Source: Candidatus Latescibacterota bacterium
Lineage (GTDB): Bacteria; Latescibacterota; UBA2968; UBA8231
DNA length: 64,000 nucleotides
Direction: 5' to 3'
Assembly (NCBI GenBank): GCA_965215195.1
Contig: CBDCDC010000002.1
Coordinates: 3,968,001-4,032,000, forward strand
Shown: positions 1 to 64,000 of the stretch, one piece after another
Position numbering within the stretch: the first letter of the stretch is position 1
How the letters are laid out: the number at the start of each line of letters is the position of its first letter
Made by a program: the position numbers and the translations under genes
Notes under the pieces: model-generated
What the model saw: the letters and a program-made list of their open reading frames with translations, nothing else
Databases searched by the model: none
What the model was told of the DNA's origin: nothing

Positions 1-2775
1 TGCGCGGTGCTCGCGCTGGTCGTTGAGCTGCCGCTGCAAGTGGCTGATGTTTTCCTGCAACTCGCGGTTTTGGGCATTGGCTGCGGCCCAGTGCTGGCGG
101 CGCTGGTCTTGCTCCGCGGCCAAGGTCTCGCGGCCTTGGTGTAGCCCTTTGAGCTCGTCGGCCAAGGCGCTGCTGTGCGCACGGCACTCGGCCTGTTGGC
201 GCTCGGCCTCGGCTCCTTCAGCCGCTAGGCGCTCGATGTTCTTGTGCAGGTTGGCGTCGATGTTTTTTAGGCGGCTGGCGTCTCGTTCTAGCCCTTGGAC
301 CATTTCGGCGGTGCGGGCGTGTTCTACTTGCAAGGTACCCAATGCTTCGCGCCGCTCGCGCCGGCGGGTTTCGCTCTGTTTGAGGTCCTCTTCCAAGGCG
401 CTGCTTTCCTCGCTGAGGCGGGTGCTTGCGGCCTCGTTGTGGCGCAGGTGCTCGGCTTGTTCGGCGATGCTTTGGTCGAGGGCTTGGCGGCGCTTGGCCA
501 AGCTAGTGCCTTCGCCGTGGAGTTGCTTTAGGCGTGCGACGAGCCGCGCGGCGTCAGCGCGGGCGCGCTGGTGCTGATGGACCTGCTCGCGCTCCTTGCC
601 GCGCCAAGTTTCGTTCTCGGCGGCTAGGTTCTCTAGGCGTTGGGTGAGGGCGTCGAGCTGGTCTGCGAGGGCGTTGAGCCGGGGGACCAAGGCTGCGTAG
701 CGGGCGTTTTGGTGGGCGACGAGCGAGCGCAGGGTGCGGATTTCCCGCCCGCGGCTGAGGACTCCCGAATCCTCGGCTTGGCTCTGGCCGCCCGACGCGA
801 GGCCAAACAGATCGACGGCGTCGCCATCGGGCGTAACACAGCGCACGTAGGCGCTCGGGTAGCGGCGCGTCAGGGCCAACGCGGTTTGCAGGTCGTCAAC
901 CAGAAAGGTGTTGTGCAAGAGGCCGGCGATCAGGGGGGCGATGGAGGCTTCGGCCCGCACGTAGTCCAGCAGTGGGCCGCGTAGCCCGGGCATGGGCGCC
1001 GGGTCCAAGACCGGGCCGAGGGTGCGCGGGGGGGCCTCTAGCGAGAGGATGCCGACGCGCCCGGACCGCTCCCGCAGATGGGCAATGCCCTTGAGCAGGC
1101 CGCTGTCCGAGTGGGCGATTAATGCTTGGAGCGCCTCGCCGAGGGCGACCTCGACCGCGCGGGCGCATTCTGCTTCGACGTCGACTAGGTCGCCGAGTAC
1201 GCCGCGGAAGAGGGCGGCGTGGGGCGATTCGAGCATCAAGGTGCGGACTCCGCTCTGATAGCCTTGGTAGCCGGCGCGGACTTTTTCGAGAACTTGGAGC
1301 CGCGCTTGGTTGGCCTCAGCGGCGCGCCGGGCGGCATCGCGTTGTTCGCCGAGGTCGCCGAGAACTTTTTCGGTTTGCTCGCGGGCGGCGCGGGCTGCGG
1401 TGCGCTGTTGCTGGCAGATAGATAGCTGCTGCCGAGTTTCCGCGAGGGTGGCTTCGGCCTCAGCGGCCGCTTGCAGGGCTTGGTCGTGCTCGGCCGCGGC
1501 CGTGGCCTCTTCGCCGCGCATGGCAACCGCGCGTTCGTCGAGCGCGTCGCGCTCGGCCTGTTGGCGTTCGAGCGTGCGGCTTATTTCGCCCCCTTGGCGC
1601 AGGTGTTCCATGCGCTCGCGCTGGCGGTGGTCCAGCTCGGCTCGGTAGCTGGCGTATTCCTCTTCGGCTTGGGCGGCGCGCTGCTGGTGAGCCTGCAATT
1701 CTCGCTCTATATGCACAAAGGCCGCACGTGCTTCGTCGTGGTGCGCGGCATTGTCGCGGCACTGCTGCTGCACAGCTTCGAGTTGGCTGCTGTAATCGGT
1801 GCGCTCGCGGGCCGTGCGGGCGCAGATTTGTTCGGCCGCCTCGCGCCGCTCGCGCACGGCCACGAGGCGCTGTTCTCGCTCGTGGATGGCCTCGATGCGG
1901 CGATTGAGTTCAAGGCCCGCTTCCTGCATGGCCTTCTCGGCCTCGGTCAGGGCGAGGCGCGCCTTTTCGAGATCGGCCTCGCGGCTGGTGAAGCGAGTAT
2001 AGCCTTCTTCGGTCGTTTTGCTGAGTGCGGCGAATTCGCTTTGCAGCGGGGCGATTTGGGCACTGAGGGCGAAGAAGCGCTGGCACCCCAAGCGCACGTC
2101 GAGCTGGTCCAGCTCCCCTTTGAGTTCGCGGTAGCGGCGGGCCCGGCCCACTTGGCGGCCGAGGCTGTCAACTTGGCGCTTGACCTCGGCGATGATGTCT
2201 TCAATCCGCTGTAGATCGGCTTGGGCGGCCTCTAGGCGGTTCTTTGTGGAGCGACGATTCACTTTGTACTTGGTGATGCCGGCGGCCTCTTCGAGGATGC
2301 GGCGGCGGTTCTCGGTCTTATCGCTGATGATTTCATCGACCATGCCCTGCTCCATCACCGCATAAGCGCCTTGGCCGAGGCCGGTATCCATGAGCAGGTT
2401 GGTGATGTCCAAGAGGCGGCAGGGGATCTTGTTGAGGAGATAATCGCTTTCGCCGGAGCGGAACAGACGCCGAGTCAGCACGACCTCGGCGAATTCGACG
2501 GGCAGTGCGTTGTCGCGGTTTTCAATCGCCAGCGCGACTTCGGCCATCCCGAGGGCCTTGCGCTGGCGGGTGCCGGCAAAGATCACGTCCTCCATGCGCT
2601 GGCTGCGGAAGGAGCCGGCGCGCTGTTCGCCCAAGACCCAGCGGATGGCCTCCACCACGTTGGACTTGCCGCAGCCGTTGGGACCGACGATGGCCGTAAT
2701 GCCCGGCTCAAAGGGAATGACGATCTTTTGGGCGAAGGACTTAAAACCGAAAATTTCGAGTTGATTGAGGCGCAC
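1..2775 (-). CDS. smc: Chromosome segregation protein SMC (3' end beyond window edge)
   Basis: Not in the ORF track. My translation from GTG at 2775 gives MRLNQLEIFGFKSFAQKIVIPFEPGITAIVGPNGCGKSNVVEAIRWVLGEQ (Walker A), followed by long coiled coils and a hinge region; frame is open to position 1. Confidence 0.95.
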   Translation of the reverse strand, partial: MRLNQLEIFGFKSFAQKIVIPFEPGITAIVGPNGCGKSNVVEAIRWVLGEQRAGSFRSQRMEDVIFAGTRQRKALGMAEVALAIENRDNALPVEFAEVVLTRRLFRSGESDYLLNKIPCRLLDITNLLMDTGLGQGAYAVMEQGMVDEIISDKTENRRRILEEAAGITKYKVNRRSTKNRLEAAQADLQRIEDIIAEVKRQVDSLGRQVGRARRYRELKGELDQLDVRLGCQRFFALSAQIAPLQSEFAALSKTTEEGYTRFTSREADLEKARLALTEAEKAMQEAGLELNRRIEAIHEREQRLVAVRERREAAEQICARTARERTDYSSQLEAVQQQCRDNAAHHDEARAAFVHIERELQAHQQRAAQAEEEYASYRAELDHRQRERMEHLRQGGEISRTLERQQAERDALDERAVAMRGEEATAAAEHDQALQAAAEAEATLAETRQQLSICQQQRTAARAAREQTEKVLGDLGEQRDAARRAAEANQARLQVLEKVRAGYQGYQSGVRTLMLESPHAALFRGVLGDLVDVEAECARAVEVALGEALQALIAHSDSGLLKGIAHLRERSGRVGILSLEAPPRTLGPVLDPAPMPGLRGPLLDYVRAEASIAPLIAGLLHNTFLVDDLQTALALTRRYPSAYVRCVTPDGDAVDLFGLASGGQSQAEDSGVLSRGREIRTLRSLVAHQNARYAALVPRLNALADQLDALTQRLENLAAENETWRGKEREQVHQHQRARADAARLVARLKQLHGEGTSLAKRRQALDQSIAEQAEHLRHNEAASTRLSEESSALEEDLKQSETRRRERREALGTLQVEHARTAEMVQGLERDASRLKNIDANLHKNIERLAAEGAEAERQQAECRAHSSALADELKGLHQGRETLAAEQDQRRQHWAAANAQNRELQENISHLQRQLNDQREHRA

Positions 2776-2881
2776 GGTCTAGCTCCTGCCGGGCGCTGGG
2801 GAGGGGCGCTCCGCTGGGGGAGAGGGTGAGGGGCGAGCGATGCTAGGGGAGCGAAAGACAGCTCAGGGAAAAGCCAGCCTT

Positions 2882-2911
2882 TAAGTACTCAAAAACGAGA
2901 AACCCTGTCAA
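2882..2911 (-). promoter_or_regulatory. Putative sigma70 promoter for smc
   Basis: Minus strand TTGACA-18 nt-TACTTA about 110 bp upstream of the smc start. Confidence 0.45.
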
Positions 2912-2925
2912 GACACCTGCCGCTA

Positions 2926-3414
2926 TCAGAAGTTGAGGGCCGAGTCATCGACCGCGGCTGGATCGTCTTCTTTGCCCATGGCAATGATGTGCTCGGCGGC
3001 GATCTCTTGGCGGCCCGCGTATCCAGCGTTCAGTTCGTGCCAATAGGCAACGCGGGGTTCGCCGCGCTGCCAGCACAACAGAACCCAGCGGCCTTGGTAG
3101 GTCGTGGGGAAGTCGAGGAGGCCGCGTTCGAGGCCACCGACCGGGAAGCGGATGCCGGCGGCGATAATTTCCTCGGCCACGATGCGCTTGATGTCGATGA
3201 TTAGGTCGTTGATGCGCTGGCGGTGCTGGTCGAAAGCATCGCGGTCGGGGTTGGTGCTGCGGGCGACCGCTTGCCCCCAGAGCGCGTCGAGAATTTGCAA
3301 CTGTTGGTGGTGGTGGCGGACGGCTCCCTTCTTGACCTCTAGGCGCTGGAGCGCGTCCTCTAGCTGAGGCAGTTTGGCGTTGGCCTCTTCAATGGTAAAT
3401 GCCTTGCGCGTCAT
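2926..3414 (-). CDS. DUF2203-family protein
   Basis: FTIEEANAKLP at the N-terminus and GLLDFP...LCWQRGEPRVAYWHELNAGYAGRQ motifs; start placed at MTRKAF. Confidence 0.8.
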   Translation of the reverse strand: MTRKAFTIEEANAKLPQLEDALQRLEVKKGAVRHHHQQLQILDALWGQAVARSTNPDRDAFDQHRQRINDLIIDIKRIVAEEIIAAGIRFPVGGLERGLLDFPTTYQGRWVLLCWQRGEPRVAYWHELNAGYAGRQEIAAEHIIAMGKEDDPAAVDDSALNF

Positions 3415-3573
3415 GGGACTTTGCCTTTTGTGCGGCAAAGTATAGGCATTGGCGGGCCGCGCTACAAGCCCTTGCGCTACCTTTGGCGATGCGTGATATT
3501 TAGCCCTGTTTTGCGAAGTGAAAGGGGTCGGCGCAGCCAGCCCCGTCTTTTTTGATCTAAGTACAAAGTTTAC

Positions 3574-3861
3574 ATGGCGGTTACTACAGAAGAGGTCCAC
3601 GGGGTCGCCGAGTTGGCGCGGTTGCGCTTTTCGCCCGCAGAGGAGGAAAGGCTGGCCGAGGAACTCAACCGCATCTTGCGCTACATGGACAAGCTCAACG
3701 AGCTAGACACTACCGGCGTGGAGCCAACGTCTCACGTGCTGCCCCTCGCCACCGCGTTGCGCCGCGACGAGGCAAGGCCCTTTCCCGCCGCGGCCGAGAT
3801 CGCCGCGGCGGCTCCGCAGCGCCAAGAGGATTACTTCAAGGTTCCGAGAATTATCGATTGA
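3574..3861 (+). CDS. gatC: Asp/Glu-tRNA amidotransferase subunit C
   Basis: 95 aa; VAELARL, LNELDTTGVEPTSH and YFKVPRII motifs. Confidence 0.95.
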   Translation: MAVTTEEVHGVAELARLRFSPAEEERLAEELNRILRYMDKLNELDTTGVEPTSHVLPLATALRRDEARPFPAAAEIAAAAPQRQEDYFKVPRIID

Positions 3862-3926
3862 ATGGAGAAGCGGAGGCAGGGCACTGTCGCCGCTTCTTTT
3901 TTGCGCAGCACGGAGGAGCGCGCAAC

Positions 3927-5714
3927 GTGGCCGGAGAATACAAAGGCCCCAAATACGTCGTCGTGACCGGCGGCGTGATAAGCGGCGTGGGCAAGGGCTT
4001 GACCACAGCTTCCATGGGCAAGATTCTGCAGCAATACGGATACAGCACCACGGCCGTCAAGATCGATCCGTACATCAACTACGACGCCGGCACCATGCGA
4101 CCCACCGAGCACGGCGAGGTGTGGGTGACGGACGACGGCGGCGAAATAGATCAGGATTTGGGCAATTACGAGCGCTTCTTGGGGTTGGATCTGCCGCGCT
4201 TCAACAACCTGACTACCGGGCAGATTTACCACACAGTCATTGAGCGCGAGCGCCGCGGAGAGTACCTCGGCGAGACCGTGCAGCCGATCCCCCACATTAC
4301 GGATGAGATCACCCGCCGCTTGCAGGCGGCGGGCGCGGGTTACGACATCGTGCTGGTCGAGATCGGCGGCATTGTCGGCGACTACGAGAACGAGCCGTTC
4401 CTCTTCGCCGTAAAGACCTTGGAGCGCGACTTGGGCAAGGAGCACTTTGCGCACGCCCTGATTACCTATCTTCCCATACCCCCGCACGTGGGCGAGATGA
4501 AGACCAAGCCCACCCAGCAGGCCATTCGCATGCTCAGCGAGCACGGCATCTTTCCCGACTTCATCGTCTGTCGCGCCGAGACGGCCACCGACGAGGTGCG
4601 CAAGAAAAAGATCCAGATCGGCGCCAACGTGCCCAACGACCACATCATTTCGGCCCCGGACTCGGAGACGATCTACAACATCCCGCTGGTTTTGGAAGAA
4701 GAGGGGCTCGGCGAGAAGATTCTCAGCCGGCTCGGCTGCGCCCCCAAGAAGACCCCGGACTGGCGGCCTTGGCGGGAATTAGTCAAGCGCAGCCGGCATC
4801 CGAGCCGGTGCGTCCGCGTGGCCATGGTCGGCAAATACGTGGCCACGGGCGATTTTCAGCTCGCGGATTCGTACATCTCGGTCAACCAATCGCTGATACA
4901 CGCTGGCGTGGCGTCGGATGCGCGAGTCGAGATCACTTGGATCGACGGCCATCGGTTTGAGCGCGGCGAAATGGACCTAACAGCACTCGGCGCATTCGAC
5001 GGCATTATCGTCCCCGGGGCTTTTGGCGCGGGCGGGGCCGAAGGAGTGATTGCGGCCATTCGCTACGCCCGCGAGCACGACATTCCCTATTTGGGCCTGT
5101 GCTACGGCTTACAGCTCGCCGTGGTCGAATACGCCCGCCATGTCGCCGGGATCGCCGAGGCCACTTCCGAAGAGTTCGACGCGGATTCCGAGTGGAAGGT
5201 CATCTGCGTCCAAGACGCGCAGAAGAGCGCACTAGAGCAAAAGCGCTACGGCGGCAGCATGCGCTTGGGCGCGTACGCCGCGGTGTTCAAAAACGACAGC
5301 CGCGTCCTCCAGCTCTACGAGGCGTCGGGCCGCCTCTGCGAAGACGCCCATCGCATCGAACAACTGCTGGCCAATCCCGAGCAGGCGTTCCGCGTTGGCT
5401 TGATCATGCTGGAGCGCGACAAAGTCGCCTTGGAGCGCCACCGCCATCGCTACGAGGTGTCGCCGCGCTTCGTCGAGCTACTCGAAGAGGAGGGGCTGGT
5501 CTTTTCGGGTTATCACCGCCGCGTAGATGGCACCCGCTTGATGGAATTTATCGAGTTGCCAGATCACCGCTTCTTCATCGCCACCCAAGCCCATCCCGAG
5601 TTCAAGTCGCGAATGGACAATCCCTCGCCCTTGTTTGCCGGGTTTGTCGAGGCCGCGCTGGCCTACCAGCAGGAGGTTGCAAGCCATGAGGAGAGGCAGG
5701 CGGCGGCCTCCTAG
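3927..5714 (+). CDS. pyrG: CTP synthase
   Basis: KYVVVTGGVISGVGKG, KIDPYIN, KTKPTQ, glutaminase GLCYGLQ, RHRHRYEV and QAHPEF; GTG start after GGAGGA. Confidence 0.95.
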   Translation: MAGEYKGPKYVVVTGGVISGVGKGLTTASMGKILQQYGYSTTAVKIDPYINYDAGTMRPTEHGEVWVTDDGGEIDQDLGNYERFLGLDLPRFNNLTTGQIYHTVIERERRGEYLGETVQPIPHITDEITRRLQAAGAGYDIVLVEIGGIVGDYENEPFLFAVKTLERDLGKEHFAHALITYLPIPPHVGEMKTKPTQQAIRMLSEHGIFPDFIVCRAETATDEVRKKKIQIGANVPNDHIISAPDSETIYNIPLVLEEEGLGEKILSRLGCAPKKTPDWRPWRELVKRSRHPSRCVRVAMVGKYVATGDFQLADSYISVNQSLIHAGVASDARVEITWIDGHRFERGEMDLTALGAFDGIIVPGAFGAGGAEGVIAAIRYAREHDIPYLGLCYGLQLAVVEYARHVAGIAEATSEEFDADSEWKVICVQDAQKSALEQKRYGGSMRLGAYAAVFKNDSRVLQLYEASGRLCEDAHRIEQLLANPEQAFRVGLIMLERDKVALERHRHRYEVSPRFVELLEEEGLVFSGYHRRVDGTRLMEFIELPDHRFFIATQAHPEFKSRMDNPSPLFAGFVEAALAYQQEVASHEERQAAAS

Positions 5715-5718
5715 TTCA

Positions 5719-7548
5719 GTGGGCTATACAATCGCCTCAGCGGGCCGCGCTTTCCCGAGGGGAGCGCGGCTTTTTCGCGCTGGTTGCTGCGGGGCCGTGC
5801 TCTGGGCCTGCGGCGCGGGCGAAGTGCCCGAAGAGCCGCTGCAGATCCCAGAGGTCGATGGAGAAGCATGGGACGCGCACATCGAGATGGGACGCCCCGG
5901 CCACCGCATCCAGCTACGCGCCGCTTATTTGCGCGAATTTTCCAAGTCCGAGCAAGTAGTAGCCACCGGCGGCGTAGAGGTCGCGTTCCGCTCCGATAAA
6001 GCCTCTTCGACGCTGCGGGCCGAGCGCTTGGTCCTAGAGCACAAGCGAGATCGCTTTGGCTTGGCCGGCGGCGTGGTTTTGTGCGCCGGGGACAGCCTAG
6101 AGGTGCAGGCCGACACCCTGTTGTGGGAAAACGCGCAAGAGCAGTTGCGCATTCCGGGCGCGTTGCGGGTGGAGGTCGGCGAGGGACGGGAGTGGGGCCG
6201 CAATCTCACGAGCAATTTCGCCGTGGATGCGTGGTCCTTGGAAGCCGTTGAGGGCCTCTGGCGCGGCCGGGACGGAGCAGTGGTGGAAGTGCGCGCCCAG
6301 CGCGAGGAAAGCCGCCGCGTTGAGGGCGCACAAGAGATCGCCTACGACAGCGTCGAGGTGCGCTACGACGGTGTGCGATTGACCGGGCCGCGCGCCACGT
6401 TCCTGCCGCAAGCGGGCCGCTTCGACATCAGCGGAGGGGTTGAAGGGGCCGACTCGCTGGCGCAGTTTGCGGCCGACGAGGTCGCAGTGGATGCGGAAAA
6501 GCAGCGGCTGGTAGCGCGGGGCGCGGTCCGCTACCGAGAAGAGGAGGCCGAGCTGCGGGCTGAAGAAGTAGAGGACGACCGCAACGCCGCGCTATTGCAG
6601 GCCCGAGGGGCGCCGGCGACCTTTGTGCAGGGCGAGCGGCAGATTGAGGCGCACCAGTTGGCGCATTCGCGCTCCGAGCGCACGCTGACGGCTCAGGGCG
6701 GGGTGGTCTTGCGCACCGGTAAGCGCGCGCTGACGGCCCAAACCCTCCGCTATAGGCGCGACGGCCAAGTCCATGCCGAGGGCGCGATTGCCCTACGGGC
6801 CCCCGAGTTGGATGGCTCGCTCGCTGGCGATTCGCTCTTTTTTGACTTGGAGCAGGAGACTGGATGGATGCGGGGTGCGCCCTCGCTGCGCCAGCACGAG
6901 CTCGTGCTCACCGCCCCGGTGCTGCGCTTCGATCTCGTGCGGGGCCGGTTGGCCGGAAGCGGCGGTTTTGCGCTGTACGCCGAAGAGCTGGAGGTCGCGG
7001 CCGCGCGCGGTGCATACGAAGCGGATTCAACGCGGGTGCTGGTGGCCGAGGGCGTGGTGCTAAAAGAGCAAGACAGCGAGCGCGACTACCGCAGCCAATT
7101 GATGGCCGATTCCATGGTCGTCGCACTGGCGGACAGCCAAGTTGAGTGGATCGCCATACCCGGCCACGTGAGCGGCCAAATTGAGGTAGGCGATCGCCAT
7201 AGCTGGATCGAGGGCCGGGGTGGGCAAGTCTTTATGGCCGCTGGGGACTTGGAGCGGGTCGAAGTGAGTGCCGCAGCCGACGTGACGCACCGCCGGGCTG
7301 GGAACGAAGAGATCAATCGCTTTCGCGGGCAGCAGATGACCCTGTACTTTGACGCGGCTGGATTGCGCCGGGCCTTGGTGAAAGGCGCAGCCGAGTTGGT
7401 CACGCGGCTCGAGGAGGGCGCAGAGGTCGCCGTCAACGAGGTCGGCGGCGAAGAGTTGGATATCCGCTTTGTCGAAGGGTCCCTGTCCGAGGTGCGGGTC
7501 GGGCCGGATATCAAAGGCCGGTACTATCCGCCCGCAGAAGAGCCGTAA
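5719..7548 (+). CDS. LptC/LptA(OstA)-like multi-beta-jellyroll LPS export protein (start uncertain)
   Basis: Repeated A-x-G-x-V beta-strand pattern, LptC-like ADTLLW segment, possible lipobox LWAC, directly upstream of lptB. Confidence 0.7.
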   Translation: MGYTIASAGRAFPRGARLFRAGCCGAVLWACGAGEVPEEPLQIPEVDGEAWDAHIEMGRPGHRIQLRAAYLREFSKSEQVVATGGVEVAFRSDKASSTLRAERLVLEHKRDRFGLAGGVVLCAGDSLEVQADTLLWENAQEQLRIPGALRVEVGEGREWGRNLTSNFAVDAWSLEAVEGLWRGRDGAVVEVRAQREESRRVEGAQEIAYDSVEVRYDGVRLTGPRATFLPQAGRFDISGGVEGADSLAQFAADEVAVDAEKQRLVARGAVRYREEEAELRAEEVEDDRNAALLQARGAPATFVQGERQIEAHQLAHSRSERTLTAQGGVVLRTGKRALTAQTLRYRRDGQVHAEGAIALRAPELDGSLAGDSLFFDLEQETGWMRGAPSLRQHELVLTAPVLRFDLVRGRLAGSGGFALYAEELEVAAARGAYEADSTRVLVAEGVVLKEQDSERDYRSQLMADSMVVALADSQVEWIAIPGHVSGQIEVGDRHSWIEGRGGQVFMAAGDLERVEVSAAADVTHRRAGNEEINRFRGQQMTLYFDAAGLRRALVKGAAELVTRLEEGAEVAVNEVGGEELDIRFVEGSLSEVRVGPDIKGRYYPPAEEP

Positions 7549-7549
7549 G

Positions 7550-8281
7550 GTGGCATTGGAAACGCACACATTGAGCAAGCGCTACGGAGGCCGGGCGGTC
7601 GTCGACGAGGTCAGCATCCGCGTCGAGAAAGGGGAGGTCGTCGGTCTGTTGGGGCCCAATGGTGCCGGCAAGACCACGACCTTTCACAGCATCGTCGGCT
7701 TTGCCGCACCGGACGGGGGCTGCATCTTGCTCGACGGGGCAGACATCACCGGGCTGCCGATGTATCGCCGTGCGCAGATGGGCATTGGCTATCTGCCGCA
7801 GGAGACGTCCATTTTTCGCAAGCTGAGCGTGGCCGACAACATCCGCGCAGTATTGGAGGCGCGCGGGCTCGACAGCGCACGCATCGCCGCGCGCCAACGG
7901 CAGCTACTGAGCGAGCTGGACTTGCTAGCGCGCGCCGATCAGCGCGCCGACACGCTTTCGGGCGGTGAGACGCGCCGGGTCGAGATCGCGCGGGCCTTGG
8001 CCTGCGAGCCTCACTACATGCTCCTCGACGAGCCTTTTGCCGGCATTGATCCGCGCACAGTAGAAGACATCCAGAACATCATCGCCGAACTAAGAGGCCG
8101 GGGCTTGGGCGTGCTGATTACCGATCACAACGTGCGCGAGACCTTGGAGATTGCCGAGCGCGCCTATATCCTAGTGGATGGCAAAATTTTAACCGCGGGC
8201 CCGGCCGAGGAGCTAATTGCCAACGAGCAGGTGCGGCGGCTCTATCTCGGCGAGCGCTTTAGTTGGCGGGCCGATAGGTAG
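7550..8281 (+). CDS. lptB: LPS export ABC transporter ATP-binding protein
   Basis: GLLGPNGAGKTTTF, GYLPQETSIFRKL, LLDEPFAGIDP, LITDHNVRETL, LYLGERF. Confidence 0.95.
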   Translation: MALETHTLSKRYGGRAVVDEVSIRVEKGEVVGLLGPNGAGKTTTFHSIVGFAAPDGGCILLDGADITGLPMYRRAQMGIGYLPQETSIFRKLSVADNIRAVLEARGLDSARIAARQRQLLSELDLLARADQRADTLSGGETRRVEIARALACEPHYMLLDEPFAGIDPRTVEDIQNIIAELRGRGLGVLITDHNVRETLEIAERAYILVDGKILTAGPAEELIANEQVRRLYLGERFSWRADR

Positions 8282-8384
8282 GTGCGCTTGCATCTTGACT
8301 TTTCTCGTTGCACGGGCTTGTTTGTACAGCTACTATCAGGCGGGATAATTTTAGTTAACTAATTAACTTACAACGATTTACTCA

Positions 8385-9851
8385 ATGCTTGGTCCCGAGC
8401 AAAATACCAGCGTACGCCTCCAGCAAAAGATGGCACCCCAGCTCATCCAATCGCTGCGGCTGTTGCAGATGTCGGCCCCGGATTTGGCGCAGGAGGTCAA
8501 GCATCAACTCTCACTCAACCCCTTACTTGAAGAGGTCGTTGAGTTGAGCGAAGAAGGGGAAGAGGAGTTGCGCGAGCGGGAGGAGGGGATCAAGGAGGAG
8601 GAAGAACTGCCCGAGGACATGGAGGAGGTCGATTGGGACGCGCTGTTGGGCGACCAGTTTGACGCGGGTGCGTACAACAGCGAGCGCACGGAATACGACC
8701 CCAATTGGGAGACCGACCGCGAGCCCCAAGAAAATCGCATCACCGCCATGCCGCCCCTCTTGGAGCACCTGTACAATCAGCTAGGTGAGATTGGCGATTT
8801 GGGGCCGGAAGAGCGCACCATCGCCGAGTACATCATCGGCAATATCGACGAGCGCGGTTACGTCGGCTGTTCGCTCGCCGAGATCGCCGACGACCTAGCG
8901 GTCAAAGTCGCGGACGTGGAAAAGGCGTTGCGCGTCATTCAGGCTTTTGACCCACCCGGGGTGGGCGCACGCGACTTGCGCGAGTGTCTGATGATCCAGT
9001 TGAGCCAGCGCGACGACCCGCTCAGCAAGCTGGGCTTGCAGGTGGTGCGCGACCACCTAGAGGCCCTGACGCGGCGGCGTCTGCGGCACATCACCCGCGC
9101 CTTGGGCATTTCCAACAAGAAGCTCAAAGAGGTTTTGCGGGTGATTGAGCGCTTACAGCCGCATCCGGGCCTGTCGGCGAGCAGCTACAACAAGCTCTTG
9201 ACGCTGGATACCGAGGTCGCGTACATCACGCCGGACTTGGTCGTTGAGCAGATTGGCGAGGAGTGGGTCGCGGCGCTGGCCGACGGGTCCATGCCGTCCT
9301 TAAAGATCAATTCTGAGTATCAGCATCTGCTCAACAACTCCCGTGGCAACACCAAGGACTCGGTCGAGGACTACGTGTCCAAGAATCTCAACGACGCCCG
9401 CTGGCTCATCAACGCCATCCACCAGCGCCGCACGACCATGCTCAAGGTGGCCAATTACCTGTTGCGGGCGCAGTTGCCCTTTTTCGAGGAGGGACCGGCG
9501 CGGTTGCGGCCCATGGTCTTGCAGGACGTGGCCAACGCCGTGGGGATGCACGTATCGACGATTAGCCGCGTCAGCAACGGCAAGTACATACAGACGCCGC
9601 ACGGGGTCTTTGAGCTGAAGTACTTTTTTGACAACAAGCTCATCACGGACGAGGGCGCAGACGTGTCCGTGCGCTCGGTAAAGGAGAAAATTTCCCAGCT
9701 CGTCGCCGACGAGGACAAGGCCCAGCCGCTTTCGGACCAACAGATCGCCGAGGAGCTAAGCAAGGGCGGGCTGAAAATTGCGCGGCGGACGATAGCCAAA
9801 TACCGCGGTCAGCTAAAAATCCCTTCGCAGCGCTACCGCAGGGAGCTGTAG
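8385..9851 (+). CDS. rpoN: RNA polymerase sigma-54 factor
   Basis: DPPGVGARDLRECL, HVSTISRV and the RpoN box ARRTIAKYR. Confidence 0.97.
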   Translation: MLGPEQNTSVRLQQKMAPQLIQSLRLLQMSAPDLAQEVKHQLSLNPLLEEVVELSEEGEEELREREEGIKEEEELPEDMEEVDWDALLGDQFDAGAYNSERTEYDPNWETDREPQENRITAMPPLLEHLYNQLGEIGDLGPEERTIAEYIIGNIDERGYVGCSLAEIADDLAVKVADVEKALRVIQAFDPPGVGARDLRECLMIQLSQRDDPLSKLGLQVVRDHLEALTRRRLRHITRALGISNKKLKEVLRVIERLQPHPGLSASSYNKLLTLDTEVAYITPDLVVEQIGEEWVAALADGSMPSLKINSEYQHLLNNSRGNTKDSVEDYVSKNLNDARWLINAIHQRRTTMLKVANYLLRAQLPFFEEGPARLRPMVLQDVANAVGMHVSTISRVSNGKYIQTPHGVFELKYFFDNKLITDEGADVSVRSVKEKISQLVADEDKAQPLSDQQIAEELSKGGLKIARRTIAKYRGQLKIPSQRYRREL

Positions 9852-9867
9852 CGAGGCGAACGAGAGG

Positions 9868-10115
9868 CTGACAGATACTCAGGCTACGGCTTGGGGGTTC
9901 CGTCGGGGAGCTAGGGGTACCCACAGCAGTCGCACTATCATGCTCGAAGAGTTGTCTCTGCTGCTAGATGCAGTTCGAGGTAATGCTAGCCGTGCGGACT
10001 ACACGGCTGCCGTAATGGAAGAAAACTGTCTGGGCAAGCGAACAACGGCAAACCGCAAACAACATCTGATCGAGCTCTACGCCCTCAATCCCCGAGTGAT
10101 TCTGTTTCGGATACT
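9868..10115 (+). pseudogene. N-terminal fragment of a BREX-associated (BrxA-like) protein
   Basis: In-frame GFRRGARGTHSSRTIMLEELSLLL...EENCLGKRT...ELYALNPRVILFRIL, then an abrupt switch to a different protein; family recalled from memory. Confidence 0.5.
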
Positions 10116-10490
10116 GAAAGACCGCTTGGCCGCAGCGCTGGAATTACAGAAACGACTCGACGCCATCCTCGCAGGCGAGCCACCCTTCGATCTTTTTATC
10201 CGCTGGAAGCCAATCGAGGAACAGCCCATCCGCTGGGAGCCGGACTCAACGACGGCGTGCGCCTCAATATCCGTCCCTTCATGGCCGAAGACCTCCCCCA
10301 AGGCAAGAAAGGTGCCGGCGTTCTCCGCTCCAAGCCGAGCATCCATTGGAAAAAGGACCCCGGCAAGGAACCAATGCGCGACAAGGAGCAGTTCCCTTGG
10401 TTTTGGAGCAACGGCAGCTCCACCGAAGAACGAGTCAACAACGTGCATTGGACCAAAGCAGAGAGACACGCAGCCCGGGACCGGGCGGAG
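10116..10490 (+). pseudogene. C-terminal fragment of a PglX-like DNA methyltransferase, frameshifted near 10245
   Basis: ALELQKRLDAILAGEPPFDLFIRWKPIEEQPIRWEPD / NDGVRLNIRPFM...GAGVLRSKPSIHWKKDPGKEP...RVNNVH; 1-nt loss between EPD and NDG. Confidence 0.6.
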
Positions 10491-10808
10491 GACGACTACG
10501 TGGCATTAGTTAAAATGTTGAGATCGGAAGGTGTCGCTGATCCGAACGAGTACAGCCACTTGGCGCAAGACCGGCAGCGACTCCAAAGTGAACTCGCGAA
10601 TCTAAACTCCATCCGGGAAGAGCAAAGCAGACTGATAGAGGAATCGCAGCAGTATCTCCGAAAAGTTCTCGAATGTCGGCGAGCCGTAAGCGAAAGGCGA
10701 GATGCCTTCTTGGCACAAGCGTTGTCTGGGAACCGCTTCGTGCGCATCCGCAATCGCAGGTATGGCGAAAACCCGAGAATCATCGAGTACTCCTTTCGCG
10801 AAGCACTA

Positions 10809-12026
10809 GTGTCTTTTGACAACTAAAGTTATGGATGCGATATTCATGTCGAATCTCCAGCGCGAACTGATACCTGAGGAGTCTAGATATGAAGAAATAT
10901 ATCGTGCGTCTCCCCGACGAAGCGCGTCAGCAGTTAGAAGCTCTGGTCAGCACAGGTCACGCCCCAGCCTACAAGATCAAACACGCGAATATACTTTTGA
11001 AAGCCGATGCAGCAGGGCCCTGCTGGACAGATAGGGCTATTGCGGAAGCATTCGCCTGCCATAGAGTCACCGTCGAAAACGTTCGGAAACGTTTTGTAGA
11101 GCACGGGATGCAGGCGGCCTTAGAACGTAAAAAGCGCGTACAGCCGCCCCGCGAGAAGATTCTGGATGGAGCCGGTGAAGCCCGTTTGATCGCGCTGGCT
11201 TGTAGCCATCCCCCCGAAGGACGCAACCGCTGGACATTGGAGTTACTGGCCGACACGTTGGTCGAACTCAACGTGGTGGACTCCATTTCGTATCGCACGG
11301 TGGGACGGACGCTAAAAAAAACGAATTGAAGCCGCATCTGCGTACCTGTTGGGTGATTCCACCTGAACAAAATGCAGCCTTTGTAGCCTGCATGGAAGAT
11401 GTTCTGGATCTGTATCATCGGCCCTACGATCCGAAAAGGCCTTGGGTGTGCATGGATGAGCAGCCCATCCAGTTGATTGGAGAAACCCGTATCCCGCTGC
11501 CCGCACGGCCTGGACACCCCCAACGGTATGATTACGAATACGCGCACAATGGCACAGCGGTCAATTTTCTGTTTACAGACCCCTTGGCCGGTTGGCGCAA
11601 GGTCAATGTGCGCTCACGCAAGACCGCTGTGGACTGGGCTTTTGAAATCAAAGAGCTATTGGAGGTGGATTATCCAGATGCTGAAGTGGTCTTGGTGGTG
11701 TGTGATAATCTCAACACGCACACGATTGCCGCTTTGTATGAAGCGTTTGAACCGGCCCAAGCGCGCCGGTTAGTTAGACGACTTGAGTTGCATTACACCC
11801 CCAAACATGGCAGTTGGCTCAATATCGCTGAAATTGAGTTGCGCATTTTGTCCCAGCAATGTCTAAATGCGCGCATACCCGATGAAGAGACCTTGAAGGC
11901 GGAAACCCACGCTTGGGAACAGGCACGCAACGAAAACCAGAAAGCCGTGGACTGGCGGTTTACCACCGATGATGCGCGCATTAAACTGAAACGGCTTTAC
12001 CCAAAATTTTAAGTGTCAATAGATAC
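10809..12026 (+). mobile_element. IS630-family insertion sequence, apparently intact (1218 bp)
   Basis: Imperfect 26-bp terminal IRs (GTGTCTTTTGACAACTAAAGTTATGG vs GTATCTATTGACACTTAAAATTTTGG) and TA duplication at 10807-10808 and 12027-12028. Confidence 0.93.
10889..12012 (+). CDS. IS630 transposase (HTH orfA 10889-11329 plus DDE orfB to 12012, joined by -1 frameshift)
   Basis: A8 tract at 11314-11321; CMDE, DNLNTH and SWLNIAEIEL DDE motifs. Confidence 0.92.
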
Positions 12027-12722
12027 TAGGTGATTTCGACCACTTTGAGCGAGATATCCTCAATATGGAGACCGGAAATCCTAAGGGTATCGTCGCTCGA
12101 CTGATCGAAAACTTGCCGGAGGATCCAACCAAGCGGTATCGGGAAATCGAGAACCGCATCGATCATCTGAAACAACGCCTCGCTGCCGCATGCGAGGGAA
12201 AGGGAGATTTCGGTGGACGATTGAATAACTATCTCCAGCGAAATTTCGAGCGAGCGCCGGAATTTCTCGACAAGTTGCTGACTTGGTTTCCCGATGACAG
12301 CCTGATCGTGGAGTACAGCCGTCGGGGCGACGGAGCCGACTTTCAGCCCATTGCTCAAGCCTCTGCCGGGCAACGATCCGCGGCGATGCTGGCTTTCCTG
12401 CTGGCCCACGGCGAGGAGCCGCTGGTACTCGATCAACCTGAAGACGATTTGGACAACTACCTAATCTACGACTTGGTTGTGCGCCAAATACGGGAGAACA
12501 AGCTTAGACGTCAGATCATCGTGGTAACGCACAATCCCAACATCGTCGTGAACGGAGATGCAGACATGCTCCACGCCTTGGATTTCAGAGCCGGACAATG
12601 CAGGGTTATCCAGTCGGGATCGTTGCAAGAAGAATCCATCCGAGAAGAAGTCTGCCGGATCATGGAAGGCGGCCGGGAGGCATTCGAGCGCCGTTACCGC
12701 AGACTGAGATCGGAGTCGAGGC

Positions 12723-13979
12723 ATGTTCGATAGCAAGAAGGAATTACTCGACAAGATTCGCCTTGGCGAAGACTCGTTCATCGAGTTCAAGGAGGTGCGC
12801 TTCGCCAGGCAAAGGCTTACCACACCGCACCGGAATTCGCTTGCGGACAAACTCGCTGCCTTCGCCAACAGTCGCGGCGGAGTTCTCGTCCTAGGCGTCC
12901 AAGATAAACCGCGCGAGATTTTGGGTATCGCTCTCGATGATCTCAGTAGAGCCGAGCTTGTCGTACGCGAGATTTGCCGCGATGCGATCGAGCCACCGCT
13001 GGCACCCGTAATAGAGCGACTCTGGCTGCCAACTACCGGCGAGGATGTAGCCGTCATCAAGATTGACGTGGCCCAAAGTTTGTTCGTCCATCAAAGTCCA
13101 GGAGGGTTTGTCCACCGAATCGGCAGCGAGAAACGTCGCATGTCGGTCGAATATATTGCCCGATTAATATCGCAGCGCTCGCAGACGCGAATGATTCGCT
13201 TCGACGAAGATGTCGTTGCCGGAAGTACGCTGAACGATTTGCAGCCCGATCTATTCGAGCGATTTCGCACAGCCCGATCGGCCAGCGACCTTCGGCACTT
13301 CTTGTCCAATTTGCACATGATGCGCTCGGACGAAAAAGGCGAACTCAGACCAACCGTAGCCGGCGTACTAATCGGCACGTCCGATGCACGATCTTGGTTG
13401 CCTAATGCATACATCCAAGCGGTTGCCTATCGGGGAACAAAAATTAGGGCGGGATCGGACGATCCTTACCAAATTGATGCGGAAGATCTGATCGGCCCCT
13501 TGGATCAGCAAATCGAAGATGCTTGCCGGTTCGTCGCAAAGAACATGAAGACGGCGGCTTTCAAGAACATGGGACGATCGGACCGGCCGCAATTTGATAT
13601 GTCGGCGGTCTTCGAAGCAGTCGTCAACGCGATAGCGCATCGTGATTACTCGATCTACGGCTCGAAAGTCCGGATGCGACTTTTCGAGGATCGCCTAGAA
13701 CTTTATTCTCCTGGTTCGATCCCGAATTCCATGTCCGTAGAAGCTCTAAGCGATATCCAAGCTACGAGAAACGAAGTGATCGCAAGTTTGCTGGCCAAAA
13801 TTCCGGTCTCAGATCGCCCTTGGCTGGTCACTGATCGTTCGACATTGATGGACCGGCGGGGCGAAGGTGTGAGCGTCATCTTGGACAACAGCGAGCGGCT
13901 CTCCGGGAAGACGCCGGAGTATCGAATGATCGGTGGCGAAGAACTCCTTCTGACGATTTGGGCCGCGGATATATCGTGA
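12723..13979 (+). CDS. Schlafen/AlbA_2 plus HATPase_c_4 (RecG C-terminal-like) ATP-binding protein
   Basis: GEDSFIEFKE, AAFANSRGGVLVLGV, EAVVNAIAHRDYS, RLELYSPG. Confidence 0.85.
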   Translation: MFDSKKELLDKIRLGEDSFIEFKEVRFARQRLTTPHRNSLADKLAAFANSRGGVLVLGVQDKPREILGIALDDLSRAELVVREICRDAIEPPLAPVIERLWLPTTGEDVAVIKIDVAQSLFVHQSPGGFVHRIGSEKRRMSVEYIARLISQRSQTRMIRFDEDVVAGSTLNDLQPDLFERFRTARSASDLRHFLSNLHMMRSDEKGELRPTVAGVLIGTSDARSWLPNAYIQAVAYRGTKIRAGSDDPYQIDAEDLIGPLDQQIEDACRFVAKNMKTAAFKNMGRSDRPQFDMSAVFEAVVNAIAHRDYSIYGSKVRMRLFEDRLELYSPGSIPNSMSVEALSDIQATRNEVIASLLAKIPVSDRPWLVTDRSTLMDRRGEGVSVILDNSERLSGKTPEYRMIGGEELLLTIWAADIS

Positions 13980-14347
13980 ACACCATAGGCATTCAGGCCG
14001 ACCATTCGAGATTAACGGTAACTGAGGCATTGATTCGTTCTCTTGAGGATGCAGTCAGCTACAACCCAAATGACGCCGTGCGTCCGTGCGCTATCCTGTG
14101 GACGGATCAGGATGCTCAGTGGCAGCCTATTATTCCTCGACTCCGGCAACTGCTACCGAACCTCCTGACGCTCGGGGAATACCAGCCCGATCAGCGCATC
14201 GGCCCGGCGATCTGGCTGCGAAGTGCCGTGGACCGGGCGTTGCCGGACATTGAATGGCCCGAAGAAAAGCCTCCGATTCTATACCTTCCCCAAGTCAGCC
14301 GACAGGAACTCCGGGCGGTCCAGGAGTACCCAGACAACCTGAAGCCA
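13976..14347 (+). pseudogene. N-terminal fragment of BREX phosphatase PglZ (type B-like)
   Basis: YNPNDAVRPCAILWTDQDAQWQPII...LTLGEYQPDQRIGPAIWLRS...PILYLPQVSRQELRAV; similarity stops at DNLKP. Confidence 0.65.
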
Positions 14348-14349
14348 TC

Positions 14350-14555
14350 GGCCACGGCTAGGAGGTGCGCGGAAATATCGACGGAGGTGACGCGTCCGCC
14401 GAGGCAGCCAATGCAAAGGCGACCTCGTTGTCGCCGCTCCGCAACACGCAGACCTCGACCCCTCGTATATCTGCGACATAGCGCATTTCGGCCTCTCTTA
14501 GCACTAGACGCGGCTCTTGGTACGCCCGCATCCACAGGCCGCGCCGATCCTCAAA
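14350..14555 (-). pseudogene. Fragment of a class I SAM-dependent methyltransferase
   Basis: EDRRGLWMRAYQEPRLVLREAEMRYVADIRGVEVCVLRSGDNEVAFALA, then frameshift to GGRVTSVDISAHLLAVA (SAM motifs I and II); truncated at the island edge. Confidence 0.55.
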
Positions 14556-14591
14556 CGCAGTACCGGCGGGGATTGTAGGGCTGGCCGCGGC

Positions 14592-15836
14592 TTAGCGCAA
14601 TCGCCCCGCGCTGTCAAATGCCATCTCGGCCAATGCGCCGGTTTGCTCTAAGTCGGGATGGTCGCCGAACTCTCGCAGCAGGCTTGCGGACAGTTGGATG
14701 TGGCCGATGTCGAGGGTGTTTTTGATGCGGACGACGCGCGCCTGTTCCGGGTGGGCGAGGTTTTGCACCGAGAGCGCGGCCTCAATGGCGGCGCGGTCGG
14801 TTTCCATGACGACTGGCACGTACGCGCGGTTGAGGAAGGTGGAGGTGAACACGTTGGCGTACGTGGCCTTGAAGTCGATGCGCTCGTACAGGCGGCGGGT
14901 GATGATGTCGGCGAGGCCAACGCCGTTGGCATTGCCGTGACTTTCGTCGGTCAGGTCGAGCACCACGATGCGGGCTGCACCCGGGGACTCCGGCTCCTTG
15001 ACGCCGGGCAGGAGCATGCGGCCGACGACGTTGGTGTCCATGCCGGTGCCCGAGATATTCTTGCCGATTTGCTCGATGATCAGCAGGTCAATGCCTTGGA
15101 CGAAGAGGCGGGGCATGGCGCGTCGCGCTTCCTCTAAAAGCTGAGGCTCGCGGCTTTGGAACTCCTTGGGTTGCAGGGCCTCAACGCGGAGGGTCTTTTC
15201 ATAGGCGTTTTCGACAATGGCCAATCCCATGAGGATCGGCGCTTGGTTGAGGATGCAGCGGCCCCAAGCCGGGATCAGGCGAGCGAGACTCTCGGCACCG
15301 CCGGCGTGGGCCATGGTCGCGCCGCGGTGGCTGCCCAAGCCAATGGTCATCATCTTCATCAGGCCGCTTTCAAACGGGCCGCGGAAGGAGGTGTGCGGCT
15401 TGACGCGGTTGACGAGCACCACGCCATCGGCTTGGATGGCGAGCCGGTTGAGCAGCACTGGGGTGCCGTCGCTGAGCCGGGCGACCTCGACGACATCCAT
15501 GGTGGCCTCGACCGGGCAGCCCATGCGCTCGGCGTCGAGACCATAGCTGGCCAGCACCTGCTTTTGGCCGGCGGCCGTGGCACCGCCGTGACTGCCCATA
15601 GCTGGCAGCAGGAAGGGTGCGCCGCCGGCCTCTTTGACGCAGTCGATGACAGTGCGGGTGATGAGCTGGATATTGGCGATGCCGCGGCTGCCGCCCGCAA
15701 CGGCAATCCGCGCGCCGGGGGCGATGGCATCGGCTAGACCAGCGCGCGCTAGCTGGCGGCGGACCTCGCCGGCCACGTCGGCGAGCGATTCGCTGGCAAA
15801 GTGCTGTTTGACCGGGGCCATTTGCGGTAGTTGCAC
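14592..15836 (-). CDS. LarA (nickel-pincer lactate racemase) superfamily / DUF362-like protein
   Basis: GGSRGIANI, PAMGSHGGAT, NRVKPHTSF, GKNISGTGMDTNV, HGNANGVGLAD. Confidence 0.75.
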   Translation of the reverse strand: MQLPQMAPVKQHFASESLADVAGEVRRQLARAGLADAIAPGARIAVAGGSRGIANIQLITRTVIDCVKEAGGAPFLLPAMGSHGGATAAGQKQVLASYGLDAERMGCPVEATMDVVEVARLSDGTPVLLNRLAIQADGVVLVNRVKPHTSFRGPFESGLMKMMTIGLGSHRGATMAHAGGAESLARLIPAWGRCILNQAPILMGLAIVENAYEKTLRVEALQPKEFQSREPQLLEEARRAMPRLFVQGIDLLIIEQIGKNISGTGMDTNVVGRMLLPGVKEPESPGAARIVVLDLTDESHGNANGVGLADIITRRLYERIDFKATYANVFTSTFLNRAYVPVVMETDRAAIEAALSVQNLAHPEQARVVRIKNTLDIGHIQLSASLLREFGDHPDLEQTGALAEMAFDSAGRLR

Positions 15837-15847
15837 GACGGGTCCCT

Positions 15848-16417
15848 CTAGGCCTCGCCGACCAAGGCGGCGCGCAGGCGCTGGGCGCGCTCGCCGATCG
15901 GCAGGGCCGGTTTGGGCACCGGCTCGGTGGCCGGGGCGATTTTCCAGATAAAGACGACTGGGCCTTCTTCCGCAAAGTGCTGGTCGAGCTTGGCGTCGAA
16001 GTCGGAGTCGGTGTCGATGGTATAGACGCGCTGGAGGCCGGCCCCGCGGCAGATTTGCTCGTAGTCGATAAAGGCGGCCCCGGGCACGGGCTGACTGCCG
16101 GTTACTTCATAGGTGCCGTTTTCCGTGATGACGAGGGTTAGATTCGGGGCCGGGCGCTGGGCCAAGGTGACGAGTACACCCAGCGACATGAGGGTGCTGC
16201 CATCGCCGTTGAGGCACAAGACCCGGCGCTCGGGCCGGGCAATGGCCAAGCCCAGCGCAAAGTCGGCCGCGTGGCCCATGGCGCTTTCGACGTGGGCAAA
16301 GTCTAGCGGGCCGTCGGAGTGCACGGCCCAAGGCATGGCCACGCTCATGGTGGTGACCACGACTTCGTCCGTGCGCTTAGCGGCCAGTTTTTCGAGGCAG
16401 GTGTATTTGTCGAGCAT
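15848..16417 (-). CDS. TPP-dependent decarboxylase beta subunit (ComE/phosphonopyruvate decarboxylase-like)
   Basis: TPP motif GDGSTLMSLG...ENGTYEVTGSQP. Confidence 0.85.
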   Translation of the reverse strand: MLDKYTCLEKLAAKRTDEVVVTTMSVAMPWAVHSDGPLDFAHVESAMGHAADFALGLAIARPERRVLCLNGDGSTLMSLGVLVTLAQRPAPNLTLVITENGTYEVTGSQPVPGAAFIDYEQICRGAGLQRVYTIDTDSDFDAKLDQHFAEEGPVVFIWKIAPATEPVPKPALPIGERAQRLRAALVGEA

Positions 16418-16418
16418 C

Positions 16419-16913
16419 TCACGTAGTCTCCGCGACGAGCAACACAGCGGTTGGCAGGGAAGTGGCCTCGGCCTTGTGGAAGGCCGCGTCGAGCTGGTCC
16501 ATATCGCCGTCCGCGTGCATGGCGGTGTAGGGGATGTTCCAAGCCTTGAGGGTCGGCTCGAAAAAGGTGGCGGCCGTATCGACTCGGGAAGCTCCTCGGG
16601 CCATGGTCGCGTAGCCGCGGTAGCCGACGAGCATTACGAGGGGAATGCCCATGTTGTAGGCCGTGCCGCGCAAGGCGTCGCCGGCCTCCAAAAAGCCCGT
16701 GTTTTGGATCAACACCAGCGGATGGGCACCGCCCAAATACAGGCCGGAGGCCAAGCCGTACGCCTCGCCCTCGCGGCTGGTGAGGATCACTTCGATGGTG
16801 TCGTGCTCCCACAGGTGCTCGTACAGAGCGCACGAGCCGTTGTCTGGTACACCTAGCACGTGCGTAATGCCGTGCCGTTCGAGGGCGGCGACGATCTTGG
16901 CGGCGCTAATCAC
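16419..16913 (-). CDS. TPP-dependent decarboxylase alpha subunit (ComD-like)
   Basis: GITHVLGVPD, SREGEAYGLASGLYLGG, LIQNTG, MLVGYRG; GTG start at 16913. Confidence 0.85.
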   Translation of the reverse strand: MISAAKIVAALERHGITHVLGVPDNGSCALYEHLWEHDTIEVILTSREGEAYGLASGLYLGGAHPLVLIQNTGFLEAGDALRGTAYNMGIPLVMLVGYRGYATMARGASRVDTAATFFEPTLKAWNIPYTAMHADGDMDQLDAAFHKAEATSLPTAVLLVAETT

Positions 16914-16917
16914 GGGC

Positions 16918-18114
16918 TTACTCGGCGAAGATCGCACGGGTGGAGATGCCGCTCTGATGGCCTTCTTGCTGAATGCCGCCGATAAACTGGGCGGTGCGGC
17001 CAGCCGGGGCCGTGCCGGCGTAGTACGCGCTAAAGGACTCGTTGAAGGTGGCCAATGAAGCGCGATTTTGCGCGGAGTCGGCACCGGCGACGATATAGGC
17101 ATTGTTGAAGACGCCATCCTCTTTGAGTCCCGCGCCTCCGGCTTCCTTTATTCGGGCGTCGAGTGCGCCGAGCTGCTGGCCAGCGTCGCTGCCGCCGATG
17201 GCCGAGACGTGGACTTCGCACACGCCGTGGTGGCGCAGGCCCGCCCAGGTCGAGAAGCCGTCCTCGAACTGCCCCGAGCGCGCGATTTCGACTTCGCCGG
17301 AGACCACGCGCGGCTGCGGCTCGATGATGCCGTCGAGATTGGGTATCCGCGACACCGGGTAGATCAAGCCGGCGGGGCGGTCGTCGCCGTAGTAATCCGC
17401 AAAGACTTGGCGAGTGGTCTCGATGCGCTCCCAAGTTTTGTCTGGAGCGTCGTCCACAGCCACGAGGATTTCCATAAACACGGTCTGCTTTTTGAAGTCA
17501 ATGCCTTGCTCGGCAAAGGGCTTGGCGTATTGCTCGTCGAGTATAAAGCGCATTTCCTCGGCCAAGTCCGAGCCGAGCGTGGTGATCATTTCGCCGTTTC
17601 GCTGGTGCATGACCGAGGCACCCGAGGGCTGGTGATCGACCCAAGTGCCGTAGTCGATTTTGCCGCTGCTGATGGAGACGGCCTCGCCGGCACAGGCCTT
17701 GATTTGGACCTCGAAGAGGGCCGCCGGGTCCGGGAAGCCCTCTGGGTGGGTGAAGCGGGCCATGCGATTGGAGCGCAAGGGGCCGCCGGTGACGGCCGCG
17801 ATCATGGCCCCGTAGCAGGCGTTGAAGTCGTTTTTGCGCTGGTCGCACTCGGCGCGGTCCGCAGAAGGAGTGGTCCACAGGACGTCGGTCTTGTACACGT
17901 CGGACCAGCGGACGCCGCAGATTTCGAGGCCCTTGTTGAGGTTTTCAATGGTGCCGAACCACTCCGAGCCGACGTCGTTGGCGTACTGGGTGCCAACGTT
18001 GCCCGACGGCTCCACTAGGCGCACGACGTGGCCGTTGTCGTCGGTGATGAGCACTTCGGTGGGGTTGGAAAAGATGGCGATGGGATTGTGGCGGACGATA
18101 TTGACTTGGGCCAT
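16918..18114 (-). CDS. Hypothetical protein with three degenerate RidA/YjgF-like domains
   Basis: Three copies of a RidA C-half pattern ending PDPAALFEVQIKA, RPAGLIYPVSRIPNLDGIIEPQ and APAGRTAQFIGGIQ; start MAQVNI after GAGGAG. Confidence 0.55.
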   Translation of the reverse strand: MAQVNIVRHNPIAIFSNPTEVLITDDNGHVVRLVEPSGNVGTQYANDVGSEWFGTIENLNKGLEICGVRWSDVYKTDVLWTTPSADRAECDQRKNDFNACYGAMIAAVTGGPLRSNRMARFTHPEGFPDPAALFEVQIKACAGEAVSISSGKIDYGTWVDHQPSGASVMHQRNGEMITTLGSDLAEEMRFILDEQYAKPFAEQGIDFKKQTVFMEILVAVDDAPDKTWERIETTRQVFADYYGDDRPAGLIYPVSRIPNLDGIIEPQPRVVSGEVEIARSGQFEDGFSTWAGLRHHGVCEVHVSAIGGSDAGQQLGALDARIKEAGGAGLKEDGVFNNAYIVAGADSAQNRASLATFNESFSAYYAGTAPAGRTAQFIGGIQQEGHQSGISTRAIFAE

Positions 18115-18204
18115 GAGCTCCTCGGTTGATTTTGTGAAGGGTTGCCGCGAATTATATTGCAAAAAATACGCGGTCTGCCGACGATAGACAATAGGGAGAG
18201 GCCG

Positions 18205-18885
18205 ATGTCCACCTGCGCCGTGCTCTTTGCCAAGAAACCAGCTCCCGGAGCGGTCAAAACCCGGCTCCAGAGCCGTTTGAGTGCCTCTGAGGCCGCGCGC
18301 CTGTACGAGGCCCTGCTGCTTGATTGCGCCATTGCGCTGGACGCAACAAAGGCCGCTGCCAAGGTCGTGGCCTTTGCCCCGGCCCATGCCGAAGACGCCC
18401 TGCGCACCCTGCTGACCCCGATCGGCGTCTTCGAGTACGTACCGCAGCCCGAAGGCGATTTAGGACAGCGGATGGAGGGCCTGATGCAGTGGGCCTTTGC
18501 ACACGGGGCCGAGCGGGTGGTCCTCGTCGGCTCGGACAGCCCTTCTCTGCCGGCCGCGTACATTGACGAGGGGCTGGCACTCTTGCGCGAGAAGGACGTG
18601 GTCTTAGGCCCGAGCATGGATGGCGGCTACTACTTGGTGGGCCGGCGCAAAGGGGAAAGCCGGATATTCCAAGGCGTGGCTTGGAGCAGCGGGATGGTGC
18701 TAGAGCAAACCCTAGCGCGTTTGGGGACGCAGACGCTCGGCCTGTTGCCGCCTTGGTACGACGTGGATACGCCGGCCGAGGCCGGGTTCCTAAAGGTGCA
18801 TCTCGAAGCCTTGGCGCGGGCGGGCAGTGCCCAAGGGCGGCACAGCTTGGCCGTGCTGCGCGAGCTCGCACTGCCGCTGCCCTAG
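18205..18885 (+). CDS. DUF2064/TIGR04282-like glycosyltransferase-fold protein
   Basis: FAKKPAPGAVKTRL, QPEGDLGQRM, GSDSP, VVLGPSMDGGYYLVG, YDVDT. Confidence 0.9.
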   Translation: MSTCAVLFAKKPAPGAVKTRLQSRLSASEAARLYEALLLDCAIALDATKAAAKVVAFAPAHAEDALRTLLTPIGVFEYVPQPEGDLGQRMEGLMQWAFAHGAERVVLVGSDSPSLPAAYIDEGLALLREKDVVLGPSMDGGYYLVGRRKGESRIFQGVAWSSGMVLEQTLARLGTQTLGLLPPWYDVDTPAEAGFLKVHLEALARAGSAQGRHSLAVLRELALPLP

Positions 18886-19532
18886 CGGTCGGCTCCCCTG
18901 CGGAACAGGTCTTCCCAGCGATCGAGTTCGCCCGGGGCAAGCGGTGGGTGGGGTTCGGTGCCGTCGCGAGCGGGTTCTGGCGCGGGGGTGCTCAATGCCC
19001 GGTCGGCCTCCTTGCGGAACAAGGCTTCCCAGCGATCGAGGTCGTCTGGGGCAAGCGGTGGGTGGGGTTCGGTGCCGTCGCGGGTGGGTGCCGTCGCGGG
19101 GGTGCTCGGTGTTTGGATGGGTCCTGTAAGTTCGTCGAGAAAATCCTCACAACAGGTCGAGCGGATCTTGTGGCGCGCGGCGCAGCGCTGGACTGCGCGG
19201 TCCGAGCTGATGACCCGCAGCCACTTGGCACCGTGTTTTTGCGCGACTGCCTCGGCGATCAGGTCGTCGGCTTGCTGAGGGTAGCGCGAGAATTCTATGG
19301 TGACGTGCGGGCCGCTCGCGCTCGGTGCGCTCGGCCATGCTCCGGTGCCATCGTAGTACAAGGTAATGTGCTTGTCGGCCCGGCGGCCGTAGGCGGCGAG
19401 GGCCTGCTGCAAGCGGCTGCGCGCCCGTTTTAGTGTATCGCCTCGGCCTTGGAAGAGCGGACTCAATTTAATGAGATTGTAGCCGTCTATGAGCAAGTGC
19501 TCTCTCTTGGTAGCCACCACTGCCGTCCTCAC
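18882..19532 (-). CDS. YacP-like NYN-domain ribonuclease with duplicated C-terminal tail
   Basis: LLIDGYNLI, YYDG, ADDLI, VISSDRAV. Confidence 0.85.
   Translation of the reverse strand: MRTAVVATKREHLLIDGYNLIKLSPLFQGRGDTLKRARSRLQQALAAYGRRADKHITLYYDGTGAWPSAPSASGPHVTIEFSRYPQQADDLIAEAVAQKHGAKWLRVISSDRAVQRCAARHKIRSTCCEDFLDELTGPIQTPSTPATAPTRDGTEPHPPLAPDDLDRWEALFRKEADRALSTPAPEPARDGTEPHPPLAPGELDRWEDLFRRGADR
18896..19110. repeat. Two-copy 114-bp tandem duplication (RDGTEPHPPLAPxxLDRWExLFR)
   Basis: CTTCCCAGCGATCGAG...GGTGCCGTCGCG at 18911 and 19025. Confidence 0.9.
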
Positions 19533-21373
19533 GCGAGCTGGATGCCTTGGGCATTGAGCTGATAGGAGACCACGCTGCTTTTGGCAAAGGCCGCGCGTTG
19601 GCGCAGCTTGTCGAGCCTAGCGCGCAACGCGGCTGCTTGCCCCTCTGCGGCGATGAGGAGGGCGAAGCCGCCGCCGCCAGCCCCGGTGAGAAGCCCGCCC
19701 TCGGTCAGGTCGGTGATCTGCGGATTCTCAAAAAGGTGTTGCAAGGCGTCGTTGGTGGCCTCGGGGTCGAGGATGCAGCGCAACTGCCAGTAGCGGTTGG
19801 CTAGCTGCCCGAGATCGGCGTATGCGCCCGCGCACAGCGCGGCCACCATGTCGTCGTGAATGGCCAGCGACTCGCGGATAGCTGCATAGCGCTGGCGATC
19901 CCGCGACAGATAGGCGTCGAGGACGACGTTGAGGCCGCGGGTCGCCGAGCGCGATATCCCCGTGTCGAAGAGCACGATCCGCTCGGTGAACAGGCTCTCA
20001 TCTACTTGGGTGAGGAACGTGCGCTCGGGCGCGGGCAGGCCGTTGGTCGGCGGCGCGTAGAAGTTCTTGATGGCCGCGGGGCCGCCGCTGGCGCCGCGCG
20101 CATCCTGCCAACCGCTGTTGAGGCCGAGGCTCTGTTCGAGCATGAGGCTTTGGTCGTAGAGGCTGGGGTACTCGCACGCGGGCGCGGCGTAGGGGTGGCC
20201 GGAGAGGTGGTAGAGCATTTTGAGGATGGCGGCCGACAAGATGCCGCTGGTTCCTAGGCCGGATCCTTGTAGCACCTTGCTACGGGTGGTGATTTCCAAA
20301 CCGCCACCGCCGGTAAAGGCGGCGATGTCTTCGATGACGTCTGTGGAATCCGGCCGGACGATGCCCGCGTGGACCAGCCCTTGTTTGACCAGCCGCAGGG
20401 CTTCGTCGCCGCTGCGGCGGTAGGCAAAGAACAGCTCGCTGGCGGTCGCGGCTGAGCTATTTTTGCTGGCCGCAAAGTCGGCCTTGAAGCCCCGGGAGCG
20501 CGAGCGGAGGATGAGCTGGGGTTCGGTCAGCCTCCGTGCGGTGACCTCCAGCGGCGGTTGGGCACACTCTTCTTGGCCCTGTTGCAGATTGACGGCGATG
20601 TTGAGTGTCTTGCCGCCCCGTTCCTTGCTGCGCAGGTGATTGTCCGAGGCATTGGCACTGGAGATGCCCAAGCGCAGGGGTGCTTGGATGCAAAAGGTTT
20701 GCTCGTAGGCCGCTTCGTTCATCCGCGGCGCCGGGGCGCGGCCCCTGTCGAGGGCGGCCAAGCTGCGCTGTAGGTCGATGCTCTGTAACTGGTTGATCCG
20801 CGCCTCGTAGGCCGCGGCCAGTTTTTCTACTTGCTTGGCTTCTTTGAACTGGACGATGTCTTGGCCGTCGATGCAGCAGGGCGGCAGCGCTCGCCACCAA
20901 GCCCGCGCCTCACCGGCGAGCGTCCGGTAGATGTCGGACATGACGCGGGCGACGCGCATGCCGCGCAGGCAGCGGACCGAGACATCGCATTCTTCTAGAT
21001 AGGCATTGAGGCGTTTGAGTACCTGCAAGAGCACCTTGGGGGACTGGGGGGGCAAAAGCCGCAGCAATTGGCGGTGATCGAGATCGACCAAGCCATCGAC
21101 CAAATCGACGGTTAGTTGCGGCAGCTCTTTGGCGACCGCATTGCCGAAAAGCTCATCCCACTCCTCGGGCGTGGTCGCTGCGAGGAGCGCGTCAATGGCC
21201 GCAGGGGTTTCTAAGCGGGACAAAAGCACCCGATTGAAGAGCAGAGCGCGGAAGAAGCGGCGCTTTTCCTCGGGTTTGCCGCCGGTGCGCGCCGCGTCGA
21301 GGATGTGATCGACCAGCGATTGGACTTCGCGCAAATCAGCGGCTTGTTCGAGACGTGCGAGGAATGCTTTCAT
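19529..21373 (-). CDS. GHMP-kinase family sugar kinase (fucokinase/HddA-like) with unknown N-terminal domain
   Basis: APLRLGIS, QGSGLGTSG, SGWQD, LTGAGGGGF. Confidence 0.75.
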   Translation of the reverse strand: MKAFLARLEQAADLREVQSLVDHILDAARTGGKPEEKRRFFRALLFNRVLLSRLETPAAIDALLAATTPEEWDELFGNAVAKELPQLTVDLVDGLVDLDHRQLLRLLPPQSPKVLLQVLKRLNAYLEECDVSVRCLRGMRVARVMSDIYRTLAGEARAWWRALPPCCIDGQDIVQFKEAKQVEKLAAAYEARINQLQSIDLQRSLAALDRGRAPAPRMNEAAYEQTFCIQAPLRLGISSANASDNHLRSKERGGKTLNIAVNLQQGQEECAQPPLEVTARRLTEPQLILRSRSRGFKADFAASKNSSAATASELFFAYRRSGDEALRLVKQGLVHAGIVRPDSTDVIEDIAAFTGGGGLEITTRSKVLQGSGLGTSGILSAAILKMLYHLSGHPYAAPACEYPSLYDQSLMLEQSLGLNSGWQDARGASGGPAAIKNFYAPPTNGLPAPERTFLTQVDESLFTERIVLFDTGISRSATRGLNVVLDAYLSRDRQRYAAIRESLAIHDDMVAALCAGAYADLGQLANRYWQLRCILDPEATNDALQHLFENPQITDLTEGGLLTGAGGGGFALLIAAEGQAAALRARLDKLRQRAAFAKSSVVSYQLNAQGIQLA

Positions 21374-21442
21374 GCGCGTTAGCAAGGGGCGAGGGTGCGC
21401 TGCAATCGGCGAAAATTATACGCAAAAAACGCGCACCGCGCA

Positions 21443-22063
21443 TCAGGGAGAGTCGGCCGGGCGCATTAGCTCGCCGGCTTCCACCGCGAAATTGAGGTGG
21501 TTTTGTCGCGGGGGCAGCGGGCAAATGTAGGTGGGATTGTACGCGCAGTATGGATTATACGCGTTATTGAAATCAATGACATATATGCCATCGTCCTCCC
21601 GCGTCAGGCGCGCGTAGCGCCCGCCCCCATAGGTGGTGTGGCCGTTGGTCCGATCCTTGAAGAAGATTTCCGTTTCGCCGGTTTGCGGACTGCGGTACAC
21701 CTCCAGCCAAAAGCCTTTTTCGCCAAAAGCCGCAACAAAGCGCCCAAATCGCTCGAGCTCGGTGGTGGTGCCGTCGGTATTGGGTATTTCGACGATGCGC
21801 TGGCGACCGTAGATGTGCAGCTCGCCCCGCAGGCGATAGCGGAGATCAATGGGATAGTACGCAAGGCCCGCAAACGCGCTGCGCTGCGCGGGCGTTAGCG
21901 GCGACTCCTCGCTTTTGAGCAGGCTATCCTTGGCAGCGCGGAGTGCTTCAATTTGGGCGCGGATAGAATCGTCGGCCGCGGCGGACCCAAAGGACAGGCA
22001 TAGATAGCAAGCGACGGCCCAGAGCGGGATTCTAGGTCTAAAAATGAATGGGCTCACAGGCAT
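21443..22063 (-). CDS. DUF1684-family exported protein
   Basis: FKDRTNGHTTYGGGRY, IDFNNAYNPYCAYN...CPLPPRQN. Confidence 0.9.
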   Translation of the reverse strand: MPVSPFIFRPRIPLWAVACYLCLSFGSAAADDSIRAQIEALRAAKDSLLKSEESPLTPAQRSAFAGLAYYPIDLRYRLRGELHIYGRQRIVEIPNTDGTTTELERFGRFVAAFGEKGFWLEVYRSPQTGETEIFFKDRTNGHTTYGGGRYARLTREDDGIYVIDFNNAYNPYCAYNPTYICPLPPRQNHLNFAVEAGELMRPADSP

Positions 22064-22194
22064 GACAAATTTTCCTCTCGATCTATTTTAGAGCCAATTT
22101 GCCGCCATATCAAATGGCCTGCTCGACTAGCCGTTCCACCTTGTCCCCCCTCTCCGGCCGCCATACATTTTTGCGACAAACAGGAGGAAAATCC

Positions 22195-22275
22195 ATGCGT
22201 TTGCAAGATCGCATCGCCGTTGTTAGCGGAGGGAGTTTGGGCATTGGGCGGGGTATTTGTCGCGAACTGGCCGAT
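22195..22275 (+). pseudogene. N-terminal stub of an SDR oxidoreductase
   Basis: RBS AGGAGG then MRLQDRIAVVSGGSLGIGRGICRELA (Rossmann GxxxGxG); similarity ends immediately after. Confidence 0.7.
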
Positions 22276-22393
22276 ATGCAGGAAGCGCCCAAGGTCGGCG
22301 GAACACGCCCTTGCCGCGGGACATTGGGCGGGCCGTGGCGTTTTTCGCGGAGTGGATTACCGGGGCGGCACTGTTAGCGCCGATCTTGTAGGC

Positions 22394-23236
22394 ATGGACG
22401 AGGCTTGGTCCATAGTCGAAGTGAGCCGCGTCCGGGGAAGGTCGCGGTTGACATCCTGCTTGGCTGTCGCGCCGTTGAAGATCCTCAGCCCCAAGGCCGG
22501 CGCCGATTACAGCACGGCCGTGCTTTCGAGCTATGGCGGCGGCTTGGTCGCCGGCGATTGCGCTCGGCTGCGCGTGCGCTGCGGCCGGGAGGCCAAGCTC
22601 TTTTTGGGCACCCAAGCCTTTACCAAAGTGTACAAGACCACCGACGGTCAAGTTGCGCGCCAGGAACTCGCCGGACACGTCGAAGCAGGTGCCTGCGTAG
22701 TATCACTGCCCGACCCGGTGGTGCCCTATGCCGACAGCGCCTTTGTGCAGGAGCAAGTCTGGCACCTTGAAGCGGGGGCCTTGCTGGTCTTGCTCGATGG
22801 AGGCACGGCCGGCCGCGGCGCACGAGGCGAGCGATTCCACTACGGCTCTTATACCTCTAATATGTCCATCTACTTGGAAGGCGAATTAGTGTTGGCTGAA
22901 CGCTTGAGTTTGCAGCCTAAGCAGCAGGCCCCCGACCGCGTTGGGGCTTTTGGCCAATATACTGCCTTCGCCAACGCCTTTATCATCGGCGACCCACTGC
23001 GCTCTGCCGTCGAGGAAGTACTGCGCCGTGCCCTAGCGCCAATGCTCACCAGTCAGCGGACGCGCGGAACTAATAGGGCCGCTTTGGTTGCGCTGGCCGA
23101 ACCTCGTCCCCAAGTGCTCGCGCTCCGCGCCTTGGGGCGCACCAGTGGCGATCTAGCGGGAGTCTTGCACGCGCTCGCCACGGCCGTATCGCTGCCTCAA
23201 GTCCTAGGCGAAAATCCACTGCGCCGAAAGTATTGA
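22394..23236 (+). CDS. ureD: Urease accessory protein UreD
   Basis: YGGGLVAGD, GTQAFTKVYK, LPDPVVPYADS, GRGARGERF, terminal RKY. Confidence 0.9.
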   Translation: MDEAWSIVEVSRVRGRSRLTSCLAVAPLKILSPKAGADYSTAVLSSYGGGLVAGDCARLRVRCGREAKLFLGTQAFTKVYKTTDGQVARQELAGHVEAGACVVSLPDPVVPYADSAFVQEQVWHLEAGALLVLLDGGTAGRGARGERFHYGSYTSNMSIYLEGELVLAERLSLQPKQQAPDRVGAFGQYTAFANAFIIGDPLRSAVEEVLRRALAPMLTSQRTRGTNRAALVALAEPRPQVLALRALGRTSGDLAGVLHALATAVSLPQVLGENPLRRKY

Positions 23237-23543
23237 TCGCTCCGCAGTATCAAAGCCTATCCAATAACACATAATTGTATCTTTTCCGCTGCTCGCCCTA
23301 GCCGCACAGTACCGAGAAGCATGGATTCGCCCTGCAATGAGGTGTGGAAAAGCGACATATGTGTTCATTTGAAATACTAAAAACCACATCTTTATCGTCT
23401 ATTGTTGAAAAAAACCAAGCGATTAAACCACCAAAAATGCCATTTACGTTAAAATTACAAATTGCGTATCTCTTTGCAACATAAAGAGATAGTAGCAAAA
23501 TGTTCCCTCCTGATAGGTCTATGGACTGCTGCGGGTGCCATTG

Positions 23544-23559
23544 TGGTATCCTTTTTGCA
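23544..23559 (+). promoter_or_regulatory. Sigma54 (-24/-12) promoter of the urt/ure operon
   Basis: TGGTATCCTTTTTGCA has exact GG-N10-GC spacing, 64 bp upstream of urtA, preceded by an AT-rich region. Confidence 0.65.
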
Positions 23560-23622
23560 AGTAGGAGAGCGGAATCGGTCCGCGTCCGGGCCATTTAACA
23601 CTACAATTTTTGGAGGGATTCA

Positions 23623-24882
23623 ATGAGAAGGATCGCATTTGTCGCCTTAGGGCTAATCGTCGCCGGGATGCATTCGAGTGCGCGGGCGCAGGAGCCAGTC
23701 AAAATAGGGGTCCTGCATTCGCTCAGCGGCACGATGGCTATCTCGGAGGTATCGCTGCGCGACGCCGTGCTGATGGCGGTCGAGGAAATCAATTCCAACG
23801 GCGGCGTACTGGGCAGCAAAATTGAGCCGGTGGTCGTCGATCCGGCGTCCGACTGGGACCTGTTCGCCGAAAAGTCCAAAGAACTGTTGCTAGAGCACGA
23901 GGTGGCGGCCGTCTTTGGATGCTGGACCTCGGTGTCGCGCAAGTCGGTGTTGCCGGTTTTTGAAGAAAACGCCGGGCTGCTGTTTTATCCGGTCCAGTAC
24001 GAAGGCGAGGAGTGCTCGCGCAACATCATCTATACAGGGGCCACCCCCAACCAGCAGTTGATCCCGGCCGCCCAGTACCTGATGAGCGAGGAAGGCGGCG
24101 GGTACGAGAAGTTCTATCTGCTCGGCACCGACTACGTGTTCCCGCGCACGGCCAACAAAATCCTGCGCGCCTATCTCCTCGACCAAGGGGTGCCCGAAGC
24201 GAATATCATGGAGGAGTACACGCCCTTCCACCACCAGGACTACCAGACCATCGTGCAGAAGATCAAGAATTTCGCCGCCGATGGGACGGCCGCGGTCTTG
24301 AGCACGATCAACGGCGATTCCAACGTGCCCTTCTACAAGGAATTCGCCAATCAGGGGCTGACTTCGGCGATGTGTCCGATCATGGCCTTTTCAGTGGCCG
24401 AAGACGAGCTGCGGGCGATGGATACCGAGTTCTTGGTCGGCCACTTAGCGGCTTGGAACTACTTCCAGTCCGTGCCCACCAAAGAAAACCGCGGCTTCGT
24501 CAAGAGCTTCAAGCAGTACTGTGCGGCCAAGGACTTGCCCGGCGGGCTGATGCGCGTCACCGACGATCCGATTCTGTGGGCCTATACCGGAGTCTATCTG
24601 TGGAAAGGTGCGGTTGAAAAGGCCGGTTCCTTTGACGTAGAAAAGGTGCGGCCGGCGCTCTATGGGCTGACGTTTGACTCGCCGGGCGGCCAAGTGATGA
24701 TGGACGAGCGCAATCACCATCTGCACAAGCCCGTCTATATCGGCGAGATCAAAAAGAACGGCCAGTTCAAGATCGTCTATGAGTCGGATGGCCTCGTGGC
24801 CCCGGATCCGTGGGACGATATCACCAGCGCCGACAAGGATTGCGACCACGTCAATTACATGGGCACTTATACCTTAGAGTGA
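23623..24882 (+). CDS. urtA: Urea ABC transporter substrate-binding protein
   Basis: GVLHSLSGTMAISE, FGCWTSVSRKSVLPVFE, FYPVQYEGEE, NGDSN. Confidence 0.95.
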   Translation: MRRIAFVALGLIVAGMHSSARAQEPVKIGVLHSLSGTMAISEVSLRDAVLMAVEEINSNGGVLGSKIEPVVVDPASDWDLFAEKSKELLLEHEVAAVFGCWTSVSRKSVLPVFEENAGLLFYPVQYEGEECSRNIIYTGATPNQQLIPAAQYLMSEEGGGYEKFYLLGTDYVFPRTANKILRAYLLDQGVPEANIMEEYTPFHHQDYQTIVQKIKNFAADGTAAVLSTINGDSNVPFYKEFANQGLTSAMCPIMAFSVAEDELRAMDTEFLVGHLAAWNYFQSVPTKENRGFVKSFKQYCAAKDLPGGLMRVTDDPILWAYTGVYLWKGAVEKAGSFDVEKVRPALYGLTFDSPGGQVMMDERNHHLHKPVYIGEIKKNGQFKIVYESDGLVAPDPWDDITSADKDCDHVNYMGTYTLE

Positions 24883-24914
24883 TAAAACTCTACTAGCGCG
24901 GAAGGACGTAAAGC

Positions 24915-25814
24915 ATGAACGAGAAAGTTGCAGCATTTGCACTGGCGATTTTTGTCGCCCAGACGGCATCCGCCGAGGTCAAATTCTCCGGTTTTGTCGA
25001 TATGAGCGCGTTCAGCGACGATGGAAACGCGAGCATGTCGCTGGACCAGTTCGAACTGGACGCCTCGACGGACCTCGGGGACGGGCTCTCCATGCGGGCA
25101 GATGTCAATGCCTTGGGGCCTACCGCCCCGGTCGAGCTAGAGCAGGCCTTTATCGCGTACGACACCGGCGCAGGCTTGGCGCTCACCGTGGGCAAATTTC
25201 TCAGTTGCACCGGCTTTGAAGCGGCCGAACCCACGGGGATGTATCAGTATTCGTACTCGGCTACGCTGGTCTATGGCGGCTATCAGAATGGGGTAGCGGC
25301 CTCCTACGGCTCGGATATGTTCGGCCTGTACGGGGCGGTTGTCTCTAGCGTGTGGGACGGCGCGGAGACCGATTTCTCCGGGGATGGGAGCGACCTAGGG
25401 TTTGAGGCTCAAGTCGCCCTGATGCCGGTCGAAGGGATAACGGCCAAAGCCGCATTGGCGCGGGAAGACGAGCAGACCTTGATCAACGTTTGGGGCCTGT
25501 TTGAGACGGGACCGCTGTCGCTCGCCGCCGAGGTGAACTCGATGAGCGATTGGGGGGCTTATGAGTCGGGATTGGGGTATCTCGGGATGGTCAATTACGG
25601 CCTGAGCGACCAAGTCGGCGTAACGGCCCGCTACTCGGCTATCGCGTGGACTCCAACTGGCGGCGGCGCAGACGACGAAACGAGCGAATTCACCATCGCT
25701 CCGAGTTACGCCATTTCGGACAACTGGGGTCTGGTGGCCGAGCTGAAGATGCTCACAGTGGGCGAGGCCGACGCCGTGGCGCAAATTGCGCTGGAGTCGC
25801 TGCTGACGTTTTAG
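24915..25814 (+). CDS. Outer-membrane beta-barrel porin
   Basis: Signal peptide, FSGFVD, LEQAFIAY, GKFLSCTGFEA, terminal Phe. Confidence 0.8.
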   Translation: MNEKVAAFALAIFVAQTASAEVKFSGFVDMSAFSDDGNASMSLDQFELDASTDLGDGLSMRADVNALGPTAPVELEQAFIAYDTGAGLALTVGKFLSCTGFEAAEPTGMYQYSYSATLVYGGYQNGVAASYGSDMFGLYGAVVSSVWDGAETDFSGDGSDLGFEAQVALMPVEGITAKAALAREDEQTLINVWGLFETGPLSLAAEVNSMSDWGAYESGLGYLGMVNYGLSDQVGVTARYSAIAWTPTGGGADDETSEFTIAPSYAISDNWGLVAELKMLTVGEADAVAQIALESLLTF

Positions 25815-25883
25815 GTGGGTGGAGCGGAGACGGCCGCTTAGCAGTTTAGCGATTGGTACGGTACAAGGTAAAGGTAAAGGTAC

Positions 25884-27599
25884 ATGGTAATTAGGCCGTC
25901 TCCGCTCCGTTTTACGGGGCGGAGTTCAATTTTGCTAAAAGTACTGGCGGTGTGGCTCTTAGCGGCTGGGGCGGCGGGAGCCGACACGTGGGACGAAGAG
26001 CAGTTTGCGCGGCTGACCAGCGGCCATGACGCCGAGATCCAACGGGCCGTAACCGCCTTGGCCGCGCGCTACGACCAAGCCCATTACGCATTGATGAAGG
26101 GGCTGTTCAGCGGGGAGGTCTATCGCTGGAGCGAGCGCGCAGTGCAACGCGGCTTGGTGCTCATCGGCGATGAGGAAATGGACGAGTACGGCGATTCGAT
26201 CGCGCCGCTTTTTACGGCCTATCCCGAGCGCGTACCCATCCTCGGCGGGGATGGTGAGCAGGTCGAGGTTTCGCTCTACGACCTAGAGGAAGTCGAGACC
26301 AATCGGAAGATCCGGGTGCTGATCCAGCCCTATTTGCTGCTGATGGAACTCTTCCACCCGGCCGCTGACAAACGGCGGATCGCCGCTGAAAATATCGGCA
26401 ACAAGGGCACGGCCGCCGCCATCCCGAGGTTGCGCCGCTCCATTGAGGCGGAAACGGATGGGTCGATCCGGCGGTTGAAGCGCGTGTCGTTGGCCAAGCT
26501 GCAATTGGCCGACGCCCAAGCCGAGGTGCGCTTGCAGGCGGTGGCTGCATTGGAGGAACTGCGCAGTCCGCTGGCCATACCCGTCCTAGAGGAGCTTTTG
26601 CGTACAGGCGAGTCTGGGGCCTTTGCCGAACCAGACACTCAGGTGCGGGAGCGGGCCGCAGCGGCCCTGACTAGCTTGCGGCGTTTTAGTTCCTTCATGC
26701 AGGCGGTGCAGACGATTTTCATCGGTCTGAGCTTGGGGTCCATTCTGGTCTTGATGTCGCTGGGGTTGGCGATTATCTACGGGCAGATGGGAGTGATTAA
26801 CATGGCGCACGGCGAGTTTATGATGATCGGCGCGTACACCACTTTCGTGGTGCAAAACCTGTGCTTGGCCGTGCTACCTGCTGCGTACGGAGACCTCTTT
26901 TTCGCCATCTCCTTTCCCTTTGCTTTCTTGGTGGCTGGAGGCGTCGGGTTTCTGCTGGAGGCGTTGATTATATGCCGGCTGTACAGCCGACCCCTCGAAA
27001 GCCTGCTGGCCACTTGGGGCATCAGTCTGGTGCTGATTCAGGCGGCGCGCAGCATCTTTGGCGATCTGACGGCCGTGAAGTTGCCGCAGCTTCTAAGCGG
27101 TGGCTGGGAAATGGCGCCCCAAGTGGTGTTGCCCTATAACCGCATGTTCATCATGGCACTGGCCGCGGCGATCGTCGGGATGCTGTTGGCGCTTTTCTTT
27201 CGCACGCGCTTTGGGCTCAAGCTGCGGGCCACGACCCAAAATCGGGCGATGAGTGCCTGCGTTGGGGTGCCGGTGCGGCGCATTGACGCCATGGCCTTTG
27301 CCTTGGGCACGGGGATCGCCGGGGTCGCCGGTTGGGCCATGACCCTGATCGGGAACGTCGTGCCCAACATGGGCCAGACCTACATCGTCGATTCGTTCCT
27401 CGTGGTCGTCACCGGCGGGGTCGGCAAGCTGCTGGGCACAATAAGCGCCGGGCTGGGGATCGGCATTTTCAACAAGATGCTCGAGCCGCTCTTTGAAGCC
27501 GTGTACGGCAAGGTCATCCTGTTGGGCTTGATCATCGTCTTCTTGCAATCGCGCCCGACTGGCCTCTTTCCCGCCAAAGGACGGAGCGAGGAACTGTGA
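25884..27599 (+). CDS. urtB: Urea ABC transporter permease with HEAT-like N-terminus
   Basis: LGLAIIYGQMGVINMAHGEFMMIGAY, LESLLATWGISL, YIVDSFLVVV. Confidence 0.93.
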   Translation: MVIRPSPLRFTGRSSILLKVLAVWLLAAGAAGADTWDEEQFARLTSGHDAEIQRAVTALAARYDQAHYALMKGLFSGEVYRWSERAVQRGLVLIGDEEMDEYGDSIAPLFTAYPERVPILGGDGEQVEVSLYDLEEVETNRKIRVLIQPYLLLMELFHPAADKRRIAAENIGNKGTAAAIPRLRRSIEAETDGSIRRLKRVSLAKLQLADAQAEVRLQAVAALEELRSPLAIPVLEELLRTGESGAFAEPDTQVRERAAAALTSLRRFSSFMQAVQTIFIGLSLGSILVLMSLGLAIIYGQMGVINMAHGEFMMIGAYTTFVVQNLCLAVLPAAYGDLFFAISFPFAFLVAGGVGFLLEALIICRLYSRPLESLLATWGISLVLIQAARSIFGDLTAVKLPQLLSGGWEMAPQVVLPYNRMFIMALAAAIVGMLLALFFRTRFGLKLRATTQNRAMSACVGVPVRRIDAMAFALGTGIAGVAGWAMTLIGNVVPNMGQTYIVDSFLVVVTGGVGKLLGTISAGLGIGIFNKMLEPLFEAVYGKVILLGLIIVFLQSRPTGLFPAKGRSEEL

Positions 27600-28657
27600 G
27601 CGCGTCTAGGCACCACATAGTCGCTGGTTTGCTGTTTGCCTTTTTTGGCCTCCTAGTCCCCCTGCTCAACTATCTAGGCCTAGTTGCCGATACGACCCTG
27701 AACCTGTGGGGGCGCTATTTTTGTTTTGCCATCGTCGCCCTTGGGATGGACCTGATTTGGGGATTTACCGGCATTCTGTCGCTGTGCCAGGCGTTTTTCT
27801 TTTGTCTGGGCGGCTACGCCATTGGTATGCACATGCTGCTCAAGACCGGGACTAAGGGCGTGTACGGCAGCGCGTTGCCCGACTTCATGGTCTGGAACCG
27901 GGTTGAGGAACTGCCGCTTTTTTGGCAGCCGTTCCACAGCCTGCCGCTGACGGTGCTCCTCGGGCTGCTGGTACCGGGATTGGCGGCGCTGGTCTTTGGT
28001 TTTCTCGCCTTTCGCAGCCGCATCAAGGGTGTGTATTTGGCCATTATCACCCAAGCACTGGCGCTGGCGCTGTGGCTGCTTTTTTTGCGCAACGAGACCA
28101 TGTTGGGGGGGACCAACGGGCTGACTGATTTCAAGACCCTGCTGGGCGCTGAGTTGGCCGATCCGGCGACCAAGCGCGGGCTCTACGTGGTGGCGTGTGC
28201 GGCCCTGGTGGGGGCGTATTATCTGTGCCGCTATATCGTGGGCTCCAAATTGGGCAAATTGTTAGTGGCCATCCGCGACAGCGAGCACCGCCTGCGCTTT
28301 ATCGGCTACCCCATTACCCGCTACAAGCTCTTCGTCTTTGTCGTCGCCAGCGCCTTGGCCGGCTTGGGGGGAATGCTCTACGTGCCGCAGACCGGCATCA
28401 TCACGCCGGGGCGCATGGACGTGCAGGCTTCGATTGAAATCGTGGTGTGGACGGCGGTCGGGGGCCGGGGGACGTTGGTGGGCGCAATCGTCGGGGCCGT
28501 ATTGGTCAACTTGCTCTACAGCTTCCTCACCGGCGCGTTCCCCGGCACTTGGCTCTACTTCCTCGGTGCGCTCTTTGTCGGGGTGGTGCTGTTCTTTCCC
28601 GAGGGCATCGTCGGGGTGATCGGGCGTTGGCGTCGGCGGCCGCGTAACGAGAATTAG
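27596..28657 (+). CDS. urtC: Urea ABC transporter permease
   Basis: LPDFMVWN, FRSRIKGVYLAIITQAL, GGTNGLTDFK, AVGGRGTL. Confidence 0.93.
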   Translation: MSASRHHIVAGLLFAFFGLLVPLLNYLGLVADTTLNLWGRYFCFAIVALGMDLIWGFTGILSLCQAFFFCLGGYAIGMHMLLKTGTKGVYGSALPDFMVWNRVEELPLFWQPFHSLPLTVLLGLLVPGLAALVFGFLAFRSRIKGVYLAIITQALALALWLLFLRNETMLGGTNGLTDFKTLLGAELADPATKRGLYVVACAALVGAYYLCRYIVGSKLGKLLVAIRDSEHRLRFIGYPITRYKLFVFVVASALAGLGGMLYVPQTGIITPGRMDVQASIEIVVWTAVGGRGTLVGAIVGAVLVNLLYSFLTGAFPGTWLYFLGALFVGVVLFFPEGIVGVIGRWRRRPRNEN

Positions 28658-28660
28658 GCG

Positions 28661-29425
28661 ATGGACAATCTATACGTGCAGCAGTTGAGTGTGTCGTTCG
28701 ACGGCTTCAAGGCACTGGACATCGACATATTTGAGGTCGCCCAAAACGAATTGCGGGTGGTCATCGGCCCCAATGGTGCGGGCAAGACGACCCTGCTCGA
28801 CGTACTCTGCGGCCGGGCGCGGCCCGACGCGGGCCACGCCTATTTCAAGGATCGAGACCTGACCAAGCTGAGCGAGGGCGAGATCGTCGATTTAGGGGTG
28901 GGGCGCAAATTCCAAGCGCCGACAGTTTTTACTTCTCTGACCGTCGCCGACAACCTGATGCTAGCTGTGCAGGCCAACCGCGGCGTCTTCGCCTCGCTGT
29001 TCCACCGGCTCAAAGCGGCCGAGCGCCGCCGGACTGAGGAGGTGGCCGAGCGCACCGGGCTGGAGGGTGTGCTCGACGAGGTCGCCGGGACCCTGTCGCA
29101 CGGTCAGAAGCAGTGGTTGGAGATCGCCATGGTCATCTTGCAGGACCCCACGCTCTTTCTGGTGGATGAGCCAGCGGCCGGTATGACCGACGAGGAGACC
29201 TTCCGCACCGGGGAGATCCTGCAAGGACTCGCCGCAGACCACGCCCTGATCGTCATTGAGCACGATATGGAATTCGTGCGGCAAATCGCCCGCAAAGTAA
29301 CGGTGCTACACGAGGGCAAGATCCTAGTCGAAGGGCCGATGGAAACGGTACAGAACGACCCGCGCGTCATTGAGTGCTATCTGGGAACGGCCATGGAACG
29401 GGAGGAACACAGTGCAGTCGGCTGA
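28661..29425 (+). CDS. urtD: Urea ABC transporter ATP-binding protein
   Basis: VSFDGFKAL, GPNGAGKT, LSHGQKQWLEI. Confidence 0.93.
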   Translation: MDNLYVQQLSVSFDGFKALDIDIFEVAQNELRVVIGPNGAGKTTLLDVLCGRARPDAGHAYFKDRDLTKLSEGEIVDLGVGRKFQAPTVFTSLTVADNLMLAVQANRGVFASLFHRLKAAERRRTEEVAERTGLEGVLDEVAGTLSHGQKQWLEIAMVILQDPTLFLVDEPAAGMTDEETFRTGEILQGLAADHALIVIEHDMEFVRQIARKVTVLHEGKILVEGPMETVQNDPRVIECYLGTAMEREEHSAVG

Positions 29426-30122
29426 GACCACGCTGGCGGTGGAGGAGCTGGATGTCCACTACGGAGGTAGCCGCATCTTGCGCGACATTAGCTTGCGGGT
29501 TCCCGGCGGCTCAATTGTGGCGGTGATGGGGCGCAACGGCGTCGGCAAAACGACGCTGCTCAAGGCGATCATGGGGCTGTTGGCACCGACCAAGGGCCGG
29601 GTGTTTTTTGCCGGCGAGGACGTCACTGGGCTGACGGCTGATCAGCGCACCCGGCGGGGATTGGGGTACGTGCCGCAGGGCCGCGAGATTTTTCCGCAGT
29701 TGACAGTGCGGGAAAACTTGCAAATCGGCTTGCAGGCGTGCGGTGGCGGTGGCGAGGTACCCGAGGAAGTGTTCGCGCTCTTTCCGGTGTTGGCGGAAAT
29801 GCAGGAGCGGATGGGCGGCAATTTGAGCGGCGGACAGCAACAGCAGTTGGCCATTGCCCGGGCCCTGATCGGCGAACCCAAGGTCCTGATGCTGGATGAG
29901 CCGACCGAAGGAATCCAGCCGTCGATTATTTTGCAAATAGAAAAGGTGTTGCTCCAGCTCAAGGAGCGGGGCGAATTCGCCATCGTCCTAGTTGAGCAGT
30001 ACTTCGACTTCGCGCGGCAGATCGCCGATCACTTCTTTCTCATGGATCGGGGCAGCATCCTGTTGCAGGGGACGGCCGACGAGTTGTCGGATGAAAGTAT
30101 CAAGACCCATCTGACGTTTTGA
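29412..30122 (+). CDS. urtE: Urea ABC transporter ATP-binding protein
   Basis: [47 protein letters not shown]. Confidence 0.93.
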
Positions 30123-30132
30123 GGGAGGATTC

Positions 30133-30888
30133 ATGCGACTTGCACCGAGGGAAATCGACAAGCTCGTATTGCACAATGCCGGCTTTGTGGCGCAGAAGCG
30201 CTATGCCCGGGGCCTGCGGCTCAACTACCCAGAGGCGACCGCCCTGATCGCGGCGCAGTTGCTCGAGTTTATCCGCGATGGCGAGCGGGTTGCCACCTTG
30301 ATGGACAAGGGCAAGCAATTGCTCGGTATTGAAGATGTGTTGCCGGGGGTGCCGGAAATGGTCCACGAGGTGCAGGTGGAAGGCACGTTCCCCGACGGCA
30401 CCAAACTGGTGACGGTCCATCAGCCGATCTGCCGGGTGCGCGGCAACCCCGAGTTGGTGCTCTATGGCTCGGGGCTGGTGCGGGTGAGTACGACGCGGTC
30501 GCCGGACAACGCGTCCAGCACCGCGCCTGGGGAAGTGCTGGTGGCAGATGGGGAACTCGCGCTCAACGCGGGCCGCGAAAAAGTGGAACTCGAAGTGGCG
30601 AATATGGGTGACCGCCCCGTGCAGGTGGGGTCGCACTTTCCCTTCTTTGAGGCCAATGCCGAATTGCGCTTTGATCGCGCCCGGGCCTATGGTTTTCGCC
30701 TCGATATTCCCGCGGGGACGGCGGTGCGTTTCGAGCCGGGGGAGACCAAGACGGTGACGCTGGTCGCCGTAGCTGGCAAGCGCGTCGTCCACGGCGGCAG
30801 CGGTTTAATCGGCGGGCCCTTGGGCGACGACAACAAGCCGGCCGCGCTGGCGCGGGCCAAAGAGCGCGGCTTTTTAGGAGCGGAGTAA
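30133..30888 (+). CDS. ureA: Urease fused gamma/beta subunit
   Basis: Gamma [16 protein letters not shown] fused to beta [10 protein letters not shown]...[15 protein letters not shown]. Confidence 0.95.
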
Positions 30889-30890
30889 TC

Positions 30891-32594
30891 ATGCGTATTG
30901 ATCGACGCGCTTATGCGGATATGTACGGGCTCACCACCGGCGACCGGGTGCGATTGGGCGACACGGCCTTGGTCGTCGAGGTCGAAAAGGATCACACCGC
31001 GTACGGCGAGGAGTGCAAGTTCGGCGGCGGCAAAGTGCTGCGCGACGGCATGGGACAGCAGAGCGGCGCGAGCCCAAAAGAGGCCCTCGACTTGGTAATC
31101 ACCAACGCGCTGGTACTCGACTACACGGGCATTTACAAGGCCGATATCGGCGTCAAGGACGGGCGCATCGCCGGAATTGGCAAGGCTGGCAACCCGGACA
31201 TTATGCCGGGAGTCGCCGAGCAGATGGTCGTCGGCGCGATCACCGAAGTGGTGGCCGGGGAAAAGCTGATTTTGACGGCTGGAGCGCTGGACGTACACGT
31301 GCATTTTATTTGCCCGCAGCAAGTTGAAGAAGCCATGGCCGCGGGGATCACCACGATGCTCGGCGGCGGCACCGGCCCGGCGACCGGGACGAATGCCACC
31401 ACCTGTACCCCAGGTGCTTTTTACATCCGCACGATGCTCCAAGCGGCCGATGCTTGGCCGCTCAATTTCGGCTTTTTGGGCAAGGGCAACTCGTCGTTGC
31501 GCTTAGGGCTGGCCGCGCAAGTTGAGGCCGGGGCCTGCGGGCTCAAGCTGCACGAGGACTGGGGCACGACGCCGGCGGCCATTGATGCGTGTCTGGCGGT
31601 CGCCGAAGAGTTCGACGTGCAGGTCTGCATCCACACGGACACGCTCAACGAGTCGGGCTTTGTCGAGGCGTCGCGGGCGGCCTTCAAAGGCCGGACGATC
31701 CACACCTACCACACCGAGGGCGCCGGCGGCGGACACGCGCCCGATATTATGCGGCTTTGCGGCGAGGCCAATGTGCTGCCCTCTTCGACCAACCCGACGC
31801 GGCCCTTCACGGTCAACACGATAGACGAACATCTCGACATGCTGATGGTCTGCCACCACCTCGACAAGAACATTCCCGAGGACGTAGCCTTTGCCGAGAG
31901 CCGGATCCGCGAGGAGACCATCGCGGCCGAAGACGTTTTGCACGACTTGGGTGCGCTGTCGATCATGGCCTCGGACAGCCAAGCCATGGGCCGAGTGGGG
32001 GAGGTGGTGTGCCGGACTTGGCAGACGGCGCACAAGATGCGCCAGCAGCGGGGCCTGTTGCCCGAGGACGCGGGCAGTGCCGACAACTACCGCGCTCGGC
32101 GCTATGTCGCCAAATACACCATCAATCCGGCTATTGCCCACGGACTTTCGGCTCAGATTGGCTCGGTGGAGACGGGTAAACTCGCTGATTTGGTGTTGTG
32201 GCAGCCGGCTTTTTTTGGGGTCAAGCCCGAGCTAGTGATCAAAGGCGGGGTAATCGCCTACGCGCAGATGGGCGACGCGAACGCTTCGATACCCACGCCG
32301 CAGCCGGTATATCCGCGCCCCATGTTCGGTGCCTACGGCAACGCGGTTGGTCCGACTTCGCTAGCTTTTGTCTCGCAGGCGTCGCACGAGCGAGTGGGCG
32401 AGTACGGATTGGCCAAGGAGGTCGTGCCGGTCGAGCATTGCCGCGACATTGGCAAGGCCGACATGCGGCTCAACGACGCGGTGCCCAATATCGAGGTTGA
32501 TCCGGAGACCTATAAGGTGAACGTCGACGGCGAGGAAATTGCCTGCGCACCGGCGGAAAAACTGCCGCTGGCGCAACTGTATCACCTGTTCTAG
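30891..32594 (+). CDS. ureC: Urease alpha (catalytic) subunit
   Basis: [51 protein letters not shown]. Confidence 0.98.
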
Positions 32595-32640
32595 GAATGC
32601 TGATGGTGCGCTCGGGTGCCTTGGATTGTAGGGAATAGCC

Positions 32641-32764
32641 CTAACTACACGACACCAATACCTTGTCGTTGATGGGCGATGAGTCCGGGATCGAGGGCGT
32701 CCCGCCCTCGACGAGGGCAAGATGCCCTCGATCCGAGGGTAAGGCCCTACTGTCGTGTACTTAG
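32641..32764. mobile_element. MITE copy 1 (124 bp)
   Basis: IRs CTAACTACACGACA / TGTCGTGTACTTAG; 9-bp TSD GGAATAGCC (32632-32640 and 32765-32773); internal GAGGGC..GCCCTC palindromes. Confidence 0.85.
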
Positions 32765-32798
32765 GGAATAGCCTTTCAAATCATTCCGATAGGAGTTG

Positions 32799-33452
32799 AT
32801 GGATCGCCTCTACCCGCTAATGCACCTAGCCGACAGTGCGCTGCCGGCCGGTGGCTACGCCTTTTCCAATGGCTTGGAAGGGGCCTATCAGTTGGGCTTG
32901 TTGGATGCGCCTCGGGCTTTGGATGAGTTCGTGCGTTCGGCACTGATGGCCGCAGCCTACGGCGAGATTCCCTTCATCCACTCCTGTTATGCTGAATCCG
33001 ACGAAGACTCCTTGGCGGAAATGCTGCGTTTCTACGACGCGATGATCGCGGCCCCGGCCATGCGGCGGGCGAGCTTGGTCTTGGGCAAGAACTGGTTGCG
33101 GCTAATGGCCGGCTTGTACCCAGAGGTCAAGTTTGCAAACGTGCGGCGGGCGGACGCGCACTACACGGTGGTTTTCGGGCTGGCGTTGAAGGCCACGGGC
33201 TTTACCCAAGCCGACGCCCAGCAGCTCTACATGTTTCAAGTGCTCAGGGACCAGATGAGCGCTGCGGTGCGTCTCGGGATCGTCGGGCCGCTAGAGGCCA
33301 CGCGCAAGCAGTTGGGACTGTATGTACATTGCGAGGAATTGCTGGCGGAAGTAGCAGGGCGACCCTACACGCGAGCGACGCGCTGTGCGCCGCAGCTCGA
33401 CATCGCCCAGAGCGTACACGACGATCTCTATTCGCGCCTTTTCCAAAATTGA
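32799..33452 (+). CDS. ureF: Urease accessory protein UreF
   Basis: [36 protein letters not shown]. Confidence 0.93.
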
Positions 33453-33466
33453 GCGCAGGAAAATCT

Positions 33467-34177
<711 letters not shown>

Positions 34178-34441
34178 CGAGGACGAACACAAGGTTCGCT
34201 CCTACTTCGGCCAATTGCTCGAAATCGTCGCGGAGGAACCGCTTCCGCGCCGGTGACGTCGATCCCGCGGTTGACAACTCGTTTTGAGACCCTATCGTTA
34301 GCCATCGGTGTCGCCATGACGCCAAGCATTGGGTCCTGCCGCTTTGAGGACGGACGGGAAAAGCGAGGAGTTTCCGCGGCGGCATCCGATTGCCCGGCCC
34401 GAAACGCCACTGATTGAGTGTTCATAAGTTGTTAAAAAACA

Positions 34442-35449
34442 ATGATGTACTCCCCCCCGCACGATCGAACCGCACCTGTTCTTCTATCCGTTGTAGCACC
34501 CTGCTTCAATGAGGAACCCGTCCTCCGCGAGACCCATCGCCGCCTCGTCGCCACGCTTGGACAAGTCCCCGACCTCAATTTCGAACTCGTGTATGTTGAC
34601 GACGGCAGCCGCGACGCCACCCTGAGCGTCCTGCGGGAGCTCCAGGGTGCCGATGCGCGGGTGCGGGTCCTCGCCCTGTCCCGCAATTTTGGCCACCAAA
34701 TCGCCATCACGGCCGGCTTGCAGCACGCGGCGGGCGATGCCGTCGTCGTCATTGACGCCGACCTACAGCACCCGCCCGAGGTCATCCCCGAGATGCTGGA
34801 CCGCTGGCGCACAGGGGCGGATGTCGCCTACGGTGTCAGGACCCAACGCGACAGCGAGACCGCCTTCAAGCGTTGGACAGCCAGCACCTTCTATCGCCTC
34901 CTTGACCGCCTCACCGACATCTCTATTCCCCTCGACACCGGTGACTTCCGCCTCATGGACCGCACGGTGGTCAACGCCTTCTTGGCCATGCCCGAACGCG
35001 ACCGCTTCGTGCGCGGCATGGTGGCTTGGACCGGCTTTCGCCAAGAGCCCGTCCCCTACCATCGGGCGGCCCGGGCCGCGGGCGAGACCAAGTACTCATT
35101 CGGCAAGATGCTGCGCTTCGCCCTCGACGGCATCGCGTCGTTTTCCTTGGTGCCGCTGCGCCTGGCGACTTGGATCGGCGTTCTCGCCGCCGGGCTTGCC
35201 TTGGCGGGCATCGTCTATGCCGTTGCCATTCGCCTCTTGACCGACGCCTGGGTCTCCGGCTGGGCGTCGCTGCTCCTCGCCATCCTGTTTCTCGGCGGCG
35301 TCCAACTCGTGCTCTTGGGCATCCTCGGCGAGTACGTGGGGCGTATCTACGGCGAAGTGAAGCGGCGGCCGCTCTACTTGGTCAAGGAGCGGCTGGGGTT
35401 CCCGTCCACGAGTCGAGCGGCGGTCCGGCAAGAGGCGGCGGATGCCTAG
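34442..35449 (+). CDS. GT2 polyprenol-phosphate glycosyltransferase (GtrB-like)
   Basis: PCFNEE, VDDGSRD, SRNFGHQ, DADLQHPP, GDFRLMDR and two C-terminal TM helices. Confidence 0.92.
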   Translation: MMYSPPHDRTAPVLLSVVAPCFNEEPVLRETHRRLVATLGQVPDLNFELVYVDDGSRDATLSVLRELQGADARVRVLALSRNFGHQIAITAGLQHAAGDAVVVIDADLQHPPEVIPEMLDRWRTGADVAYGVRTQRDSETAFKRWTASTFYRLLDRLTDISIPLDTGDFRLMDRTVVNAFLAMPERDRFVRGMVAWTGFRQEPVPYHRAARAAGETKYSFGKMLRFALDGIASFSLVPLRLATWIGVLAAGLALAGIVYAVAIRLLTDAWVSGWASLLLAILFLGGVQLVLLGILGEYVGRIYGEVKRRPLYLVKERLGFPSTSRAAVRQEAADA

Positions 35450-37511
35450 CACAGGAGCGCGGTGGCTGAAGCTGTTGCTTGGCAACCATGCCCTTATTCT
35501 AGCCCTGCTGTTTCTGCCGGTATTCTACTACTCATTAACCACGCCGTTTGCCTTGGTTGACGACTATGGCGATTGGTACTATTTCCTCTTCGATAGCCCA
35601 AAACAGTTCTTTCGTTGGTTCGACAGCCGATTCCTCGATTTAGGCCACTTTGGTCACAACAGATACCGGCCCTTCTGGGAGTTCTACAACGCGGTTACTT
35701 GGAAAGTCTTCGGCCCAACGCCCCATCTGCACCACTTGGCCCGGTGGGTCGTGCATTTTGGTGCCGTCTTTGCTTTCGCCGCGGCCTTTCTCTGTTTTGC
35801 TCGATACCGACAAACCGAACACGGCGCAGCGTCCCGCTTGTTTCGGCACCTACCCTTGGCGTTACTGGTTTACATTTGGCTCTTTTTTCCCAGTTCACCG
35901 GCTTCCCGGCTGGCTCCCCAAGAAGTCTATACCGTTTTCTTCCTCGGCCTGTGCAACTGGATGCTGGCGCTCATGCTTTTGCAGGAGGGCAGGAAAGGAA
36001 AGATCCGGGCAACACGACTGATATACGGCCTGTTTTACTTGGGCGGCCTTGGCCTCGCCTGGTCCAAGGAAATCAACATTGCGGTCCTGCTTTGGCTGCT
36101 GGTCTGCTACTATGCCCTGCTCCTGATAGGGGTACGCCGGCGGACAAACCTTGCGCAACAGGGGCTGGGCGGCTCGGCCATGGATGCCATTCGCAGCCTG
36201 AAAGGGGTACGCCGGTGGAAAGTCTTGGGCGGCCTACCACTGGTCTTAGTTTTCCTCCACACCCTCGACAGGGTATATGACATCAAGGAAGCCGGCGGCT
36301 ACGGCACTTCAGCCGTAACTCCGGGGCTAATCCGTGAAAATGCAAGCTGGATTCTGAGGGGCCTGTTCCAAGTCGATACCTCCCTCTTGATCACAGCCGG
36401 CTTTGCCCTTCTCTCTGCGCTGTTGCTGCTCTCCGTCATTGTTAAGGCCATCAAGCACCGGTTCAGGGACGAGTTTATTTTCGTGCTGTTTCTTCTCGGC
36501 CAGTTTGCAAGCATGTTTCTCATTCTCAGCGCGTCCTGGGGTGTTGTGCTTCGCTACTGGTACATCCTAGTACCCGTTTTCACCACCCTGTTGGCATTCT
36601 CCGCCAAGTTCGCGCTGGAGTTCGCCGCAGCGCGTCGCCCGCTCCGGTGGAGCTTTGTGCGCTTTGCCCACCCCCGACTTTTAGCGGCATCTGCGCTAAC
36701 CGGCTTCATCATATTTTTCATTTGCTGTAACTACTACAACTTCCTGTTTCAGACCGTCGTCCAGCACAGCACGCGCCACACCGAGGCCAAGCTCCTCGCC
36801 GAAATCACCCGCCTTCACGAGCAGGGCCAGTATGTCCAAGTCCTGTATGAGAACCCTAACGAATTGCTACACAAAATCGTTAATAGCTATCCCAATTTTC
36901 TACTCCGGTTTTATGGCAAAAAAATTGATGTACACACGGCTCCCCCGGACGATACCGGGCAGCCGTATTACATAGTCAAACATACAGAGGCCCAGCCACA
37001 TAACTCGCCAGAAAACTATAGGCCCTTGTCATATGCTTACAACGTGGCTTCGGTTCTCCAAGGGGGCAGACCATACGAGTGGCGGGATGCCGAAGTCCCT
37101 ATATGGTCGTGGTATATCTACGATAATGAGTTGAACCGGGTCTGGAGAAACGGCCTCGTTGTACATCGGCTCATCGAGGAGGCGGGCGAGCCGATCATCC
37201 GCTCCGTCTTTGACGTTTATCGCAACGGCGACGAGTTGATATACCAGAAGGAGCCTTGCGGCCCGAATGACGTTGACCAGAAGTTCTTCCTGCACATCGT
37301 CCCGGTTGACAATAGCGACCTTCCCGAATGGCGGAAGCAGCACAGTTTCGACCATCTTGATTTTGACTTTGAGGCTTATGGTCTCAGCGGCGGCGGGAGA
37401 TGCCTTGCGGTGTTCCAGCTTCCGGCCTACGGCATCGCCAGCATCAGGACCGGCCAGTATGTGCCCGGAGAAGGCCGCGTCTGGGAAGCCGAGGTCAGCC
37501 TCGATGAGTAA
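35442..37511 (+). CDS. Polytopic membrane protein, probable GT-C glycosyltransferase with C-terminal soluble domain
   Basis: DD motif after TM1, RYRP loop, SKE motif, about 11 hydrophobic segments, overlaps the GT2 stop. Confidence 0.6.
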   Translation: MPSTGARWLKLLLGNHALILALLFLPVFYYSLTTPFALVDDYGDWYYFLFDSPKQFFRWFDSRFLDLGHFGHNRYRPFWEFYNAVTWKVFGPTPHLHHLARWVVHFGAVFAFAAAFLCFARYRQTEHGAASRLFRHLPLALLVYIWLFFPSSPASRLAPQEVYTVFFLGLCNWMLALMLLQEGRKGKIRATRLIYGLFYLGGLGLAWSKEINIAVLLWLLVCYYALLLIGVRRRTNLAQQGLGGSAMDAIRSLKGVRRWKVLGGLPLVLVFLHTLDRVYDIKEAGGYGTSAVTPGLIRENASWILRGLFQVDTSLLITAGFALLSALLLLSVIVKAIKHRFRDEFIFVLFLLGQFASMFLILSASWGVVLRYWYILVPVFTTLLAFSAKFALEFAAARRPLRWSFVRFAHPRLLAASALTGFIIFFICCNYYNFLFQTVVQHSTRHTEAKLLAEITRLHEQGQYVQVLYENPNELLHKIVNSYPNFLLRFYGKKIDVHTAPPDDTGQPYYIVKHTEAQPHNSPENYRPLSYAYNVASVLQGGRPYEWRDAEVPIWSWYIYDNELNRVWRNGLVVHRLIEEAGEPIIRSVFDVYRNGDELIYQKEPCGPNDVDQKFFLHIVPVDNSDLPEWRKQHSFDHLDFDFEAYGLSGGGRCLAVFQLPAYGIASIRTGQYVPGEGRVWEAEVSLDE

Positions 37512-37573
37512 GAAGCTGTTGCGTTAAAAGAGCTATATATCTCGCGGGTCAACTCCACTTTGCGGCTATTCCC

Positions 37574-38749
37574 TCAATGGTGAAAGAGCCGCACCCCCGA
37601 ATTGATCATCAGCATTCCGCATTCGTCTGCCGCCTCAATCACCAGATCATCCCGCGTTGACCCGCCAGCTTGGACTAGGTATTCCACGCCCGAACGCTGC
37701 GCCCGGTCGATGTTGTCGCGGAAGGGGAAGAAGGCGTCTGAACTCAGGGCCACGCCCTTGAGATGGCCCAGCCACGCCCGCTTTTCCTCGGCGCGGAGCC
37801 GTTCTGGAACCGCGCGGAAATTAGCTTCCCAAGCCCTGAGTTCGGCCGGAGTGACATCGTCTTGCAGATAGATGTCGATGGCGTTGATTTTTTCCGGGCG
37901 CTTGAGGCCCTTGGCGAATTTCATTTCTCGGACTTTAGGATGCAGGCGCAGATACCAGTTGTCGGCCTTGGCACAGGCCAAACGCACGCAGTGAATGCGC
38001 GACTGCTGGCCGGCACCAGTGCCGATGACTTGGCCATCGCGGGCTAGGCACACCGAGTTGGACTGGGTGTACTTGAGGGCGATGGTCGCCACTGTTAGGT
38101 CGCGACGGGCACTGGCCGGCAAGTCCTTGCGGGCGGTGACGATGTTGTGGAAAAAGGCGTCGTCGGGGATAAAATCGTTGCGTTGCTGGGCGAGCTGGAC
38201 GCCGAATATCTGGCGTTGCTCGGTTGCGGCCGGCGCGTAGTCCGGGTCGATTTGCAGGATGCGGTACTGGCCGCCTTTTTTCTTTTTTAAGATCTCTAAA
38301 GCCTCTGGCTCGTAGCCGGGGGCGATGATCCCGTCGGATACCTCGACGCGAATGAGATCGGCCGTAGAGAAATCGACCACGTCGCTCAGGGCGATCCAGT
38401 CGCCAAAGGAGGCGAGGCGGTCGGCACCACGGGCGCGAGCGTAAGCTGTAGCCAGCGGGCTGAGGTCGCGGTTGGCGACGAAATAGGACGCGCTCAGGGC
38501 CTCGTCGAGCGGTGCGGCGATGGCAGCACCTGCCGGGGAGACGTGTTTGAACGAAGCGGCAGCCGGCAGGCCGAGGGCGCGTTTGAGATCGCGGACGAGC
38601 TGCCAAGCGTTGAGAGCGTCCATGAGGTTGATGTAGCTAGGGGCCTCGTTGAGCGGCTCGATGGGTAGGCTGCGGCCAGCGGCCATAAAGCAGCGGGCCG
38701 CTGCTTGGTGGGGGTTGCAGCCGTAGCGCATGTCGATTGTAGCGGGCAT
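37574..38749 (-). CDS. purH: AICAR formyltransferase, short form lacking the IMP cyclohydrolase domain
   Basis: Starts at MRYGCNPHQ; SFKHVSPAG, KYTQSNSV, GQQSRIHC, SSDAFFPFRD, RLFHH. Confidence 0.88.
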   Translation of the reverse strand: MPATIDMRYGCNPHQAAARCFMAAGRSLPIEPLNEAPSYINLMDALNAWQLVRDLKRALGLPAAASFKHVSPAGAAIAAPLDEALSASYFVANRDLSPLATAYARARGADRLASFGDWIALSDVVDFSTADLIRVEVSDGIIAPGYEPEALEILKKKKGGQYRILQIDPDYAPAATEQRQIFGVQLAQQRNDFIPDDAFFHNIVTARKDLPASARRDLTVATIALKYTQSNSVCLARDGQVIGTGAGQQSRIHCVRLACAKADNWYLRLHPKVREMKFAKGLKRPEKINAIDIYLQDDVTPAELRAWEANFRAVPERLRAEEKRAWLGHLKGVALSSDAFFPFRDNIDRAQRSGVEYLVQAGGSTRDDLVIEAADECGMLMINSGVRLFHH

Positions 38750-38879
38750 GGTTCCTCCTCGACGAGGCATTTGACGCATTTGACAAAGATTGGGGCGGCG
38801 TATTATGTTCGGCAATTGCGGCAAAAAGACAATCGCCAATCACCCCCCTTTTGACAAGCCAAGGCGAGGTAAAACGACC

Positions 38880-39917
38880 ATGTTCAAAGGTTGTAGTACA
38901 GCCCTAGTGACGCCTATGTGTGCAGACGGCAGCATTGACTACGGCGGCTTGGAGCAGCTCGTAGAGTTCCAAATTGCCAACAATATCCAAGCGGTGCTCG
39001 CGGTCGGCACGACCGGCGAAAGCCCGACTCTGCTGTGGGAGGAGCACAACGAAGTCATTGAGCGCACGGTCGCGTTGGCCAAGGGCCGCACCCTATCAAT
39101 TGCCGGCACGGGCAGCAACTCCACTAAGGAGACCCTAGCGGGCAGCGAGCACGCCGCCCACATCGGGGCGGACGCCGTGCTTTTGGTCGATCCCTACTAC
39201 AATGGGCCCAGCTCCTTGGAGATCCGCCGCGAATACGTCGAGCCGGTGGCGCGGGCCTTTCCCGAGGTGCAGATCATTCCCTACATCATCCCCGGGCGCA
39301 CCGGCTGCATGATGCAGGTGGAAGATTTGGCCATCCTCGCCCACCAGTATCCCAACGTGGCCCAAGTCAAAGAGGCGACCGGCGACTTGGACAACATGGC
39401 CAAGACGCGCCGGCTCTGCGGCGACGATTTTACCATCCTCTCGGGCGATGACGACAAGACCGTGGCCATGATGAAGAGCGAGGATATCCGGGCCGCTGGC
39501 GTGATTTCGGTGATGTCCAACGTCATTCCGGGTCCCATCCAGCGGCTCACCGAGCTGCTCAACGCCGGCCGAGAGAACGAGGCCGATGGTTTGGCTGAGA
39601 AGCTGGCACCGCTTTTTGGCATCGTCGGCGTTGCAACCACCGAGCAGAGTGCTTATGGCCCGGTTGAGTGCAAGGCGCGCAACCCGGTGCCGGTCAAGAC
39701 GCTGATGAATATCCTCGGCATGCCGGCCGGCCCGGTGCGGCAGCCGTTGGGCAAGATGACGTACGCGGGCGTGCAAACGGTGTTGGACGCCGCGCGCCAA
39801 GTACAAGCCAACGACCCCACGGCTTTTGCGCCGGTCGCCGAGTTTTTCGGGGTGGATGTGGAAGCGCGTCTGCACGACGACTCGCTGGTTGAGTCCGCAG
39901 TGTATCCATCGTATTAA
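38880..39917 (+). CDS. dapA: 4-hydroxy-tetrahydrodipicolinate synthase
   Basis: GTTGESPTL, PYYN, IPGRTG, VKEATG, SGDD, NPVPVK; adjacent to dapB. Confidence 0.93.
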   Translation: MFKGCSTALVTPMCADGSIDYGGLEQLVEFQIANNIQAVLAVGTTGESPTLLWEEHNEVIERTVALAKGRTLSIAGTGSNSTKETLAGSEHAAHIGADAVLLVDPYYNGPSSLEIRREYVEPVARAFPEVQIIPYIIPGRTGCMMQVEDLAILAHQYPNVAQVKEATGDLDNMAKTRRLCGDDFTILSGDDDKTVAMMKSEDIRAAGVISVMSNVIPGPIQRLTELLNAGRENEADGLAEKLAPLFGIVGVATTEQSAYGPVECKARNPVPVKTLMNILGMPAGPVRQPLGKMTYAGVQTVLDAARQVQANDPTAFAPVAEFFGVDVEARLHDDSLVESAVYPSY

Positions 39918-39931
39918 GCGAGGCTAGAGGG

Positions 39932-40732
39932 ATGACCAAAATCGCAATCTGCGGGGTGGCCGGGCGCATGGGCCAGCGGCTGGCCCACTTGACTTTGACG
40001 GCCGCTGATTTGGAGCTGTGCGGCGGCAAGGAGCGCCCGACCCACGAGGCCGTGGGGCGCGACATCGGCGAGATCATCGGCACTCGGCCCCTTGGCCTAA
40101 CGGTCCGCGACACGCTGGCGGGCATGGTTGAGCCAGACCAGGTCGTCATCAGTTTTACGACTCCGGAGGCGACCCTCGAAGACGCGGCGCTCTGCGCGGT
40201 GCGCGGGGTGCCGATGGTGGTGGGGACTACGGGTTTTAACCCGGAGCAGCTCGCGGAATTTAAGCGGACGGTGGCGGACACTACCTGCGTATTTGCGTCG
40301 AATTTTAGCACGGCCATGAACGTGCTCTTCAAGCTAGTTGAAGAGGCGGCCCGGATCTTGGGCGACGACTACGATGTAGAAGTCATTGAGGCGCATCACC
40401 GGCACAAGGTTGATGCGCCCTCCGGGTCGGCACTGACGCTGGCCGAGCGGGCCGCGGCTGGATTGGGCCGCACCTTGCGCGAGGTGGCTGTACACGGGCG
40501 GTCGGGCGTGGTCGGCGAGCGCTCCCGCCAAGAGATTGGCCTGCACGCCATCCGCGCCGGCGACTTGGCGGGCGAGCACTCGGTGCTCTACGCAGCCCCG
40601 GGCGAGTGCCTCGAACTGCGGCACCGCGCCACGAGCCGCGATTCCTTTGCTTTAGGCGCGTTGCGCGCCGCGCGTTTTGCCGCGCAGGCTGCGCCGGGGA
40701 TGTACTCGATGGGAGACGTGTTGGGACTGTAG
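39932..40732 (+). CDS. dapB: 4-hydroxy-tetrahydrodipicolinate reductase
   Basis: GVAGRMG, VGTTG, EAHHRHKVDAPSGSA. Confidence 0.96.
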   Translation: MTKIAICGVAGRMGQRLAHLTLTAADLELCGGKERPTHEAVGRDIGEIIGTRPLGLTVRDTLAGMVEPDQVVISFTTPEATLEDAALCAVRGVPMVVGTTGFNPEQLAEFKRTVADTTCVFASNFSTAMNVLFKLVEEAARILGDDYDVEVIEAHHRHKVDAPSGSALTLAERAAAGLGRTLREVAVHGRSGVVGERSRQEIGLHAIRAGDLAGEHSVLYAAPGECLELRHRATSRDSFALGALRAARFAAQAAPGMYSMGDVLGL

Positions 40733-40733
40733 C

Positions 40734-41504
40734 TCAGCGCTTGGGGCGGCGGAGGAGGCTCTGCGGCCCCGGCCACAAGGTCTGGATCTGGTCGCGCAGC
40801 CGAGCGGCTTCCTCAAAATTTTCCGCCTCTACGGCTACCTGTAGGTCGCGCTCTAATTGTTCGCGCGGGGACAGCGGGCGCTCCTGCTCCAATTCCTCGT
40901 ACCATTCGCGCAAAAAGGAAATCTCGGGCAAGTCCTCTTCTAGCTCGGATTCCCATTCTTCGACAAAGCTCTCGATGTGGGCAATGCCTTCTTCCACGGC
41001 GCGCATGGCCGCTGGATAGTCGTCGTTGCGAAGGGCTAGCATGGCGTGTGCCCGGGTCTGCATCATAATCGCGTGTGGGTAGTACTGCTCAAAGTACCAG
41101 CGGATCTCGTCGTTGGGCGCACACTGATCGACCAATTCAAAAATCTGTAGGGTGTGCTCGGTATCGGCGACGACCCCTTCGTAGTCCTCTAGATTGAACA
41201 GACTCAAGTAGCGGTGGTAGTACTGCCAAGCCTCTTGGAAGAGTTCTTCGCACTCTTCTTCCTCTAGTACGAAGCTTTCCGGGGCGTTGCGCGATTCGAT
41301 GAGGTCTTGGTAGTAGTCGAGCAGCGAGGGGCAGCCGTGCGGTTGTTGGCCGTCGGGACGGCCATCCAATTCGAGCTGCAGAAGCCCCATGTCGATGCGG
41401 ATCTGAAGTTTTTCCTCGCCCTTGCTGGTGCGGATGCGCCGGGCGAGGAATTCGTCGGGCTTGAATTCCCAACTGTTGAGCAAGTCGCCGATATCGTAAT
41501 TCAT
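40734..41504 (-). CDS. UvrB/UvrC-motif-containing protein
   Basis: KLQIRIDMGLLQLELDGRPDG, YYHRYL and C-terminal AVEAENFEEAARLRDQI. Confidence 0.85.
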   Translation of the reverse strand: MNYDIGDLLNSWEFKPDEFLARRIRTSKGEEKLQIRIDMGLLQLELDGRPDGQQPHGCPSLLDYYQDLIESRNAPESFVLEEEECEELFQEAWQYYHRYLSLFNLEDYEGVVADTEHTLQIFELVDQCAPNDEIRWYFEQYYPHAIMMQTRAHAMLALRNDDYPAAMRAVEEGIAHIESFVEEWESELEEDLPEISFLREWYEELEQERPLSPREQLERDLQVAVEAENFEEAARLRDQIQTLWPGPQSLLRRPKR

Positions 41505-41773
41505 GGGCGCGCTCTCTGACAAAAAATAGAATGAAAAACCCCGGCCCCAAGGAAGCTGGGGTAGCACAAGGGACAATATAGGACAGAACTTGGTACTGCG
41601 CTACTAATCAACGCATTTCTCGTCAAATCGCTGGTCCATATAAAAGAAGCGCCGGGCTACAAGCCCCGCGCTTGTCGTATTATCGTATTATATAATATAC
41701 AAAAAAAGAAAGAGAATGTCCAATCAATGGGTTTAAGTAGAATATAAATAATAGGTTAGAAAAAATTTTATCT

Positions 41774-41802
41774 TGACGCGATTCACCGCTTAATCTACTT
41801 TA
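41774..41802 (+). promoter_or_regulatory. Putative sigma70 promoter with AT-rich upstream region
   Basis: TTGACG-17 nt-TACTTT about 45 bp before the ATG at 41845. Confidence 0.55.
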
Positions 41803-41844
41803 ACACCGCCCCCAATTCCCAATTCATTCCACACAGGAGGACCC

Positions 41845-42603
41845 ATGTCCCAGCACGAGAACGATGCCCTGCAAGTGCAGGGCGACCGGGTGGTGCTAGG
41901 GGAGTGGTCGGGCGATCTGGAAGAATTGATCGCCAAGAACGTCGAGTTACGCCAAATGCTGCGCGAAGGGTGCGCCGACGAGGCCCGCGCGCTGCTCAAG
42001 GCGCAGGTCGTTGAGGAACAAGCCGCGCTGGTGGCCATCGACGAAAACCCCGAGGAGGTGCTCTCCCTGACCGGCATGGACGACAAAGGCCGCCCGGGGT
42101 ACTTGCCCGCTGTCGTCGATAAGCTGCCGTCGGAGATCATCGCCGAATTGGTCGCCCCCAGCGAGTACAAGCTGGCGCGGTTCAACACCGCGCTGTTGCA
42201 AACCATGTCGGCCGAGTCGTTTGCCCGCGCCGTAGAAGACACGCTCGATCCGGTTTACTACCACGGCAACCGCACCAAGGTGTCGTGGGAATGGCTCGAA
42301 GCGGTCGCAGCGCTAGACGATCACAACAAGCGCGCCGCGCTCTTGTTCAAGGTCGATCAAAGCCTGCTAGAGGAAGCCTTCTTAGACAAGGTCGATAGCA
42401 TTGACATGCACGCCCAAGTCGGAATAGAGAAACCCGTTTCGGCCTTTCGCCTGCTGTCGGAATCCGGCCAGGCGGTGATGTTGCCGCCGATCAGCGACCC
42501 GGAGGTCCGCGAGGTCATCTACTCCTTGCACCAAGCCGCGCCCGAGTTGCTGGCCAAGGTGCTGCGCGCCGCTTGGGAACGGGCCGGTGGAGGGGCCTCG
42601 TGA
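41845..42603 (+). CDS. Hypothetical acidic alpha-helical protein
   Basis: RBS AGGAGG, genome-typical codons, coupled to the next gene (GTGA overlap). Confidence 0.8.
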   Translation: MSQHENDALQVQGDRVVLGEWSGDLEELIAKNVELRQMLREGCADEARALLKAQVVEEQAALVAIDENPEEVLSLTGMDDKGRPGYLPAVVDKLPSEIIAELVAPSEYKLARFNTALLQTMSAESFARAVEDTLDPVYYHGNRTKVSWEWLEAVAALDDHNKRAALLFKVDQSLLEEAFLDKVDSIDMHAQVGIEKPVSAFRLLSESGQAVMLPPISDPEVREVIYSLHQAAPELLAKVLRAAWERAGGGAS

Positions 42604-43556
42604 GCCGGCTAGCGCGCGTCGATCTCAACCAAGTCCCGCTCGACCGCCATAGTTTCATCGGCCAAGCGGTCGCCGCAGGCCTCGAATACGAGCAGTTGCC
42701 GCCGCACTTTATGGATTCCCTGCGGGCCTATCTGCAAATCCGCGGGTTGGGCTTTGCCCAGCGCCAGCGCACCGGCATCGCCCTCGGCCGCGACCAGTTG
42801 CGCCAAGGCATGGAGCGGACCTTGGCGTGCATGGACTTGGCCTTAGAGGAGGAAAGCGGCGGCGACCTCAACGCAGCCATCGCCAAGCTGGCCCGCGACC
42901 CGTTTGACGCGCTCTACAAGCAGGGCTGGGAGCGCGCTTTCCGGCGCTTGGAACAGATGCGCCAGCAGGCCCGCGCCTTGGCCGACTGTCCCGAGCTGGG
43001 CTTTTGGCCCAAGCTGCGCCCCAAAGTCGCGGCCCTAGCCAAGCTCGTGCCCGAGGCGTGGACCGGCCCCAGTGCCATTGACCTGCGCACCGACGGCCAG
43101 ACGCTGCAAGAATTAACCGGCAAGATGGCCTTGGTGCGCTCGTTGCCCAAGCCGTCGGTGGCCGATTTGCTCGAGCAGGTCGAGGTGGATTTTGCCGGCG
43201 TGCTGCACCGCGTCATTTTGGCGTTGGCGCTGGGGCGCACCGAACTAGTGGTCAACGAGATGCACGTGTCGCGCTTTCGCGCTGAGTGCTTTGCTGAGGG
43301 TAAGATGCGGCCCGAGCTGCGCCGGCAGGTGCTGGAGCAGGTAGCCGGGCAGCTAAAGAATGAGGTGGATGACCCGGCGGTCAGGGCCAAAATTGCCGAC
43401 GAATTCCGCGCCGAGACCGAGGCGTTGGAAAAGGCCATCGCCGCAGGCAACCTCGACGCGCTCTTGCTGCCACCGGAGGAGTGGGTCGGTGCGGCCGCGG
43501 CAAAAGCGGACGCGCAAGCAGCGATGTCGCTTTTTTCGTCTGAGGAATTTGAGTAG
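42600..43556 (+). CDS. Hypothetical protein (possible DUF6178 C-terminal-like)
   Basis: LALEEESGGDLNAAIAKL...LYKQGW segment; GTG start overlaps the upstream stop. Confidence 0.7.
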   Translation: MSRLARVDLNQVPLDRHSFIGQAVAAGLEYEQLPPHFMDSLRAYLQIRGLGFAQRQRTGIALGRDQLRQGMERTLACMDLALEEESGGDLNAAIAKLARDPFDALYKQGWERAFRRLEQMRQQARALADCPELGFWPKLRPKVAALAKLVPEAWTGPSAIDLRTDGQTLQELTGKMALVRSLPKPSVADLLEQVEVDFAGVLHRVILALALGRTELVVNEMHVSRFRAECFAEGKMRPELRRQVLEQVAGQLKNEVDDPAVRAKIADEFRAETEALEKAIAAGNLDALLLPPEEWVGAAAAKADAQAAMSLFSSEEFE

Positions 43557-43598
43557 CTTTGCAAATTCCCATGCACTCCACACCTTCTGCGAGGTCTT

Positions 43599-44513
43599 AT
43601 GGCTCATCACGAATTCACCCCCACCCACTACCACACTACCATTGGCTGGCACGAGCCCGTGCTGGCCATTGCCCCCGGCGATGCGGTCTCTACCACGACC
43701 GTTGACGCCCGCGGCCAAGACCAGCACGGCGAGCAAGTCACCGAACGCGGCAACCCGATGACCGGCCCTTTCTACATAGAAGGAGCCGAGCCGGGCGACA
43801 CCTTGGTCGTCCACTTCGACAAGCTCTACCCCAACCGCGACTGGGGCTGGACGGCCAAGGAAATCGCGCCCCATGTGCTGGACCCGGGTTTTACAACTGG
43901 AATTGAGCGCGACGCCCAACCGCTCCGGTGGCCGATTGACCTAGCCGCAGGGACGGCAATCCAGCCGGACGTGCTGCCGGGCTTGGTTCTGCCGCTCAAC
44001 CCGATGCTGGGCTGTTTCGGGGTGGCCCCCCCGCGCGGGCAGGCCATTTCCACGGCCACCTCTTCGACCCACGGCGGCAACATGGACTACCGCGGCTTTG
44101 TCGCGGGGGTGACGGTCTATCTGCCGGTCGAGGCACCGGGTGCGCTCTTTCACTTGGGCGATGGGCATGCCGTGCAAGGCGATGGCGAGATCGTGGGCAC
44201 GGGCGTGGAAATTTCCTTTGACGCGACGTTTAGGGTCGAGTTGCACAAGGGCAAGCAAATTGGCTGGCCGCGCGGCGAAAACGCCACGCATATTTTCGCG
44301 GCCGGCAATGCGCGTCCTTTGGACCAGTGTGTGCAACACGCTACCAGCGAGATGGTGCGCTGGCTGGTAGAAGACTACAAGTTGTCCGCTTTGAGTGCGC
44401 ACGCGCTCTTGGGACAGTGCGTGGAATACGATGTGGGGAATGTGTACGACCCGGCTTATACGATGATCTGCAAAGTGGCCAAGTCGCTGCTGGCCGATTT
44501 GGGGGTAGGTTAA
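43599..44513 (+). CDS. Acetamidase/formamidase family protein
   Basis: NPMTGPFYIEGAEPGDTL, HGGNMD, GDGHAVQGDGE. Confidence 0.93.
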   Translation: MAHHEFTPTHYHTTIGWHEPVLAIAPGDAVSTTTVDARGQDQHGEQVTERGNPMTGPFYIEGAEPGDTLVVHFDKLYPNRDWGWTAKEIAPHVLDPGFTTGIERDAQPLRWPIDLAAGTAIQPDVLPGLVLPLNPMLGCFGVAPPRGQAISTATSSTHGGNMDYRGFVAGVTVYLPVEAPGALFHLGDGHAVQGDGEIVGTGVEISFDATFRVELHKGKQIGWPRGENATHIFAAGNARPLDQCVQHATSEMVRWLVEDYKLSALSAHALLGQCVEYDVGNVYDPAYTMICKVAKSLLADLGVG

Positions 44514-44602
44514 GCCCTCGAAGCTGTTGGGCTAAACGCACACAGCGGGAAAGCTAGGGGCTGGCTGAACGCGCGGATTGCGCCGAATGACTCGACAGCT
44601 TC

Positions 44603-46126
44603 TCACAATGCGTCGTTAGAATTGGCGACGGACAGCTCCGCAATTGAATCCAAGCCTTCGGGCTGAGGCAGGACATAGCGGATCGGCTGAATGGTGCCGT
44701 CGCGCCGGCGCACCTGTTCGACGCGCTTGCACTTGATGACCGAGTGCTCAATGAGCAGGTCGTCGTCGATTTGGCAGCCGTACAGGTAGCTGGTGCCCTT
44801 GATGGTTACGCGCTCGCCCACGCGCATGGGGTGTTCGTCGCTGCCGGTCATAAGCACCCCGGACTCAATGCGGCTGTGTGCGCCAATCCGCAGGTTCCCC
44901 TTGATGATGTTGCGGCTGAGCACTTCGGCCCCTGCGCCGAGCGCGAGGGTTTGCCCGGGGTAAGTACTCAGTTCGACGCCGACGCCAATTTGTACGCCTT
45001 CGCCGAGCACCACGTGACCGCTCAGATGGCTGCGGTCGCCGATGGCGACTCGGCGGTTGAGCTGGACTTGGGGGCCGATGTAAGTGCCCTTGCCGATGAC
45101 GATGTCCAAGGGGCCGCATTCGGCGTCCATGTTGAGTATCCGCTCGATGACTTCGTCGGCGATAAAAAAGTCCTCTTCGTCGGCGATGGTGATGGTGTCC
45201 TTGAGCTTGTCGTAGGCCCAGCGCCGGGCTATGGCCTGCATCTGATGCCAGACGCTTTTGACGTTGAAGGCGAGGAGCTCCTCTTCGCTGTCGACCGTGG
45301 CTGCCCGCACTACGAGCTGGTGCTGATTGAAAATTTGCACCAAGTCGGTCAGCAGCAACTCGCCTTGGGCATTGTCGGTGTCGAGATGCTGGATGTACGT
45401 GCGCAGTGCGCTTTCTCTGAAGGCGAAGACGCCGGTGTTGATCTCGCGCGTGTCCAACAATTCTTGGCGCGTGAAGGAGTACGTGCGGCTGTTGTACGCG
45501 GCCTCGTAGGGCCTTGCCGCGTTGAGGCCGAGGATGTCCTTGTGCTCCCGGATTTCAATGACCTTGTCGCGGTCTGCACCCGCTGGCCGCCCCTCGGCGT
45601 CAATGGCTGGTACGCGCACGATGCGGCCATAGGAGTTGGTCGCGGCCGGGCCGCTGTACAGGCCGGTGAGCACCATCATGTCGCAGTCGGCGCTTTCAAA
45701 GCTGGTGCGGAAGTGGGCGACGACCTGCCCGGTCAACAAGCCCATGTCCCCTAAAAAGATGTACACGTCGCGGTTGGTCGCGGTCGCGGGGAAGGCTTGC
45801 AGGCCGACGCGCACGGCGTCGCCGGTTCCGGCCGGCCGGCCGAGGACCGGGTTTTCTTGGTACGCGAAAAGACGCCCCGGCCGGGGACCGGCTGCACGGG
45901 CCACGTCCGCGCCCTTGATGCCCACGACGATGACCTGATTGGGGCTGTCGAGCCCCTCTTGTACGGCGCGGGCCACGCGCATGGCCGTCGGCTGGCCCCA
46001 GATTTCGTGCAGCATCTTGGAGGTCTCCGAGCGGATGCGCTTGCCGTGGCCAGCCGCCAAGACGATGCCGATGCGGTGGATGTCGTCTAGAATCGGCGAA
46101 TTGATTTGTGCGAGCAGGTCGTGCAT
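44603..46126 (-). CDS. GlmU-like sugar-1-phosphate nucleotidyltransferase with hexapeptide tail
   Basis: LAAGHGKRI..K, GTGDAV, GD, YGRIVR, EINTG, DNAQGELLLTD; left-handed beta-helix-like repeats. Confidence 0.8.
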   Translation of the reverse strand: MHDLLAQINSPILDDIHRIGIVLAAGHGKRIRSETSKMLHEIWGQPTAMRVARAVQEGLDSPNQVIVVGIKGADVARAAGPRPGRLFAYQENPVLGRPAGTGDAVRVGLQAFPATATNRDVYIFLGDMGLLTGQVVAHFRTSFESADCDMMVLTGLYSGPAATNSYGRIVRVPAIDAEGRPAGADRDKVIEIREHKDILGLNAARPYEAAYNSRTYSFTRQELLDTREINTGVFAFRESALRTYIQHLDTDNAQGELLLTDLVQIFNQHQLVVRAATVDSEEELLAFNVKSVWHQMQAIARRWAYDKLKDTITIADEEDFFIADEVIERILNMDAECGPLDIVIGKGTYIGPQVQLNRRVAIGDRSHLSGHVVLGEGVQIGVGVELSTYPGQTLALGAGAEVLSRNIIKGNLRIGAHSRIESGVLMTGSDEHPMRVGERVTIKGTSYLYGCQIDDDLLIEHSVIKCKRVEQVRRRDGTIQPIRYVLPQPEGLDSIAELSVANSNDAL

Positions 46127-46340
46127 CAGGTCCTTTCCTATAGCTCTCTAGTTACCGGCTTCTCATATGCTCAAGTATGCCTGATAGCCGCAGCGGATCA
46201 AAACCGCGACCAGCGCAATACGTCCCTAAAGGTGCGGTGAACAGGGTGAAGCGGGCAGTGCCGGCTGCCGCCAGCGCGACGCCCATAGCGAACCACTGGC
46301 CACTAATCTAACGCAACGGTCGTGCATCGGGTTCCTTCGC

Positions 46341-48440
46341 CTAGCTCTCTAGAGCGTCGATGTCCTCGCCGAGGGCCGCGCGCATGAGCAGCTCCTGCAC
46401 GCTGTGGCCCGGGGTGGCCGCACTCGGGGGTTGGCGGCGGACGTACGTGCCGTCTGGGCGCATCTGCCGAGATTTGGCGCGATCGGCCAGCGCGAGCGCG
46501 AGCAGCTCGCGATAGATGCGCCGCTTCAGGCCCTGGTCCAAGATGGGGAAGACGACCTCGACCCGGCCGCGCAGGTTGCGACTCATCCAGTCCGCGCTGC
46601 CGAGCCAGACTTCCTCGTCGCCGCCGTTGGCAAAGTAAAAGACCCGGCTGTGCTCTAAGAAGCGGCCAATAATGCTGTACACGCGGATGTTCTCGCTGAT
46701 GCCGTTGAGGCCGGCGCGCAAGCAGCATATCCCGCGCACGATCAGATCGATCTCAACGCCGGCTTGCGAGGCTTGGAAGAGTGCGCGGATGATCGCTGGG
46801 TCCATCAAGCCGTTCATCTTGGCGATGATGGCGGCCGGTCGGCTGGTGCGGGCGTGTTGGCTCTCGCGCTCGATGCGGTCGAGCATGCCCTGCATCAGCC
46901 CGGCCGGGGCCACCAGCAGCTTCTCGAATTGGCTGGCGCGGTTGTGGGCCGTGAGCAGGTTGAAGACCTCGGCCACCTCTGCGGTGATGGTCGGCTCTGC
47001 GGTAATCAGCCCCAAATCCGTGTACAGCCGTGCGGTGGTGTGGTTGTAATTGCCAGTGCCCAAGTGGGCGTAGCGGCGCAGGCGATCTTGGTCGCGGCGC
47101 ACCAGCATGGAGAGCTTGCAATGGGTCTTCAGGCCCATGATGCCATAGACCACGTGGATGCCGCTGTCCTCGAGGCGCTTGGCCCACTCGATGTTGGCCG
47201 CTTCGTCGCCGCGGGCCTTTAGCTCGACGAGCACGGTCACTTCCTTGCGCCGCTCGGCCGCGTCAATGAGCGCTTGGCCCACCTCTGAATCGTCGCCCGT
47301 GCGGTAGATGGTCTGTTTGATGGCCAGCACTTTGGGGTCGTTGGCCGCCATGCGGATGAAGTCAGTAACCGTGGAAAACGATTCGTAGGGGTGGTGCAGG
47401 AGGATGTCGCCGGCGCGGATGGACGCGAAAAAGGCCTCCGGCTCTTTGGGCAAGTCGCGCTCAACCGGCGCGAAGGGAGCGTCTTTGAGCGCCGGGCGCG
47501 GGACGAGGTCGTACAGGGCCATGACGCGATGGAGATTGACCGGCCCGGCCGCCCTAAACACGAGGCTGTCGTCGAGGTCGAACTCCTGTTGCAAAAGCGA
47601 TACGAGCCGGTCGGGTGCGCCCGCGGCGATTTCCAGCCGCACGGCGTCGGCTTGGCGCTGCTTGGTTACTTGCTCGGCAATTTCTTCGAGCAGGTTGTCG
47701 GCGTCTTCCTCGTTGACGTACAGCTCGCTGTTGCGGGTGATGCGGAACGGGGCCGAGCCGAGGACCTCGTAGCCGCGGAACAGTTCGCTGACTTGCAGGT
47801 CCATGATCCCGGCCAAGGTCACAAAATGGCGGTCGCGGCCTTGGCCGGGCAGGGGCAGGATGCGCGGCAAGACGCGCGGCACGGTCGCCACGCCCATCAT
47901 CAACTGGCCCTGTCCTTCGAGCAGGGCACCGATGCACAGGGCCTTGTTGAGTACGCGGGGGAAGGGATGGGCCGGATCGACGACGATGGGCGTGAGGATC
48001 GGTTCGAGCTCTTCTTCCCAGTATTGATGCACAAAGTTGAGGTGCTCGCCTTGGATCTGGCGCGCCTCCCACAGGTAGATGCCCTCGGTCGCTAAGGCCG
48101 GAATGAGGTCCTCGTTCCAGCAGCGATACTGTTCGGCGACCTGCTCGTGGGCTCGTTGGGCGATGCGCTCGAGCTGCTCGGCCGGGGTCAGCCCGTCGGG
48201 GCGGCTGGGGTTGGCCCCCGACTCGTGCAATTGCAGCAAGCCGGCCACCCGGATTTCGTAGAACTCGTCGAGATTGCTGGCGACGATGGCCATGAACTTG
48301 ACGCGCTCTAACAAGGGGTTGTGCTCGTCTTGGGCTTCTTCGAGCACGCGGGCGTTAAAGTCGAGCCAGGAGAGCTCGCGGTTGATGTAGAGCGAGGGAT
48401 GGTCGAGCGCGGATTGCGCGTTGGGTTTTTTAACCTGCAT
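46341..48440 (-). CDS. ppk1: Polyphosphate kinase 1
   Basis: INRELSWLDFNARV, DPAHPFP, LLHHPYESF, KTHCK, GRFLEHSR. Confidence 0.97.
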   Translation of the reverse strand: MQVKKPNAQSALDHPSLYINRELSWLDFNARVLEEAQDEHNPLLERVKFMAIVASNLDEFYEIRVAGLLQLHESGANPSRPDGLTPAEQLERIAQRAHEQVAEQYRCWNEDLIPALATEGIYLWEARQIQGEHLNFVHQYWEEELEPILTPIVVDPAHPFPRVLNKALCIGALLEGQGQLMMGVATVPRVLPRILPLPGQGRDRHFVTLAGIMDLQVSELFRGYEVLGSAPFRITRNSELYVNEEDADNLLEEIAEQVTKQRQADAVRLEIAAGAPDRLVSLLQQEFDLDDSLVFRAAGPVNLHRVMALYDLVPRPALKDAPFAPVERDLPKEPEAFFASIRAGDILLHHPYESFSTVTDFIRMAANDPKVLAIKQTIYRTGDDSEVGQALIDAAERRKEVTVLVELKARGDEAANIEWAKRLEDSGIHVVYGIMGLKTHCKLSMLVRRDQDRLRRYAHLGTGNYNHTTARLYTDLGLITAEPTITAEVAEVFNLLTAHNRASQFEKLLVAPAGLMQGMLDRIERESQHARTSRPAAIIAKMNGLMDPAIIRALFQASQAGVEIDLIVRGICCLRAGLNGISENIRVYSIIGRFLEHSRVFYFANGGDEEVWLGSADWMSRNLRGRVEVVFPILDQGLKRRIYRELLALALADRAKSRQMRPDGTYVRRQPPSAATPGHSVQELLMRAALGEDIDALES

Positions 48441-48447
48441 GGGGGTG

Positions 48448-49251
48448 CTAGTCGAGCGCGGCAATGGTTTCCCGCACGAATTCCACCGACGTTTTGAGTG
48501 CTTCGCGGCGCTCGCCTTCAAGGCTGCACTCGTAGGCCAGATACCCGCTAAAGCCGATGTCCTTGAGGGCCTGTAAGCCGGCGCGCCAATTGATGTCGCC
48601 AGTGCCCGGCTGCATGCGCGTGTTGTCTGCCATGTGGACGTGGCCTACGTGGCGGCCGGCACGGCGCAAGGCGGCCGGGGTGTCGGTCTCTTCGATGTGC
48701 ATGTGGAAGAAGTCGCTGAGCAGGGCCACGCCTTGGGGGCTGCCGGCGCGCTCGATGATTTCGACGCCATCGGCTTGGCGGCGCAAGAGGTGTTGCTCGT
48801 AGCGGTTGAGGGGTTCCAAAAGGAGCAGGGTGCCTTGGCTGGCGGCATAGGCGGCGAGTTCTTTGACCAGCTCGACGAGCAGGGCCTTTTCGAGGGAAAT
48901 GGCGTCTTGGAGCGGCGAGAGGTCCGGGATGCGCGGCGGGCCGAAGATGGGGGGGACGATCTGGCCGGCGGCTTGGAAGTGGCCGCAAGCCGCAAGCTGG
49001 CGGCGGGTCTCGGCGAGGCTGTTGGTGCGCTTGCGCGGATCCGGGTCCAGCCAGTCAAAGGTCTCTTGGCCGCATATAGAAGCGATCTCGATGGAGCGGC
49101 CGGCGAGGGCCTGTTCGTACTGTTCGACGTGGTCGTACAGGCGCGAGCCACCGCTGACCTCTAGGCCCTCGACGGCGAGCGATTCGGCGAAATCGAGCTT
49201 TTCCGCGAGGCTTTCGCCGGGCAGCAGACCTTCCTGTAAGGCGATTTTCAT
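48448..49251 (-). CDS. Sugar phosphate isomerase/epimerase (xylose-isomerase-like TIM barrel)
   Basis: LEPLNRYE, DFFHMHIEE, HVHMAD, R..PGTG. Confidence 0.9.
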   Translation of the reverse strand: MKIALQEGLLPGESLAEKLDFAESLAVEGLEVSGGSRLYDHVEQYEQALAGRSIEIASICGQETFDWLDPDPRKRTNSLAETRRQLAACGHFQAAGQIVPPIFGPPRIPDLSPLQDAISLEKALLVELVKELAAYAASQGTLLLLEPLNRYEQHLLRRQADGVEIIERAGSPQGVALLSDFFHMHIEETDTPAALRRAGRHVGHVHMADNTRMQPGTGDINWRAGLQALKDIGFSGYLAYECSLEGERREALKTSVEFVRETIAALD

Positions 49252-49277
49252 GGCGTCCTCTCTCCGGCGCTCCGGCG

Positions 49278-50300
49278 TTAAAACCGGACGCCGAGCTTGA
49301 TGTTTGCTTCGGGATGGGTGGCGATCTGGGGGTACGCGTTGAGCAGCTCGTCAAAGGGCACGATGGGCTGCACAATGGGCCGGCAATCGATTTGGCCGGC
49401 CGCGAGCAAGCGCCAGCAGACGTCGTAGATGCGGGCGTTGTCCCAATTGGGGTGGTCCGGGTTTGGCTCGCTGTTGGCGCGCGAGAACACAATGTGCGGC
49501 CGGTTCAGATGGGCTTCGGCCCCCAAGTCCAGCCCGGTCGTCCACGCCGCCGGATACGCGCCGGCCACGACCGTGCCCCGGTAGGCGACCCCGCGCAGGG
49601 CTTGCTGCATGGCGGCCGGATGCCCGCTGTAATCAATGATCACGTCGGCGCCGCGGTTGGCCGTGGCCTTCTTTATTTCCGCGCCGGCGTCGCATTGGGT
49701 GGGGTCAAGCACGAGGTCGGCGTCGCAGGCGCGGGCCACTGCGCGCCGGTTGGCCAGCGGGTCGAGGGCAATGACGGGATGGGCACCGGCCAAGCGGCAG
49801 CATTGCACGGCGATCAGGCCGATGGCCCCGAGGCCCGAGATGGCTACGGCGTCGCCAATGCGGACGTGCCCGTCGCGCACTGCGCCGAGGGCAAAATCCG
49901 CCGGGTCGAGGCAGACGGCCGCTTGCCAAGGGACCTCTGCCGGCAGGCGGCGTGCGGTTTCGGGCCAGACATGTTCCTCGCGGAACGGCCCGTAGGCAAA
50001 GACGCGGTCGCCTTGTTTGAGCCGGGTGACGCCCGGGCCCAGCTCTACGACTTCGCCGACGCCCATGTTGCCCAGCGGCACCGGATAGTGGACGCCCTCG
50101 CCTTGATAGTCGAAGATGCGCCGCTCGGAGTCGAAGCGGCCGCGCGGGCCGGCGTACCCCTTAAACAGGGACATTTCAGTGCCGTGCTTGGCGGCCGCGT
50201 ACAGGCTTTTGACGCGGACTTGGCCTTTGGCCAGCGGTGGGGATTCGCATTCCTGAAAGGCCACTTGTTCGGCGGCCGGGGCGATGAGCGCTCGGGGCAT
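49278..50300 (-). CDS. Medium-chain (zinc-binding-type) alcohol dehydrogenase
   Basis: KHGTE, PVPLGNMGVGEV, GLGAIG. Confidence 0.88.
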   Translation of the reverse strand: MPRALIAPAAEQVAFQECESPPLAKGQVRVKSLYAAAKHGTEMSLFKGYAGPRGRFDSERRIFDYQGEGVHYPVPLGNMGVGEVVELGPGVTRLKQGDRVFAYGPFREEHVWPETARRLPAEVPWQAAVCLDPADFALGAVRDGHVRIGDAVAISGLGAIGLIAVQCCRLAGAHPVIALDPLANRRAVARACDADLVLDPTQCDAGAEIKKATANRGADVIIDYSGHPAAMQQALRGVAYRGTVVAGAYPAAWTTGLDLGAEAHLNRPHIVFSRANSEPNPDHPNWDNARIYDVCWRLLAAGQIDCRPIVQPIVPFDELLNAYPQIATHPEANIKLGVRF

Positions 50301-50379
50301 GGGGCGACTCGCTTGACGCTGGGCGCGTTTTTGGGGTTTATAGCGGGTCAAAATATACAATTCCAAGCGAGGATATGCC

Positions 50380-51345
50380 ATGCCAGAACGCGTCCAGATC
50401 GTAGTGCCCGGCGACAACCCAACCCAGATCGCCGGTTCGCCGCATTTGCAGCGGCTCGCTCCCTACGGGGATGTCGCCCTTTTCGAGGATACGCCGCAAA
50501 GCGCGGACGAGAAAATCGCGCGCGCCGAGGGAGCGCAAGTCATTATCAACACGCGCGGGGTCGTTACTTGGCGCGAGGAAATGCGCCGCTTGCCCGCGCT
50601 CGAGATGATTGCCACCTGCTCCATCGGCACGGACATGATCGACTTGGCAATTGCCAAGGAGCGCGGAATCGTGGTGTCGAATCAGCCCGGCCGCACCGCG
50701 CCGGTGGTGGCCGAGCACATGTTCGGGCTGATGTTTGCCCTGTCCAAGCGCGCCTATTTCCAGACCGCCGAGCTAAAGGCGGGTCGCTGGACGCGCAAGA
50801 TGAACACCATGTTGCAGGGCAAGGTGTTGGGCGTGGTGGGCACGGGTCCGATTGGCGCGGAGATGGCGCGGTTGGGGCGGGCCATCGGCATGGAGGTCAT
50901 CGCGTGGACCTTTCATCCGTCGCCTGAACGTGCGGCCGAATACGGGGTGCGCTTCGTCGAACTCGACGAGCTGTTGCAGACAGCCGATGTGGTCAGCCTG
51001 CACGTGAAGTTGACCGAGGACACCCGGCACTTGCTCGGGGTGCGCGAGTTTGGCCTGATGAAGGAGGGGGCCCTGTTGTTGAACGGCGCACGCGGCGACG
51101 TGCTGGACATCAATGCCTTGCGTGCGGCCCTGTTGGCCGAGCATTTGGGCGGGGCCGGGCTAGACGTGTTTCCCCAAGAGCCGCTGCCGAGCGACGATCC
51201 CATCCTCGACTGCGATCAGGTGGTGCTGACGCCCCATGCGGCCGATCAGACGCCCGAGGGGGTGGATTTGCTGAACGAGGGCGCGGTGGATAATGTGATT
51301 GCGTTTTTGGAGGGACGGCCGCAGAACAATGTGGCGGACTATTAG
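50380..51345 (+). CDS. D-isomer-specific 2-hydroxyacid dehydrogenase
   Basis: VAEH, GTGPIG, NGARG, LDVFPQEP, LTPHAA. Confidence 0.93.
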   Translation: MPERVQIVVPGDNPTQIAGSPHLQRLAPYGDVALFEDTPQSADEKIARAEGAQVIINTRGVVTWREEMRRLPALEMIATCSIGTDMIDLAIAKERGIVVSNQPGRTAPVVAEHMFGLMFALSKRAYFQTAELKAGRWTRKMNTMLQGKVLGVVGTGPIGAEMARLGRAIGMEVIAWTFHPSPERAAEYGVRFVELDELLQTADVVSLHVKLTEDTRHLLGVREFGLMKEGALLLNGARGDVLDINALRAALLAEHLGGAGLDVFPQEPLPSDDPILDCDQVVLTPHAADQTPEGVDLLNEGAVDNVIAFLEGRPQNNVADY

Positions 51346-51405
51346 GATTAGGACTGGGATGGATAGGGCGAGGGCGAGGGGCAACGCGCAAGCCGAGGAG
51401 AGGCT

Positions 51406-52116
51406 ATGAACGACGAAAAACAGCTCGACAAAGAAAAAAAGAAATTTGCCGCGGCCGCGGGGCGCGAGGCGTCCTTGGAAGCGGTGGACGATAAGGGGCG
51501 GACGGACCTGCACCGTGCAGCGACCTTGAACCTGCCCGTCCTGACTGCATCCCTGCTGCACAGCGGCATGGATGTCGACGTCAAGGACAAGGAAGGGATG
51601 ACGCCGCTGCACATTGCGTCAATGGAGCATGCGGTTGAGGTCCCGAGAGTTTTGCTGCACAGCGGGGCCGATGCCAACGCCAAGGATAAGGACGGCTTGA
51701 CGCCGCTGCACATTGCGACGGCGCGGAGTGCGATTGAAGTGGCGGAGCTTCTGCTGGAGCACGGCGCGGATATCAACGCCAAGAACTACTACAGCGGCCT
51801 GACGCCGCTGCACATTGTGACGATGCGAGATGCGGTTGAGGGTGCGAAGTTTCTGCTGGAGCGCGGCGCGGATGCCAACGCCAAGAACTACCACGATGGC
51901 CTGACGCCGCTGCACATTGCGACGATGCGAAATGTTTTTCGCGTGGCCGAGCTTTTGCTGGAGCACGGCGCGGATGTCAACGCCGAGACTAAAGAAGGCT
52001 GGACGTCGTTGTTTCTTGCAACACACAAAAAAGATACGGTCAGTGTGGTGCTCCGGTTCTTTGGGCTGGAGACGAGGATGGTGCGTTTGTTGCGCTGGCA
52101 CGGGGGCGAGGAGTAA
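51406..52116 (+). CDS. Ankyrin-repeat protein
   Basis: Four GxTPLH...LLxxGADxNAK repeats plus degenerate flanking units. Confidence 0.95.
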   Translation: MNDEKQLDKEKKKFAAAAGREASLEAVDDKGRTDLHRAATLNLPVLTASLLHSGMDVDVKDKEGMTPLHIASMEHAVEVPRVLLHSGADANAKDKDGLTPLHIATARSAIEVAELLLEHGADINAKNYYSGLTPLHIVTMRDAVEGAKFLLERGADANAKNYHDGLTPLHIATMRNVFRVAELLLEHGADVNAETKEGWTSLFLATHKKDTVSVVLRFFGLETRMVRLLRWHGGEE

Positions 52117-52136
52117 AACAACAATAGGAGAGACTT

Positions 52137-53072
52137 ATGGGGCAGAAGAAGACCAGATTTAAGCTGCTTGCCATAGGCTTAGGCGTGGTTGCTCTCTTGG
52201 TTGGGGGCAAAATGTATGTCGATCATGCCGAACAGTCGGCGTTGGAGCAGCAGCGTCAGGAGCAGGCATTTGTCGAAGAGGTGGGGCGCATGCCCGATCC
52301 GCAGGAGAAGACCGACCTGCACGTTGCAGCGAGACTGAACCTACCCGTGCTGACTAGATCCCTGTTGGCTGGGGGCGCGGATGTCCACGCCAAAGACAGC
52401 AAGGGCCGGACGCCGCTGCACGTAGCGGCGAGTGTTGATACTTCTACGACAGCGGCAGTGTTGCTGGCTGGGGGCGCGGATGTCCACGCCAAAGACCCCA
52501 AGGGCCAGACGCCGCTGCACGTGGCGGCATTGAGGGATGCTTCTGCGACAGCGGCGGTGTTGTTAGCTGAGGGCGCGGATGTCCACGCCAAAGACCCCAA
52601 GGGCCGGACGCCACTGCACGTAGCGGCGAATGTTGATGCTTCTGCGGCGGCGGCGGTGTTGTTAGCTGAGGGCGCGGATGTCCACGCCAAAGACAGCTAT
52701 GGCTTTACCCCGTTGCACGTGGCGGCGGCTTCTGCGAGAGTGGCGGTAGTGCTGACTGAGGGGGCGGATGTCCGCGCCAAAGCCAGCAAGGGCCGGCCGC
52801 GGCCGCGCTTGGCGGCGTTGGGGGATGCTTCTGCGACAGCGGAGTTATTGCTGGCGCGGGGGGCGGATGTCGATGCCAAAACCAACAATGGCGACACGCC
52901 GCTGCATTTGGCGACGTTGCGGGATGCCTCTGCGACGGCGGAGTTATTGCTGGCGCGGGGGGCGGATGTCGATGCCAAAACCAACAATGGCGACACACCG
53001 CTGCATTTGGCGACGTTGGGGAATGCTTCTGCGACGGCCGAGGTGTTGCGCCGTTACGGTGCGCGAGAGTGA
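52137..53072 (+). CDS. Membrane-anchored ankyrin-repeat protein
   Basis: N-terminal TM helix, then about 7 near-identical 99-bp ankyrin units. Confidence 0.95.
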   Translation: MGQKKTRFKLLAIGLGVVALLVGGKMYVDHAEQSALEQQRQEQAFVEEVGRMPDPQEKTDLHVAARLNLPVLTRSLLAGGADVHAKDSKGRTPLHVAASVDTSTTAAVLLAGGADVHAKDPKGQTPLHVAALRDASATAAVLLAEGADVHAKDPKGRTPLHVAANVDASAAAAVLLAEGADVHAKDSYGFTPLHVAAASARVAVVLTEGADVRAKASKGRPRPRLAALGDASATAELLLARGADVDAKTNNGDTPLHLATLRDASATAELLLARGADVDAKTNNGDTPLHLATLGNASATAEVLRRYGARE

Positions 53073-53091
53073 GATACGCTGACTTTTGAAC

Positions 53092-53222
53092 CTTACTACA
53101 CGCCACCAGCCCTCAGCCGGCCAAGGATCGAGGGCATCTTGCCCTCGATCCCGGACCCATCGGAAACAGCAGAAAAGGCGTACTCAAAGTAAGGGCGCCT
53201 ACTTTAGGTGTCGTGTACTAAG
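53092..53222. mobile_element. MITE copy 2 (131 bp)
   Basis: IRs CTTACTACACGCCACC / GGTGTCGTGTACTAAG; TSD CTTTTGAAC (53083-53091 and 53223-53231). Confidence 0.85.
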
Positions 53223-53379
53223 CTTTTGAACTAAAAGCCTGCGCCCGTGAAAACGGGTGGCGCGGTGAAGCCGGCGGACGTGAGAAGGACGATTCGAGGG
53301 CCGCCGCACCTTGGGACGGGAAGCGAGACCGCGGCGAGCCCAAGTGCGCACCATCAGTGAATAATTCGGCGAAGAGCTT

Positions 53380-55551
53380 ATGAACAACGAACAGCATCGC
53401 TTGGCGCTGCCGCAGGGGACGCGCATCCGGGACTTTGAGTTTCACCGCGTCCTCGGCCACGGCGGGTTTGGCATCACCTATCTGGGATGGAACATGGCCT
53501 TGGATATTCCCGTGGCGATCAAGGAGTATCTGCCGGCCGACTTGGCTACCCGCGAGCAGGACTTGTCGGTCGTGCCGCAGACGACGCAGGCGGCGTCGGA
53601 TTTCCAATGGGGCTTGGAGCGGTTTTTGGACGAAGCGCGTACGCTGGCGCGCTTTCAGCACCCCAACATCGTCCGCGTCCATCACTTCTTTGAAGCGCAC
53701 AGCACGGCGTATATCGCAATGGACTATGTGGAGGGGGAGGACTTGTCGGCGTATTTGACGCGCAAGGGGCCGCTGCGCGAAGACGAGCTAAAGGGTATTC
53801 TGGATCCGCTGTTGAGTGCCTTAGAAGTGGTGCATAGAGCGGACTTTCTGCATCGGGACATCAAGCCGGGCAACATCGTCCTGCGCGATTCGGATGGCTC
53901 GCCGGTGTTGTTGGACTTTGGTGCGGCGCGGCAGGCGATTGGGGCGAAGAGCCGCTCGGTGACGTCGATTGTAACGCCGGGATATGCGCCGATAGAGCAG
54001 TATTCGAGTCGGGGTCGTCAGGGTGCATGGACGGATATTTATGCGTTGGGCGGGGTGTGCTATCGGGCGTTGACGGGTCAGGTGCCGGACGATGCGACGG
54101 ATCGGGTGCGTCATGATCCGCTGGTTCCGGTGTCTGAGCGGTGTGCGGGTCAAGCCAGTCCAGCGTTTCTTGCGGCGATCGATGCGGCGTTGGCAGTGGA
54201 TGAGGAGGATCGTCCGCCGAGTGTGGGGGCATGGCGGGCGATGCTGGCGGCAGATGCGGCGGATGTGCAGGAACGGGCGACGTTGGAGCAACCGCGTCGG
54301 GAGGCACAAGCCGAACAGCAGCGTCGGGAACAGCAGCGCGAGGAGAGGCAGCGGCAGGAGGAACGGGCGCGTGTGGAGCCGGCCGCGCCGCCCTCGGCAC
54401 CGCAGAAGCAGCCCAGCTACAAGCGGCTTGCCGTAGTCTTGGGCGTGGTTATTGCTCTGTTGGTTGGGGGCAAACTGTATGTTGATCACGTCGAACAGGT
54501 CGCGTTGGAGAAGCAGCGTCAGGCCGAACAAGCCGCCGAAGCCGCCCGAGTCGCCGCCGAGCAAGCCGCCAAACAGCGCCAGGCCGAACAAGCCGCCGAA
54601 GCCGCCCGAGTCGCCGCCGAGCAAGCCGCCAAACAGCGTCGGGCCGAGCAAGCCGCCGAAGCGGCCCGAGTCGCCGCCGAGCAAGCCGCCAAACAGCGTC
54701 AGGCCGAGCAAGCCGCCGAAGCGGCCCGAGTCGCCGCCGAGCAAGCCGAAAAACAGCGTCAGGCCGAGCAAGCCGCCGAAGCGGCCCGAGTCGCCGCCGA
54801 GCAGGCGGCGTTGGAAGAAGAGCGCAAGAGTGGCAAGGTGGTTTCGCTTCCGGGGGGTGGGGAGATGGCGTTTGTTTGGATCGCGCCGGGTGTATTTCAG
54901 ATGGGGTCGCCGGCTTCGGAAGAGGGTCAGGAAAATAATGAAGGGCCGGTGCATGAGGTGGAGATTAGCGCGGGGTTTTGGTTGGGTCAATACGAGGTTA
55001 CGCAGGGTCAGTGGGCGTCGGTGATGAGGGCGCGGCCTTGGCTTGGTAAGAAGAACGTTGTAGAGAATTCATCTCATCCGGCGGTGTATATCTCATGGCA
55101 TGATGTGCAGAGATTTATTGGTCGGTTGAATAAGGCGGCGGGGGCTTCGTTGTATCGGTTGCCTTCGGAGGCGGAGTGGGAGTATGCGTGTCGAGCGGGT
55201 ACATCGACTCGTTGGTCGTTTGGGGATGCCGAGAGGCAACTGACGGATTATGCGTGGTATGATGCTAATGCTTGGGATGCTCATGCGGTGGGTCTGAAGC
55301 GTCCTAACCCTTGGGGTTTGTATGACATGCATGGGAATGTGTCGGAGTGGGTTCAGGACAGGTATAGTAAGCGCTATTATAATAGCTCGCCTCGGGTTGA
55401 CCCCCGGGGGCCTTCATCCGGTGCCGATCGCGTCGTCCAGGGCGGCTCCTTCTACAGTTCCGCCCAAGCCGCGCGGTCGGCGTTTCGCTACGGCCTCTCG
55501 CCCGACGCCCGCTACGCCACCGTTGGTGTGCGCCTTCTCAGGATTCGTTAA
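53380..55551 (+). CDS. Ser/Thr protein kinase - TM - coiled-coil stalk - FGE-sulfatase (C-type-lectin fold) protein
   Basis: GHGGFG, VAIKE, HRDIKPGN, DFG, YAPIEQ; TM near residue 350; FQMGS, YEVTQGQW, RLPSEAEWEYACRAG, NPWGLYDMHGNVSEW. Confidence 0.93.
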   Translation: MNNEQHRLALPQGTRIRDFEFHRVLGHGGFGITYLGWNMALDIPVAIKEYLPADLATREQDLSVVPQTTQAASDFQWGLERFLDEARTLARFQHPNIVRVHHFFEAHSTAYIAMDYVEGEDLSAYLTRKGPLREDELKGILDPLLSALEVVHRADFLHRDIKPGNIVLRDSDGSPVLLDFGAARQAIGAKSRSVTSIVTPGYAPIEQYSSRGRQGAWTDIYALGGVCYRALTGQVPDDATDRVRHDPLVPVSERCAGQASPAFLAAIDAALAVDEEDRPPSVGAWRAMLAADAADVQERATLEQPRREAQAEQQRREQQREERQRQEERARVEPAAPPSAPQKQPSYKRLAVVLGVVIALLVGGKLYVDHVEQVALEKQRQAEQAAEAARVAAEQAAKQRQAEQAAEAARVAAEQAAKQRRAEQAAEAARVAAEQAAKQRQAEQAAEAARVAAEQAEKQRQAEQAAEAARVAAEQAALEEERKSGKVVSLPGGGEMAFVWIAPGVFQMGSPASEEGQENNEGPVHEVEISAGFWLGQYEVTQGQWASVMRARPWLGKKNVVENSSHPAVYISWHDVQRFIGRLNKAAGASLYRLPSEAEWEYACRAGTSTRWSFGDAERQLTDYAWYDANAWDAHAVGLKRPNPWGLYDMHGNVSEWVQDRYSKRYYNSSPRVDPRGPSSGADRVVQGGSFYSSAQAARSAFRYGLSPDARYATVGVRLLRIR
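54514..54803 (+). repeat. 60-bp tandem repeat, about 5 copies (QRQAEQAAEAARVAAEQAAK)
   Basis: Consecutive 60-nt lines 54541-54800 are near-identical. Confidence 0.97.
55415..55551 (+). other. Putative DGR variable region
   Basis: In RVVQGGSFYSSAQAARSAFRYGLSPDARYATVG the positions that vary in DGR C-lectin targets use NNC/NNT codons; codon style changes sharply from upstream. Confidence 0.6.
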
Positions 55552-55675
55552 CCCTTTAGCCCTTTTACCCTTGGCGGGCCTCACGCGATTCCCGAGCGTT
55601 TCGCCCTAGCGGCTTGGCCGATGCCGTAAACGTGATAGTTTCTAAGTAGCCCCCACCCCCAGCAAGGAGCAAGCC

Positions 55676-55906
55676 ATGACCGAGCAACCCCTAACACAAG
55701 CCCAAGACCACGACCGGCGTATTGGCCGGTTAGAAGGAATCGCCGAGCAGTTAGACCGCCGCTTGGACAGTATTGAGCGGGCGATTGGGGAACTACGGCA
55801 GGAGATGGCCGCGCTCAATCGCCGCCTCGACGTTCAATTCCGCTGGTTCATCGGCATCCAGTTCGGCGTTGTCGGCCTGCTTATCAGCATCCTGTTAAAG
55901 GGCTAA
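55676..55906 (+). CDS. Small coiled-coil protein with C-terminal TM anchor, paralog 1 (DUF1640/XhlA-like architecture)
   Basis: RBS AAGGAG; heptad repeat followed by RWFIGIQFGVVGLLISILL. Confidence 0.85.
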   Translation: MTEQPLTQAQDHDRRIGRLEGIAEQLDRRLDSIERAIGELRQEMAALNRRLDVQFRWFIGIQFGVVGLLISILLKG

Positions 55907-56026
55907 CCCATCACCCACCCCGGCTGGCCCATGGGCTGGCCGGGGCCGTTTTAGTACCTTCCGATCCGCTTCTCATTGGATAATCACTCACAGACAAGGG
56001 ACAATTTGTGAGCGAAGAGCAACAAC

Positions 56027-57678
56027 CTATCCCGTACGCAGTGTTGCCACCCGATCCAGCTTTTCCACGACTTCCGGGTGGATTTCGTCGGGTCGCATCG
56101 CGGCGGCCAGCAGATACAAGTCCCGCTTAGGCGTGGGTGCGAGTAGCGGCACGAGGAACTCGTCACTGGCCTTGACGCGCACCAGCGAGACGTGATCCCC
56201 AAATAGGTCGGTCCCGCGAGGAACCTGTCGCCAAAACGCCTCTTCCACCGACTTTTCCACCAACGGGAAGTTGGCGAACCGCTTGATCGCCTCGGGCTGC
56301 AACAGATAGTTCTCGATCTCGTAGCGACGCCAGCGCAAGACCACGAGGCCAGCACGGCTGGTCTCCTCGTCCGGTTCGTCGCGGTTGTCGCCATCGAGCA
56401 GGCACAGGGCCGGCAGCCCGGGAAAGGCGGCCTGCATGGCGAAGAAGTGATCTCGGGCTTCGCGCAGACTGCGACCGCCGAGCGGGCGCACAAACGGCCG
56501 CTCAAAGAAGGTCCGCGCCGGATGCTGGAGAATGCGCGCCCACTCACCCAAGATTCGCTCGTCTGTCTCCCCTTCAACGTAGAGCACTGCGCCGACCTCG
56601 CGGCCCAATAGGAGATCAGTGGTGGTCAGACGCTTGAGGGCTTCGCGCAGTTGATTGCGCTGGATTTCGCCGATAAGTGGACGGGGCGATTCACTAAAAA
56701 ATCCGAGCACCCGCGTCGGCTCAGTGGCGTCGAGGACGACCTCGGAATGCGTGGCAATGAGCACTTGACCGCCGCGTTCGCGGGCCACCTTGCGAATCAG
56801 ATCGTACACCTGTCGTTGCAGGATGACGTGCTGATGGGCGTCCGGCTCGTCGAGCAGGATGACGGCCGCCGGGCGGGCGTAGAGGAATGCCAGCAGCAGG
56901 AGTACTTGTAGGGTGCCGCTGCCGGCGTTGGACAAATCGAGGGGCCTATCGCGGTCCGGCTCGCGGTACTCGCAGACGATGTACGGTTGGGCCGGAGCGT
57001 ACGATGGCGCGAGCACTTCGATTTGAAAGAGGGTGCGGATGTGCTCGGCGAGTAGCCGCCAGTTTTCCGGGCTGTTTTCGGAAATTTCCCACAGCAGATT
57101 GCGCAGAATCTCGCCCGGCCGCCCCTGACCCACGAGCAGATCTTGCATCCCTCGGTCGCGCCGCGGCTCGTCTCGCTCAATACCGGCGAGAGGCGGAACG
57201 TGAACGATGTCGAGTTCCCGGGCCGTTAGGGGTGGGAACGCCCGAATGGCTTCCGGATCGAGATTTTTGGCCCCTGCGGACGCGCATGTACCACTTCGGG
57301 ATTGGAGTACTGGAATTCGATTCCGCACGTCCAGTCCTCCTTGCCTTTTGTGCCCTCCACGACGATTTCGATCAGCCGCCGAGTTCCCGACATACCGCGC
57401 GGGCCGGTGACCTTCCGTCCCTCCCACAATAGATTCATCTCGCGCAGCGGCACGGCCGTGAAGTCGGCGCGGGTTATGGCCACGCCGGAGCGCTTGACCG
57501 CCCGGCCCCCCTCGCGCTGGGCGAGCCAGCGGTCGAGCCCGAGCTTCCACGTTGCAATGGCCTGTAGCAGGGTGGACTTCCCGGCATTGTTGGGGCCGGC
57601 GAGCACCACCGACGCGGCCAACTCAAACGTCTGCTCGCGAAAACGCTTGAACTTTCTGATAGTAATGCGCCGGATCAT
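56027..57678 (-). pseudogene. ABC/AAA ATPase with TOPRIM-like C-terminus (OLD-like), frameshifted at 57271-57274
   Basis: GPNNAGKS, GSGTLQ, LLDEPDAH, IATHS, YVEGETD, LDGD, YEIENY; one extra G in the GGGG run joins the two ORFs. Confidence 0.75.
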
Positions 57679-57950
57679 TTGTACCTCGGTATTGCTTATT
57701 GATCTTCTCCACCCCGTAATATACCCGCCATTCCCCCGCCTTCAACCATCTTAAAATCAATGCGAGGTAGCTGCGGGAAAAAGGCCAACCTTCGCTGGGG
57801 CACAAGGCAGCTTGAGGATAGTGGGCACAGCGCACGTCTGATTGTTGATGCGGTAGAATAGGGCTATTACAAACTGATAGCGGCGCGACGCCGTTAGTCG
57901 AACCCCACCGGCCGGAGCACAAGGTCCCGGCCCACCGCAAGGGGCAAGCC

Positions 57951-58175
57951 ATGACCGAGCAACCCCTAACACAAGCCCAAGACCACGACCGGCGTATTGG
58001 TCGCTTAGAAGGCATTGTCGAGCAGTTAGACCGCCGACTGGACAGCATCGAGCGGGCGATTGCCGAACTGCGTAGCGAAGTGCGCGCTTCAGTCCGCTGG
58101 CTCATCGGCATCCAGCTAGCCAGCCTAATCGCTATTGGCAGCCTGTTGTTCAGCATCTTGGGCAAGCTACCCTAA
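57951..58175 (+). CDS. Small coiled-coil/TM protein, paralog 2
   Basis: N-terminus MTEQPLTQAQDHDRRIGRLEGI identical to paralog 1. Confidence 0.85.
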   Translation: MTEQPLTQAQDHDRRIGRLEGIVEQLDRRLDSIERAIAELRSEVRASVRWLIGIQLASLIAIGSLLFSILGKLP

Positions 58176-58235
58176 CTCATCACCCTGTATGAACCAGAGC
58201 CCTCAAGATGGATCGACTTCAAGGTAAGGAGATAG
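58176..58235 (+). pseudogene. C-terminal remnant of a DUF4258-type toxin
   Basis: LITLYEPEPSRWIDFKVRR* directly upstream of a YgiT-type gene; begins at the base after the paralog 2 stop. Confidence 0.6.
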
Positions 58236-58239
58236 GACG

Positions 58240-58476
58240 ATGCCTGAAGACAGCGCATGGAACGAGACGCTGATTAAAAAAAACGTGCCGTACCACATTG
58301 AGTTCGCTGGGCGGCTCTTCCTCATCGAGAATGTCCCGGCGTGCGTCAACGTCGAGACGGGTGAGCGGCACTTCTCACCGGAGACCGTTGAGCGCTTGCA
58401 GCAAGCGGTGTGGGAGCAATGCCGTCCCGTCCGCACCATTGAGACCCCGGTTTACGAATATGCCACTCTGGCCTGA
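58240..58476 (+). CDS. YgiT-type zinc-finger (MqsA-N-like) antitoxin
   Basis: IENVPACVNVETGERHFSPETVERLQ...PVYEY. Confidence 0.85.
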   Translation: MPEDSAWNETLIKKNVPYHIEFAGRLFLIENVPACVNVETGERHFSPETVERLQQAVWEQCRPVRTIETPVYEYATLA

Positions 58477-58735
58477 AGAATCGGGGTGCATGGCTTCTGA
58501 AACGATTGGAGGGACGATGAACGACGAAGAGCAGCGGCGTAGGGAGCAGGCCGCACAGAGGCCGCCGCGCCTGTTGCCGACCGCATCGACTCGCTGACGG
58601 CCCGCCTTGCCTACCAGCTTGACAAGGCCGAGCAGCCCCAAGGCTTGGCCGACGCCGTAAACGTGATAGTTTCTGAGTAGCCACCATCCCCACCGGCCGG
58701 GGCATAAGGCCCCAGCCCATCGCAAGGAGCAAGCC

Positions 58736-58972
58736 ATGACCGAGCAACCCCAACCTCTAACGCAAGCCCAAGACCATGACCGGCGTATTGGCCGGTTGGA
58801 AGGCATTATCGAGCAGTTAGACCGCCGCTTGGACAGCATTGAGCGGGCGATTGGGGAACTACGGCAGGAGATCGCCGTGCTCAATCGCCGCCTCGATGTT
58901 CAATTCCGCTGGCTTATCGGCATCCAGTTCGGCGTTGTCGGCCTGCTTATCAGCATCCTGTTGAAGGGCTAA
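58736..58972 (+). CDS. Small coiled-coil/TM protein, paralog 3
   Basis: Nearly identical to paralog 1, including flanking DNA. Confidence 0.87.
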   Translation: MTEQPQPLTQAQDHDRRIGRLEGIIEQLDRRLDSIERAIGELRQEIAVLNRRLDVQFRWLIGIQFGVVGLLISILLKG

Positions 58973-58974
58973 CC

Positions 58975-59110
58975 CTTACTACACGACACCAGCCCTCAGC
59001 CTTCCAAGGATCGAGGGCATCTTGCCCTCGTCGAGGGCGGGACGCCCTCGATCCCGGACACATCGGAAACAGCAGAAAATGCGTACTCAAAGTAAGGGTC
59101 GCGTACTTAG
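58975..59110. mobile_element. MITE copy 3 (136 bp)
   Basis: Ends CTTACTACACGAC / GTCGCGTACTTAG; TSD GGGCTAACC (58966-58974 and 59111-59119); the homologous site near 55900 is empty. Confidence 0.9.
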
Positions 59111-59179
59111 GGGCTAACCCATCACCCGCCCCGGCTGGCCCTTGTGCTGGCCGGGGCCGAGCCAACGAAAGGAACCATC

Positions 59180-59422
59180 ATGCAGCAGCCCCCCGAAGTC
59201 AACCCCAACCCCGTGCAAGTGGAGTTGTCCAAGCGGTTAGACAGCATTGAGTGCCGCCTCGACCGCATGGAGACCCACCAACGCGAGGCCATAGCCGCCT
59301 TGCGGCAGAAAATAACCACCTTGCGGCAGGAAATGAACCGCAATGTGCGTTGGATAATCGGCGTTCAGCTCACCACCCTGATCGCGCTGGGTACGCTGAT
59401 TTTGTCCCGCTTGCCCAAGTAG
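59180..59422 (+). CDS. Small coiled-coil/TM protein, divergent paralog 4
   Basis: RLDSIE...LRQEMNRNVRWIIGVQLTTLIALGTLIL; RBS AAGGA. Confidence 0.8.
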   Translation: MQQPPEVNPNPVQVELSKRLDSIECRLDRMETHQREAIAALRQKITTLRQEMNRNVRWIIGVQLTTLIALGTLILSRLPK

Positions 59423-59477
59423 CCCACCACTTTAGTCCCCGGTTGGCCTTTGTGGTGGCCAAGGCAAGGAGCAAGCC

Positions 59478-59647
59478 ATGACCGAGCATCCCCAACCCCT
59501 AACGCAAGCCCAAGACCACGACCGCCACATTGGCCGCTTGAAAGGCATTGTCGAGCAGTTAGACACCGATTGGACGGCATAGAACGCCGCATCGACAGCG
59601 TAGAGCGAGCCATTGCCGATCTCAGCCCCAGCACCGGCAGGACATGA
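59478..59647 (+). pseudogene. Small coiled-coil protein, paralog 5 (frameshifted, TM lost)
   Basis: MTEHPQPLTQAQDHDRHIGRLKGIVEQLD, then a frameshift into RLDGIERRIDSVERAIADL. Confidence 0.8.
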
Positions 59648-59687
59648 CCCACCTACAACCGCCGCATAGATACCGGCATCTTTTTTG

Positions 59688-59716
59688 TTGACACGTTGTC
59701 TTAATGGGGGTATTGT
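59688..59716 (+). promoter_or_regulatory. Putative sigma70 promoter for the AT-rich cargo cluster
   Basis: TTGACA-17 nt-TATTGT. Confidence 0.55.
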
Positions 59717-60074
59717 AAACGGATGCAGTGTCCGTACGGTACGTTTTTTTGACCGGTTGGAGGCCGAAATAGAATATGGTTGATCATTCAATATCAGTAT
59801 CCGCAAGGGGCCTTGCTGCGGGCCTTGCTGCGGTGGCTAGGCCCTATGGTGCGCTTGGAGATGTCGCGGATTCAATGTGTCATAAGTCATTAGTCGGGTA
59901 GGTCCACGGCATCCTTATTTTTAAATCATCCAACGTTGCCTATAGTTCGGTTTCGCTGCTATGAGGACTGACGAATAAGCGTCAAAGTCGAATTCAACAA
60001 ATCGTTATGGAAATCGCCAAATTAGGCTGCATTCATGCTACTTGATTGGCGAAGGTATTGAAGGAGGGATCTCA

Positions 60075-60530
60075 ATGAAAGGTCAAATACTAAACTTCTC
60101 GATTCAGTCTAATTCTGGCACAATTTCGGGAGAGGATGGTGAGAGATATAATTTCGATGTATCCGCTTGGAAGGAGAATCGTCTCCCTGCTCGTGGTATG
60201 TCCGTCGATTTTTCGGTCGAAGGTAACCAAGCTAAGGAAATATACTTAGCTGCAAGCACGACCTCTTCAGAGAAAAACAGAATAGCAGCAGGACTTCTCG
60301 GTATCTTTTTAGGTGGTTTGGGTATCCATAAATTCTATCTCGGTTTCACGGGACCTGGACTGATTTTTTTGCTGGTTAATACTATTGGTTGGACAGTGAC
60401 TTGGATACTTCTGGGGATCCCGAATATAGTTCTTGGCGTAATCGGTTTTATTGAGGGAATCATATACCTGACAAAGTCTGATGAAGAGTTTGAACAAATC
60501 TACATCATTGAGAAGCGTAAATGGTTTTGA
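60075..60530 (+). CDS. TM2-domain protein with N-terminal cold-shock/OB-like domain
   Basis: MKGQILNF...GTISGEDGERYNF; KNRIAAGLLGIFLGGLGIHKFYLG; IEGIIYLTKSDEEF. Confidence 0.88.
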   Translation: MKGQILNFSIQSNSGTISGEDGERYNFDVSAWKENRLPARGMSVDFSVEGNQAKEIYLAASTTSSEKNRIAAGLLGIFLGGLGIHKFYLGFTGPGLIFLLVNTIGWTVTWILLGIPNIVLGVIGFIEGIIYLTKSDEEFEQIYIIEKRKWF

Positions 60531-60616
60531 TATACACAATGGGCTCAATCCATACACCATCCACTCATTAACCACTACCCACTTTCAGATGGTCGTCTGA
60601 CGAAAAGGAGAAAGAT

Positions 60617-60967
60617 ATGAGCTGGTATCTCGAAGTTCTCAAGAAGTACGCGGTGTTTGAGGGTAGAGCTAGACGGAAAGAGTATTGGTTCTTTAGCTTG
60701 TTTAACTACATCTTTATGGCATTGTCGTTTTTGATCGGCTTCGCCCTGTTCGGCTTTGAAGGCAGTAGTGTACTGTTCCTCATCTACGCCCTAGCCATCC
60801 TGATTCCAGCCATAGCTGTATCGGTACGGCGGCTTCACGATACCGGCCGCAGCGGTCGATCGCTGCTTCTCCTTCTGATTCCACTGGTCGGCGGAATTAT
60901 TTTCTTGGTTTTTACGCTGGAAGACGGCACCCCCGGTGAAAACCAGTACGGGCCAAACCCAAAGTAG
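60617..60967 (+). CDS. DUF805 (YhaH-like) inner membrane protein
   Basis: FEGRARRKEYW, AVSVRRLHDTGRSG, NQYGPNPK. Confidence 0.93.
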   Translation: MSWYLEVLKKYAVFEGRARRKEYWFFSLFNYIFMALSFLIGFALFGFEGSSVLFLIYALAILIPAIAVSVRRLHDTGRSGRSLLLLLIPLVGGIIFLVFTLEDGTPGENQYGPNPK

Positions 60968-61115
60968 GTAACTGAGGGAATCAGAGGACCTCTTAAATTA
61001 TTCTACTTGGCCCTGTGCGTTGGCTGGGACGGCAGGAAAGTACTCTGAGTGAACGGCACCTTTTTGTCAAAAACTGTCCGAACTGTTGTCCGGATTGCTA
61101 TAGGAGGCTAAAGTA

Positions 61116-61499
61116 ATGCTAAATCGCGTGAAAGGTGCGCTGTTTGGGACAGCGGCTCAAATGAGTGAGGACGATATAGCCAAGTACGACCGTCTGTTCT
61201 TTGAGGGAGAAGAGGTGTTAGCCGGATTCAAAGTTATCCGGGATTCCTTTCTCTTCACGAATCGCCGGCTTATTATTGAGGATGTTCAAGGGTTTACCGG
61301 CAGGAAGCGGGAGTATTTGAGCATTCCGTACAGCAAGATTTCTGGATTTAGTGTGGAGTCAGCAGGTCATTTCGACATGGATGCTGAGCTGAAAATCTGG
61401 GTAAGTGGCCTGACCGAGCTAGCCAAGCCGGTGTCCAAGAAGTTTGATAAAAACACGGACATCTATCAAATCCAGGCCATTATCGCGGCAAATTCTTAG
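61116..61499 (+). CDS. Bacterial PH-domain protein
   Basis: IRDSFLFTNRRLI..DVQGFTGRK, SIPY, FSVESAGHFDMDAELKIW. Confidence 0.92.
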   Translation: MLNRVKGALFGTAAQMSEDDIAKYDRLFFEGEEVLAGFKVIRDSFLFTNRRLIIEDVQGFTGRKREYLSIPYSKISGFSVESAGHFDMDAELKIWVSGLTELAKPVSKKFDKNTDIYQIQAIIAANS

Positions 61500-61632
61500 A
61501 AGCCCTAACAAAACTGGATGTCACGCCTAAAGGCGCGGTGACGCTCGCTTGTCCTGCCCAAAGGCAGGAAGCCGTTTGGTTGTATTCGCGCAACTCTTAT
61601 CGTACCGAAACTTTATTAGGAGGAGATGTCTT

Positions 61633-62265
61633 ATGAGCTATTTACAAAGGATCGTTGATTGGATTGTGTCATTGGAATCCGGTTGGCAATTTCGAAAATG
61701 GATTTCAATTCTCGTCAAAATTTTTGGTGTGTGTACTTCGGTTGGCGCTGTCATTGTGGGAATTGCTATTTTTGTTAGTGTGATAGCTGCTATTGACTAT
61801 TTGGGAATTTCTTTAGGTACATTTGCCATCATTGGATCAATCCTATCATTTTGCATGAGCGTTATTATTGGGGCACTTCTCGTCATACTTTGTTGGAACA
61901 GATCCAATAAAATTGGTGCTCTCGGCGGTGAATCACATTTCAGCTTGATACCTATTACAGTCGTCCTGATCCGATTGTTTGGTGAAATCGGCTTCATTTT
62001 GCTCGTCGGGACAGGTATTTACGGGGCACTTTTGGGCCCAATCTTGGGATCGGTGAGGGGCATTGGAGGCTATTTGCCACAGTTTGGAAACATCGGCTTT
62101 ATTAGCGGAGTATTTTCGCTTGTTACCTTTGTGTTTATTGGTGTAGTTCTTTTGATTATCACTTATTTCGTTGCGGAGTTGGTCAACCTGTTTGCGGACA
62201 TGGCAACAAACCTCAAGAAGATTGAGGGACGACTATCGGCGGAAGAAGACACATCGGATTCATAA
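61633..62265 (+). CDS. Hypothetical multi-pass membrane protein
   Basis: RBS AGGAGG, about 4 long hydrophobic segments, low GC. Confidence 0.75.
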   Translation: MSYLQRIVDWIVSLESGWQFRKWISILVKIFGVCTSVGAVIVGIAIFVSVIAAIDYLGISLGTFAIIGSILSFCMSVIIGALLVILCWNRSNKIGALGGESHFSLIPITVVLIRLFGEIGFILLVGTGIYGALLGPILGSVRGIGGYLPQFGNIGFISGVFSLVTFVFIGVVLLIITYFVAELVNLFADMATNLKKIEGRLSAEEDTSDS

Positions 62266-62351
62266 ACAGTTTCGAGAGTACCTGAACGGAATACAAACTC
62301 GTTTTAACTCAACGCCTTCGTAAGGAGATGCCAATGTTAGTCGATCTCGGT

Positions 62352-62871
62352 ATGGCGATGAAACAGTATCTCGTCTTGGTGCGACGACGCACCCTCAACG
62401 GACATCGGATCGTGGGCCGCGGCCGCTTACTGGCGTCGATTCCCGTACCGCTATGTGCATTAATGTTGTTGCTTTCCGCATGCGGAGGGGAGCCGGACCT
62501 TCGCATGCGGAAACGCTGAGCCGAATTCTTGCCGAGGCGGTGGACGAGGACGAGGGGGACTTGGAGGGAACGTACACCGGTTGGGTTAAAAAGGTAAAGG
62601 TAAATAGGGATCGCTATGGTTTTCGCCTAAGCACTGAAGTCGAATTCCTAGCGTACATCGAGACGGCGAACTTACGGGGCGTTGGAAGTTTGATGATAAC
62701 GGCCAGATGGAGTATGAAGAGCACTACGAAAACGGCGAACCGACGGGGCGCTGGGTTGAGTGGCATGACAACAGCCTGAAGGCTGAAGAGCATTACGCGA
62801 ACGGCGAACGGACGGGGCGCTGGGTCTTTTGGTATCCCAACGGCCAGATACGTTCTAAGAAAAGTTATTGA
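62352..62871 (+). pseudogene. MORN-variant repeat (YwqK-like) lipoprotein with two frameshifts
   Basis: Lipobox LLLSAC; third frame DNGQMEYEEHYENGEPTGRWVEWHDN...YANGERTGRWVFWYPNGQ. Confidence 0.7.
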
Positions 62872-62992
62872 TAACTCTTGTAAATACAAACATATCTGGC
62901 ATCCGCGTCATAGTTTACCTAAGTGTTTAACTAAACCGTATTGACCCTAAGAGGACATTCCTTTTTCGTCTTGCTGCCATGCCAGCGCGGCC

Positions 62993-63160
62993 TTACTTGG
63001 CCAATCCCCGCTCGACCTTCCGCTCAAAATCGCGCATTTCATCCGCCCCGTCTAACACGCCGATTTCCATATTGAACTCGCGCACCTCGCCCGGTTCGAC
63101 GTACTGCAAGGTCCCGTGCTGGCGGTTCCAAGCGCGACCCAGTACCGAAAAGTTGCCTTG
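62993..63160 (-). pseudogene. C-terminal remnant of an aldose-1-epimerase-like (DUF4432) protein
   Basis: GNFSVLGRAWNRQHGTLQYVEPGEVREFNMEIGVLDG...GLAK*, with no in-frame start. Confidence 0.55.
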
Positions 63161-63323
63161 TGGGTATGGGGAGCATAGTTTTAATCTCTTCGGGTTGAAT
63201 TTCTCGCCGCTTGCGGCGTAGGCCGTTAAATAGTTCCCGCTAATACCCCGCTGCTTGTAGGGGGGAAGTTTATTTCAGCCTTCTTAGCTGTTGACGGCCA
63301 GTTTGAACGTTCACGGAGAGGCT

Positions 63324-64000
63324 ATGAACCAACAATACCTATCTTTCATCGCGCATTGCGCCGTGGCTTGGTTCCTTTGCACAAGCCCCGTCTTGGCGCA
63401 AATAGATGTGGATGTTGTTTCCGCAAGCATCGTGCGGGTGCGCGCTTATGACGATCACAAAGTCGCGGTTGAAGGGAGCGGGTTCGTCGTCAATGAAAAG
63501 GGCTACGTGTTGACGAATGCCCATCTCCTAGACAAGGCAGAGGGCTTGACCGTTTTGTCCCTGAAGACTGGGGCCGAGGTCGTGGCGCAGCGGGTGTTTG
63601 CCCGTCGCGCCATGAACTTGGCCCTGTTGCACGTACAGGGCTTGAACTTGCCGCCCCTCAGCTTATCCGAGCAAGGAGCCGCTGTCGGCCGGGCCGTGCA
63701 GACGCTGCGGTTCGAGGCTGCGGGAGATGTTCGTCTCTCTCACGGGACGATTGGCACGTACCAAGACATCCGCGGCAAAAAAGCAAGCCGTCCGGTGGCC
63801 CACCTGCTCCAACACAATGCCTTGATAACGGCCAAATCCTTTGGCATGCCCCTGTTCAACGAATGCGGGGACGTCGTCGCCATCAACCTGCCCAATCCGG
63901 GCAGCGGCTCGTGGCCGTTTCGGAAAGTGAAACCGAGAGGAACCATTTTTGCCTTGCGCAGCGGCGACATAATAGCGGCGCTCAAAGACCGAGAAATCGC
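63324..64000 (+). CDS. Exported trypsin-like-domain protein with degenerate catalytic triad (runs off window)
   Basis: Not in the ORF track. Signal peptide, GSGFVV, VLTNAH, NLALL, QHNALITAKSFGMPLFNECGDVVAIN. Confidence 0.85.
   Translation, partial: MNQQYLSFIAHCAVAWFLCTSPVLAQIDVDVVSASIVRVRAYDDHKVAVEGSGFVVNEKGYVLTNAHLLDKAEGLTVLSLKTGAEVVAQRVFARRAMNLALLHVQGLNLPPLSLSEQGAAVGRAVQTLRFEAAGDVRLSHGTIGTYQDIRGKKASRPVAHLLQHNALITAKSFGMPLFNECGDVVAINLPNPGSGSWPFRKVKPRGTIFALRSGDIIAALKDREI

Follow-up and report, generated by a model that had tools for sequence, protein, structure and literature searches.

A receptor-like kinase gene of a Candidatus Latescibacterota bacterium whose lectin tip is probably a fossil diversity-generating retroelement variable region

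Gene and protein architecture

The window analyzed was a stretch of 64,000 nt (contig CBDCDC010000002.1, positions 3,968,001 to 4,032,000, of assembly GCA_965215195.1) from a Candidatus Latescibacterota bacterium that is a probable sponge symbiont. The gene under study was taken from the ORF list, occupies positions 53380 to 55551 of the window on the forward strand, and codes for 723 aa read as a receptor-like Ser/Thr kinase with an outward formylglycine-generating enzyme (FGE)/C-lectin domain. Residues 19 to 238 (53434 to 54093) matched Pfam PF00069 (Pkinase; E 9.6e-36), and inspection of the sequence found the catalytic motifs GHGGFG26, VAIK45, HRDIKPGN158, and DFG179 intact, by which the domain is a putative Hanks-type (eukaryote-like) Ser/Thr kinase. 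A single membrane helix was predicted from hydropathy at approximately residues 350 to 368 (54427 to 54483), with K348 and R349 just before it; the sole Kyte-Doolittle peak above 1.6 came from 19-aa windows starting at residues 345 to 353 (peak at approximately residues 345 to 371), and 25 of 37 residues of this region are common to the N-terminus of a neighbouring ankyrin protein. Five 20-aa repeats follow the helix as a stalk, in which Tandem Repeats Finder identified a 60-bp (20-aa, Ala/Glu/Gln-rich) unit in 4.8 copies at 54514 to 54803 (96% matches, score 524).

Residues 497 to 721 (54868 to 55542) form an FGE-sulfatase/C-type-lectin-fold domain (Pfam E 1.9e-47). The AF2 model of this domain had a pLDDT of 77.7, and its best Foldseek matches were PvdO (PDB 5hha) and, second by fold, TvpA (Treponema denticola variable protein 1, PDB 2y3c; TMq 0.82, E 3.5e-16), the TMq of 0.82 applying to both; TvpA was also the best phmmer match among solved structures (E 5.5e-29). 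The domain is read as non-catalytic: the active-site cysteine pair of catalytic FGEs was not found in its C-terminal segment, and the last 80 residues of the protein hold no Cys. The protein would be a single-pass receptor Ser/Thr kinase of N-in/C-out topology, with the kinase inside and the helical repeat stalk and ligand-binding domain outside, and the lectin tip may serve in ligand sensing. The first-pass annotation had proposed this order of kinase, membrane segment, 20-aa repeat stalk, and FGE/C-type-lectin domain, and Pfam, the single hydropathy peak, and Tandem Repeats Finder bore it out.

A probable template-derived block at the 3' end

The end of the FGE domain, which has a C-lectin/FGE-type fold and is also the 3' end of the gene, is formed by a block with C-ending codons and variable-region homology (55384 to 55551, forward strand). 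C stands at the third position in 29 of the 55 codons of this last block versus 10 of 181 scaffold codons, and GC skew runs from +0.34 to +0.48 over 54825 to 55350 and from -0.05 to -0.20 over 55350 to 55650. The composition break lies at approximately 55384, giving a block of approximately 168 nt; the codon switch had been noticed in the first-pass annotation, where it was put at 135 bp, somewhat shorter than the block. Within the block, a probable adenine-mutagenised core with variable codons (55423 to 55524) is followed by a conserved 3' end (55525 to 55551, GGT GTG CGC CTT CTC AGG ATT CGT TAA). Five of these nine codons were invariant in 10/10 copies, and changes were seen in GGT at position 3, in CTC at positions 1 and 3, and in TAA at position 3 (one copy). 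By position, this end is IMH-like and may function as such.

Behind the stop codon, Tandem Repeats Finder identified a pyrimidine repeat with an 8-nt unit in 3.1 copies (55548 to 55572), where the first-pass annotation had noticed a CCCTTTA-type pyrimidine repeat, and the repeat is kept 3' of the stop codon in other block copies. In MFE folds of 12 copies, computed without a shuffle control, it paired with a downstream G-rich run in 7/12. The receptor kinase gene has the repeat as the 5' arm only; the G-rich 3' arm of the hairpin is absent. A similar pyrimidine repeat follows the targets of diversity-generating retroelements (DGRs) in genomes G032 and G027.

Copies of the block and pattern of variation

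Four further copies of the block were found in the genome with 80 to 82% identity over 193 to 199 nt, plus more distant ones. They form the 3' ends of genes of differing types, and the genes bearing the block number at least five, namely, two kinase receptors, a small secreted FGE protein, a 1569-aa surface protein, and a truncated gene. Truncated block fragments with 3' flank also occur in intergenic DNA (C1:551868, C1:900743, C1:905311, and in G009).

Alignment of 10 non-redundant copies over 123 columns gave 33 hypervariable columns, distributed 14/16/3 over codon positions 1/2/3; hence, 30/33 lie at positions 1 and 2, and C/T is kept at position 3. The 64 invariant columns comprise 23 C, 25 G, 13 T, and 3 A, with all three A columns within the last four codons, and no adenine is invariant across the 10 copies in the core. 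The placement of the hypervariable columns and the lack of an invariant core adenine are taken as the mark of a DGR, and they give strong, though indirect, support to variation limited to template adenines. Of the 16 NNY codons named as variable in the first-pass annotation, 15 were strongly variable among the 10 copies; the other, GAC, showed only A/G at position 2.

Four-fold degenerate sites differed between paralogs at 16/172 pair-sites in the block versus 99/349 in the adjoining scaffolds, which are ordinary diverged paralogs; the block's homogeneity is read as templated. Two paralog pairs, c4041/c2889 (0/31 four-fold sites) and G018a/G018b (0/26), had no synonymous differences, yet their variable codons differ, and therefore some of the writing may be fairly recent. 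Within the genome, 28/284 four-fold pair-sites of the block differed versus 235/1902 (G018) and 293/1380 (G021) in the flanks, all from small numbers and with flank ORFs defined as longest frames. The block itself differed between G000 and G018 at 35/265 four-fold pair-sites, against the same 235/1902 in syntenic flanks.

Two block sub-families, {receptor kinase gene, c1766} and {c2889, c4041}, share several non-adenine differences. A block-bearing gene of G018 is part of a 4.8-kb insertion; the two permease-like genes on either side of the insertion have counterparts that are adjacent in G000. Another block-bearing gene replaces 5.4 kb in G021. The G018 insertion also contains a 316-aa ORF that resembles a recombination nuclease on visual inspection but has no Pfam match.

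Search for template, reverse transcriptase, and Avd

Three approaches to the cognate template in the 6.13-Mb assembly, namely, blastn with E values as high as 10, nhmmer --max run with a profile of 5 copies, and scans for AAY codons, returned variable-type copies only, and the template was not found. The nhmmer candidates at C2:1272781, C2:1261364, C2:4782079, C2:3275610, C1:1026716, and C2:2911771 each turned out to be the 3' end of another FGE gene, and none was rich in adenine. The fragment at C1:551868, considered as a template since no FGE scaffold lies upstream, has variable-type codons and the target 3' flank and was read as a truncated gene end. Searching the genome with PF00078 gave one group-II-intron-like and one retron-like reverse transcriptase (RT) and no DGR RT; a DGR-RT HMM run against the 87,985 six-frame ORFs of the genome returned the same two RTs and no others, and PF05635 had 0 matches for Avd in the genome. 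PF00078 detects the DGR RT of a sister genus (G096, below; E 2.7e-16), so the genome search could have seen one. The lack of a local RT or template remarked on in the first-pass annotation thus extends to the whole genome.

Among 31 genomes of the genus, 17 RT loci were found, 16 of them with a YxDD ORF, and 0/16 carried the SQ..AN motif, which is invariant in 12/12 DGR RTs; no DGR-type RT was therefore identified in these genomes. A 335-aa RT frame in G001 was a group-II RT split by an insertion whose ORF looked like a transposase by eye. The template pattern, allowing up to 2 mismatches, was likewise absent from the 31 genomes save for one chance match inside a gene that is dioxygenase-like by eye. 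Match pairs 1.1 kb apart in G018, considered as a variable region plus template, fall on two FGE domains within a single 970-aa protein, and the short matches in G021, G022, and G009 proved to be fragments or the ends of genes and had no RT close by.

In genome contigs, template pattern 1 had a single match, an unrelated Planctomyces MAG DGR. Template pattern 2 matched 31 metagenome loci, all generic DGRs, none of which resembles the block beyond 73% over ≤170 nt. Two block-specific and two template patterns had no match in IMG/VR viral contigs. Completeness of the genome assembly was estimated at 95.2% and contamination at 8.5%, and closed single-contig relatives also reach 93 to 95%; the machinery searches cover the assembly, and plasmids or phages may exist outside it.

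A related template in a sister genus

Genome G096, of the same family and another genus, encodes a DGR-type RT, immediately followed by a template, and has an FGE target. This RT matched a profile of 12 DGR RTs with an E value of 5e-120. Compared with the G096 template, the receptor kinase gene differs at 22/29 A sites versus 17/102 non-A sites (odds ratio 15.7, p 4.8e-9), and for the other five g1 copies tested p was between 9.6e-9 and 4.3e-5. Homology to the template stops at the 3' end of the block, after CGCCTTTTG. The template and the g1 copies differ at 9 to 19 non-A sites; therefore, the template is a relative and not the author of these copies, and only 49 to 66% of their mismatches fall on A, below the level of an active pair. 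The G096 target has 18/27 mismatches with its own template on A, so the G096 DGR looks aged too. Approximately 48 positions at the start of the profile are missing from the G096 RT, and the target is followed by an IS4/5-type transposase.

Stability of the tip

The single ortholog compared, P0002, is 89% identical, with 284/290 residues identical in the kinase, 157/182 in the scaffold, and 56/56 in the tip. A 161-nt unitig over 55392 to 55552 showed 0 differences in each of the three runs X6, X7, and X9; the unitig depth was 208.8 in X6 (flanks, 209 and 194), 12.3 in X7 (flanks, 10.1 to 12.9), and 294.7 in X9, above the 165.4 of the one flank listed. The run evidence consists of contigs, which drop rare variants, and the three runs come from one study and may be the source of the assembly itself. 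In the genome pairs G021b/G022 and G003/G006, each of separate species, 1 base differs in approximately 200. The sponge-metagenome runs X1 to X5 had a small share and were left out of the habitat evidence; X2 gave short pieces with 10 to 35 differences. Neither the P0002 ortholog nor the contigs of the three runs showed variability of the tip within populations or close relatives, and the tip appears to be fixed now.

Origin of the block

The block is best explained as a fossil DGR variable region (probability, about 0.75), the machinery having been lost and the tips inherited as fixed coding sequence. In an ancestor, or through a since-lost element of the lineage, a DGR RT that made errors at adenines would have overwritten the 3' ends of five or more genes with copies of one template, and each gene would thereby have gained its own binding surface. 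The RT, template, and accessory gene would subsequently have been lost, and the tips would since then have been passed on as ordinary coding sequence.

The first-pass annotation had gone further and described a currently diversifying receptor serviced in trans. Its reading of the tip as a variable region of DGR type, carried by a C-lectin fold of the FGE kind and linked to a Ser/Thr kinase by a single membrane helix, stands; servicing in trans at present is not supported. The template repeat beside an RT or Avd gene that it had expected elsewhere in the genome was not found there, nor were a template or DGR RT found in the 31 genus genomes, and the tip is the same in P0002 and in the contigs of the three runs. 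It had also pointed to an alignment of paralog 3' ends, in which the differences are indeed concentrated at template-adenine positions; therefore, the DGR origin is retained and only present activity falls.

Alternatively, the tips may have been diversified in other, DGR-bearing bacteria and imported as finished cassettes or genes by horizontal transfer or recombination into a lineage that never had the element. The insertions that hold block-bearing genes differ between species, the codon composition of the block is unlike that of its own gene, truncated fragments with 3' flank lie between genes, and the sister genus has a DGR with a related template beside an IS. This is nevertheless unlikely: the genes that end in the block differ widely in architecture, each of a kind typical of the lineage, the two kinase receptors share kinase and membrane modules with local kinase-ankyrin relatives, and the scaffolds are paralogs of the ordinary kind. 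Transfer of the block by itself would need a mechanism, of which the DGR is the known one.

It is also improbable that the tip is still rewritten at times by a trans-acting DGR on a phage, plasmid, or strain-variable island missing from chromosome assemblies. Remote DGR targets are known (PMC7517822), the block-bearing genes of G018 and G021 lie in flexible places, the non-variable block positions are nearly alike across species by the four-fold counts, and two paralog pairs lack synonymous differences. Set against this are the absence of template and DGR RT from the genome and the 31 genus genomes, the lack of IMG/VR matches and the low similarity of the 31 metagenome loci, the unchanged tip in a diverged ortholog and three runs, and the missing hairpin arm behind the receptor kinase gene. 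A mobile form of this element, on a phage or plasmid moving among species of the genus, never assembled with chromosomes and rewriting the block now and then, is quite improbable; it would explain both the near-constant non-variable positions across species and the insertions at different places, and, if real, one wandering template would serve receptor kinases and adhesins in many host species.

A scenario with no retroelement at any time, in which paralogs diverged as positive selection acted on their binding loops and gene conversion homogenised the rest, would suit the tolerance of C-lectin/FGE loops to change and the non-adenine differences shared within the two sub-families, but it is very improbable, as it leaves unexplained the hypervariable columns at positions 1 and 2 with C/T at position 3, the lack of an invariant core adenine, the coincidence of the changes with adenines in an independent template that belongs to another genus, and the sharp composition break.

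The fossil variable region would illustrate a DGR legacy, in which receptors and surface proteins make up a small family and every member keeps a binding tip of its own after the mutator has disappeared from an entire genus. In annotation, tips of this kind should not be counted as ongoing hypermutation unless a template, RT, or population variation accompanies them. In this probable sponge symbiont, a receptor kinase whose outward lectin head was once diversified is a candidate for sensing molecules on host or microbial surfaces, and the block family offers natural binding-site variants on one scaffold.

Comparison with known systems

Catalytic FGEs (PDB 2q17 and 1y1e) belong to the same Pfam family and have the same fold as the lectin domain of the receptor kinase. 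Opposite LCHDSYC of the Streptomyces enzyme (PDB 2q17), the receptor kinase has a 3-residue gap and no Cys; the two Cys of this motif are presumably the catalytic pair, and PDB titles mention C336S and C341S mutants. TvpA shares the FGE-type C-lectin fold, with variable residues within the last approximately 40 residues. TvpA is a lipoprotein diversified by a DGR of its own genome; it lacks the kinase, membrane helix, and stalk that are present in the receptor kinase.

The G096 DGR is of the same template family as the receptor kinase block, with largely matching non-adenine positions, the same 3' end of homology, and an FGE target; it differs in having one adjacent target without a kinase.

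A close parallel in architecture is the system of PMC7517822 (2020). In both, a Hanks-type kinase is joined to a C-lectin/FGE domain at the C-terminus, the variable region makes up the 3' end of the domain, and several dispersed paralogs occur per genome. The genomes of that work still contain a DGR, whereas none was found here in the genome or the 31 genus genomes. The proteins are mostly predicted there to be cytosolic, whereas the membrane helix and repeat stalk of the receptor kinase would place its lectin domain outside. The same work reports a paralog, all3226, that shows remnant homology between template and variable region but has no RT in its vicinity, and proposes that selection of a variant may be followed by removal of the diversifier. 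Kinase-C-lectin targets of DGRs and orphaned targets are already in print, and the tip would be a relic of a known system.

Receptor kinase and its lectin-fold domain

The receptor kinase gene (53380..55551, + strand) encodes 723 residues, with a protein kinase domain at residues 19-238 (Pfam, E 9.6e-36) and a formylglycine-generating-enzyme-type (FGE-sulfatase) domain at residues 497-721 (Pfam, E 1.9e-47). The kinase motifs GHGGFG26, VAIK45, HRDIKPGN158, and DFG179 are retained. A 19-residue hydropathy scan gave one peak, at about residues 345-371 with Lys-Arg just before it, and a stalk repeat follows this membrane helix (54514-54803; 60-bp unit, 4.8 copies, 96% matches, Tandem Repeats Finder); we infer an N-in/C-out topology. 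Residues 486-723 were modeled using AlphaFold2 with a 27-row alignment (mean pLDDT 77.7, pTM 0.82), and confidence was weakest at residues 128-139, 183-188, and 208-216 of the model. The top Foldseek matches were PvdO (5hha) and Treponema denticola variable protein 1 (2y3c; TMq 0.82, E 3.5e-16), followed by formylglycine-generating enzymes, and 2y3c was the closest solved structure by sequence (E 5.5e-29). The receptor kinase shows a gap and lacks cysteine where it aligns with the LCHDSYC segment of the Streptomyces FGE enzyme, and its final 80 residues contain no cysteine. Given these fold relatives and the gap, the domain was read as a putative non-catalytic lectin-fold binding domain.

Composition break and adenine signature

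The first-pass annotation had proposed a codon-usage switch at the lectin 3′ end and a pyrimidine repeat after the stop, both of which held up, and a tip written by a diversity-generating retroelement (DGR), which is well supported. Composition breaks at about 55384, where the last 168 nt of the gene (55384-55551, the block) begin: C occupies the third position in 10/181 scaffold codons versus 29/55 block codons, and GC skew drops from a range of +0.34 to +0.48 over 54825-55350 to one of -0.05 to -0.20 over 55350-55650. The FGE scaffold (54825-55380) and three paralogs are poor in third-position C (7-18) and A (10-20) among ~180 codons, with GC skew up to +0.48. Skew is near zero (+0.02 to +0.13) at the start of the kinase domain (53400-53774) and climbs to +0.2 to +0.39 in the remaining kinase and linker.

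The pyrimidine repeat has an 8-nt unit and lies 3′ of the stop codon (55548-55572, Tandem Repeats Finder). In folding without a shuffle control, it pairs with a downstream G-rich run in 7/12 copies, and the G-rich arm is absent 3′ of the receptor kinase gene. Comparable repeats lie 3′ of DGR targets in G032 and G027, two genomes of the class. The structure is a candidate homing hairpin or a terminator.

Block copies were collected using a 221-nt blastn query (55380-55600). Elsewhere in the genome (contigs C1 and C2), four share 80-82% identity across 193-199 nt, another is 74% identical, and further ones are weaker. The block ends a second kinase-helix-repeat-FGE gene (755 aa, C2:2889521), an FGE protein (276 aa, C2:4041163, 9 kb past the window's end), a secreted repeat protein (1569 aa, C2:1766708), and a truncated remnant (C1:551868). 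Across four full-length paralogs, variable columns at codon positions 1/2/3 numbered 44/42/81 over 163 aligned scaffold codons and 18/19/13 over the 55 block codons, while four-fold degenerate sites differed at 99/349 pair-sites in the scaffold versus 16/172 in the block. At silent sites, then, the block copies resemble each other more closely than the genes carrying them do, and they diverge much more strongly at particular codons, which is exactly the pattern that overwriting from one template yields.

Ten non-redundant copies, five from this genome and five from G018, G021, and G003 of the same genus, were aligned over 123 columns, CGC GTC through the stop; G022 and G006, 1 base apart from G021b and G003, respectively, were left out. 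At least three bases occurred in 33/123 columns, distributed 14/16/3 over codon positions 1/2/3, and A was seen in at least one copy in 27 of these 33. This is the paralog 3′-end alignment that had been suggested, and 30/33 multi-base columns fall at codon positions 1-2. The 64 invariant columns comprise 23 C, 25 G, 13 T, and 3 A; all three invariant adenines lie within the last four codons, so the core (55423-55524) has none.

Across the genus, the block is present in 9/24 genomes searched, each time as a gene end or fragment. Block-bearing genes occupy variable places among genomes. In G018, a 4.8-kb insertion (L080 6825-11672) is flanked by two membrane-permease-like genes (lptF/lptG-like by eye), whose counterparts in the genome under study abut at C1:250935/250936; it carries the gene of a surface protein (1052 aa; CarboxypepD_reg, FlgD_ig, dockerin, Big_9, VWA, FGE) with a block-type tip. 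Its other ORF, of 316 aa, contains a GIEQ repeat and matched no Pfam family. In G021, another block-bearing gene stands in place of 5.4 kb. Intergenic truncated 3′ block pieces with downstream flank occur at C1:551868-552066, C1:900743-900847, and C1:905311-905338, and in G009 (L031 5369-5483); two adjoin a common ~10-13 nt motif also found 3′ of an FGE gene in G001. Such pieces may be deletion remnants or reflect some form of mobility.

Template and reverse transcriptase searches

The first-pass annotation's claim of no local reverse transcriptase (RT) or template extends to the whole 6.13-Mb two-contig assembly. PF00078 matched two RTs, neither near a block copy: one of 599 aa with a C-terminal Cys/His (HNH-like) motif, read from its sequence as group-II-like, and one of 568 aa, retron-like. 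A DGR-RT HMM (20 RTs) returned the same two only from 87,985 six-frame ORFs of at least 40 aa, and PF05635 (Avd-type) had no match. The proposed genome-wide BLASTN for a template repeat near an RT/Avd gene, run at E up to 10, gave no template, nor did nhmmer --max with a five-copy profile or scans for AAY-codon runs. Estimated completeness is 95.2%, and closed single-contig relatives score similarly, at 93-95%. RVT_1 matched 15/31 genus genomes, this one counted, at 17 loci. The SQ..AN motif, whose S, Q, A, and N are invariant in 12/12 DGR RTs, occurred in 0 of 16 genus RT ORFs with a YxDD box; the RT locus L043 has no YxDD-box ORF. A short RT frame in G001 was rejected as a DGR RT, being an interrupted group-II RT. 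The template pattern with at most two mismatches gave one chance match only in the 31 genomes.

A DGR RT profile built from 12 RTs of metagenome loci was searched against 132 genomes of the class and matched at E 5e-120 to 4e-119 in three, G096, G032, and G063. Shorter matches in G086, G027, and G036 have the look of RT remnants (114-178 aa; L086 and L090 in G086 and G027). The full-length DGR RTs at L084 (G032) and L085 (G063) belong to genomes of other families of the class; in G032, the positions at which template and target differ are, on visual inspection, adenines.

G096, from another genus of the same family, encodes a 303-aa RT (RVT_1 E 2.7e-16) with an adenine-rich repeat directly 3′ that reads GSNRVIRGGNFNNDARNVRSANRNNNSPGNRNNDVGVRLL, followed by a 321-aa FGE target, its only one, and IS4/5-type transposase ORFs. 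Non-adenine positions of this template mostly match the block, and homology ends at the same 3′ point. In the receptor kinase gene, 22/29 template A sites are changed versus 17/102 non-A sites (odds ratio 15.7, p 4.8e-9). Corresponding values are 17/28 and 9/96 for the C2:2889521 copy (14.9, p 7.5e-8), 16/28 and 10/96 for C2:4041163 (11.5, p 9.4e-7), and 18/27 and 9/90 for G096's own target (18.0, p 1.4e-8). The adenine signature and this comparison give strong, indirect support for a DGR-written receptor kinase tip. Just 49-66% of mismatches between the G096 template and the genus copies are on adenines, and several non-adenine differences are common to all copies of the genus; the G096 template is therefore best described as a cousin of the lost template. 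The G096 locus (L093, G096:C1:868225-871362) encodes an RT lacking ~48 N-terminal profile positions, only 18/27 of its template-target mismatches are on adenine, and it is probably an aged element in decay.

State of the tip

Continuing diversification in trans, as had been suggested, was not borne out. The nearest ortholog protein, P0002 (full length, 89% identity), shares 284/290 kinase, 157/182 FGE scaffold, and 56/56 block residues with the receptor kinase. In Logan contigs of sequencing runs X6, X7, and X9, one 161-nt unitig spans 55392-55552 with 0 differences, at depths of 208.8 (flanks 209 and 194), 12.3 (10.1-12.9), and 294.7 (165.4), respectively; since these are contigs from a single study, maybe the assembly's own source, rare variants would escape. 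Block copies from genomes of separate species (G021b/G022 and G003/G006) are 1 base apart in ~200 per pair. The receptor kinase tip is orphaned and apparently fixed.

Neighboring genes

Two ankyrin-repeat genes lie just upstream (52137-53072 and 51406-52116, both +); the second has an N-terminal membrane helix and juxtamembrane segment with 25/37 residues common with the receptor kinase. Database relatives include many kinase-ankyrin fusions, which suggests a modular family of kinase, helix, and swappable outer domain (FGE, ankyrin, TonB-like). An AAA_15/AAA_21-type ATPase (56027-57678, -) is spread over two overlapping frames, 57226-57678 (P-loop N-terminus) and 56027-57550, which reflects either pseudogenization by frameshift or an error in the assembly. 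Small proteins of no Pfam family (55676-55906, +; 59144-59422, +; L028 7361-7999, -) have, by eye, a body resembling a heptad-repeat coiled coil and a hydrophobic tail at the C-terminus, and recur near block-bearing genes here and in G018.

Comparison with known systems

Word shares of this genome in sponge metagenomes were small only, and a literature search on DGRs and sponges yielded, among the titles listed, none about sponge symbionts. Active versus inactive DGRs are defined by population variation in the Roux et al. preprint. PMC11661182 lists Pkn1/PknD-type kinases with CLec variable regions, and a DGR target figure in the Thiohalocapsa preprint includes Pkinase among annotated domains. 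For cyanobacteria, PMC7517822 reports Ser/Thr-kinase-CLec variable proteins with paralogs at remote sites, one of which has remnant template-variable repeat (TR-VR) homology without an RT. The receptor kinase tip adds to this known kind of kinase-CLec DGR target and paralog without RT.
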